From Eledone cirrhosa (taxonomy: Eukaryota): a DNA stretch of 64,000 nt. Where the stretch lies: the NCBI GenBank assembly GCA_964016885.1, contig OZ024740.1, forward strand, positions 329,158,001 through 329,222,000. Direction: 5' to 3'. The notes beneath the pieces are model-generated. The model made no database searches. It was not told the origin of the DNA and saw only the letters and a program-made list of their open reading frames with translations. This document shows, one piece after another, positions 1-64,000 of this stretch. Position 1 is the stretch's first letter, and each line of letters begins with the position of its first letter. The translations under genes were made by a program, and so were the position numbers.

Positions 1-1275
1 TCGCCATCTTGGAGCGGCTCCTCTTCAAATTCTTGTGGAGGGGTCAGGTTCCGCTGGTGCAGCGGTCCGTCTGCTGTCAGCACCCTCTACGTGGAGGGCT
101 GGGCATGCCGAGGCTAATTATGCGCAGGCAGGCGCTGAGGCTGTGGCATCTCCAGATATTCTGCCTAAACGGTGAACAGATGTGGTCGCCGTTTGTCAGA
201 CGAGCCTTTCCGCAGCTCGTTTCTTTGACTGAGCTGCAGTCCTGGGTTAAGAAGAGACCGAGACTGAGTGACTGGCATCTGGAATTTTGCCAGGCACTCA
301 TTGCCCTCTACCAGGCGGTCAATGCGGTCAGTGGAACTTCCACTCTCGAGTTCTATAGAGGATTAGTGGTGGGCAAGTGCGACGACGCACTCGGAGAGGC
401 TCTGGGAGTCAACGAAGTCGAACTAACCAGTCTGTACTGGAGCACTTTCGAGCCGGGAACGATGGATAATTTCCAAAGATTCCTCGCTTGGCAGTGCTAG
501 CGGGTGGCACTGCCGGTTCGGGATAAACTCTACAGGTACGGAAGTGCTGTCAGACGGACATGCCCGAGATGCGCGCAGAGCGACGAAACCGTTCTGCACG
601 CACTCGTCCAGTGTTCGTGCATTACTGACTTATGGAGTTATGTTGAACAGCTCTTGTCGCGAGTAGAACGGATCCGGCTATCGGCCGAGTCCATAGTGAA
701 GATCGACCCGCCACCATCTTTTGGCCAGGAAGGGCAGGCAATTTCCTCTGTCTGGTGGCAGTAGCGAAAGAGGTTGTATGGTGGATGAGGTTGAAAGGAC
801 TGAAGACAGACACTTTTCTCTTCGGCCAATCCCTCATCAACTTTTTCAAGTTTCACTTGGAAAGGAAGGTAAGGGTGGAGAGAGAAGTGCTGCCCCCCAG
901 TACATTTGCTGAAAGGTGGGTGAATGCGGCGAAAATGGCCCGTGTGAGTGGGCCTACTCTGGTCCTGCGGCTGTAGGTAGGTAAATTTGAGGAGGAGAGG
1001 GGTGCCCCTCAAGGGTGCTCTCGAAGCGTCGGGTCGTTCAGGATTGGTGGGGTACCTGGGCGAACCCTGGATGGTCATTCCCCCTATTGGGGTATTTTTT
1101 CTTGTTGTAATTTTATTTTTACTTTATTGTTACTTTGTTAGTGTTACTTTGTTATTGTTATTCATATTGTTTACTCGATTTTTCTGTAAAACCCCACTGT
1201 CCCAGTCTTTTGTATTGTCCCCTATATGTCGGCCCTTGTGGCCAATAAATGAAATCATTATTATTGTTATTATAA
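1..1275 (+). mobile_element. 3' end of an L1/Tx1-clade LINE (disrupted ORF2 C-terminus, 3' UTR, (TAT)n tail)
   Basis: ORF2-like text LFKFLWRG...RGGLGMP, then a zf-RVT-like motif TCPRCAQSDETVLHALVQC. In-frame TAG at 498-500 and a frameshift near 745-755. AATAAA at ~1244 followed by a TTA/TAT-repeat tail. GC-rich relative to the flank. Confidence 0.85.
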
Positions 1276-1571
1276 AGAAATCATTATTATTATGTGCCTT
1301 TTCCTCATTCTTCGCCTTTGTTTCCACTTCTAGCCGAGTGCTTTCCCGACAGCTAGAGGCAAAGTAACTCGTTACATAAATTGATGTCACAAAAATAAAC
1401 ACACCAGATTGTTCACGTCATATATTTTACACAGCTACAGGTAAATCATTTGCTCTTTGCTTGTGCACATTATCTGTTAGAAATCATATATACAACAGAA
1501 TGATAATCAATCATATTAGAAGGCTTGATTATTTACAACTTATATACATATTGGTTTATAATCATATATAT

Positions 1572-1620
<49 letters not shown>

Positions 1621-2498
1621 CTAAACACAAAAGAAAATACCGCATACAATCGAATACTCATCTTTGTTAGAAATACCGCATCATGTGTCTTTGCTAGTAA
1701 CATTTAGGCTCATAACTAAATAACTCAAAACAACATCAATTTAATGATTCTACTATACACTGCCTTCAATCTTAATATTAGTTTGTAAATTAGATACAAG
1801 GACAGAACTCTTTTGAGAAAGAAAAGCTGATCACATCGACCATAGTACTTGACTGCTGCTTTATTTTATCGACTCTGGAAAGGTGAAAATTAAATTTGAT
1901 CCTGTCGATATGATTTAAAAATAACAGAACAAATTAGAAGACATTAAAAAACTACAATTAATAGTGTGCAAAGAGCTACATTATATTATATTTTTGGCAG
2001 AGTACATACAACTAGCGCACCGAGGGTAGAAACTCTATGAAATATACCAGTAGGTTTTATCGGGCGAAAGAGTATTCAAAAAGAATTACTGACATTATCC
2101 ACCATAGGTAGACAGATATTCTTGAAGTTGACTATTGACTAAGAGAAAACTGTGACCCCTCCAAATCATTTTGGATCATCACTTTTAAATAGAAATGTTT
2201 TTATCACACTGTGACCGCCTAAGATAGACATTGAAACATGTATATGCTTATTAATGCATATTAATGTTATAACCGAATGCGCATGAATACGTGACGTTAT
2301 ATAATTCCCAAAGATCCCAATGGATGCAATTTTGTACCGAAATAGATAATTATACAGACCGATGATTTCATTTACCTAATTCTAAAGAAGATTTATACAT
2401 TTAATGAAAGTTTGCACCGAAACCACATTCTATTATGATTTTCGACAGTATATCTGGAGCATAATACAATCGCCTAACTACATCACAATTGATTAAAA

Positions 2499-3035
<537 letters not shown>

Positions 3036-3670
3036 AGATACGAAGGAGGGTAGTGGAGAAAGAAACAGGGCGAAACATACAAACAAGAAAGAACAAGAGC
3101 GTATGTATATGTATAAACAAAATGAAATATATTACAAGACTGTTGCTGCCTTTCCCTTTTTTCTTATTCTATTGTTTTATTATCGACGTGTATTGGATAT
3201 TGGTTGGCACGGAAAATATAAACTTATAACATAGTATTAAGTCTGACGCCTGTTTGTATAAGTAAACTGGAAGAATATCATAAGGTGAATGTTAATCTCA
3301 TGCTTGAGTAATTAAGGTATAAATCATAAACTTTGTTTACTGCAGAAAGATATCCAACGAGCAAAGAATATCTCATAAACAATGACTCTACAGTTGAAAA
3401 ATTATAAAAAGGCGTCCACAATCTCGAAACAACCACATGCTACTTTATGACCGCTGCTAAGTTCTTGACCAATAAGATATTTATATGATCATTCTAATGT
3501 TGAAAATAGAGACGTGAAGTAATCAAAATGTTAATTAAAATTAAACATAAAGACTAATTAACAATCCGTAGCACAGTTGTGATCGATATACCATATTTGA
3601 AAGAAAGGCCGTTCCCTACCTATTCTTGCATTCACGCACGGACATACTTACACACATACGCTGAAACGCG

Positions 3671-3756
<86 letters not shown>

Positions 3757-6148
3757 TGCACACACACATATATATATATATATATACAGAGAGAGAGATA
3801 GTGAGGGAGAGAGAGGGGTGAGAGAGGGGATGAGAGAGAGTGAGAGAGTGGGAGAAAGAGAGCTTGACTTAAATCAGTTTCAAGTCATAAACATATTTTC
3901 AGAAGCATTGGAGTATAAGTGAAAGAAAATGGAGAATAGAGTGTGGAGGCATGTTGAGTGTGTCTTTGGTTGGTTCAGCTCACATGCTGATGTAGGAAAG
4001 TCATCGAGAGCATATGTAATAGTGAACGCTGGAATAGCTACGTGTCGTTGGTGCCACCAATGTAGATAGAATCCAATGAGATCAGGTATAAATTCATGGG
4101 AGCATTAGTTGCAATATGTAGCCTGACTGCACTTCTCTGCAGATTTGATATCGCTGCTGGACTGAATGTTTAATTGATGCATATGACGAAATTTTGGCAG
4201 GTATCATTTTCTTGTTTTAATGGTGCGCGTATTGGTGTGAGGGGTGTCAGTCCGATGCACGCAGTTGTAGCGGATGGAAATCTAGTGGGCTTATTGGGAT
4301 ATCTCAGGCAATTTATTTGAAGTCGGTTAAGAAGGCACTTTTCTGGTGTCAGCAAAATTATAGAGCAGTTCTCCTGTATCACAGGTTCCTGCAGTATATG
4401 CAAAATCACGGGGATATTGTGATCTTGGTCACAGGGGTACTTTATGAATCTGGGCAGAACGGTGGGGTTTCCCTGTTTTTTACACTTAAAGAAGTATGCA
4501 TGTCTGGTGTATATGTGTATATGTGTGTAAGTGCGAGTGAGTGAATAGGAAATGACATTACCATATATCGTATTAAGTTTCAAATGTTGTATAATACATG
4601 AGACAAAGAGATACCACGAAAATTCAATATTGAATCTGTATTATTGCATTATTGATAAGTACTCTGCGTGTTGTAAAATGACTAAACATTGTTATACTCA
4701 ATAGCTGTCTGACTTTGTAGTACTACCAAGAAACTGTGAAAGGAACATATATCGACATATTGAAATGACAATTATGTAGTTTTCCTCGAGTACTATTATT
4801 TACTACACTTATGAGGAATATTTAAGGGATGCAGTGTTTTAGTTAAAAATGTAGAATAAGCGTCACTTTATTCTTTTAAAGTATTGAAATGAAAGGACAC
4901 TTAACAAGATTGGAAAACACGTTGCACACATGACAACCGCTAATATTACTCAAATGTCACCCTACAAGATTAAAAATAACACATTCAATACTGTTGTCAT
5001 AGATATGCTATATTTGAAAGAAACTCGGGATTGCTGAGGCCGGAATAGCTTTGATGATTGTTTTGATGATAGGTTTGATCTAAAACAAGACAATAACAAT
5101 AACGTGAAAGAGAATTGAATTTTTGCGTATTGTTTCTGGTATAAAACGAGATGATACTAATATGAACAAAAAGGAATATAACCCTCAATAACTATTAGAA
5201 AATCATTATGCAATATTAAATCTTGGCATGTTTGTTTTAGCACTAAGATTTAAAATGTAAAAATGGATGTTATTAATAACAAACACTGCATCAAGAAAGA
5301 ATGACCACCAATAATATATTCTCAACGTACAAACATATGAAACAAGAGTTTCAGTTCAAAGGCAACTGTAAAATTAAGAATATACACAATAATAATAATA
5401 CAATCTCTGAATGAATTTCATATAAATGGCAATAATTACCATGCTGAATTTCAGAGATTAGAACTAGTATTCTGAAATAATGAAGCTAGTTCAAGCACGA
5501 ATTTCGAAAAAAATTCAAAGGTGTCGTAGAGAGCCTAAAGCAAAGTACTTCATTCAAATTACAAACCTATAAATTAGAAATATAGAAATTATACAAAAAA
5601 AGAAGAGAAAATATTAGATTCCTTAGAAATACCTGGGCCATTTTAAATGATAAAATATTAGCGACGGTAAACTGTATAAACTTTTTATTCATGATAAATA
5701 TATCACTAATAATATTTATTTATCTCTATGTAAAAGGATTCACAAAGAAATATCTCTTGAAACACCAATCCCAGATAAAGGAAATGTTAAGTTGTCTTAA
5801 AGAAAACAAAATACATATAAATAATTTCAATGAAGATGAAGAAATGCATATCAGTGATTAAGTAAGTCAAGTTTATTATTCGCCGTAGGAATATGTAGAT
5901 TACCGAATGAAATTAAATATCAATTAATATTAGTTTTATAATAAAACTTAAGAAAATATAAGAATAGAAAAATCTATGCCAGATTAAGGAAATGTGGAAA
6001 TTGGGGGATGTATACACAAACCATATAAAAATATGGGTTCATGTTCCAGTTCTAACGGTATTTAAAATCTCACATGACAAAATAACTTCTATTTTTGGGA
6101 GAGAGACCGTGCTTCAAAATTTCAATCGTTAAGATAATTATCATAACG

Positions 6149-6690
6149 GTACATCGTTCCTTTGTCAGTCTGTATTCATATATGTATGTACGTATACATA
6201 CTTATATTTAAGTAACAGCCGTACCAAGAGTGAGAAATGAAATTTAGTTTCATTTTTTCCATTTATCGTTTTCGGTGCGCCCGGCTGATTATCTCACTCG
6301 ATATGCAAATTAGGCTGCTCAGCCGTTAATATGCATAAGGAAAGTATATACTTTCAGACGTTCAATCATCTGGCAGGAAGGTATACGTTGCTGACGATAG
6401 CTAATAAGCTTGAAACTAGTACATCGTTCCTTTGTTAGTGTTGAACAAAAGGGAAACGATGGTTGCTAAACACTGTACGGCTTAATTCGGGATGTTTATT
6501 TACAAACAAACCGAGCATTATAATAAATGTTCGGTTAATCCATACGTACATATATATATATGTGTGCATGTATATATATATACATGCTACTGTACGTCTG
6601 TATACATATATGTATGTACGTATACATACTTATATTTAAGTAACAGCCGTACTAAGAGTGGGAAATGAAATTTCGTTCATTTTTTCCATT
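6149..6690 (+). mobile_element. Retrozyme-like repeat family A, ~1.3 monomers
   Basis: Homologous to the 420-bp unit at 45732-46762. The segment AAGTAACAGCCGTAC(C/T)AAGAGTG occurs twice (~6210 and ~6638). Ends in (TA)n. Confidence 0.8.
6385..6427 (+). ncRNA. Type I hammerhead ribozyme (family A)
   Basis: ACGTTG-CTGACGA-TAGCtaataaGCTT-GAAA-CTAG-TA-CATCGT: canonical core, palindromic stem III ACTAGT, one mismatch in stem I. Confidence 0.8.
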
Positions 6691-7054
6691 TTTATATATA
6701 TATCTATATAGTGTTAGTATCATAAAGAGACAGTTTAATTTGTACATTTTATAACAGCATTCCTTTACACGTATATATACGTGTATATACATGTATATAT
6801 ACGTGTTATTTACAGTTCTATAAAAACGAAGTATAATTGTTTCTACTTTTGTCACAAGGCCAGCAATTATCCAGTACATCACTGGTACTTTATTATATAT
6901 AATATATATATAAGACAACATTCCTCTCTTTCTTACTCTATCTTTTTAGATAGATACTAAGCCATAACTCCTTATAATATCTCTCTGTCTGGCTGCCTGT
7001 CTGCATTGACTTCGCTTCTAAACACCTTTTAATTACTTATATATATATATATAA

Positions 7055-7530
7055 TTATATTAGAAATATAAGCTTTCATCGTATTTTTTACTAAAGAAAT
7101 TTTTAGCCTGATAGTGGGGTTTAGAACCTTTAGAGAATTGGAAAAAGATGAGTATTGACGTACATGGGAGTCGTACCCACGTCTTTGGTTATCCAGAACA
7201 CTGTGCTACCATTACATCAACACATCACCCATCTCCTTCCATTCAAATTAGAAGCTACATTCTTAGCAAGTAAATGACAAATAAGTATGTTTTGAAACAG
7301 TGAGCGAGTTTGAAATTAGAAATATAAGGTTTCCCCGTATTTTTGACTAAAGAGATTTTTAGCCTGATAGTGGGGTTTAGAACCCTCAGAGAAATGGAAA
7401 AAGATGAGTATTGATGTACATGGGAGTCGAACCCACATCTTTGGCTATCGAGACCACTGTGCTACCATTACACCAACACATCACCTATCTCCTTCCATTC
7501 AAATTAGAAGCTACTTTCTTAGCAAGTATT
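7055..7530 (-). repeat. ~256-bp tandem dimer, each unit carrying a tRNA-like sequence
   Basis: Two copies offset by 256 bp; the family recurs as an inverted pair at 23770-24230. Confidence 0.85.
7412..7482 (-). tRNA. tRNA-like cloverleaf (anticodon CGA, short variable arm); probable pseudo-tRNA
   Basis: Minus strand GATGTGTTGGTGTAATGGTAGCACAGTGGTCTCGATAGCCAAAGATGTGGGTTCGACTCCCATGTACATCA: A box, B box GGTTCGACTCC, paired acceptor stem, T5 run ~10 nt downstream. Sister copy at 7156-7226 has GGA. Confidence 0.55.
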
Positions 7531-7756
7531 TGTGTACAGATATTTTTGCATACACAAACAGAAAATACACCGGAAAACAGAACTACAAAGATAAAATATA
7601 ACCAAACATTGTATTTATTTCGTTAACTACGCAGCAATTTGTTTACATTTAGTTCGACTGTACGAAAGCACAGACGGCTTATGGTCATTGTTACTGCCGA
7701 TATGCCTCCTGAAAAGTCCCGCCCTCGCCGCAAGATCCGATTTTCCAGAAGAAAAA

Positions 7757-8100
7757 ATGTTAAAGCTCTGCAATAGCACACAACTTGCACTCAAGCAGAT
7801 GTTGCGTCATGTAATTGAAGCCACAATCATGATTGGAGTTGGTAGGGCAGAAGATGTATTTATTCCTCGCACCCCGTTGCTGCCAGCCGACTTACCCTTC
7901 GAGTTCAAGCGACTTCAGTTTCCAACAAAGCTGACGGTCAAACCCTAAAAGTGGCTGGCCTTCATCTGGGAAAACCATGCTTCTCCCATGGTCAAATGTA
8001 TGTAGGATGCGCTAGGGTGAGCTCGCCAAACAATCTCTTCATCTTTGCTCCCGAGGGCCGAACAAAAAACATTGTGCACTCTGAGGCTCTAACAATGTAA
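7757..8100 (+). mobile_element. Helitron RepHel (PIF1-family helicase) C-terminal fragment, frameshifted
   Basis: KLCNSTQL...VIEATIMIG...VFIPRTPLLPADLPFEFKRLQFP, then in another frame GQTLKVAGLHLGKPCFSHGQMYVGCARVSSPNNL...TKNIVHSEAL; typical Helitron helicase C-terminal motifs. Confidence 0.9.
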
Positions 8101-8959
8101 TTTATGTATTTTCTGTTACTTGGAATTTCCATTACGGTTGTACAAATTATTGTAAAGTTTGTTAAAAAATGTGTTCTCTGATCAGCCTTTATTGTTGTAA
8201 CTATCAATTTTCTTTAACGTACTGGCTGCTGAACCGGGGAATCCTAAAAACTATTTAAATCCAACATCAGAGCACGTTAACCCCCCACCCTCGTGCGTAA
8301 TTGATGGGGTTGTCTATTGTGTGTGTGTGTGTGTGTGTGCGTGTGACAGAGGGTTACATAGGGCGGTCAGGCGAATATCAAAGATAATTGGGTTCAAAGG
8401 GTCAGGGGAAGGGGTTAGACACGCGCCCAAGGGGCCAGGCAAGCTGGCGCTAACTTTAAGGGGAGATTGACGACACAAGCGTTAGGTGGAATCACCACTA
8501 TATTCCTTGCTACGTTAATTGCCAGTACATTAAACTAGCAGGCCCAGCCGGATAGCGCCTGGCGATAGGCCTGCATCAGATCTTTCAGAAAGCCATCACA
8601 ACCAGTGCGACAATAGCAGGATTGTAGCAAAACTAATGGTCCAACACCACAGTTGTAACTTTTACCACGGAATGGAGTGATTATGGTCGTTGAGCATTGC
8701 AGTGGTGGTGGTGGTATTTTTCACGCGTTAGAAATGAGTCGCCACAATAGCTCCCCCCATTGATACATACTCGGAACGACAATGTGACTTGAGAAGGCGT
8801 GCGGTATATTTGCACGGTATATTTGCACTTATAAATGTTAAAGGATTGTAAATAAAACGAGTAAATCAGACAAAGTTGGAATTCCTCTTATTAATATAAT
8901 CTTCTATACACAATCATACACACCCGTGTATATTTACTTATCTATATATATATATATAT

Positions 8960-9890
8960 CTAAAGAATTAATATATCTAGTAACATATATATACACAGAT
9001 GCATACTTATGCTAGCAAATATATAGGTTTTGTCTTAGTAACTTTGTGGTTCAATGCATGGGGATGCAGAACAATAATATGAGAGACGTAAAATAAGAAA
9101 ATTATAAAATTAACTTACTTACTAAAATTTCACTCCAACTAATTAGTTTCTGAAAGGGAATAAACATAGTTTCCGAAAAAACGTACGGAGAAGCCTTTCG
9201 TTATCAGGGAAGTCTATTCTCAGCTAAGTTTCCAGGCAATACGTGGACACAGGAAACTTATACAAAAATAATTCAGTGGATGGAAAAAAGCAAAGCGTGG
9301 ACTAAATTCAAAGCCATTGAAAAAATCACTGCCTACCGCGTCGGTGGAAAATTCAAAAGAATCAGTCACGTGACATCGAGGTCAATCAGTGAAGAGTGGT
9401 TTGTTAAGAAGACAGCAGCCGGACCGTTACTATAGTAGCAGTTTTGGCTAATTTTTGCTCGACAAAATAATTTGGAGATAATTATAAAGAATTAATATAT
9501 CTAGTAACATATATTTACACAGATGCATACTTATGCTAGCAAATATATAGGTTTTGTCTTAGTAACTTTGTGGTTCAATGCATGGGGATGCAGAACAATA
9601 ATATGAGAGACGTAAAATAAGAAAATTATAAAATTAACTTACTTACTAAAATTGCTTGGAATTTAGTCCACGCTTTGCTTTTTTCCATCCACTGAATTAT
9701 TTTTGTAAAAGTTACCTGTGTCCACGTATTGCCTGGAAACGTAGCTGAGAATAGACTTCCCTGATGACGAAAGGCTTCTCCGTACGTTTCTTCGGAAACT
9801 ATGTTTATTCCCTTTCAGAAACTAATTAGTTGGAGTGAAATTTTAGTAAGTAAGTTAATTTTATAATTTTCTTATTTTACGTCTCTCATA
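8960..9890. mobile_element. PLE pseudo-LTR-like element with direct and inverted segments between (TA)n tracts
   Basis: 8962-9129 is repeated directly at 9487-9653; 9658-9890 is the reverse complement of ~9078-9310; both inverted arms contain an HHR fold. Confidence 0.7.
9755..9837 (+). ncRNA. Type I hammerhead ribozyme
   Basis: TTCC-CTGATGA-CGAA...TTCG-GAAA-CTA...TAG-TT-GGAG (GUU site). The inverted twin at 9131-9214 (-) has core CTGATAA. Confidence 0.65.
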
Positions 9891-10074
9891 TATATATATA
9901 TATATATATATTAAAATAACACATTAAAGTTTAAGCAATACATCGCTGCTTTCACCGTTAACGCGATCTTCTGAAACAAAAAAAAATGAATCTGTGGACT
10001 CAGAAGTAAATATTTCGAAAAACGTATTTTAATAAATATATCTTCTATTTTAGTCTTCCCAATTTTTCTTATTA

Positions 10075-11187
<1,113 letters not shown>

Positions 11188-11197
11188 AACCAGTAAG

Positions 11198-11291
11198 ACC
11201 CCGACAGCTGAGCTCAAGCCGTTTCGACGGCTAATTCTGGACTAAATGAAAATTTATCCTGGTATTTAAATAGCCGATCTTCTCAAGGGGT
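11198..11291 (-). ncRNA. Type I hammerhead ribozyme, U3-A8 core variant (inverted-arm copy)
   Basis: Reverse complement of 15042-15135. Confidence 0.65.
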
Positions 11292-11849
11292 AATTCCATA
11301 TATGGTCAAAGTGATTGTCAAAAATCAGTAGTAATTCTGTGGTTGCAAATTAGTAGGGGAGATGGTGGCTAAACCTGCCAGTAGGAGAAAGAGGGGAGGG
11401 GGTGGAGTAGACCCAATCAAGCGTTGGTAGTGCCAGCTACAGATGGGCATGAGGTCAAAGAAGATACAGGGGAGGGGGAGGGGGAAGAAGTCGGAACGGT
11501 AGGTAGAACAATGGGGGGTAGAAATATATAGGAAAGAAAAAATACTGAGAGTGAAGAAAAGCAAATAAGTGTAAAGAAAAAAGTATAGTAAATTCTAAGA
11601 CCTAGGTCTCTAGCTATTGTTAGGCTAGAATAAATAAATAAAGAAAGAAAGAAGTAAAGAAATAAATAAAGAAATAACGAAATAAGTAAAAGAACTAGGT
11701 GGGACGGAATAGGCAAGGACCCTTTTAAGAGGTATAAGTACGTAAATGATACGGTGACGGGTCAACAAAAGGGGCCAAAATACTAAAGAGACTACCACGA
11801 AATAAACAATAAAGGTTTCCATCCCGGGCACAATGCCAGCAACCACCCA

Positions 11850-13931
11850 GTGCAGCAAAGTGAACTAGTACGAGATAATAATTCTGAGTCCCGAATATAT
11901 GACAGATATTGCGACAACCAAGACTTAGGCACCAAGGAGAGATTCGGATTTATTACCTACAAATCTCCGCCCCTGAACCCCTTGCTCGCACCCTTCGAGA
12001 ATGACCTCTTCCAACTGGTCAAGAACATTAAATTTAAACCCAGACACAACCGAATCCTACAAAAACTCCGTAGCAACTTAACAGAGTATGATAACACAAA
12101 TGACATCATGGTGCATTCGGATAAAACTGGGAACCTATACTTTGTCAACCCTGACAGATACCACACACTGATCAGGAGCAGCCTAAAGTCCACCTATAAA
12201 AAGGCCAACCACTCTTGCATCGAGGACATAAATCGAGATGGACAACAAATTACCTCCAGCCTCGGGGTCGCCGACCGCACGGAACCTCTAGACCCACGGA
12301 CACCATACTTCACACTGAAGGACCATAAATCCGATTTTGACCGTAAACCCTCTATCAGGCTTATTAACCCAACGAAGTCCGACATAGGGAGAATCAGCAA
12401 AAAAATCCTAGACCGCGTGATACCAAAAGTCAAGCAACACACCCGACTTAGCCTATGGATCAACACCCAGGAAGTAATCTCCTGGTTCAGCAATATGGAG
12501 GATAAACGAGAAACTAAATTCATACAGTTCGACATAGAGACCTACTATGCTTCAATCACCTTACCGCTACTTACTGCCGCCTTGGACTTCGCCGAATCAC
12601 TTGTGCCCATCACCGACCAGGAAAGAAAAATCATCCTCCACGCCAGGAAGACAGTCTTACTCTTTGACGACTCTAAATGGATAAAAAGAGCTCCCGACTC
12701 ACCCTTCGACGTCAGCATGGGCGCCACGGATTCGGCGGAGGTCACAGATCTTATAGGATTATTCCTAATAGCCAAACTCACTGATATGTTTCCTGCATTC
12801 GGTGGTGGATTGTACCGTGATGATGGGCTCCTTACCCTTAAAGGGTACAACCCCAGTAGTACAGATCGGGTCCGTAAACAATTAATCAGATTCTTCCGCG
12901 ACTGGGGATTTAAAATAACACTACAAACATCCCTGACCCGAGTAAACTTCCTGGAGGTGACCCTCGACCTCGAAAACCACCTGTACTACCCATACAGGAA
13001 ACCTAATGACAATCTGCACTACATCCACCGCCGATCAAACCATCCTAGGAACATCACAAACAACCTGGTCAAAAACATTTCCCTCCGCATATCCCGTTTG
13101 TCAGCTAATGAGCGGATATTCGATGAACATGCGCCTTATTACAACCAGGCCCTCAAGCGGAGTGGTTTCCGGGAGGAAATATCCTACTGTCCAGCTCCCA
13201 TTAGCGGAACCAGCAGGAGACACCGCCGCTCACGCAATGTAACATGGTTCAATCCTCCCCACAACGCAGAGGTGACAACTCCCATCGGGAAACTATTCTT
13301 TAGGCTCATTGAAAAACACTTCCCATTACAACACCGCTACCACAACATAATTAACAAAAATACCATCAAACTCTCATACAGCACTACACCAAACTTCGCA
13401 CAAAACATCGTCTCCTCTAACAACAAAAAACTCAACCCCGATGGCAGAAATAACCTAAATAGCAGTGGAGAACCGACCAGGAGGTGTAACTGCCCGGATA
13501 AATCCATTTGCCCACTCGACAATAGATGCAGAGACCGTAATGTGATCTACCAGTGCAACGTGAGGACGGATACCTCCAACAAAGCCTATATAGGACTTAC
13601 CGCATGTGACTTCAAGACCCGGCTATACCAACATAGACATACCTTCCGAAACCCGGCCCGGCGTCACGCCACTACACTTTCGGGCCACATATGGGACCTC
13701 AAGGACAACAACATCACCTATGATCTCACTTGGAGATTACTGTCCAGAGCCAATTCTTACACGGGAGCACGCCCTCCGTGCAATTTATGCTCGGAGGAAA
13801 CTTTACAAATGCTGTTTTCGACGGACCAACTCCTAAACAAGAAAGATGAACTGGTTACTGCATGTAAACATAGATTGCGTAGGACTTACCTCGCCCTCAA
13901 ACCCCATAATGATCAGGGGGGGGGGGGGTAG
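11850..13931 (+). CDS. PLE reverse transcriptase plus C-terminal GIY-YIG endonuclease (open frame; true N-terminus probably lost at the 11894 inversion junction)
   Basis: RT motifs FIQFDIETYYASI, FDVSMGATDSAEVTDLIG, GLYRDDGL, VNFLEVTLDL. Linker CNCPDKSICPLDNRC. Endonuclease VIYQC...YIGLT...FKTRLYQH. C-terminal CNLCSEE...LLNKKDELVTACKH. The GTG start lies inside the inverted arm. Confidence 0.92.
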   Translation: MQQSELVRDNNSESRIYDRYCDNQDLGTKERFGFITYKSPPLNPLLAPFENDLFQLVKNIKFKPRHNRILQKLRSNLTEYDNTNDIMVHSDKTGNLYFVNPDRYHTLIRSSLKSTYKKANHSCIEDINRDGQQITSSLGVADRTEPLDPRTPYFTLKDHKSDFDRKPSIRLINPTKSDIGRISKKILDRVIPKVKQHTRLSLWINTQEVISWFSNMEDKRETKFIQFDIETYYASITLPLLTAALDFAESLVPITDQERKIILHARKTVLLFDDSKWIKRAPDSPFDVSMGATDSAEVTDLIGLFLIAKLTDMFPAFGGGLYRDDGLLTLKGYNPSSTDRVRKQLIRFFRDWGFKITLQTSLTRVNFLEVTLDLENHLYYPYRKPNDNLHYIHRRSNHPRNITNNLVKNISLRISRLSANERIFDEHAPYYNQALKRSGFREEISYCPAPISGTSRRHRRSRNVTWFNPPHNAEVTTPIGKLFFRLIEKHFPLQHRYHNIINKNTIKLSYSTTPNFAQNIVSSNNKKLNPDGRNNLNSSGEPTRRCNCPDKSICPLDNRCRDRNVIYQCNVRTDTSNKAYIGLTACDFKTRLYQHRHTFRNPARRHATTLSGHIWDLKDNNITYDLTWRLLSRANSYTGARPPCNLCSEETLQMLFSTDQLLNKKDELVTACKHRLRRTYLALKPHNDQGGGG

Positions 13932-15041
13932 ACTAGGGCTATAACACCCCACTTGCCGATTTTGCAATGGGTAACCCCTGCTTGCCAAGGGAGACGTAAG
14001 ATCTTCTTTGTATTCTTTTATCGCTTCCTTTATTTCCTTCCCCCCCTCTCTCCTTAGTCCTTCTACCCCAGCTCTTCCCCTTTGTCGGCGTCTTTTCTCG
14101 CCCACCCGAGGCTGCCCTTTGGCCCCTTGTAGCCTTTAGTACCCCACCCTTCCCCTAGTCTATGATAGATTTGGCGGACTCAGCCCTTTATAGCAGTTGG
14201 TTTAGACCCCGGATACTTGTCCCCTTTTTCCGACCGCTCCCACTATTCTCCGTGCCTTCTATATTTCTTAGTGGCACTTATGCCTTATTTTTTCGTTTCA
14301 GTATTTCTTTCTTCGCTTTTCTTTTGGGCGGGGTGGATTTTGAATTTATTTTTCCGTATTCTACCTTTACTTCGTACGAACTTTCATGTAGCTTGTTTTA
14401 GATCTTTTAGAGTTAGCATTAGTATATATTTTTCTCGGGACTCAGAATTATTATCTCGTACTAGTTCACTTTGCTGCACTGGGTGGTTGCTGGCATTGTG
14501 CCCGGGATGGAAACCTTTATTGTTTATTTCGTGGTAGTCTCTTTAGTATTTTGGCCCCTTTTGTTGACCCGTCACTGTATCATTTACGTACTTATACCTC
14601 TTAAAAGGGTCCTTGCCTATTCCGTCCCACCTAGTTCTTTTACTTATTTCGTTATTTCTTTATTTATTTCTTTACTTCTTTCTTTCTTTATTTATTTATT
14701 TATTCTAGCCTAACAATAGCTAGAGACCTAGGTCTTTGAATTTACTTTACTTTTTTCTTTACACTTATTTGCTTTTCTTCACTCTCAGTATTTTTTCTTT
14801 CCTATATATTTCTACCCCCCATTGTTCTACCTACCGTTCCGACTTCTTCCCCCTCCCCCTCCCCTGTATCTTCTTTGACCTCATGCCCAGCTGTAGCTGG
14901 CACTACCAACGCTTGATTGGGTCTACTCCACCCCCTCCCCTCTTTCTCCTACTGGCAGGTTTAGCCACCATCTCCCCTATTAATTTACAACCACAGAATT
15001 ACTACTGATTTTTGACAATCACTTTGACCATATATGGAATT

Positions 15042-15135
15042 ACCCCTTGAGAAGATCGGCTATTTAAATACCAGGATAAATTTTCATTTAGTCCAGAATT
15101 AGCCGTCGAAACGGCTTGAGCTCAGCTGTCGGGGT
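15042..15135 (+). ncRNA. Type I hammerhead ribozyme, U3-A8 core variant, in the PLE 3' pseudo-LTR
   Basis: ACCCC-TTGAGAA-GATCGGCTA...TAGCCGTC-GAAA-CGGCTtgagctcAGCTG-TC-GGGGT; all three stems pair. Confidence 0.7.
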
Positions 15136-15226
15136 CTTACTGGTTCCTATTACCCACTCTACTACCTCAAGTATTGAGTACTTTGGTGCGTTATGGTCCA
15201 CCTGGTTCCTTACCACATTCCCTTCG

Positions 15227-15228
<2 letters not shown>

Positions 15229-15295
<67 letters not shown>

Positions 15296-15375
15296 TACAC
15301 ACACATATATATATATATATATACACATATATACACATATGTGTATATATATATATGTGTGTGTGTATGTGTATG

Positions 15376-15414
<39 letters not shown>

Positions 15415-15589
15415 ATGTGCATATATATATATATATGTATATGTATGTGCATACATAAATATATGCATATGTATGTATTTATGTGTATATATGTATGTGT
15501 ATATAGGTGTATGTGTGTATGTGCGTATGTATATATATGTATATATATATATATATGTATATATATATGTGTATATATATAAATATATA

Positions 15590-15630
<41 letters not shown>

Positions 15631-15763
15631 ATATATATATATATGTGTATATATATATGTGTATATATATATATATATATACACATATATATATATATAT
15701 GTGTATATATATATATATGTGTATATATATATATATATATGTGTGTATATATATGTATATATA

Positions 15764-15795
<32 letters not shown>

Positions 15796-15857
15796 GATAT
15801 GTGTATATATATATATATGTGTATATATATATATGTGTGTACATATATATATATATA

Positions 15858-15896
<39 letters not shown>

Positions 15897-15970
15897 ATAT
15901 ATATATATATATATGTGTATGTATATATATATATATGTGTATATATATATGTATATATATGTGTGTGTGT
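15229..15970. repeat. Compound (TA)n/(TG)n microsatellite, right flank of the PLE
   Basis: Direct inspection. Confidence 0.98.
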
Positions 15971-15999
15971 AGTTTTAATGTGTAGACTTTATATATAGT

Positions 16000-17335
16000 A
16001 TAAAAGAGAAAACACAGGTAAGCATTAAGAGAAGGATTTTATCCAGGTATTTACGACCGTTTCATTGGTAAGTGCAACCTTATATTGCTATACTGCAAAT
16101 AGCAGCCACTCAATTATAATTGTTGTTCACGTCCAAATTTTCAGAATAGTGAGTAAGTCACTCTTGAAATAATTCTTAATATATAGAGAAATATATTTAT
16201 TTGGAATTGTATTTACTAGTATAGAGAGAGAGGAAGAGGAATCAGAAGGTGAGTGGACAAAAGGAATAGTATATAGAGAGAAGAAGGGGGAAGAGTTAGG
16301 ATGTAGAGTGACAAACTGAGATGGAGGGAGGGGTAGTTTTAATGTGTAGACTTTATGTCGTGGAATGTAGTGAATTAAAGAGAATTAAATTGATCATAGT
16401 GGGAGGGATGGATAGAGATAGAGAGAGGGGGTGGGGATATAAAGAGATAAATATATATATAAAAAATAAAGATAATAATGACAAAAATAAAAGCAAAGAA
16501 GGGGGGGGGTAAGAAGAAAAGAAAAGAAAGCCAAAAAGGGGAGGCAAGGAAGGAAGAAAACGAAGAAATAGAAGAGGAATGAAAGGGGTATATAGGTATT
16601 GTTTTTTGTGGGTAATTAAAAGGGTTAGATACAACAAGAGGGTATAAAGTCTAAGTATATGCAGTTTGTTAGTTGGTAGTAAGAGGTTAAGGGTTCGATT
16701 TGCACTTGTAGTGCGAAAACTTCTCTTTGAGTCTATGTTTACAATAATTTGATCTTTCGATTTTATTGTTGAGTAACTTATTCTTCGAACTCAAGATGTG
16801 GAACAGCTCACGGTCGCATAACCGACAGCTTCTTATACCACTCCGATATGGAGCGCGTTCGATAATTTTTTCCACTTCAGGGTGTATTTGTGGTTACTTT
16901 CCCTCAGTTGCCAGGTCTTGTTTGCAAGGGTAGTTACATTACGATGCTGGGAATGTTTCATTGCGTAACGGTGTGTATACCAATGGGCTTTAAATGTATT
17001 CCCAGTCGCTCCGATGTAATATCATTTCTGGTTGTCTGATTCCACTGTGCATTGGTAAACCAGGTTAGACTGCATACATTCATTATGTAATGGACAGGTT
17101 TCAGGTAGGTGACAGTTACAGTTCTTTTCATGGGCAACTTTGGCATTATTGGTCTGCTGCGATGCCTGTACAAGTATGTTACGTTTTGTTTACCTATTAG
17201 TGGGTGGTTGTGTATTAGATATTCTGTTGTGTTCAATGGTGATTGTATTGTTATTGTATTAAACTTGTGTTCTGGTGTTGTTATGTATCTTTTTAGCGAT
17301 AAGCATCTTAATGTGTGCCTCTATATTTGGTGCCG
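16000..17335 (-). mobile_element. Decayed Hydra-like PLE 3' end (GIY-YIG region plus 3' UTR with a degenerate HHR at ~16048-16148)
   Basis: Minus strand encodes NCNCHLPETCPLHNECMQSNLVYQCTV...YYIGATGNTFKAHWYTHR and RAPYRSGIRSCRLCDRELFHILSSKNKLLNNKIERSNYCKHR. UTR contains CTGAAAA-TTTGG...CCAAT-GAAACGGTC. Confidence 0.85.
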
Positions 17336-17344
17336 TGGAGTAAG

Positions 17345-17937
17345 ATTTACCTATCTTCCGGCCTTTCTGGAGAATCGTAGAAGCACATTTTAACTTAATT
17401 GTTTAAGCGTCAGTCATACAAAAGTGAGTTACAAACGAAACGAAATTTAATTTCGTTTCGTTATTTGTTTTTATCGTCTCCGTTGAACCGGTACGTACTC
17501 ACACTCTATGCAAATTAGTCTGCCCACTACTAATTTTCATAGAAAAAGCATATAACGATATGTGCTTCTACGATTCTCCAGAAAGGCCGGAAGATAGGTA
17601 AATATTGCTGATGAGTTGTAACAACAACGAAACTAGTTCAATATTCCTTGTCTGGCTTTCTGGAGAATAGAGGAAAGGTGTTTCCTCAAAAACCAGTATG
17701 ACGCTAAAAACCGGTTTGTCTGTGTGTTTACATACAGAATAGCTGGACACTCACAGTAAAGTGACCAGTGAAAAACTTGGTACATCTACATATGTATACG
17801 TGTGTGTATTCATATGCATACTAGTATTTCAGTATACATATGTGGATGTACATTTTTAACTTAATTGTTTAAGCGTCAGTCATACAAAAGTGAGTTACAA
17901 ACAAAACGAAATTTAATTTCGTTTCGTTATTTGTTTA
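17345..17937 (+). mobile_element. Retrozyme-like repeat, diverged subfamily B (466-bp period, ~1.2 monomers, short 5' inversion)
   Basis: TAACTTAATTGTTTAAGCGTCAG at 17391 and 17857; 17346-17387 is the reverse complement of ~17560-17602; same motif order as family A; ends in (TA)n. Confidence 0.75.
17601..17645 (+). ncRNA. Type I hammerhead ribozyme (subfamily B), fully canonical
   Basis: AATATTG-CTGATGA-GTTGtaacaaCAAC-GAAA-CTAG-TT-CAATATT: perfect 7-bp stem I, 4-bp stem II, GUU site. Confidence 0.9.
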
Positions 17938-17938
17938 T

Positions 17939-18027
<89 letters not shown>

Positions 18028-18079
18028 TATGTGTTTGTATATATATATATATATATATATCAGTATGTGTTTGTATATA

Positions 18080-18131
<52 letters not shown>

Positions 18132-18135
<4 letters not shown>

Positions 18136-21100
18136 CTCTCTCTGCTCAATAGCCTTCGTTCGTGCTGGTACTATTCTCTAAGCGCTCATATATTCACCTA
18201 GCTTACGCTAAACAGAATAATTTTTGAAGCTTGTTTTTCCCCCACGGTATGCTATATTTTCTGTTGTTCTCCTGTCTCACTCGCTTTACGCGTTTTAATT
18301 GTCCTAATAACTTATTTTGGTTATTATTGCACCGAAGTGAGATATATGATTTTTAATGCAATGAAATATCTATGATCTTCGGCAAATCACTGATGAGGGA
18401 CTTATTTTATTACATGTTACCATGTGCTACCTGCAGTATTTTTCTCTATATTTTAATACATATATTTACCACTGCGATTCTGTGTTTTTTTCTCTCTCTC
18501 TTACTGTTCCCCCATTCTCTCTGTTTCTCCCCCTCTGTCTTGTCCGTTAACTCTTCCTCACACTTTCACTCACTCACTGTTTTTCTCCCTCTTCTCTTCA
18601 TTTCATCCTGCACTCACGAACGCTATTTTTTCTCTCTCTGCTCAATAGCCTTCGTTCGTGCTGGTACTATTCTCTAAGCGCTCATATATTCACCTAGCTT
18701 ACGCTAAACAGAATAATTTTTGAAGCTTGTTTCTCCCCCACGGTATGCTATATTTTCTGTTGTTCTCCTGTCTCACTCGCTTTACGCGTTTTAATTGTCC
18801 TAATAACTTATTTTGGTTATTATTTCACCGAAGTGAGATATATGATTTTTAATGCAATGAAATATCTATGATCTTCGGCAAATCACTGATGAGGGACTTA
18901 TTTTATTACATGTTACCATGTGCTACCTGCAGTATTTTTCTCTATATTTTAATACATATATTTACCACTGCGATTCTGTGTTTTTTTCTCTCTCTCTTAC
19001 TGTTCCCCCATTCTCTCTGTTTCTCCCCCTCTGTCTTGTCCGTTAACTCTTCCTCACACTTTCACTCACTCACTGTTTTTCTCCCTCTTCTCTTCATTTC
19101 ATCCTGCACTCACGAACGCTATTTTTTCTCTCTCTGCTCAATAGCCTTCGTTCGTGCTGGTACTATTCTCTAAGCGCTCATATATTCACCTAGCTTACGC
19201 TAAACAGAATAATTTTTGAAGCTTGTTTTTCCCCCACGGTATGCTATATTTTCTGTTGTTCTCCTGTCTCACTCGCTTTACGCGTTTTAATTGTCCTAAT
19301 AACTTATTTTGGTTATTATTGCACCGAAGTGAGATATATGATTTTTAATGCAATGAAATATCTATGATCTTCGGCAAATCACTGATGAGGGACTTATTTT
19401 ATTACATGTTACCATGTGCTACCTGCAGTATTTTTCTCTATATTTTAATACATATATTTACCACTGCGATTCTGTGTTTTTTTCTCTCTCTCTTACTGTT
19501 CCCCCATTCTCTCTGTTTCTCCCCCTCTGTCTTGTCCGTTAACTCTTCCTCACACTTTCACTCACTCACTGTTTTTCTCCCTCTTCTCTTCATTTCATCC
19601 TGCACTCACGAACGCTATTTTTTCTCTCTCTGCTCAATAGCCTTCGTTCTTGCTGGTACTATTCTCTAAGCGCTCATATATTCACCTAGCTTACGCTAAA
19701 CAGAATAATTTTTGAAGCTTGTTTCTCCCCCACGGTATGCTATATTTTCTGTTGTTCTCCTGTCTCACTCGCTTTACGCGTTTTAATTGTCCTAATAACT
19801 TATTTTGGTTATTATTTCACCGAAGTGAGATATATGATTTTTAATGCAATGAAATATCTATGATCTTCGGCAAATCACTGATGAGGGACTTATTTTATTA
19901 CATGTTACCATGTGCTACCTGCAGTATTTTTCTCTATATTTTAATACATATATTTACCACTGCGATTCTGTGTTTTTTTCTCTCTCTCTTACTGTTCCCC
20001 CATTCTCTCTGTTTCTCCCCCTCTGTCTTGTCCGTTAACTCTTCCTCACACTTTCACTCACTCACTGTTTTTCTCCCTCTTCTCTTCATTTCATCCTGCA
20101 CTCACGAACGCTATTTTTTCTCTCTCTGCTCAATAGCCTTCGTTCGTGCTGGTACTATTCTCTAAGCGCTCATATATTCACCTAGCTTACGCTAAACAGA
20201 ATAATTTTTGAAGGTTGTTTCTCCCCCACGGTATGCTATATTTTCTGTTGTTCTCCTGTGTCACTCGCTTTACGCGTTTTAATTGTCCTAATAACTTATT
20301 TTGGTTATTATTGCACCGAAGTGAGATATATGATTTTTAATGCAATGAAATATCTATGATCTTCGGCAAATCACTGATGAGGGACTTATTTTATTACATG
20401 TTACCATGTGCTACCTGCAGTATTTTTCTCTATATTTTAATACATATATTTACCACTGCGATTCTGTGTTTTTTTCTCTCTCTCTTACTGTTCCCCCATT
20501 CTCTCTGTTTCTCCCCCTCTGTCTTGTCCGTTAACTCTTCCTCACACTTTCACTCACTCACTGTTTTTCTCCCTCTTCTCTTCATTTCATCCTGCACTCA
20601 CGAACGCTATTTTTTCTCTCTCTGCTCAATAGCCTTCGTTCGTGCTGGTACTATTCTCTAAGCGCTCATATATTCACCTAGCTTACGCTAAACAGAATAA
20701 TTTTTGAAGCTTGTTTCTCCCCCACGGTATGCTATATTTTCTGTTGTTCTCCTGTCTCACTCGCTTTACGCGTTTTAATTGTCCTAATAACTTATTTTGG
20801 TTATTATTTCACCGAAGTGAGATATATGATTTTTAATGCAATGAAATATCTATGATCTTCGGCAAATCACTGATGAGGGACTTATTTTATTACATGTTAC
20901 CATGTGCTACCTGCAGTATTTTTCTCTATATTTTAATACATATATTTACCACTGCGATTCTGTGTTTTTTTCTCTCTCTCTTACTGTTCCCCCATTCTCT
21001 CTGTTTCTCCCCCTCTGTCTTGTCCGTTAACTCTTCCTCACACTTTCACTCACTCACTGTTTTTCTCCCTCTTCTCTTCATTTCATCCTGCACTCACGAA

Positions 21101-21432
21101 CGCTATTTTTTCTCTCTCTGCTCAATAGCCTTCGTTCGTGCTGGTACTATTCTCTAAGCGCTCATATATTCACCTAGCTTACGCTAAACAGAATAATTTT
21201 TGAAGCTTGTTTCTCCCCCACGGTATGCTATATTTTCTGTTGTTCTCCTGTCTCACTCGCTTTACGCGTTTTAATTGTCCTAATAACTTATTTTGGTTAT
21301 TATTGCACCGAAGTGAGATATATGATTTTTAATGCAATGAAATATCTATGATCTTCGGCAAATCACTGATGAGGGACTTATTTTATTACATGTTACCATG
21401 TGCTACCTGCAGTATTTTTCTCTATATTTTAA
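18132..21432 (+). repeat. 496-bp tandem array, ~6.6 near-identical units, flanked by (TA)n
   Basis: Near-identical ORF translations recur every 496 bp (18372, 18868, 19364, 19860, 20356, 20852). Pyrimidine-rich like PLE 3' UTRs; each unit has CTGATGAGGGAC. Confidence 0.97.
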
Positions 21433-21470
21433 TATATATATATATATATATATAAATATGTGTGTGTATG

Positions 21471-21543
<73 letters not shown>

Positions 21544-21914
21544 GTATACATTCAGGTTTGAGGTTCACCACTGGATAGAGCCCTGTCTATTCCGTATGGT
21601 CAATCGTAATGTAATAATATAGAGAGTACTCAACGTAAAGCAGTTCAACCGTCTTTTTTTTGTAGTTGGTGGTGCTATTACGGAGTTAAATATTATAATA
21701 TATATTATATTATATATGTATATATGTGTATGTGTGTATATGTATGTATATGTATGTATATGTATGCATATATGTATGTGTATATGTGTATGTGTGTGTT
21801 GGTGTATGTGTGAGCAAATTGAGGACGATACTGGATGCGCTGCGGAAGAAGTGGCAAACGCTATGAGAGACAGAGATGGATGGAGCAAGCTCGACCTGAT
21901 GATGATATATATAT

Positions 21915-21973
21915 AAATGTGTAAGTATGTATGTATACGTACATACATATATGTATACAGACGTACAGTAGCA

Positions 21974-22016
<43 letters not shown>

Positions 22017-22267
22017 GCAGGTACACATACATATATGTACGCATCAGTTTAGCGGACGCTTATTATAGCGCCCGCTTTGTTCGTTTGTAAACAAACTGAA
22101 CAGCCTGAATTTATGCCGCACGGTGTTAAGGCAACCACGTCACCTTTTTGTTCAACACCGTGCGGCATAAATTCAGGCTGTTCAGTTTGTTTACAACAAA
22201 CGAACAAAGCGGGCGCTATAATAAGCGTCCGCTAAACTGATGCGTACATATATGTATGTGTACATGC

Positions 22268-22312
<45 letters not shown>

Positions 22313-22748
22313 TGCTACTGTACGTCTGTATACATATATTTATGTACGTATACATACATACTTACATTTAAGTAAGTGCCGTACTAAGAGTGAGAAATGA
22401 AATCTCGTTTTGATTTTATTACATCTCATCGTTTTCGGTGCGCCTGACCGATTTAACTCACTCGATATGCAAATTAGGCTGCTCAGCCGTTAATTTTCAT
22501 AAGGAAAGTATATACTTTCGAACGTGCAACTATCTGGCAGATGGGTATACGGTGGTGATGATAGCTAACAAGCTTGAAACTAGTACATCGTTCCTGTGTC
22601 AGTGTTGAACAAAAAGGTGACGTGGTTGCCTTAACACCGTGCGGCATAAATTCAGGCTGTTCAGTTTGTTTACAAACGAACAAAGCGAGCGCTATAATAA
22701 GCGTCCGCTAAACTGATGCGTACATATATGTATGTGTACCTGCATGTA

Positions 22749-22822
<74 letters not shown>

Positions 22823-22935
22823 TGCTACTGTACGTCTGTATACATATATGTATGTACGTATACATACATACTTACATTTAAGTAAGTGCCGTACTAAGAG
22901 TGAGAAATGAAATTTCGTTTTCATTTTATTACAAC
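21915..22935 (+). mobile_element. Retrozyme-like family A insertion: inverted 5' arm (21915-22157) plus ~1.6 monomers; HHR at 22549-22591 with C3>G
   Basis: ACGGTG-GTGATGA-TAGCtaacaaGCTT-GAAA-CTAG-TA-CATCGT; GTACTAAGAGTGAGAAATGA at 22381 and 22891; left arm is the reverse complement of the unit. Confidence 0.8.
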
Positions 22936-22976
22936 TTATATATATATGTATATGTGTATATGTATGTATAAATGTA

Positions 22977-23019
<43 letters not shown>

Positions 23020-23033
23020 ATATATATATATAT

Positions 23034-23127
<94 letters not shown>

Positions 23128-23136
23128 GTGTGTGTG

Positions 23137-23191
<55 letters not shown>

Positions 23192-23702
23192 TTGTGAATG
23201 TGTCTGTTGACAGCTGGAACATAGCTTAAGAGAAACTTGAAGATAGTGATATGATAGGCACCACATATTTTGAACTGGTCTATAGAATTCTCTTGGCCTC
23301 TGTCACTCTAAGTAGAACTTTAAAGAATTAGCTTTTAACGAATTTCCTTTTTCTTTAAATTCATCAACCATGACCGACCCCCAACGATCTTATAGACACC
23401 TGAAATATAGGCATTGTTAGCTTAAGAGAAACTTAAAAATAAGGAGTGGAACCCCATTCTGAACTTGTTTATAGATTTCTTTCTGCCTTTGTCACTCTAA
23501 ATATAAATTATAGTTTTAAATGAATATAGCCTTTATAGCCTTTAATGAATTCCCTTTTCTATCAACCAATGCCCTCTATCCATCCCACTCCCCACCCCCA
23601 CCTACCACCTGAAAAGACCTATAAATACCACATTTACTTTTGGATAGCCAGATTCCTGATAATTTCTAAAGAATGAAAGAGGTCTAGTCCTGTAGAATCT
23701 CA

Positions 23703-23751
<49 letters not shown>

Positions 23752-23769
23752 AAGCAAATTATAGACGTA

Positions 23770-24230
23770 AACATGTAAGTATGTTTTTGAAACGGTGCGC
23801 GAGTTTGAAATTAGAAATTAGAAAATATAAGCGTTCACCGTATTTTACACTAAAGAAATTTCTAGCCTGATAGTGGGGTTTATAACCCTCGGAGAAATGG
23901 AAAAAGATGAGTGTTGCCGTGCATGGGAGTCGAACCCACATCTTTGGTTATCCAGACCACTCTGCTACCATTACACCAATACACATCCCATCTCCTTCTT
24001 GTTTATCATTTACTTGCTAAGTTCATAGCTTCTAATTCGAATGGAAGGAGATGGGATGTGTATTGGTGTAATGGTGGCACAGTGGTCTGGTAACCAAAGA
24101 TCTGGGTTCCACTCCCATGTACGGCAACATTCATCTCTTTCCATTTCTCCGAGCGTTATAAACCCCACTATCAGGCTAGAAATTTCTTTAGTCTAAAACA
24201 CGGTGAAGACTTATATTTTCTAATTTCTAA
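23770..24230. repeat. Inverted pair of the tRNA-like repeat (tRNA-like parts at ~23915-23987 minus and ~24055-24126 plus) between (TA)n tracts
   Basis: Homologous to 7055-7530; the two arms are reverse complements. Confidence 0.8.
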
Positions 24231-24232
24231 TA

Positions 24233-24322
<90 letters not shown>

Positions 24323-24341
24323 TGAGTGTGTGTGTGTGTGC

Positions 24342-24406
<65 letters not shown>

Positions 24407-24560
24407 TACATATTATTACTATATAAAAATAACAATAATAATAGTATAATCAACGATTATTACAATAAATGCGACAACAATAATATTATGACATAATTAT
24501 TATCATGATTACTAGAATTATCACCGTAGCCATTATAAGGATATTAGTAATAGCAATAAC

Positions 24561-24744
24561 TGTTTCTACTTTTGGCACAAGGCCAGCAATTAATCCAGTG
24601 TATTACTGGTACTTTATTTTATCGACCCCTTAAGGATGAAAGGCAACGTCAACCTCGGCGAGTTTTGAACTCAGTCCGTAAAGGGACGTAACTGTGCTGT
24701 AAAGCATGGCGCCGACCCTCTACCGATACTGCCAATCCACCGCC
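24561..24744 (-). mobile_element. tRNA-derived SINE with a Nin/Deu-like central domain
   Basis: Minus strand GGCGGTGGATTGGCAGTATCGGTAGAG (A box)...GAGTTCAAAACTCGCC (B box)...GCCTTTCATCCTT..GGGGTCGATAAAATAAAGTACCAGT. Confidence 0.85.
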
Positions 24745-24834
24745 CTATTAGTAATAGCAATAACAATAATGACAGTTATTGCTGATAGGACTCGAAACTT
24801 GGTATATTGTTTGACTATATTAGTCGACTCTCTA

Positions 24835-24902
<68 letters not shown>

Positions 24903-25041
24903 TCAGCGAGAATCGCATTTCGGTGGGTTGAAAAAGCGAAACGAAACGCAAAATCAGAGTCATGCTGGCAAGCGCTCCATAGTTAAAAAACCAGAGCTAA
25001 ACATATGTTATAAAGGCCATACAAAACTGAAAAGGCGTTCA

Positions 25042-25107
<66 letters not shown>

Positions 25108-25165
25108 TTAGTACAGATTAAAGTTTAAGCAAATCATTTCTGCTATCACCATAATACGGGATCTT

Positions 25166-25240
<75 letters not shown>

Positions 25241-25244
25241 TGAA

Positions 25245-26453
25245 TATAAAATGATAGTGCTTTTATAAAGGAATTTATTAGGTATTGACATATGTTTCTG
25301 TAACAGACGGAATACCTATGTATCGCTGCTTACGTAATCATATAATTTTAGCAAGTATTCGATAGCAAATGTATAATCAGTTGTCACTTCTTCAGAGATA
25401 TTGGATAAATTGGAAAAAATCCTCCTTCAAATCTCGCCTTTATAGACATCGTTAGTCGATAAAACATGAAAACCAGCGTTATGCACCAACACTCGCAGAC
25501 AAGGCTTGGCAGCTTCGCGAAAATAACCAACAATTTAAGGTAAAATGAGATATAATAACTTCTGCGCCTGCAGATGACCAAGGACAGGAATTTTGTAAAT
25601 TGTGTAATATGGAATTATTTTGTATTATGAAATCCCAAAATATTTTATTAAATAACAGAATAGAGCGATCGTTATAATGTAACCATCGCTTGAAATCTAC
25701 ATTTTCATATTACAAACGTCACCAGGATTGAACGCCTGTCTCTATCTCCGTTTGATTGTCAAAATACATATTAACATTCTCTATTAGTCTTAATTCTATC
25801 AACTCTTCTATTCTTTACCATTTAATATAAACTGCTATAGATAAAATGAGATTTCTTAATTCAATTCCCTAATGCATATACCAGCAGGCTACCAGCATTG
25901 TTATTATACAGTAGCAGTGAAAATCTCCCTCTTCCTTAATTAACACTTTATATCTATTAATACTACTACACCAACCGACCAGCCCTGTCCATTGTTCAAT
26001 TGGTCAAATTCTTATTTACATAAAATAAGCCATATACTCATTGTATTCTCATTAGAAACCTTCTATATACTTGTTTACCAGTAAATTGAATTGCAATCTG
26101 TCATATACTTTCCCCTCTCTTCTTCCTTTCTTACAACTAATATAAATACTTCAATTTTTCTGATTTTTTCCAATTTATCCAATATCTCTGAAGAAGTGAC
26201 AACTGATTATACATTTGCTATCGAATACTTGCTAACATTATATGATTACGCAAGCAGCGATACATAGATATGCCGTCTGTTACAGAAACATATGTCAATA
26301 CCTAATAAATTCCTTTATAAAAGCACTTTCATTTTATATTCATCTTTTATACATTTTCTCCGGAATATAATTTATACTCGTTGAGCAAACCTATACGTAC
26401 GCTGTTCATCTCTAACGTGACGATATATTATCACTACATTATTAATAACTTGA

Positions 26454-26460
<7 letters not shown>
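25245..26460 (+). mobile_element. Short PLE insertion: inverted pseudo-LTR, ORF C-terminal remnant, 3' pseudo-LTR
   Basis: 25595-25715 encodes CKLCNMELFCIMKSQNILLNNRIERSL*CNHRLKSTFSYYK; 25240-25421 is the reverse complement of ~26162-26345; flanked by microsatellites. Confidence 0.8.
26183..26300 (+). ncRNA. Hammerhead ribozyme fold (PLE-type, weak stem I); inverted twin at ~25283-25400
   Basis: CTGAAGA-AGTGACA...TGTTACA-GAAA-CATATG-TC with palindromic stem III. Confidence 0.55.
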
Positions 26461-26515
<55 letters not shown>

Positions 26516-27350
26516 CTGTGTGTATTCGACTATTCTATTTCGTGGTCCAACCAATTTCAACAAAACCTAGTTTATATTGAGAATTCTCCAGTTAGCCCTG
26601 GAGGAGTAACAGAGACCGCGCATGATGCTTTCAATTAACATACAATCTGTATGTTACTGTACTCCTTTTTACAATGCTAGTAAGTCAGTGATTCTTCCGA
26701 TATATGATACAACGAACATCTCATTTTAATAACAGTAAAAGGAGATATCAATTCTTGGATTACATAGCTTCCCGTATCACACTTCAATTGAACATACAAA
26801 TGCAAACAGAACCTATCCAAACCACTGAATCTTTATTCTCAGAATCGATTTATGACTCATTTCAGACGTTTATGCCAATCCCAAAATGTGTATATTGAGC
26901 GTAGGAAATAGGTCTGAGTGATATCGAAAGGAAAGACACATATCTAACTGCGATAATATATAATTGTCGTTAATATAAGCTTATTAACACATTTAGATAA
27001 ATAAAAAAACAGGAACAACCTAACCATGAATTTCAAAATATGTAATTAACCATCAATGCCTCGCAGTCATTTTCAAACTGCAATATTTTCGATCAAGTGT
27101 TATTTATCGACAAAATGAGTTCGCCTACTAATTCTCTGCGGACACAAAATGATCGAGAATGATTACCAAATAGAGTTATATCGAATACATTTATATTTTT
27201 CATATGTGAAACTCACTATAATAAAGGTGAGATTACTATTGCTATTGATTTCTCAATATATAAGAACTCTGTATTTATATATTGAAGGCATTGTTTTCGA
27301 TTGTACACATACTCATGCATACTTAAGTACATATTTCCTTAAAATCTCTC

Positions 27351-27403
<53 letters not shown>

Positions 27404-29948
27404 TAGATATATTTACGTACTACAAATTTAAATCATAGCTGGAACATACTTAATTATTGGGAGTCCACCTCAATCCACAAACTATTAAGTGGTATACGTT
27501 TTATGTTTTTGTGTATATCTGTGACTTTATTGTATACTGAAAGTGGTAGATGTAAGAGAGGTGAAAATCATAACAGGCTCCATACATAGATTTTGTAAAA
27601 GATGGCCAATGATTTCTCTCACGGTTTTGTTAGCATGGTTTTTAATTAACTAAAGCGGAGCCAATAAGGAATCGTTTTCGAATTGTAAATAATTTTAAAA
27701 ATTATTCTTCATACCTCTATTATATCAATGTATATCATAAATTTGTTGCAATTCATATAAAGTGCTTTCTATATTCAATGCCATTTACTGATACCCTTTG
27801 ACATTTGGCTATGTCTAACAATGTGGAAATTATATTGTGTTGATGAGTGAATAGATGAATTTTCTGCGACGTTCAGAAGAACCATAGAATTGAATGAAAT
27901 AAATAATATTTAGAGTAGCTGTCGACAGTTCTACACCGTTTCTCACAAGTGTTAATTCTTAGATAAATACATATATTTTCCCTCATATCATATTTGTTAC
28001 TATGGCAGCTGCATTTAAAATCTTCGTGTAATAATAACAATATTATCATTTATTTATGCTAAGTTCTATTCAATCGTGTGAAATATATAGTGAGCTAAAT
28101 GGACACGTCTATCACTTACATGCTTCCAGAACAATATGTTGGACTCTTTGGAACTTTTAAAAGTATTATGAATTCTCCTTTCCCAAATTCTTAGGAAATA
28201 CCAGCTAATTGTAAACTTAATTCAAGCTAACCTTTTCAAGTTAAAGTTGGATTTGTCTTTTATTATGTTTCTGCGTATGGAGGCAATTAATGTAATGTTC
28301 AATATTAGTCCAAATATAAAATGTAACTCTTTTGTTGAGGTGTATATTGCTTCCCACGGTACAATTAACAACATATAGGCAACAATTGGATATTGGAGTC
28401 AAGGTAAACGAAAAGACACTCTGGAAATATACTAAGATAGATAAATCTAATCCTTATCTAATTCGTAATCATATTCTCAGTTCTATTGGGATCTTAATAA
28501 TCAAGTATGTATCAATATAATAGATTTTGTGTAGATATACATTTCTTAGATTTTATGATACAGCATAACAAGAAATATGTAGTGGTGAATATTTTAAGAA
28601 TTTATTTTAAACGTTTTGTCTTTATTGGTCTATTTCTAAAATGTTGGAGGAGCTGACACTGTAGCGTGCCTTATTGTATGTTTTTATTTGTCGCTTTATT
28701 CTAAGTATGCTCTGAGTTCATGTCATTTTAGAACATGGAAATACTGTATTAAGTATCAACAATGTATTCTTCCCTCTTCTAGTTATAGTTTACTTCACTA
28801 GGTAGCATATGCCCTTAACATAAGCATTCCACGTTATACTGCACTATGCAATCGCATAAATTTAAGAACCCTCCCCTCTTAGAATATGTGTATCTGTAAT
28901 TAAGCGCCTACCCTCACAAGAGGAGGAATTATATGTATCATATGGCAGGTGCTGCGCGTCTACACGGGGATGTTAATGACATTCAGTTATTATTCCTTGT
29001 CGACACAACGATGGGACCAATGAAAAGATATGGCATAAATGTGTCTCAAGCCCAAATGTGACCAGAAACATCTAGAAAATCTTTGTGTAGACTGAAAAGG
29101 TTTCAGATATGCCTGACAAAGTCATGAAATAGAATCGCTGCACTATAAGTCATCTTCTGTGAGGTGAAATTAGGCTCGGAAAGGAATTAAAAAACTATTA
29201 AATACAAGGAACTTGAAATAGAAATAATCAGAAACAATTGTCATAATAATTAGAACATTACGTAGAGTACAAATAAAACCGGATTTGAAATATACAGGTA
29301 CAAATAAATATACTAGGTAAAACATTTACCCTACTTATAGTATTTCCAATTCAATAGCACATCTCACACAATACATTTTCTCCCTGATTCTCACAACATT
29401 TACAAGAGACAATCAGCAACCAAGAAAAGCTATATCAAAGCAAATCATGCAGCAAACAAACCCATTGGAACGCTCTTGAAATTAAAATTATATACACATC
29501 CCACGAACATAGAGATGTAATTAGAACCCACGTTAAGCTACTTAATGCATTAGAATAGTTTCTGATTGAGGCACAATATGTTTGGGGAAGGGAAGAGTCG
29601 ATTAAAGTGAGCCTAGTGCGTTACTGGTATATTATTTTATCGGCCTTAATGGGATGAAAGGCAAAGCTGAAAATTTGAAACAAGATTACCTCTTACAGAG
29701 GAGAGGCGTACTAACAATTTATTCTGTTGAACCCCGAAATCTGAAATACTATGTTGATCCAGGTTGAATTTGAACTGAGAATGTGAATAAATGTAACAGA
29801 ATACACCAATATGTTTTCTTGTCCTGTTATGTTTATATAATATAAGTGATTATTTAATGAAATGTTATTCATTCTCGCACTTACACTTACTTGCACTTAC
29901 TAATGTTATTTAGAAGAAAATTATTATTATAAATGTTATCATCATAAA

Positions 29949-30150
29949 GGCGGTTGATTGGTAGTATCGGTAGAACGTCGGACAACATGCTGTGCAGCAT
30001 AGAGTTTCGTCCATTTACCTTTGAGTTCTAATCCCAAAAGGGGTAGCTTTGCCTTTCATCCGTACGGGTCGATAAAATACAGCACCAGTGATGCACTAGG
30101 CTCGATTTAATCGACTTCCCCTCCCCCCAAATTGTTGACCTTGTGCGTAA
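29949..30150 (+). mobile_element. tRNA-derived Nin/Deu-like SINE (older copy)
   Basis: GGCGGTTGATTGGTAGTATCGGTAGA...GCCTTTCATCCGTACGGGTCGATAAAAT. Confidence 0.75.
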
Positions 30151-30857
30151 AAAAGACAGCACTATAAATGTTATAAAATTTGATCATTAAAAAAATGATA
30201 GAGTGATTTTTATATTCTGATTTTATATCCAACTATACACAGTTGAATTACTGAAGTCAATTCATTCTACAGTATTCCACCCACGAATTATGTGCACACG
30301 TTGCTACTTTAAAACCCATTATATTTCAGTGAAATAATTGGAGATATATCTTAACATCCAGTATTCTTGAATAATATATATATAAAGTCAAATAAACATT
30401 GATTTATACTTAACTGATTTAGAATTTTTTTTTTTTAGTTTTCCTTCCTGTATTTTAACTTTTACTAGTCTTTAATTTGTAATCAATCCTAGAACATTTG
30501 TTGAAGTGCTTTGTGAACGTATAAGTTTCCTCATTCAGAATGCATAAACTACATTTATAATTCGCCAACTTATAACAGGAATGTTGTAGATATAAGAAAT
30601 GACATTTTCGAAACGAAATATGCCTATAAAATAAGATATTAAGACCAGGTTCCCCCAAAAAGTTAATTAAAAGGAATATTCTTTTGCATAACGTTTCCAA
30701 TATCAACATTCTGAAGATATTCCAATTAGGTTTGACTCCAGTATTTTGCTGGAAGAGGATACGGTTTGATGCTAAGATCTAAATATATTAGAAGATTAAT
30801 ATTAGACAAATATATTAGTAGACTAATATTATAATTAAAAATCAATAGTTTATATAA

Positions 30858-31223
30858 TTGTTCTACTTTAGGCACAAGGCCAGCAATTACCCAGTGCATT
30901 ACTGGTATTTTATTTTATCGACCCCCGAAAGGATGAAAGGCAAAGTCAACCTCGGCGGGATTTGAACTCAGATCGTAAAGGGACGTAACTATGCTGGAAA
31001 GCATGGCGTCCGACCCTCTACCGATACTGCCAATCCACAGTTTATATAATAATAATTGTTTCTACGTTTGGCACAATGCCAGGAATTACCCAGTGCATTA
31101 ATGGTACTTTATTTTATCAACCCCGAAAGTTAACTTCGGCGGGATTTCAACTCAAAATGGAAAGGGCCGTAACTATATGCGTTAAAGCATGGCGCCCGAC
31201 CTGCTACCGATACTGCCAATCCA
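30858..31223 (-). mobile_element. Two head-to-tail SINE copies (30858-31038, 31056-31223)
   Basis: Same family as 24561-24744. Confidence 0.85.
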
Positions 31224-33769
31224 TGATAATGATAATACTCAAAGTTGAATACATTTATATTTTTGGTTTTGTAAAGCTAGATCGAAATTTTTTCCGATGG
31301 AAAAAATACTATATTTGGATATAAACCTTTCGGCACTTAGAGAACCTTCTCTCTGAAAATTTAGGCTTATAATTCCCCGACTGAAAGCAAAACAATAATG
31401 AAATGTATTTGTAATGAGTGTGTGTAACATGAACATGAATGGAGCTGCTCTCAAAGTTTCCTAAAGATACAAACGTTGTTGACAATCTGAATGCTTTACA
31501 ATGTAAACCAACAAATATTGCAATATTTCCCCCTTTTATAGAGAACGTTATTGCCTGAAGCTGAAATCCACGGTTGCCATAGAAAATATATGAAATTAAA
31601 ATGTTTATATAGATAGAAATATTAAGGATTTGGAAGAAAACCTTCAAACCTGCTGCATCGTAAAGCGTGTTTGATTTGCAGATATATCAATATACTATAA
31701 TATTTGAAGATCGCATTTACATTTTGTAACAGTCTTTGTTCCATTCAGAAAACCTTAGTATTTATGAAGTTTTACCTACAACTGGAAATATTCCACGAAT
31801 GACGCATTCATTCAATATTCATTCTATATTAAAACTACTGAAACATTGGAAAAATATCTGGAGGTGTTAATTTGAATGAATATATTTGAAAGTATTAGAA
31901 TATGGTAAAGGCATGTTTACTTTAGAAAATTCTTATACCTTAACGCAGTAACTTAATACTGATTCCTACAAGGCTTTTGTAACATTTTATCAACTTTTGA
32001 AAACATTAGATTACACAAAGTATTGAATCTAAATGATGTTGTGTATAATAAAGTAACATAAAGGTTTACATGAGATATTTCCCATTGCATCCTCCTCTGG
32101 CTATTACATCATTTCGAGTAATAAAGAATCGAGTTTAATATGAAACTATTTTACTAAACAAATATCAATTGGATTATATAATATTTGCATCAAAAAGAAG
32201 AAAAAAGGCGAAATATTCATAGACTGCAAAAGACTATCTTGCAAATATTGAAGAAATAAATTAACGTAATAATAGTGCTGTAAAATAAAGGAGACCAGTT
32301 CCTGTGTATTTCGACACGAGGACTTCCACTGAAATATAGTGTACTAGTTGTATTTCTGTTTTTCTTATTGTTTATATTGTGGGTGATGCTGTTGTTTAGG
32401 CCCGGATCAAACCTGAATAGTCATATATATGATCAAATTTATTCTGGCTATTATGATATCGCCTTCTTAGGGATATCTAAGAGTTAAGTTTAATTTTCAG
32501 GTTCACTATGCATATGTGTTATATGTTTTTATAGAAACATATATCTGGAGTGCAAACACATCACGCAACACGACATCGATATCAACTCGATATTGACCGT
32601 CAATATATATTAATATTCTCAGAGTTACCTGAGGATGGTCAGCTAGATGAACTAGACTCAGGGGACATCTTATTCTATAGAATTTGGCCAGAATGGGAGC
32701 GTCAGAGAGCCGGAAGGTTGCTTTGCTCTAAGAACCTGCCTGGCGCAACATCTGACCGAGATTCCACATGGTATCAATAATCGGATTGTGACACTTCGTT
32801 TTTCACTTCACTTTAGCCGCTTTATCACTTTGGATAGTGTAAACGCTCCAGTTCTCCTAAATTACCAAATCGAAATAGATACTTTTACGCGTATAAGCGA
32901 ATATTTAAAAAGAATGTAAATAGGAGTGACAAGCGTGTAGTGTTGGTTGATTTGGGTGTTACCGGTGTATCAGGAATTCAATTTTTTCATTGGAAATACA
33001 TACTTCAGATAGAAGAACAATTGAAGTAATCGTACTCGGACACGAGTTGTCTTCCATTGCTATGTATGTTAGTATGTATGTTATTGTATGTGAGTATGTG
33101 TATGTATGTACGTATGTATTGTTATTTCTATTCATATTTATACACACACAAATACAATAACATACATACTTACATACATAGCACATATATATATATATAT
33201 AATATATATAGATATATACTAATATTGTCTAATGATATGTCGAATTTCAATGAAATGAAAATGTCAATGGTTTGAAATACCTTCTATTCTATTATTTCCC
33301 TTGTTCATCCAGTATTTCCATTTCCTTATGCCGATATAGAAATTATTTGTAAACGCTTAAATGCCAAGCTGAAACAAATCCTGACATTTGCACACCTACG
33401 TGATTTATTTTATATATACTGTACCCCGCTTTAGATGATTAGCTTTTAGTTTCTAATTAAAATGTCTTTCTTCGATATTAACATTTTTCATATACTCAAT
33501 TAGTATACGTGCATCATATATACGAAGGATATTTGTCTTGATAGCAAAATTAAATATATTCAATTGAGAGTTAAAAGTATATTGATATTTTACTATAATT
33601 ATCTGCAATACTATTATAAAATGTGTCAATAATTCATATGGCAATAGATTTAACATGACCAAATGGATGATTTGAAGAAATGTGTACTGCCTTCACACAC
33701 ATACTTCATAAATACACGTAGCTTGATGTCAACATTCTTATTTATCTGCATTTATGTTGGTTTGAATTA

Positions 33770-35460
33770 AGTTAGTTAAGGCCTCCTTCGGTCAAGGCTG
33801 ACCATTGTTAATATCCTGTTGTCAGCTCGGTTGGAGCAACGTGTCCAGTAGCTAAACAGACCTATACATGAGTGACAGTTTCTGTGATATTGAACACAAA
33901 TGTATATGGTCTCTGCTCGGTTGGAATTATTGTGCTACTTTTGCCTGGCTCTCCAGTTCGCTGCTGCAGTCATCAAGCTCTCCTCCACTGGTTTGAGGTG
34001 TTGATTCAGGGTATTTCTCCATCTTTGCCGGTTAGCTGATAGGTCCTCCCAGATCTCTGTGTTGAAGTGAATGGCCTTTATATTTCTCTTCAGAACGTCC
34101 TGGTATCGCAGGTGAGGTCAACCGGTGGCTCTCTTTCCAGAGGCCAGCTCCCCTTATAAGAAGTATTTTGGGATGCGGCCATCATTCATGTTTTTGACGT
34201 AACCTAGCCAGCGTAGTCTGAACTGTCGGAACAGAGTAAACATGCTGGGAAGGCCAGCACGAATAAAGACCTCGGCGTTAGGTATTCTGTCCTGTCAGAA
34301 TATACCCAGGATACGGCGCAGGCTTCTCAGATGGAAGGTGTTGCGTCGCCTCTCCTGTCTAGCATATCGGGACCATGTCTCACTGCCATACAGCAGTGGC
34401 CGATGACACAGGCATTGTACACAGCCATCTTGGTCCTTACCACCAGCTTGGGGATTGTCAACACTCGGGTTGTGAGGTGATCAAATGTTGTCGCTGCGTT
34501 CTCAATCCTATTGTCGAGCTCTGTGTCCAGTGAAAGGTTGTCGGTGATGGTGGAACCGGGGTAGGTGAACTGATGGACTACGTCGAGTTCATAGACATCG
34601 ATTTTGATGAATGGTGGTGCCTCTGTGTCCTGTCCCAAGACGTTTGTCTTCTCACGGCTGGTGATCAGTCCAAAATCCATGCAGACTTGAGAGAAGTGAT
34701 CCATCAGCATCTAGAGTTCCTGTTGGGAGTTGCTCACAACTGCTGCATCATCGGCATACGGCATGTCTCTAATGAGGGTTTTACGAACGTTTGTTCTCGC
34801 TCGGAGGCGGGCAGGTTGAACAGCTTGCCGTCCTATTTGGTGTATAGGAACATCCCCTCTGCTGCATTGCCGAATGCTTCATGTGCAGAAGAAAGATATT
34901 CCGAAAGGGTGTGAGCGCAAGGACGCTGCCTTGTTTTACTCCACTGAATGACTGAATGTTGCCCCCGTTGAACTGCACTGTCCTTTTCATATTGGTGCGG
35001 AAGGATTCCACCATGCCCTGCAGTACTAGTGGGGAGCCAATATTTGGAAGGATCTTGAAGAGGCCATCCCTACTAACCTGGTCACACGCCTTGGTGAAAC
35101 CGATAAAAGCAACATAGAGGGGCACGTTCTGTTCCTGGAATTTATCCTGGAGCTGGTGGAGGGAGAAGACTATGTCTACTCTTTATCGCTTGACTCGGAA
35201 GCCGCACTATGATTCTGGGTACACATGCTCCTCCAGCTTCTGCAGGCGGATCAAGATGATCCGTGCCAATACTTTGCTGACGATACTTAGAAGGGAGATG
35301 CCCCTGTAGTTGTTGCAGTCTCTTCTTTCGCGTTTGTTCTTATAGAGGGTTATGAACTCAGCGTCCCTCTTGTCCCGTGGTACAGCACATTTTTGCCATC
35401 ACTGGCAGAGGATCTCATGCAGTGGCTGCAGTAGGATGGTCCTGCATTGCTTGATCTGAT
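33770..35460 (-). mobile_element. RTE-clade (BovB-like) LINE, RT and 3' part, decayed
   Basis: Minus-strand fragments NCNNYRGISLLSIVSKVLAR, PLYVAFIGFTKACDQVSRDGLFKIL, SGVKQGSVLALTPF, DFGLITSREKTNVLGQD, VHQFTYPGSTITDNLSLDTELDNRI; (TAAC)-like tail at ~33770. Confidence 0.9.
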
Positions 35461-35464
35461 GTGA

Positions 35465-36365
35465 CACAAATGATAGGATCAGACACAAATGACAGGTTCT
35501 ATGAGAACCTTGCATCCACTACCAGTAACATCCCTAATAGGGGAGAACTCATTCTCCTTGGGGATTTCAATGCCAGAGAGGCTCCTGATCTTGACTCATA
35601 ACCTTCCTGACTTGGACAGTTTCTTGGGAGAAAAGTCAATGACAATGGACAGCGCCTTCTCGAGCTGTGCATTTATCACAACCTGTGCACCACCAACTCC
35701 TACTACCGCACCAAGCCACAACACAATGTTTCCTAGAGACATATACGCTCAAAGCACTGGCACCAGCTAGCCATAATACTGGTCAGAAGTACCACCATCA
35801 AGAACGTTCTCCACACACGTTCCTACCACAGTACAGAGCGTGACACAGACCACTCCTTGGTATGTTGCAAGATCATGTTGCAACTGGGGAGTTTCCATCG
35901 AGTCAGGTAACAGAGGAATCCTTGCCTTGATGCCAGCAAGAGGTACCAACCAGAACTTGTAAGGCTCTCAAGAAAGAGCGTCACGGAAGTGGATAATGCT
36001 CTGAAACATCATGCACAGCTCGGCCTTGGCTACCTTTGGAAAGATGGTCTCGAAGTCGCATAACTGGTTTGAGGCCAAGTCCATCAGGATGACCCCTGTC
36101 ATTGAATCCAAGCGTGCTGCCCTAGCTGAGTACAAATGATCGCCCAGCAAATGGAACCTGCACACTCTCAGAGTTGCCAGATGCAAGGTTCAACAGACTG
36201 CAAGGCACTGTGCTAATGAGTACTGGGCACAGCTCAGTGAGGACATCCAGACAGCTGCCGTAACAGGCGACATCAGAGGCATATAGGATGGCATCAAGAA
36301 GGTACTGGGACCGATCAAGAGCAAGGCAGCTCCCCTTAAATCCAAACACTGGGGAAGTAATCACT
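35465..36365 (+). mobile_element. Inverted upstream segment of the same RTE LINE (APE endonuclease C-half plus linker)
   Basis: Plus strand DRFYENLAS...LILLGDFNAR, NDNGQRLLELC, SKHWHQL, ...DGIKKVLGP...APLKSNTGEVIT. Confidence 0.85.
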
Positions 36366-38585
36366 AATATTAAGTGCAAAGAACACCAATCATCATTCAC
36401 AGATCAAATAGAGTAACTAATCTCTGCTATGATTACCAACAAGGTTTTCTAGCCTTTACTTGTTCACTCAAACTACTAAAATGTTTTTTAGATTTTCTTC
36501 TAATTACATAACTGACACTGCTATACATATCCGAAGAATGGAATGGTTACGACTGGAACATCTTTAATCATTGTTTTGCTTGCTTATATCTAAACAGGCG
36601 GCTAGAAACACAACATGTATAGCATGCAAAAGAATGGGTACCCGTATGAACTTTAGAGCGACGGAAAATAGCAGTTAAAAGCCCTCAGACAACACCTGCC
36701 TATCTCAAGGACGGTCAACGTTGATAACTTAAGTCTAGGTATATTATGTATGAAAGCTGGAATGCTGTTGTTTGTTGGCCTGATTAATCACGGTTTCCCT
36801 GGATAAAGGAAACACAATACCGTCCATACGAAATTCATATGCATTGGAATTAAAGCGCAACATGCAAGAGTGACGCACTGCTAACCAGAGTATATTTTTG
36901 TGCACAATAGGTAGAGTTATTGTATTTATGAAACGACAGACCAGTGAAGGTATTTACTTGTTGAAAGCTTGACATACAACTACCTATACATGACTGATTA
37001 AAAAAACAACAATATTAACAGCAATGATCGCAACAATTAAAAGCGATTGTAAAGCGTGAACTTACTATTGGTTCACAAGCGACGCAACGTGTAGGAGTGA
37101 GGCTCGACGTGGTTGTTCGTGAGGTTAAAAATCCTTAAAACAATAGAATCCTAGTTATAAAAGATAACGGAAGAATATACTGAAACATATATTATAGATG
37201 GGCTGAAACAGTGCTTGTCTACTGTAAGATAATATCAACAAGAATCCAATGATAAAATACCACTACATTAAAGCATTATACTCAGACACGATTTTCTGTA
37301 TAATTGTAATTTTACAATAATTAGAATAGTGATAGAGAAGTTATTGTACTATTAAGGTATTTTCCTATAAAAATAATATATACAGACATCATTTTCACGA
37401 AAAGTTTGAACTAGTTTCATATATCAATGCTATGTTATGCATTTGTCCAAATATAATAAAATCAGCAGTGAGAAGTGTATGAACATTTATGCAATTAATA
37501 AAGATGTACAATGCTAACCAAATATTGGCTTTTTAAAAAATAAATTATAAACAGTAGTTGTAGTACCCAGACACATAAGCACACTCTATAAATTATAAAA
37601 TACATACTATTTTAAAACAAAGTGAAAATGCAATCAGAAACCTTAAACATCCACCTTAGAATCAATTGCATTGATTTCTCATCTGAACTACAGCAACCAT
37701 CTACCAGCAAAACAACCGAAAGAAAACCTATGATTACATATCATTTAGTCATATTGTACTATTGATTATATGATTCTTCGTACACATCTCTTTTGTAAGA
37801 ATACCGAATTAATTTAATCAACAAACGAAGTTAATAAGAACACAAGAACTGAAGCAAAAATTATTCCATCGTTACATACATTGTAATACCGAATTCGAAT
37901 TTGAATTTCATATCGATTTCTAGAAGTCACATGTTATTTGATTTCATATTGCCTTATTGTGTTTTCATTAAATTTGAAACTAGGCACCAATCCTTCCGTA
38001 ATGATTAAAAACATTGATTTCATCTTTGAAGAACCTAGTTAAATGCTGAGATCAATCTAAACCACACATGACCAAATTAAAGATAAATCTATTATTTGAG
38101 AACAATTCTAAGACTTTAGATGTAAAATCTAGTTGAAACTTAATAACTAGTTTTAATAAATTTTCTTTGATTTGTCCTGTCATTATTTGCCAAGAGTTAT
38201 ACAAATTCGCTCATCATATAATATCACGCATCCATTCCTGACATTCCTTGCAAAATATTAAATTATCATCCTCCTGTTTGCTTTATTTGAATCATCTGTA
38301 TTGATTATTTCTACGTTTAAATTACTCTGCCCTACAATCTTTGAATTGGCTGTAGCAAAACTAATATTTCCATTTTATATTACGACACTTGAATCTATTT
38401 GAAGAGTGTGGAGTATAAAATGAGTGTGGCTTCCTATATGCATTATCCAACAAACCGTTGTTATTATATTCACGAGTTTTCAATATGGGCTTATTACATA
38501 TACAATTCTATGTTCCATTTCCTTAAAAATCCGAATCTCAGAGTACCGATTCATGCAATTGCAGTTACAAATAAAGAACATTATA

Positions 38586-39004
38586 TTGCTGGCCTTGTGT
38601 CTAAAGTAGAAGCAATTATATTTTTGGATTGGCAGTAACGGTAGAGGATCGGACGCCATGCTTTGACGCATAGAGTTACGGCCCTTGCCATTCTGAGTTC
38701 AAATCCTGTCGAGGTTAACTTTGCCTTTCATCCTTACGGGGTCGATAAAATAAAGTACCAGTAATGCACTGGGTAATTGCTGGCCTTGTGCCGAAAGTAG
38801 TAGCAATTATATTTTTATAGAGGCGGTGGATTGCCATATCGGTAGAGGGTAGGACGCCATTCTTTGACGCATAGAGCTACGGCGCTTGCCATTCCAAGTT
38901 GAAATCCCGCTGAGGTTAACTTTGCCTTTTATTCTTACGGGGTCGATAAAATAAAGTACTAGCACTGAGTAATTGCTGGCCTTGTGCCAAAAGTAGAAAC
39001 AATT
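38586..39004 (+). mobile_element. Tandem SINE array (tail fragment, then 38626-38808 and 38822-39004)
   Basis: The tail TTGCTGGCCTTGTG.C.AAAGTAG occurs three times at ~190-bp spacing; B box GAGTTCAAATCC. Confidence 0.85.
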
Positions 39005-39124
39005 ATATTTTTATCCTTTCTATAATGGGAATTCTTTTACTTACTCTTGTGTACCTTGAAATATGTATATTAGTTCGTCTCTGCGTTTCTTGGTCGATCT
39101 TACTATCTCTTTTCTGAGAGAGCA

Positions 39125-39221
<97 letters not shown>

Positions 39222-39346
39222 TAAAATCCTGACCACTGCACCAAGCTTTCCCGGCTTGCGTGCTCAGCAAGCCTTTTAAAATCAATTATATATATATATA
39301 TTTATATATATATTTATATATATATTTATATATATATTTATATATA

Positions 39347-39397
<51 letters not shown>

Positions 39398-39408
39398 ATG
39401 TATGTATG

Positions 39409-39463
<55 letters not shown>

Positions 39464-39496
39464 AGAAATTAAAAGATGGTTAAAAAAGTCCCATGG

Positions 39497-39565
39497 ATTT
39501 TATTATGCGCATTTCAAAAACAAATATCATCCTGGTATGATATTTGCGTTCTCATCAGATAAAAT
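39497..39565 (-). ncRNA. Type I hammerhead ribozyme, canonical
   Basis: Minus strand ATTTTAT-CTGATGA-GAACGCAAATATCAT accagg ATGATATTTGTTTTT-GAAA-TGCGCA-TA-ATAAAAT. Confidence 0.85.
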
Positions 39566-39649
39566 AGGGAGGCATGATATGATGCTTAGAACACACTTGT
39601 TAACAAGGTAGTGTCTAATCAACATATGTTGATTAGACACTACTTTCCC

Positions 39650-39966
39650 TCTCCCTCTTTCTTCTACTGGCAAGTTCAGCTACCCTTACCTTCCACAAAA
39701 TGCCATGATAGAATCATGTGTCTCACCAACAAACCTTTGACCAATCCTTGTGACAATCACTTTTACCATATATGGAATTACCCCCTGAGAAGTTCGGCTA
39801 TTCATTTACTAGGATAAACATTTTCATTTAGTCCAGAATTAGCCGTCGAAACGGCTTGAGCTCAGCCGTCGGGGTCCTACTTGTTCCTATTACCCACTCT
39901 ACTACCCTAAGCATTGAGTACTTTGGTGCGTTATGGTCCATCTGGCTCCTTACCACAGGTCCTTCG

Positions 39967-39968
<2 letters not shown>
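39650..39968 (+). mobile_element. Solo pseudo-LTR related to the 11.2-15.2 kb PLE, with HHR at 39780-39875 (core CTGAGAA)
   Basis: 39750-39968 closely matches 15010-15228 and ends at the same CCTTCGTT-(AT)n junction. Confidence 0.85.
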
Positions 39969-40040
<72 letters not shown>

Positions 40041-40846
40041 CATAACTTAGCATTCAACATATGATATCCACAATATTACACGGACCACCACAGAACTATA
40101 ATCATTAAGTAAATTCTAGCTTACTTAATTCTATACCACAGTAATGTCTGCAAATACCTTATCAACCCATAAATATATCGCTTCTCAGCTGCTGTCAACA
40201 CAACTTCCTTACCCTTGACTCTCAATTAATGAACCTAAATCCAAGTACATTTTCAGAATACTACTACAGTAAAACATCACCTTCCTCCAGTTATAATTGT
40301 AGTCAGCATTTTTTCTCTTTATATATATATATTGCCTCCTTAACCTTTGTATTAACTTATCTATTATATTGCTACTCTGTTAATGTTATCTTATACATGT
40401 ATGTTATTGATGATGTGAAAGCTAAACAACCCCATGATTCGAACTAACAATCCCTTCATCTAATATAGACCACATAAATATTGAATCCACTTCACACCAC
40501 AAATATTACTATCCTCACTACAATGATAAATATTTTATTTGTCAGATAATAAATAATTCTTCCAGTCACCAGACCTATGATAAAGAAATACATTGTTGAA
40601 AGCAACAGGCTTATCTCTATACTATATATAATACACCCCATGACGGCTTTTACATGTCAATTTCATACATCTGCCCCTTATCAACTCGTTTTACAGGCTA
40701 AAGTCGTAGATATACTATATTTCTTACTGAAATGATGATGTTGTGATTATTTCAACTATTGATTATTTCAAATAATTTATTGCTAGCATTGTTATGCCAT
40801 TACTATATATAGAAGCTATGCCTGTGTATTCCCTTCATTATCGCAA

Positions 40847-40952
40847 GCTCTGATGAATTGACTGGTTTCAACTATGTATTGGTGATCGAATAACGCGAAA
40901 ACAGGCGGGTAGCGATCTCTAGACCTACCAGTTCAGAGAAACAATTGTCAGC
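40847..40952 (+). ncRNA. Type I hammerhead ribozyme with extended stem II
   Basis: GCT-CTGATGA-ATTGACTGGT...ACCAGTTCAGA-GAAA-CAATTG-TC-AGC. Confidence 0.65.
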
Positions 40953-41176
40953 AATGAGATTAAAAACCTTTTTTGCATAGCAAACCGTGTCACTCTTCTT
41001 TACTCATTTATCATTACTCCAAGTGTTCACAACATAGAAATCACCGCGTACTCGCAGTATCACTATGGAAACGCCTTGTTGAGTCAAAATTAGCCAAGCG
41101 TTGATATCATCCACTACTCGGTTACCCTAACTGGACTACACCTAAGGGGACTACCTATAACAATAATCTGTTATCC

Positions 41177-41214
<38 letters not shown>

Positions 41215-41240
41215 ATTATATGTATATATATATATGTATA

Positions 41241-41340
<100 letters not shown>

Positions 41341-42139
41341 TATATACATATATATATACATATATATATATATATATTGACTTAGGAAGAAGTATCATGT
41401 TTTTTTTATTAACATTTAGTGGTGCCTCCAAGGCTAATAGAATGGAGACAGACGTTTCTACACTGGGTACCTTGGCTAAACACATACATTAATGTGGAAC
41501 CCACTAAATGTAGCACAGGTCTAGCTGGTGGTGGTGGCTATATCACCCTTTCAAACAAAGGGATTTGCACTCATATTACAAATAACTGATACGAATAAAT
41601 TTAGGCCTACTATATGTACTTTGTTGTTATATATTTAGGTGCATTTGTATACTGTAAAAAAATGATTCGTTCTGGATTTTTAGTTATCTCTGTCTTGACG
41701 CAACCGGAGAAAAACCAATACAGTGTATTGAACTGACCTCATTACTAGACCCCTATACATATCAATTCCCCTCTTCTAACACTAATAAACTATAAATGTT
41801 CGTTGTTAGGTACATTAAGTAGAAATAACGAATGTTTAGGTTAGGGAGGTGATAACGGACATGATGTTAAGTTTTAGGATGGATATTAAGAAACATGTAG
41901 AAGCAGTTCTGTTCAGTATCTACAATGTCGACACATGTAATTCTAAATTCAAAAGAAATGAACATATATATTCACTCTAGCAAGACCTATTTAGCATATA
42001 GTACAAAGGATAAAGATCCCATAACCCCTTGTGGAGTTGTAGAGGCACCATCATACGGCGTGTCTAGGATACTTTTTAATCTGGCGGATCTCAACCCCCT
42101 CCAGGTCTGAACATAACCGATTTTTTCTATAGAGGAAGA

Positions 42140-42298
42140 ATCGATTCCAGTACTTGGCTGGTACTTTTTTATCGACCTCGAAAGGATGAAAGGCAAAGTT
42201 GACCTCGGCGTTATTTGAACTCAGAGTGTGCAAAGAGGTTGGATGTATATTGTAAAGCATTCTATCTGACGTCATAGCGACTCTGCCAATTCGCCGCC
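42140..42298 (-). mobile_element. tRNA-derived Nin/Deu-like SINE
   Basis: Plus strand CTGGTACTTTTTTATCGACCTCGAAAGGATGAAAGGCAAAGTTGACCTCGGCG...TTTGAACTCAG. Confidence 0.8.
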
Positions 42299-43142
42299 TA
42301 AAGTTAGCATATACGTTTGTGCGAATGAAAAAATGGTAGGCCATGTTCTATTCTTTGGAGAGAAAATAACGATCGGAGCATTTTATCTTGCCCTAAACTA
42401 AACAATTTACAATACTAAAGAAAATTAATATCAAATTGTAACTATGAACGCAGATGGAATTCTAGCAAAACACAACCACAAATTGACTGCTAATTGCCTT
42501 GAGTGAGTGGCTGACTACTATATATTACACTATGCGAACTACAAGGGTAACTTACTAGAAATCTCATAGTAATAAATTAACTTGTCGACTGCTTATAAAT
42601 ATAATCATCTACTACTACACTAGAAATTTGATATAAATTTCACATACACACACGAACGTACACCCATGCACACACACACACACACCATTGTATATATATA
42701 TATATATGTCTGTGTGTGTGTGTGTGAAGATTTTACGCTAGGCATGCCGTTTCGGAATGGGCTTTGCTGAGAAAACAGTGAATGATGCAAAGTAAACATT
42801 TTTGGTATTTATCCGTACATAGATGAACACAAAATATTACTCATATATTGGGAAACATATAGTGTCCTCATGAAAGTAAATATACACCTATGATTCAGTG
42901 TATGCAGGAATATAATTATACCACTTTATATTAGAAAAATTATCGGAAATCTTCAAGTATTTCCATGGTGTGCACACATTTGATTACGCAATTAAATAGA
43001 TAATAAATTCTGATAATCAATCATGCGAATATTTAATGATTTTAAGGTATATTTACTACAGATATATCAATGCTCATGACGGAGAATAGAGATCAGTGTC
43101 AGTGATGACTGAAATTTCTAGAGTTGCATCCACACACACAAA

Positions 43143-43185
<43 letters not shown>

Positions 43186-43739
43186 AACCATAATACATAA
43201 TCTCCCGCCGAAAAAATATAGCTTCAATAAAAGTACGTTTTCAGTTTCATTACAAAATTTTTGACACGGAATCAGAAATCATATTAGAAAGAAAAGAGAA
43301 GCCATAACATTAAATAACAAAACCAAGATAAGTATATAAAGGAACATAAAACAAGACTAATAAAGCAACGATAAGAATGACTACATCAACATCAAAATGT
43401 ACGTATGCAACAATAGAAAGTAGTAATACAACAAAACAAGAAAAGAATAATAATCAAGAAATAAAAACAAAATTTTGGTAAGTTAATTTCATTTTGTTAC
43501 ATGAGACAATTCAGACATCGTTTCACTTAGAAGATTTCATTGATGCTGGCAAAGGTGAATTTAATTTGTTCCATCTAATAGCTGATAACTGATGTATTGT
43601 TTTCTCTTTTCTTTACCTCCGGTAAGAAAAAGGAACTTTTTAAAAGCAGTAAATCAAATACAAACTGAGTAATATCGAAACCTACATTTCTACTGTACAT
43701 ATATATATATGGAAAGATAAATGCACACAATTTACTCAG

Positions 43740-43876
<137 letters not shown>

Positions 43877-43961
43877 GAGGTTATATTTAATTTGTTGGGA
43901 TAAAATAAGCTTAAACATATTTTTATAACTGATATAAAGCACTCAACAGTTGTTGGAATAA

Positions 43962-44315
43962 ATATACAATATATTAACAAATGGAAACTATATTTATAAA
44001 ACCATATTTATTTTATTATACATATTTCAAGGGCCACCAAGGTAAATTATGGTGCGCTTTCATCAGATTAAATACAATAGAGATTAGTTTTATAAATAAA
44101 TATTGACATACCCTGAAAAAAGAATATCCAGGAAGCTCCAACCGTTAAGATTGTCTTTTTTCAGGATATGTCAATATTTATTTATAAAACTAATCTGTAT
44201 TGTATTTTATCTGATGAAAGCGCACAATAATATGCCTTGGTGGCTCTTGAAATATGTATAATAAAATAAATATGGTTTTATAAATATAGTTTCCATTTGT
44301 TAATATATTGTATAT
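43962..44315. repeat. Foldback (~160-bp arms) carrying an HHR in each arm
   Basis: Arms are reverse complements around a ~30-bp spacer at ~44125-44150. Confidence 0.85.
44203..44268 (+). ncRNA. Type I hammerhead ribozyme
   Basis: TATTTTAT-CTGATGA-AAG...CTT-GAAA-TATGTA-TA-ATAAAATA; 8-bp stem I. Confidence 0.7.
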
Positions 44316-44331
44316 ATATATATATATATAT

Positions 44332-44632
44332 ATATAGTGTATTTTGAAATACTCTGTATTAAAAGTATTTTGAAGACCTTACGCTATTGTTTTAAAGTAG
44401 TGACTATGTCACTTACTTCTTTTTTCAACAAACAAAGCGAGATAAGCTGACAGATCACTGTTTCATACTGTTGGTATTACTGTTGGTATGAAACAGAGAT
44501 CTGTCAGCTTATCTCCCTTTGTTTGTTGAAAAAAGAAGTAAGTGACATAGTCACTACTTTAAAACAATACAGTAAGGTGTTCAAAATGCTTTTAATTAAG
44601 CATACAGTGTATTGCAAAATACACTGTATATA
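44332..44632. repeat. Foldback (~140-bp arms) containing only an HHR 3' half
   Basis: Arms are reverse complements around ~44478; right arm starts GTAT-GAAA-CAGAGATCTG-TC-AGC. Confidence 0.8.
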
Positions 44633-44673
44633 CATTCATGTATATATATCGCTATTTCAGATCACCAATTCTA

Positions 44674-44704
<31 letters not shown>

Positions 44705-44761
44705 TATATATGTATATATGCATAAATATATGTATGTATGTACATATATATATATATGTAC

Positions 44762-44857
<96 letters not shown>

Positions 44858-45605
44858 TTATATACATATATAGATATACATATATATATATACACACACA
44901 CTCATATATATATGTATATATATATGTATATATATATATATATATATCCAAAATTAAATTAAGGTTGTCATGTCTGAGAGACATGCACCATATTCACTGC
45001 AGAATTAGCTCAAAGATTCCAATGAATAGTTCCGAGCATTTTATCAACGAGAAATAGATTGACACATATATATATATATATAAAATAAACAGATGAAAGA
45101 ATCTCAGGGAATAATTTGAAAAGTGTGTAAGCACACATAGCTAGGTAGGTAACCAATTAAAGTTTAACTAGAACTTCAAATATATATACCTTTTAAACTG
45201 ATTAATCTCCTTTGTATATATTTCTTTAAATAAAAAATATATTTCACCAATTAACCAGTAAATCACAGCGGTCAAATCCCGGATGGTCACCAAACGAGAA
45301 GATCCAACCATCTGCGTTTATACAGCAAATGCAAATCTGTGAATGTCTCGGGCCACGTGTTGCATTTTATTAAAAAAATACAGACATCGCAACACGTCAT
45401 CCCAGTGGCGTGAATAGGATTATCGACAGCTAGAAATAGCAGCCGAGTCCATTCAACTGATTAGCTCTACAATCAAGAGGCCGTATATATATCCAAAATT
45501 AAATTAAGGTTGTCATGTCTAAGAGACATGCACCATATTCACTGCAGAATAAGCTCGAAGATTCCAATAAATAGATCCGAGCATTTTATCAACTAGAAAT
45601 AGATT

Positions 45606-45733
<128 letters not shown>

Positions 45734-46037
45734 CAAACACACCGAGCATTATAATAAATGTTCGGTGAATCCATACGTACATATATTTATGTGTGCATGT
45801 ATGTATATACATATACATACTACTGCACGTCTGTATACATATATGTATGTACGTGTACATACTTATATTTAAGTAACAGCCGTGCTAAGAGTGGGAAATA
45901 AAATTTCGTTTCATTTTTCCTGTTTATCGTATTCGGTGCACCCGGCCGATTAACCCACTCGATATGCAAATTGGGCTACTCAGCTGTTAATATGCATAAG
46001 GTAAGTATATACGTTCAACAATCTGGCAGGAAGGTAT

Positions 46038-46080
46038 ACGTTGCTGATGATAGCTAATAAGCTTGAAACTAGTACAGCGT
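46038..46080 (+). ncRNA. Type I hammerhead ribozyme (family A)
   Basis: ACGTTG-CTGATGA-TAGCtaataaGCTT-GAAA-CTAG-TA-CAGCGT; GUA site, cleavage predicted after 46074. Confidence 0.88.
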
Positions 46081-46457
46081 TCCTTTGTCAGTGTTGAACA
46101 AACGAGCAACGATGGTTGCTGGACACTACGGCTTAATACGGGATGTTTGTTTACAAACACACCGAGCATTATAATAAATGTTCGGTGAATCCATACGTAC
46201 ATATATATATGTGTGCATGTATGTATATACATATACATACTACTGCACGTCTTTATACATATATGTATGTACGTGTACATACTTATATTTAAGTAACAGC
46301 CGTACTAAGAGTGGGAAATGAAATTTCGTTTCATTTTTCCTGTTTATCGTATTCGGTGCACCCGGCCGATTAACCCACTCGATATGCAAATTGGGCTACT
46401 CAGCCGTTAATATGCATAAGGTAAGTATATACGTTCAACAATCTGGCAGGAAGGTAT

Positions 46458-46500
46458 ACGTTGCTGATGATAGCTAATAAGCTTGAAACTAGTACAGCGT
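46458..46500 (+). ncRNA. Type I hammerhead ribozyme (family A), second tandem copy
   Basis: Identical to 46038-46080; cleavage predicted after 46494. Confidence 0.88.
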
Positions 46501-46759
46501 TCCTTTGTCAGTGTTGAACAAACGAGCAACGATGGTTGCTGGACACTACGGCTTAATACGGGATGTTTGTTTACAAACACACCGAGCATTATAATAAATG
46601 TTCGGTGAATCCATACGTACATATATATATGTGTGCATGTATGTATATACATATACATACTACTGTACGTCTGTATATATATATGTATGTACGTGTACAT
46701 ACTTATATTTAAGTAACAGCCGTACTAAGAGTGGGAAATGAAATTTCGTTTCATTTTTC

Positions 46760-46823
<64 letters not shown>

Positions 46824-46995
46824 AACACATGAAACAATCTCGGGGCATAATTTGTAAAGTGTGTAAGCACACATAGCTAGGTAGGTAACTATTTAAAGTT
46901 TAACTAGAACTTCTAATATAGATACCTTTTACAAATTATTCCCTGATATTGTTTCATGTGTTTATTTTATATATATATATGTCAATCTATATCTA

Positions 46996-47071
<76 letters not shown>

Positions 47072-47224
47072 TTATTTATTTAGGTCTGAAGGTTCACCAC
47101 TGGACAATTCCGTATGGTCAATCTTGATGTAATAATATGGAGAGTACTCAACGTAAATCAGCTTAACCGTCTTCGTTTTCAGCCCCATGGATTTTATCTG
47201 TTACATTCATTTATTATATTTCGA

Positions 47225-47282
47225 ATACCTGATGATATCACCGGATTCATACGGAACCCGGTCATTGAAATGATCATAGTAT
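47225..47282 (+). ncRNA. Type I hammerhead ribozyme
   Basis: ATAC-CTGATGA-TATCACCGG...CCGGTCATT-GAAA-TGATCA-TA-GTAT. Confidence 0.7.
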
Positions 47283-47351
47283 AATAAACCTTTCAAGGAT
47301 TTACACAAGTCCAGCCTCCTGTTATTTTATTATAATATATATATATATATA

Positions 47352-47706
47352 TAAGTATGTATGTATGTATGTATACGTACATTCATATATGTATACAGAC
47401 GTACAGTAGTATGTATATATATACACACATGCACACCTATATATATGCACGTATTACCCGAATTACGCCGTACAGTGTTTAGGCGTAATTCGAGCTGTTT
47501 GTTTGTTTACAAACAAACAAACCGAGCATTATAATAAATGTTCGGTAAACCGATACGTGCATACATATATATGTGTGCATGTGTGTATATATGTACATAC
47601 TACTGTATGTCTGTATACATATATGTATGTACGTATACATACATACTTACATTTAAGTAAGTGCCGTACTAAGAGTGAGAAATTAAATTTCGTTTCATTC
47701 TATTCT
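47352..47706 (+). mobile_element. Truncated family A copy with inverted 5' arm (no HHR retained)
   Basis: 47352-47455 is the reverse complement of ~47550-47650; ends at AAATTTCGTTTCATT then (TA)n. Confidence 0.75.
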
Positions 47707-47732
47707 ATATATATATACATATATATATATAC

Positions 47733-47779
<47 letters not shown>

Positions 47780-47861
47780 ATTAAGATAAACGGAACAAGT
47801 AAAGTTCAAATAATCTTTCAAAATAAATTCAAAAAATAATTTAATATTTACCTATCCATAT

Positions 47862-47942
47862 TGCTTTCACCGACGGTTTCGCCTCACAAAAGATTGGAAA
47901 TCCGAGGGACTTCCAATGGAAAGTTCAGCTTTTCAGAAAGCA
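47862..47942 (-). ncRNA. Hammerhead-like fold with CUGAAAA core
   Basis: Minus strand TGCTTT-CTGAAAA-GC...TTGGAAGTCCctcGGATTTCCAA...GC-GAAA-CCG-TC-GGTGAAAGCA. Confidence 0.5.
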
Positions 47943-48120
47943 TTTTCCCTTACATAGGACATCCAGTCCTACAGCCGCCAAATATATTGCCTTCAGCCAG
48001 CTAGTACAGGATTGAATGGGGCGGTAAACGTGACTTACACGTGAACTGGTCGTTAGTAGAAGCGAGAGTAGCATAGACGTATTGTCTACCACACCACTAA
48101 AAATAGCAGCTAGGTAAACA

Positions 48121-48160
<40 letters not shown>

Positions 48161-48388
48161 TGTTTACCTAGTTTACCTAATCTTTCGTTAACTACTTTTC
48201 CCATCTTGACGTTATAGTCGCATATATGTTATAGAATGCCGTTAGCTTCTTGCTAAAACAATCTCTATACCTCTCATTTATATATATATATATATATATG
48301 TGTGTAGCTGAATGCCTAGTTGTAGTCTAGACGCCACATTGAATTAAAGGTGCCACAACGGGTTAAATGTATAGAATAATAACATTAG

Positions 48389-48577
48389 GGCGGGGGGTTA
48401 GCAGTATCAGTAGAGGGTCGGAGGTCATGCTCTGACGCATAGAATTACGGCCCTTTCCATTCTGAGTTCAAATCCCGCCGAGGTCAACTTTTCCTTTCAT
48501 CCTTACGGGGTCGATAAAATAAAGTACCAGTAATGTACTGGGATATTGCTTGCCTTGTGCCAAAAGTAGAAACAATT
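48389..48577 (+). mobile_element. tRNA-derived Nin/Deu-like SINE
   Basis: GAGTTCAAATCCCGCCGAGGTCAAC...TTTCATCCTTACGGGGTCGATAAAATAAAGTACCAGT. Confidence 0.88.
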
Positions 48578-49347
48578 ACATATTACTTCAAAATAAATAT
48601 GATTCGTTACTGATTCATATATATCTAAGTCAATACAACGTTTCTGAAAGGTACAGCGCTAAATAATCGAATCTGTAATAAATCATATTCATTGAATGTA
48701 ATTCAAACATGCATGTATGTATTCTTAATTGATTCCGTCTCATCATGGTGACGTGAAACTAGAAGTGACCTCACCAAAAGGACACCTCCACATTTGTCCC
48801 TGGCAGCTTCGCATATTTCACTCCTTTTAACTCGGATGTGAGGACTAGAGCAACAAGCAATATTATTAATATATTGTAGCTGTCTACCTCTGTTTCTATG
48901 CTCAGGTTGTGGGACATATATACAGTATTGCTGAATTAAATATTCCTTGCTTCTTTTTATAGAATATTCAAAGAACGATAACCTCCGCCAAACCACTGTG
49001 TTACCGAATGCGCAGTCACATGTTTACTCGTATATATATTGATTGGCGATATTTTCTGTTCTGCCGTTGTTAAGATTCACATACAGTGAAATAGAAAGAC
49101 ATTGATTTTCTTCTCTAGTGGCTTTATGTTGGCGAACGACTCAGTTGCATAGAAGAGAATAGAGAAGACTGTTAACCTTACTGGGTAGTAATATTATATA
49201 CTAGACCAACCGATTTAAAAAGAAATCATGTTCAATTAAAAATAATTTTTGAATAATTAAAATATACACAGACATGTATATAATGTGTAATGAAACTAGA
49301 TTTCCCATATATATACGTGTGTGTATGCATATACATATATATGTGTA

Positions 49348-49384
<37 letters not shown>

Positions 49385-49482
49385 TTTTATGTGTATGTAT
49401 ATATATATGGGTGTCAGTGATCGATATGCACTGGTCATAGACACACACATATACACACACACATATATACACACACTCACAC

Positions 49483-49568
<86 letters not shown>

Positions 49569-49694
49569 TTATATATAGGTGTGTGTGTGTAAATGTGTCT
49601 GTGTGTCTGTGCGTGTATGTGTGTATGTGTGTGCGTGTGTCTGTGTCTGTGTGAGCTCGTGTGTGTATGTGTGTATGTTTATATATACACATAG

Positions 49695-51146
49695 ATACAA
49701 AAATAACACCAAATACAACCACGGTAATTTACCAAATTCCACAAATAAGGATACTAACCATAGGAATTCTTCTAGAACACAACACAATAATATAAGTGGT
49801 AATAAGAACTTAACTAAAAACCGCAAAAGAAACATGACATGGTACAACGCACCCTTCAACCTGCAAACTATTGGACAAATCCCCCCAAAATTCTGTGAAA
49901 TTCTACATAAACATTTTCCACCAAACCACAGATACCACCAAATATTTAATAAATATACTGTTAAATTCTCATACTCTACATCAAGCAATCTCCAGCAAAA
50001 AATATGCAACTACAACATTTATAAACTTTAAAATAATATGTCTACACCACCACAACATAATTTAAATAGGACTGCACATTTTAAAAAGGCAAATAATACA
50101 ATCCTTCAACCTAGAAAATACAACCACCCAAATCACCAAAACAAAAACAACAGAACACAAAATCACAATACAACCCTAGCACCAAACCACCCACAAAGCA
50201 ACCTTCATTCTCCTGCTATCATTAATTACAATAGGAATAGCTCAAGGATTAATGAGAATAGTATAGCCACCCCAACAATCATCTTACGTATGGCTGTAAT
50301 TGCAGAAATAGAAGCATTTTCCCCTTAAATGGCAAGTATTTTATTAATAATGTAATATATAAATGCACTGTGTCTACTACAGGCTCCAACAAAACATATA
50401 GGATCTACATCAAATACATTTAAGAAAAGATTTTACGCATACTCTAGTAGTTTCAACAATACTAAACTAGCTAACACCACATCTTTAGCTGAAGCGGTAA
50501 ATAATTAAAAAAAGAAAAAAATAGATTTCAAGTTATCGTGGAACACCATTCAACAAAGAACTCCATATCTTGGGAACAGGAGGGAATGCAGATTATGTTC
50601 AGGGGAGATTTTGGAAATTACTAAATCTAAGGACGATTTATTAAATAAAAGGCAGGAACTGGTCATAGTTTGTAATCACCGTATACGAAGAACATTTAAT
50701 ACTATAAACCTAATTAAATACTATGAACCTAATTAAATATTCTAAATACCAACTCACTATAATTCTATATAGAGTAACATTTATTAGTACCCCTTTCCCC
50801 TAATTATATGCATTTATGCTTATGTTTTACCTTTTAATGTTTTAGCTTCCTTAGGTTTATGCGTTATTGACTAAAGGCAACAAGGTACACAACCACCCGT
50901 AATTGCATGAGTAAATATATATCTATGTATGATATGGACATATATTTATGTGTCTGTATATATATATATATATTTGTATGTGTATATATGTATGTATATA
51001 TATATGTATATGTATGTGTGTGTCTGTATGTGTATATATATAGGTGTGTGTGTGTGTGTGTATATGTGAGTTTAGGTGTATGAGTGTTTATATATGAGTA
51101 TGTGTACATGTATGAGGAGTGTATATACACACACATATATATATGT

Positions 51147-51181
<35 letters not shown>

Positions 51182-51186
51182 TTATG

Positions 51187-51237
<51 letters not shown>

Positions 51238-52160
51238 ATGTGTGTATATATATGTATATATGTGGGTATAAGTGTGTATGTGTGGATATATATATGTATG
51301 GATATGTGTGTATATGATTATGTGCATATGTGCAAATGTGTATTTAGGTTTGCATCTATTTGTGCGTAGGTATATTTTTGGTTGGATATCAATATAACTG
51401 TACATCTCTCTATATATATAGTGTGGTAATATGCACTTTGTAATCTATGAAATTTATGTGTTTTAACTATGCCAACATGTATTTATCTGAGTTTGATTAT
51501 TTATGCATATACATACTTGATAGTATTTAAGAGCGTATCATATGCTGTATTACACTAAGTGCAATTTAACACACCGTACTATATTGTGTTGGTTAAGTTG
51601 TATATTCTCGCATTACTGTATTTCATTACCGTATTATAATTTTCAGCTTTTAATATACTATCTTTCCTAACCATAACCTTAATTTATATTCACCTAAAAA
51701 CTCAATACAACACTAATCACCATTTATTTTGACATTCTTTTTAACTTCATTATACCAGATACATTCAACTATCAGTTTGACAATCCCTTTCCTCCTATTC
51801 TACTATTAACACCATTCAACCATTCCTTTCAAAGAGTCATGACCTCAACTAACGTGAATTACTTTTCATCTTAACACCATATGAAAAAAAACAATTTGAT
51901 TCGTTAGTTCTTGAACTACATCCAAATAAGGACATGATACTAACATACTACTAATTCTGAATAAAATTATTATTGCTTTTGAAAACAGCTGGTGATATGC
52001 ATGTAAGTAAATATTCTCTTTATCTGATATTTTGTAACTAACCTTATATAGATCAATAACGGAGTATAGCTACAATGTATAATCATCATTTAGAAACGAT
52101 CGTAAAGCAGTGAAGTATATCTCTAATGACTTAATTTTTTATTTCATTGTTTTAACTTAT
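49695..52160 (+). mobile_element. Decayed Hydra-like PLE 3' portion (thumb, linker and GIY-YIG at ~49810-50715, plus long 3' UTR)
   Basis: RKRNMTWYNAPFN...ILHKHFPPNHRYHQIFNKYTVKFSYST matches the 693-aa ORF (RSRNVTWFNPP...HFPLQHRYHNIINKNTIKLSYST). Later GCNCRNRS..PLNG..NNVIYKCTV and CRLC..E..LLNKRQELVIVCNHR. Residual GAAACGATCGTA at ~52092. Confidence 0.85.
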
Positions 52161-53259
52161 ATATATACATATGTATATACAGGCCGATTATCTGGCACCC
52201 TAAGCGAAGTTAGATTCGGGCGCCTTTTCCCCTCAAAATATCAATATAGACAATAAACTTTAAACACATTTTTTTTCAAATTTTGAACACAGACCAAAGA
52301 TATTTTTTTTGAAAAACTACAACTCTGTGTTCAAATGTCCGTGCACTCCACAAAAAGCACTACTTGATTCTATTTAATTTGCAAAATTAGACAATAATAA
52401 ACAAACATAAATATTTACATTATTGATGAACTATCAGCATAATGGATAGTTGAACAGAGGCTCAATACTAAACAGGGGCGATGGAAGGGGGCAGACTATA
52501 ATGTTTTTCTCAGTAAACTACCGAAACACGTTTATTTGTATATGCGCTATAATTTATGTATATATTATGTAGAAACAGATGGGTGAGATAGATATAGATA
52601 TAGAGAGGGGGAGAGTTTGGCAGACATTGATATAGAGAGGAAAAATGGAAGAGTGTTGTATGGTAGATATAGAGTTTGGTTTTAGTAGATAGAGAAAGGG
52701 GGATTAAATGTGAGTTTTGTGTGAAAGACATAGAGCGGAGAGTTTGGTGGTACTCTTGGTTCCCAAATGACAGGAGAAGCGGCAATAATGGGGGGGGGGG
52801 GGGTCTTGTGAAATCAGTAATTGATAGCGGACGTTCTTAAATATAGGATCTCTTGTAATGTTCTTGTCATATATAATGTTTTTTTAATGTAAAATAAATT
52901 ATTATCAGATTCTCCAGCTGCTGTATCAATATGAATCACAATAAAATTTCGTTCGATATAGATTAGCAAAATGTAATAAGCGGGTGAGGAGCGGTGGAAT
53001 AAGAACTAGGGCGGGGTCTGACAAATTAATAAACGGGGGTGGTGACGATTATGCAAAACCTAAGAGTACGGGAATTATTGACGGACGTAAGAATGAAGAC
53101 TCAATACCGAAGTAGAGTTTAAATATTCATTTATTATGGCTAAGCCTTCTTACTCTGGAGTCTCTCCTGCGTACTCCCCAGACACGACTAATGATCCTGT
53201 GAGTGCTCAGGTGAAACTTTAGAGTAACAAAGCTCACCAATAGGCATAATAAATGAATG

Positions 53260-53306
<47 letters not shown>

Positions 53307-53486
53307 CGTTAACTACTTTTCCCATCTTGACGTTATAGTCGCATATATGTTATAGAATACTATTAGCTTCTCGCTAAAACAATCTCTATACTTAAAACCC
53401 CCACCTACCCCCCACTCTCCTGAGCGTGAATTTAATAAACATTTATTGTACTGCCTCTCTGTTCTGTCCCTGTTCAAATTTTTCAT

Positions 53487-53518
<32 letters not shown>

Positions 53519-53525
<7 letters not shown>

Positions 53526-53855
53526 AATGAATAATAACAGGTAGACATCATAAAAAGGTAATTTATTCTGTGTGCTTACAAATGTTTCCACGGTGGTTGT
53601 ACAGCCTAGTTATGCTATGTGAAAATTTACAACTATTTGCAAAACTCAATTATCAAATACTGTGACCACTGTATCACCAGAGCAGAATTCTGCTCTGATG
53701 ATTACGTGGTCACAACATTTGATAATTGAGTTTTGCAAATAGTTGTAAATTTTCACATAGCATAACCAGGCTGTACAACGACCGTGGAAACATTTGTAAG
53801 CACACAGAATAAATTACCTTTTTATGATGTCTACCTGTTATTATTCATTCTTTAT
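53519..53855. repeat. Spacer-less palindrome centred on GAATTC (53685-53690) with an HHR in each arm
   Basis: CAGAGCAGAATTCTGCTCTG centre; ~168-bp arms. Confidence 0.9.
53691..53802 (+). ncRNA. Type I hammerhead ribozyme with extended stem II
   Basis: TGCT-CTGATGA-TTACGTGGTC...GACCGTG-GAAA-CATTTG-TA-AGCA. Confidence 0.7.
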
Positions 53856-53995
53856 CTACACTCCAGAATACAGAAGGATCAGGAACTGAGTTTCTTCAAC
53901 AATTCTTCCATAACTCGTTGAGTAACCTCTCACCGTACGTCAACTCTATCCAGTGTAGTAATTAACCATTACTTTCATCTAAGATAATATTATAC

Positions 53996-54094
<99 letters not shown>

Positions 54095-54134
54095 TAAAAG
54101 GACGATTGATTATTCCTTCATTGCATTTATTGAT

Positions 54135-54221
54135 AGGTGACGCGCGTTTCGCCACGGATCAGCTCAAGGTTCGATCTATATCGATCCTACTCGACTCAAT
54201 AATCCGCAGCTCGACGGACCC
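54135..54221 (-). ncRNA. Hammerhead-like fold with CCGUCGA core
   Basis: Minus strand GGGT-CCGTCGA-GCTGCGGAT...ATCCGTGGC-GAAA-CGCGCG-TC-ACCT, followed by AATAAA and a microsatellite. Confidence 0.55.
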
Positions 54222-56959
54222 TCTTAAAATGCTATAAGAAAATGAAATACATGTTATGTGATAAAGTCAGATATTCAAGAGTTTGACAAAATGAGTTGTT
54301 TTGATTGGTGGGAAGGGTCAAGGCGATGTACTGGCCTGTAGTGTATATAGGGGGTGGGTGTGATGATGAGATGTTGGTGACGATGGGTGGATGAGATGGG
54401 CTGTGGTGTGGTGGTGTTTGATTGACCTTGGGGTGTAGAGTATGTGGGGGTGGATGTTATGATATGGTGGTGGTTATGGTTGCTTAGTGGGATGGGCTGT
54501 GGTATGAGGTTAGTGGGTTGTCAGTAGACGGGTTGGCGTGTGTGTGGGGGTGTGGTATTGGTGCCGCTGTCTATGGTAGTGGCGTTTGTGATGGTGTGGC
54601 GGATGTATTGGGGGCGTCAAGGTCATTACATAGATACATAGCCAGACGCTCATCGTCTGACAGATGCTTTGTATATACGTATACGCACACACATATAGGT
54701 ATATATGTGCACATATATTGTTGTATAAACACACCCACCTCAAAACACACACGCACATCCCTGCCCACACATATCAACACACGCTCACACACAACCATAC
54801 GTATATGTACACACATGTATGTGCGTGTGCGCATGCGGACACGAATGTGGAGAGTGGAGGAGTATCGTTGGGGGTGGCGAACGACGGAGATGGGGGGAAG
54901 GTGAGAGGCAATGTAGAAGGTGATTTACATACATACATACACATACATATACCCATACGCACATATGGGTATAGGCACATCTACTCACACTCACGTATAC
55001 AAAATATACACACACACACTCACACACACGTATACCCACGCACATATATACACATACATATATATACATACACATACACACACACATGTACAGACAACAC
55101 ACAGATATACACGCGCATATACACATATATGCACGTATATGAGCTCACCTACACATATAGTCAGATTCACCCATATATATATATGTAGACCTGCACATAT
55201 ACACACATACATACACATACATATAGACACAGACACATACACATACGCATACACATACACGTATATATATACAGATACGTACCCACACATACACACATGT
55301 ATATATACACCTGCGCTCACATACGCACACACACATACAATAACTATGCGTACACGCACGCACACTCATACGTCCGTATGTGTAAGAATACTTACACACC
55401 GACACGCACGCTATTGCTGGTTGGGGAGTGGGGGGTATGTGTTGTCGGTGAAGTATAGAGTTGTGTTTTGTGGTGGTGGTGGGGGAGTTGTGAGGGACAA
55501 ACATATATATACCGGATCGAATACCGGTTAGAAGGTGTTTATGGACGTACGGCGATGTGTGTTGTGGACATGGTGATGGTGGCGGTGCTGGGGTGATATG
55601 TTCGACAAGATGATTACACGATCAGAGGTTACGGTGTGTTATAGGGTAAGGCAGACGGGGGTGGGGGGTATATAATACAGTCGATCTGGGAGCGAGGGGT
55701 GATATGTGTTGATGATGTTAATGATAATGATTGTTGAGGTATTTGGATGTATCTAGTGGTGGCGGTGGTTGTGTGTGCGTGCGACAGTACAATTACAGGG
55801 TCGAATTTAGCGTGGGGTTGTAGGTTAGGGTAGACAGAGGGAACATGGGGGGATGAGGTTGTAGGTGTGTATGGTAGGCATATGACGATGTGTGGTGTGG
55901 TGGTGGTGGCGATGGAGTGATATGATCGACATTGTATTTACAAGGTCCCTTGTCATTGTGGATTGCAAGGTAGAACGTATCATAGGATACCGATCTAATA
56001 CGATGAGGTGTGTATGTTGATGTGAATTTTGGAGGTGGTGATGGTGATGTATGCGGCATGATATACAAATGCGGGCTTAGAAATGGTTACATGGGGTACA
56101 ATACAATAAGTTCTTTGAGGTGGGCGATGTTGAGACGGGGTGTATGTGGTTATTAATATGGTGTGTCATGGTTAATGTAATTTTTGGTGTGGGTTATGTA
56201 TGCGGCATGATATACAAAATAGGGACTTACATATGGTTAAATGCAATACAATAAAATAAGATAAAGTAAAGTAAGATTAGAATTAAAATTCGTTGAGATG
56301 TGCGATGGTGATACGGGGCAGATGTGGTTATTATTATGGTGGGTCATGGTTAGTGCGTGGCCCTCCCGTTATATATATATAACTTCGGCGTGAAGGGATT
56401 ACGAATTTTTTTCCTTCGCCTTATGTTTCTGTGTCTATTATAAATTACTTGTCTACACATGCTGGCTACAACAATTATTGTTCAATCATATGCAATACTT
56501 AATTGCTTTTTACTCTTCATCAGAAAGCCTATAGTAGTGGGATTCAACTGATCCCCACGAAGTAGAATTCAGTAATGAGATTTTCGTAAATATAAAAAAA
56601 GTTAAAGATAAGATGAAATACGGTCAGATAGTGTGATAGAAGAAAGGAGAGGGTGTGGGGTAAAGAGTTTCACATTATCAATACGTGTCTGTGATTTGGA
56701 ACAATTCTTCTTTGACCATTGTTATAGGTGAAGGTTTTGATGTTTACCATATATGGGGGTAGATAATGTATAACCAGAAGGACAGAGAAAGATAAAGTAG
56801 AGGTTAAGAGTAGGCTAGAGTGGGTAAGGAGGAGAGCTATTAAGACATGGGATTGTTTCGAATATCACTGAAACTATTGGGTGTGAAAAGTTCAAATGCC
56901 ACAGGAAATGTACCAAATAGGATAGAGTAAAACCTAGGTATTAGGGACCGAATCTTGTT

Positions 56960-57262
56960 CTAGTCTAGTTTGTATTTAGCGAAGGATTTTAGAACCATGT
57001 GTTTGCAATTAAATATCTTATCGTGCTTGTGTGTCATTTTCCCGGCAAAGTTTTCAACCAATTCAGCTAAACCAAGTGATGAAATCTGAGAATGTTCAAT
57101 TGATATAGTTGCCAAGCCAACACGTCTCTCTTGCAACATTGAAGAGTGAATGTAAAATTTTATAAGCTTGAGCTTTGAGAAAGTACTCTCACCACTTGCC
57201 ACTGGTACTGGAAATATGAGAAGGATCCTCAATACAATAACAGCATTAGGGAAGTTATCCAA
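56960..57262 (-). pseudogene. hAT transposase C-terminal dimerisation (hATC) fragment
   Basis: DNFPNAVIVLRILLIFPVPVASGESTFSKLKLIKFYIHSSMLQERRVGLATISIEH matches the FPN...LTLPVTxASxERSFSKLKLIKxYLRSTMxQERLxGLA pattern. Confidence 0.88.
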
Positions 57263-58786
57263 AAAGATTTTGTTTGAAAAACTCGTGGCCTATAAAAACA
57301 TGCGAGAGTAATTGGGTCCTGAAAGTTTCGTATACGGAGATTTCCACTCACTTATATTACTTGCTATGGTCAGACTGAATCTACCCGATTATATGTTCTT
57401 GCATGAAATAAGCCACGATAAAAAAACGATCCTCAATAAAGCTGAAATTTATTTTTCTATTTTTCAAAATTGTTGTTGATTTAAAGAAATGCGCCCTGTA
57501 AAATCAGCGGCCTTGTGTATATGTTTATAGTTAACCTTTAAAAGTCTCGCGAAGAGAGTTGAAACTTTGAGGCTCACCGTCTAGTTTCTAAATCGTCGTT
57601 ACATCGACTCTGCATTTCCTCATGTATAAAGTACTACACTAAAATGTTGGTATCCCAGTTTTTTCCTCAGATACATTCTACAAATGTCTCGGATGTGTGT
57701 TTGTTTGCGTGTTTGCGCCTATCGGCTGCTGATTGTTTAAGATTATGTGGATATACTGCTACCATATTACACGAATGCACGTATACGATGACGTGAAACC
57801 TCTATATTAAGATTTATCTCGTGCAGAAGCTCACAGCCACACTTGCACGCGTTAGCTAAAGCAGACACCTTCTTCTCTCTGCAGCACAGCTGAAATAAAT
57901 AAGCATTCACTAAACACTTAATGACACCAAACTGATACTAATAGTGATAATAATAAAAATTCCTGTGTAACCACTCACTGACAATAAAGTGAATGACCTT
58001 GTATTGATAAGAACATTTTGATAAATCAAACAGTAAGAGATATTGTTTTATAGCCCCTTTAGTGCCCAGAGGAGAATGAATAAAAAATGAACAACCGGAG
58101 ATACATATAGTGCATTGATCCGCATTCACCTACTACCATTCACAAACTTCAAACCACCATGATTTGAACCAGCAATCCCAAAATTAGAACTGAACCACCT
58201 AGATTTTACCATATAGAATACACACCATCGCACTGCTATTAGCTGTCAAACGGCCAACTGGTCACTGGATCATAAATTTCTGAACATCTCTCTCCTTAAA
58301 ACAGCATCAACCCCATTAAGATAGAACAATCAGCAAAACATTTACAACAAGCGTTTATGAAACGTCCCGTCATCCCTAGCCCATAAATCTATACATGTAT
58401 CCAACAATTAATATCTAATTTATTGTTTTTTCTTTTATCTGTCACTACATTGGACCCTCTACACGTATCTATGTACATCTCGAATCTGATTTTACATGTT
58501 AGCACTAAACCCACCAAGGATTCCTTATAATAACACTTACTCAAAACAACTACTAACATACTATGTACTTACATGCTCTCACTTATGCTTATTTATTTCT
58601 TTATATTTTCCAATTTCTCATTTTCTTACTTTTTTAATGTACCCTATTTTATCTTTTACTTTTTACTTTTTACATCTGTAACTTCTCTACCTATTTAGCA
58701 TATATGTTTTATTATTGATGTTATTGTTTTGATTATACGGTATTTTTCTATATATGTCTTGCCTCGAGTGAATTATTTTCATATCT

Positions 58787-58901
58787 ATGTACTCTGATGT
58801 GTTGACCAGAGGTAAATAATGTATTGGAGATTGGGTGACGCAACTTCAAGCGATCGGCGAACTCTAGACTCATCTGACCAACGAAACAATTGTCAGTACA
58901 T
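58787..58901 (+). ncRNA. Type I hammerhead ribozyme (related to 40847-40952; A9>U)
   Basis: ATGTACT-CTGATGT-GTTG...CAAC-GAAA-CAATTG-TC-AGTACAT; perfect 7-bp stem I; ~50 bp before (TA)n. Confidence 0.65.
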
Positions 58902-60111
58902 TAAATAAAGCCCATTATTGTACAGCCAACCATGTTACTCTTCCTTCTTTAAATATATATATATATATATATTTGTAGTAAGGTTGCTTGGATGCGTCCA
59001 TAGGCGGTAAGCCGGTTGAGCACTCTATGCTCCTTCAGAGCAGGGTATCTGTTAGACACGAAATTACTAACAACAGAATGTTTTAGTCACTTTAGTGTTC
59101 TAACATATATGTGTAGATCGTCAATTTTTTTTCAAGGTCTGACTGTGGCCGTGGTGATTACACGCCATTGGCTAATTTTCAACCAATCAGAGTAAGTGTT
59201 GCTCAAAATCATCCGCCATGGTTTTTGTTTGTTTTCCTAGTTCATTTATTTTTGTTATTTCGTCGTTATATGATTTTTTAAAATTTATATTAACTATTTT
59301 TAAAACAAATGTAATATATTGACGTTAGGGTTAGGGTTAGGCGGTCAATAGATAAGGAGAAAGTCTATCGTAAAAGTTTGAACAAATATTGTTTAATTTA
59401 TCGTTTGTACAAAACGATTCTAAATTTTTGTTTGTAAAAGTTTTTAAACACTCAAAATAGCGTATATTCATGTTCTGTAATGTCCCATTTTTGTGCGCCC
59501 TTGTGCCAAATAAAGAAATATATCTTTGTATCTTGTTCCTCTTTATATATTGCAATCGAGTATAGACAGAGTACCGATTGTAATACAAACTGCACTTTGT
59601 AAATATTTGTAAAAATAATTTTTCTAAAAACATTGTAAAAATCTGTGTCACACGCGTTTAAAAATCTTTGATATGTATATATATATATAAAACTGAGGTT
59701 GTTTGTCTATCTGTCTCTCTACTAAAACGGTCGCCACACATCTAAACTTATAGATTAAGCTCCAGCTGTAAAAAAAAATTTCAAATCGAATGTGTAATAT
59801 TGATGTTTCAGTTAAAATGTATAAATACAGTTGAGAGACGAGTTATTTCCCTTTAATGCAACGTGAGCAGACGATAAATTATTGAAAAGGCACAAATTTT
59901 CACTATTACACATTTGCATTATTGTCAGTATTAACTTTGCCTTTCATCCTTACGGGGTCGATAAAATAAAGTACCAGTAATACACTGTCACTATAAGAAG
60001 ATGCCCATTCACAAACAGTATTGAAAATATGTTCTTCGACAAATACAAATGTTTTGTTCATACTATTCCGACTTGCGCTTGTGTTCTACTCCACGCACGA
60101 CCACCACAAAT

Positions 60112-60298
60112 TGGTGACCAGCTCAACGCAAGTATTGGTAGAGCGTCAGACACCATGCTTTGCAGCATTGTTATGGCCCTTTGCGTTCTAAGTTCAAATC
60201 CCGCCGAGGTTAACTTTGCCTTTCATCCTTACCAGTTCGATAAAATAAAGTACCAGTAATGGATTGCGGTAATGGCTTTGTGCCGAAAAATAGAAACA
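60112..60298 (+). mobile_element. tRNA-derived Nin/Deu-like SINE (further fragments at ~1795-1905, 6838-6895, 29570-29670, 59930-59985)
   Basis: AGTTCAAATCCCGCCGAGGTTAACTTTGCCTTTCATCC...CGATAAAATAAAGTACCAGT. Confidence 0.8.
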
Positions 60299-60848
60299 CT
60301 ATTACGGTGCAATAAGAGCAAAATCTCACGACATTGCTCAATTATTTTATCTAATGTTGCAACAATACAGGGAAGTTTAGTTTGTGTATTTTTAAAAATA
60401 TTTGCTCAAAGGCTTTTCCAATTTCGCTCAGCCAACAACTATTAAAAAGAGAGTTGCTTAAGATAACAATTTAATCACAAATTGTTGTTATCTTTTAAAA
60501 CACCTCAAAAAGTCATCAAATTATGTGCAATAAGAACAAATCTCATTAATTTGCTCAAGAAAATGTATATAGACTGATAATTGCAATTGTATGTAAATAT
60601 TTTATTTTTATATTGTTTATTTATTTTATGTTTTCTATTATGTATAATATATTGATTTAATATTGATTGTTTTTTGTTGATGATCATATTAAAAGTCTGA
60701 AAATATTTTTATACATCTTACACTAATATTTATAAGATCATTTATAATAACAATTATATAATCTAATTACATTACAACGATAATTTATTATTAATATATA
60801 TCATGTTTAACTAGAGTTATTACAAGCGTTGCCTTAAAAAAATATTAA

Positions 60849-61212
60849 ACTAGACATGAAAAATGCGCAAGCTCAAAAGAGCCACAGAATGTTATAACAA
60901 ACCTTCAAAAGTGTGAGACTAGAGTTGTTACTCAAAAATATTGTAATCATTATCTATCGTACAATCTGTGGCATCCTTTATAAAAATATCACAATAAATA
61001 CATCTATGTTTAATCTAATAACAGCTATAAATAATTACATAATATTATTAAACATTGATGTATTTATTGTGATATTTTTATAAAGGATGCCACAGAATGT
61101 ACGATAGATAATGATTACAATATTTTTGAGTAACAACTCTAGTCCCACACTTTTGAAGGTTTATTATAACATTCTGTGGCTCTTTTGAGCTTGCGCATTT
61201 TTCAGGTCTAGT
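60849..61212. repeat. Foldback with ~165-bp arms
   Basis: ACTAGACATGAAAAATGCGCAAGCTC... pairs with ...GAGCTTGCGCATTTTTCAGGTCTAGT. Confidence 0.9.
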
Positions 61213-61421
61213 AATATTATGGAAAACGAAGAATCAATGATGCATCGAAACACAATTTAATAACCTATTACAATTGTTTCTCCGGCTAACAGCTCAAGGT
61301 ACGATCTATTTATGGATCGAACCTGACTCTGGATTCGCGATTCAAGTTCGCTGGAAAAACAATTGTAATACGTTATTAAATTGTGTTTCGATGCATAACT
61401 GATTCTTCGTTTTCCATATTA
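61213..61421. repeat. Foldback with ~70-bp arms built from an HHR 3' half
   Basis: ATGGAAAACGAAGAATCA... pairs with ...TGATTCTTCGTTTTCCAT; arms contain GAAA-CAATTG-TA. Confidence 0.8.
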
Positions 61422-61708
61422 TATATTGTTATATTTGGGGAGGGTCATATTGTTTTAATAATATTGCCAGAAATAATAACAGAACACACTCACTGTTTGG
61501 TTGGTTTTCGCTTCTGTATCTTTTACATCTCCACAGTTAATTCATTTGGCCATCAATGTTTATCATTGACTGACCAACGGTAACAAAATCAGATATAATA
61601 TAGATATAAACACATATATATAGTCTAACAAATTTCTTTCGTTGCACATCTGCAACATCATCAGTGGTACTATTATGTTCCTCCTGTTGTATTGTATGCC
61701 TACGCCAT

Positions 61709-61758
<50 letters not shown>

Positions 61759-62009
61759 CATACATTTATATATATGTATATATATATATATGCTTATATA
61801 TACATATATATATACAGACACACACTCAAACACACATACAAACACACACACACACACACATACACACACACACACATATATATATATAGATAGATAGATA
61901 TAACGTTGAAAGAGGTAGAAGGCTAAACAATGCAAAAGGACTGTAAGATGACGTAACGAAAAGTAAGTTACCTGGTAATCTTTGTTTTGTTTTTTGTTGT
62001 TCTTTTTCT

Positions 62010-62050
62010 GTCCAATATTTCAGGGACCTAAAAGTCCCTTCTTCAGGTAT
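62010..62050 (-). ncRNA. Minimal hammerhead-like motif (stem I degenerate)
   Basis: Minus strand CTGAAGA-AGGGACttttagGTCCCT-GAAA-TAT. Confidence 0.5.
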
Positions 62051-62817
62051 TAAGGAACTTTCAGTGGATAATGTTGCAATTTCCTCTCTTTGGTATTAAA
62101 TGTTGATTTTGATTTAATTTCGTTTTCAAGCGTTTTTTTTAATGGTTATTACGCTTTTCACAAAAATGTATATACATATACACATACGCACCAATCAGTG
62201 TGAAGAGAAGCATACGTTTTATGAAAGAATATCAATTGGAATTATTCTGGAAACTATCTCCATCAGACACTTTAAATACTTTTTTTATTATCACAATCAT
62301 TGAATGAATATTATTATTCAGTACTGTTTACAAAATATAGTGGTTATAGAAATGGATCTAGAAGTATCTTTACTTTGTCGACAACTTGAAGTTATGTTGG
62401 TTAAATATCAATCAGACAAATAAGAAATTGGTTCTCATTATCCAATTCTCCACAGATATTGGAATGAAATTTGGTGAATCAAATTTGATGTGTTTGTAGT
62501 TTTGTTTTTTACATTCTTATTTTATCCTGCAATCCCTTTAGTGCCGTGATAAATTGTTTCCAATGTTTATTGGGAGACAGTTTTGTTTATGTTTTACCTT
62601 CTAGTTTCTTTGTGTGAAACCTTCAGCTAGTTGGACTTTGTTATTCTTTTCATTGTACAGTAAACTCACTTCTGAGCTCACTATTTGACATTTGCGGACA
62701 GATTTTTGTGTACATCATTGTTTGGAATCAATGTTCACTTAACTATTTCTGACATGATACTACAGGAGTAATATGGTAACTCCTGCTACCATCTTTACCT
62801 TCATATCCCCCCCTCTC

Positions 62818-62911
<94 letters not shown>

Positions 62912-64000
62912 CATCACCACACACACTAACAGAAACACATAGTTATCAGAGATGTGTCTGAAGTACACACATTCTATATCTACAATTTAACAAAACCTGT
63001 TCATTCCATTTGTTGGATTGGAAAGGAATTAGTTGACCCTCTAGCCCATAGCCTGTAGTGTCAGTTCTACTAATAGAACAAGATATTTCCAAAAGTTCAA
63101 ACAATTGACTTTCTTCTTTGAACTGGTCTCATCATTAAATAAAGATGTACACACATCTATTAGCCACACTTTGGCTAGCCTGGGTGATGTAACATTTTAA
63201 AAGTTATAAAATAAAGTTAAAACCATTTCTATTATTTTCTATGTTGAAAGAGTTTGTTATCAAATTATTTAAGGTGTCAATATAAATCTGTTTAGAAGGT
63301 CTAAATCTATTGGATGTGAGGGGTGTTAAGATGTTAGTGTTTTTCTGTTTATCATTTTTACCTCACCCTCCGTGTGTTGTCAGTAGCAGGCTACACACCT
63401 ATTAATACTAAATATGTTTGTTCATTGATAAATGTTGCATTACTAGAGATATTCAAGGGAGAAATGATAGCTTATTTTGTTATTGGTTAGCTGGTAGAAC
63501 GGTGTGTTCTTTCTTCCAGCTCTCTTTCTGTTGGCAGACTAGCTAACCCATACCTGTTTGGCCAATAAATTTAAGAGGGCAAACTATGGTCTCTATTCAG
63601 GACACATTTACATTTTAGTTTTTACAGCAACGTCTGGAATATATATTCCAAGACCTAAACTAACATGACATTAGCAGTACTGAGGGTTTTCACTTCTTCT
63701 TGACAGTTGTTTGAGAAATATAGGGTAACTGTGACACAATCCCACAACATTTACTTCAATTTTCATTGTACTTTGATCTTACAACTACTTTTACCTGTTT
63801 AACTTACTATCAAGTGGCAACCACAACTAAAGTGTTTTTTAGGTTGCTGTCTTCTGCTAGGCCCACACACACACATACACACACATAACATGCACTAGTA
63901 CTACTATTGAAAGTTATTAGGTTACTTGCCAAAGATCTTCCCCTCCCTCCATATCATTGCACATTAATAGTTCACCAACCCACACACACACACACACACA

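Follow-up and report, generated by a model that had tools for sequence, protein, structure and literature searches.

The 64,000-nt stretch of Eledone cirrhosa DNA analyzed here (the window) contains members of two families of short repeats, A and B, in which we located predicted type I hammerhead ribozymes. Family B is present as an arm of one 466-bp unit plus 83 bases (17388..17936, +), whose long (tail) end lies in (TA)n, and as a short inverted segment (17339..17388, −) that copies about 17560-17609 and shares with the arm a C at 17568 that is absent from other B copies. The 466-bp period that had been assigned to this subfamily from the sequence alone holds (17388 and 17854), and the insertion amounts to about 1.2 units with a single hammerhead. 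A tail hairpin (17434..17462, +) lies between two fixed insertion ends and is repeated near 17904-17928. The putative hammerhead (17601..17645, +) is composed of stem I (AATATTG, 17601-17607, with CAATATT, 17639-17645, +), the core CTGATGA (17608-17614, +), stem II (GTTG/CAAC around a TAACAA loop, 17615-17628, +) and GAAACTAGT, which runs to 17637 (+); stem I, core and stem II are present exactly where the sequence-only reading had placed them. A palindromic ACTAGT (17632-17637, +) replaces a stable stem III, and the predicted cut site follows 17638 (GUU, +). Stem I is extended (17573..17668, +) by a UA bulge, an AGG/CCU helix, a covarying 5-bp helix and a distal helix.

Both this motif and the family A motif at 46038-46080 contain CUGANGA, GAAA and NUH with helix I open, the features of a type I hammerhead. 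A stable helix III was not found in the monomer, which offers AC-UA-GU only; the self-complementary ACUAGU duplex was computed at −4.8 kcal/mol. The fold of 17570-17675 had a z of −6.1. An Rfam scan at the gathering level called no hammerhead; the best of the 32 matches listed was Hammerhead_HH9 (E = 6.7e-08; 37.7 bits against a gathering score of 52), which aligned over its full length to the motif, including the UA bulge in stem I and the six-base loop II. Genome-wide, the core pattern had 40,335 matches compared to 11 for a reversed control, and the two families total about 40,000 motif copies. With its one motif, the window's family B copy could cut only alongside a partner molecule.

Family A is represented by an array of 2.5 copies of a 420-bp unit (45732..46767, +), with hammerheads at 46038-46080 and 46458-46500, a U-G stem I pair and a GUA triplet; its stem I reads ACGTTG/CAGCGT (46038/46075 and, in the second copy, 46458/46495, +). 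Another copy (22154..22939, +), with an inverted partner arm at about 21920-22158, has a G-U stem I pair within ACGGTG/CATCGT (22549/22586, +), and both of these stems had been described correctly. The core is identical in the family A motifs at 46038, 46458 and 6385 and in the family B motif. The earlier statement that both subfamilies keep it is thus right for 17601 and 46038 and wrong for 22549, which reads GTGATGA owing to a C3G change at 22555; here the stems are retained and the core departs from the type I pattern. In the Penelope hammerhead tested, C3G abolishes cleavage (PMC11167929). The 22549 copy is a sporadic mutant. As a spreading dead lineage it was rejected, the 11 exact matches being on different backgrounds, and several C3G copies adjoin intact neighbors. 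A third family A copy (6168..6700, +; hammerhead 6385-6427) has U-U at one stem I pair, a mismatch where the amplified subfamilies have G-U, A-U or U-G. Mismatch combinations of this pair numbered 287 (U-U) and 167 (purine-G), with 24,012 matches to a related shorter pattern; the 287 are scattered and at the level of point mutation, and the idea that the U-U copy (6391) is an evolutionary intermediate that became amplified was not supported. In most family A copies the pair at the base of stem II is U-U, and in an older A subfamily it is mainly C-A. The proposed covariation of stem II (AGC/GCT versus GTTG/CAAC) consequently fails at the first pair, which is broken rather than compensated. The missing G-C pair usual at this position may lower activity in family A.

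The two families are homologous along their whole units, which measure about 420-490 bp in A and 466-469 bp in B. End-to-end alignment of the A1 and B1 monomers gave 292 identical letters out of 410 (71%). Outside the ribozyme, a stretch running from the tail hairpin to the upstream one scored 116, compared to a maximum of 66 in 500 shuffles, and the segment after stem I scored 54, a value reached by one of 500 shuffles. Insertion ends of A and B also fall at homologous positions. Hence the concern raised beforehand, that A and B might be non-homologous outside the core, was not borne out. These results bear directly on the possibility that A and B had no common origin and are hammerhead repeats or satellites that converged on one core, with their covariation an artefact of alignment. 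Little sequence is common to the stems of A and B, and Rfam did not call the motif at its gathering level, as convergence would have it; the identity of 71%, significant beyond the ribozyme, and the matching ends nevertheless refute this explanation, to which we give almost no credence.

Covariation of the helices was assessed on 220 loci plus the window, which yielded 199 distinct copies covering the region; after four rearranged copies were dropped, 116 copies from 61 sites remained for A and 79 from 40 sites for B. Most loci were gathered with core-containing patterns, so the alignment is biased toward intact cores. Of the 38 paired positions in the A1 and B1 hammerheads, 20 have different letters in the two families, yet 17 of 19 pairs survive (null mean 8.9, P = 7e-5; with the changed positions held fixed, mean 12.5, P = 0.009); the exceptions are the outermost pair of stem I and the one at the base of stem II. 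The paired stem changes claimed between A and B are therefore compensatory beyond chance. In an alignment of 16 natural copies spanning the subfamilies, with helices taken from the family B fold, two-sided change occurred in 9 of 19 hammerhead pairs and in three of six pairs of the next hairpin, and 91.9% of cells were paired, compared to 82.3% after shuffling and about 40% after sliding. The 12 covarying pairs were no significant excess over shuffles (10.3; 69 of 500 reached that number) because most two-sided changes trace to the single A/B split. RNAalifold alone recovered stems I and II, with 11 of its 42 pairs two-sided. Two-sided changes within lineages comprised U-A/A-U in stem II of B, A-U/G-U/G-C in its distal stem and G-U/A-U/U-G in stem I of A; a pattern dominated by the GATG/CATC form of stem II in B had 4,325 genome matches. 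The hairpin following stem I (17670..17687, +) has two-sided changes between B and some A subfamilies, and three of its six pairs break in register in the A2 and A4 rows. The sequence-only reading had held that RNA structure, not DNA sequence, is conserved; pairing is indeed kept, and so is sequence (71% identity and an invariant octamer-like motif).

We then compared variants found at many insertion sites (shared; at least eight sites in A, at least four in B) with those found at one (private). Shared alleles are those passed on by source elements, and private alleles are post-insertion. In A, 13 of 23 shared alleles gave canonical pair states versus 28 of 132 private ones; in B the counts were 8 of 9 versus 15 of 50. 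Because transitions alone favor wobbles, G-U outcomes were compared with A-C outcomes: among transitions, the ratio was 15:1 for shared and 28:32 for private alleles, and that for shared alleles was 11:1 (P = 0.004) once four states that were the reference's own were removed. Variants transmitted by lineages thus respect the pairs, as expected if selection acts on RNA pairing, and copies decay at random after insertion. This tolerance of G-U, read from the genomic copies, points to pairing in RNA. A-to-I editing was rejected as the source of the G-U excess: private changes showed no strand bias, with A>G and T>C numbering 10 and 10 in B and 21 and 24 in A, although the corresponding shared counts in B, 7 and 3, are too small to judge.

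The amplified subfamilies were paired and core-intact. Matches with a changed C3 numbered 495, on varied backgrounds, versus 24,012 for the related pattern. When the core was left free, a count by eye found a core change in 10 of the first 100 of 17,745 matches, of which three were an identical change within one cluster and the others were scattered; N7 in the same 100 matches was U in 19 and C in 81. Among the genome matches examined, core-broken copies never formed a dispersed subfamily. A local array at C1:70.06-70.08 Mb (G000:C1:70056826-70076895) contains 15 copies with a common C3A core change, indicating that tandem amplification in DNA is possible without an intact core. Further large families with the ACTAGT palindrome were sought with three exclusion patterns, which returned an older A subfamily, a B subfamily and point mutants (first 100 places each).

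The upstream hairpin (17506..17542, +; fold z = −5.7) is conserved and non-covarying. It had been thought to covary; the hairpin is present, and in 16 rows eight of its ten pairs were invariant, one changed on one side, one was broken in seven rows and none changed on both sides. The 3′ arm commonly occurs in two forms, and in one of them a pair is lost. The exact octamer ATGCAAAT (17508-17515, +) forms the 5′ arm in family A at 55 of 61 sites and in family B at 39 of 40. Newt satellite 2, with a promoter of the small-nuclear-RNA type, would be a precedent for promoter motifs in such repeats, for which our literature search gave no confirmation. ATGCAAAT is possibly a DNA promoter motif, a reasonable reading since small nuclear RNA promoters have this Oct1 consensus in their distal element (PMC1790723).

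Family B copies are dispersed and 98-100% identical, and they end in (TA)n at two positions of the unit, about 10-19 and 83-88. Both ends were visible in 14 of 21 B insertions, each of which pairs a long end on one strand with a short end on the other, giving head-to-head arms with two kinds of end; family A insertions show both end classes as well. An inverted partner copy, a one-sided tail and a microsatellite target are signs of mobilization by Penelope-like elements, in which the inverted partner and one-sided tail have been described (PMC8557442) and reverse transcription that begins at two internal sites accounts for the tail (PMC11167929). The genome holds intact Penelope-like frames of about 784 aa, and the footprint suggests that A and B were probably mobilized by a Penelope-like element. 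In the window, a 714-aa frame (11787-13928, +; 3′ region to about 15227), for which Pfam returned no family, is one that we take to be Penelope-like from its reverse transcriptase, cysteine linker and GIY-YIG-like motifs. It fits the published description of such elements (PMC8557442). Many genome copies of its family are 98% identical and have open frames of about 784 aa, a number of them arranged as 3.5-kb tandems, and a hammerhead-like motif with a non-standard core occurs near 15047-15120 in its 3′ region. A 5′-truncated, broken copy of a second Penelope-like family, with stop codons and a frameshift (about 16000-17338, −), abuts the inverted B segment. This fragment was rejected as parent or co-inserted partner of B and is a separate insertion, as it differs by 3.3% from its family's column majority and is much older than B, and 0 of 19 other copies of the fragment's family were joined to B at the corresponding position. 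Comparison of A and B with 30 loci of one active Penelope-like family gave AT-rich or flanking matches only, and the families compared yielded no autonomous element whose ends match. Other 3′ fragments of Penelope-like kind lie at about 25400-25730 and 49800-50700.

On sequence and structural grounds, A and B can be classified as non-LTR retrozymes, two lineages of one non-coding repeat. They form arrays of 420-, 466- and 469-bp units, each unit with a predicted type I hammerhead; GC content is 36% in B and 38% in A1, and the longest Met-started frames are 50 and 97 aa. Folded as circles, the units reached −158.3 kcal/mol (B; −95.3 ± 5.0 in 40 shuffles) and −142.3 kcal/mol (A; −93.5 ± 4.8 in 40 shuffles). 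Metazoan non-LTR retrozymes likewise carry a type I hammerhead in short, low-GC, non-coding tandem repeats, with a strongly self-paired monomer, tens of thousands of copies and two hammerhead families per genome, and axolotl families share the weak palindromic helix III and the U-U mismatch at the base of helix II (PMC7229834). A and B differ in that units of 420-490 bp are at or above the upper end reported and are known from DNA, and two-armed insertions with Penelope-type ends do not appear in the passages compared (PMC7229834). Hammerheads of Penelope-like elements are of a minimal type, whereas those of A and B are canonical with an extended stem I and no reading frame, and A lacks the conserved G10.1-C11.1 pair; the unstable helix III of A and B fits the dimer-dependent type (PMC4209133). 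The footprint matches that of Penelope-like elements in its AT-rich or (TA)n target, inverted 5′-truncated partner and one-sided, two-start tail, but the tail is about 50-75 bases rather than 30-40, and A and B are non-autonomous (PMC11167929, PMC8557442). Penelope-like elements have been proposed as origin and mobilizer of retrozymes, with which they co-occur, as is the case here; Xenopus retrozymes resemble pseudo-LTRs, while A and B had no such resemblance to the two Penelope-like families compared, and eight of nine Xenopus retrozyme dimers did not cleave (bioRxiv 10.64898/2026.07.22.740005). A literature search covering main texts returned no description of families A and B. Close relatives of both occur in contigs of runs X4, X5 and X6, coded as other organisms; a 496-letter contig of run X4 wraps round the 466-base unit, as tandem DNA would also do.

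Taken together, we think it probable that the copies that spread kept the hammerhead pairs and core because their RNA had to fold and self-cut before Penelope-like copying into (TA)n: half of the paired letters were rewritten with pairing kept, which likely reflects selection on a self-cutting RNA. Tandem copies would be transcribed, possibly from the octamer-containing segment; two motifs would pair through the ACUAGU palindrome into a double hammerhead and cut after GUH (PMC4209133, PMC7229834). The monomers would probably be circularized by a host ligase, and a Penelope-like enzyme would nick (TA)n and begin copying at two sites flanking the tail hairpin. A dimer requirement would, in our reasoning, explain the unchanged palindrome beside fast-changing stems. 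The stronger wording of the sequence-only reading, that these repeats propagate through an RNA that needs self-cleavage, is likely but went too far as stated: core and pairs are intact in amplified lineages, whereas the C3A array was amplified, and in vitro, mutating the hammerhead of the anole Penelope element had no effect on its insertion (PMC11167929), which leaves the need for cleavage unproven. More tentatively, and rather doubtfully as a whole, the two families could represent a self-contained RNA replicon with an octamer promoter, a dimer-dependent hammerhead and a two-site Penelope priming hairpin. Their 40,000 copies would then constitute a natural mutational scan; catalysis would be required for spread, ACUAGU would be frozen by the need for a matching partner, cleavage of A by B and of B by A would be possible, and the stems would outpace the rest of the unit.

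The in vitro result also fits a different role, in which selection preserves the fold and core because the Penelope protein binds or packages the RNA through them, or because they stabilize the RNA, while cutting is dispensable and the ribozyme rides along. Naiad elements reach high copy numbers without canonical hammerheads (PMC8557442), covariation extends to hairpins outside the ribozyme, and the base of stem II is weak in family A. We regard this role as improbable, since variation sits where catalysis tolerates change: position N7 carries U or C, shared alleles have A, U or C and never G immediately before the cut, and none of them falls at a catalytic position, deliberately sampled C3 mutants aside. 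Template switching in inverted-repeat-rich elements, which can yield multi-base compensatory changes without selection (PMC8794818), would agree with the inversions and fold-back junctions common in A and B insertions, with the unamplified mismatch intermediates of the A stem I pair and with the faster change of the stems (20 of 38 letters, compared to 98 of 372 in the rest of the unit). Opposite-strand copying, however, produces Watson-Crick pairs, and G-U wobbles predominate among the shared states, which also include a flip from G-U to U-G; an invariant unpaired core would also be left unexplained, and these points weaken the mechanism enough that we consider it very unlikely as the source of the paired changes.

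Selection on a self-cutting RNA, the reading we prefer, addresses the role of the hammerhead in Penelope-like elements and retrozymes, where it is dispensable for insertion in vitro. That core and pairing are conserved at the level of lineages while inserted copies decay freely constitutes genomic evidence for a role of the ribozyme in spread in vivo, and natural A and B variants are ready-made constructs. Families of hammerheads rich in compensatory changes within single genomes were reported in 2014 (PMC4209133); as the element class and hammerhead covariation were already known, A and B are supporting evidence rather than a new system.

Several other repeats were observed in and around the window. 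A 496-bp tandem array (18128-21441; 6.7 copies, 99% identical) is inserted at family B's (TA)n tract, and in every unit a GAAA precedes CTGATGAG, an arrangement that might represent a permuted hammerhead. Other hammerhead-like motifs occur at 44211 (+), 44066 (−), 39558 (−), 47229 (+) and 61664 (−); in several, different short palindromes replace stem III, and 44066 and 44211 form an inverted pair. Elsewhere in the genome (G000:C1:5738327-5752443), 31 B units on one strand face one on the opposite strand, all with the GATG/CATC stem II, an array very long for a single insertion. Finally, tRNA-like Rfam matches at 7412-7482 and 23917-23985 (−) are probably the heads of short interspersed repeats.
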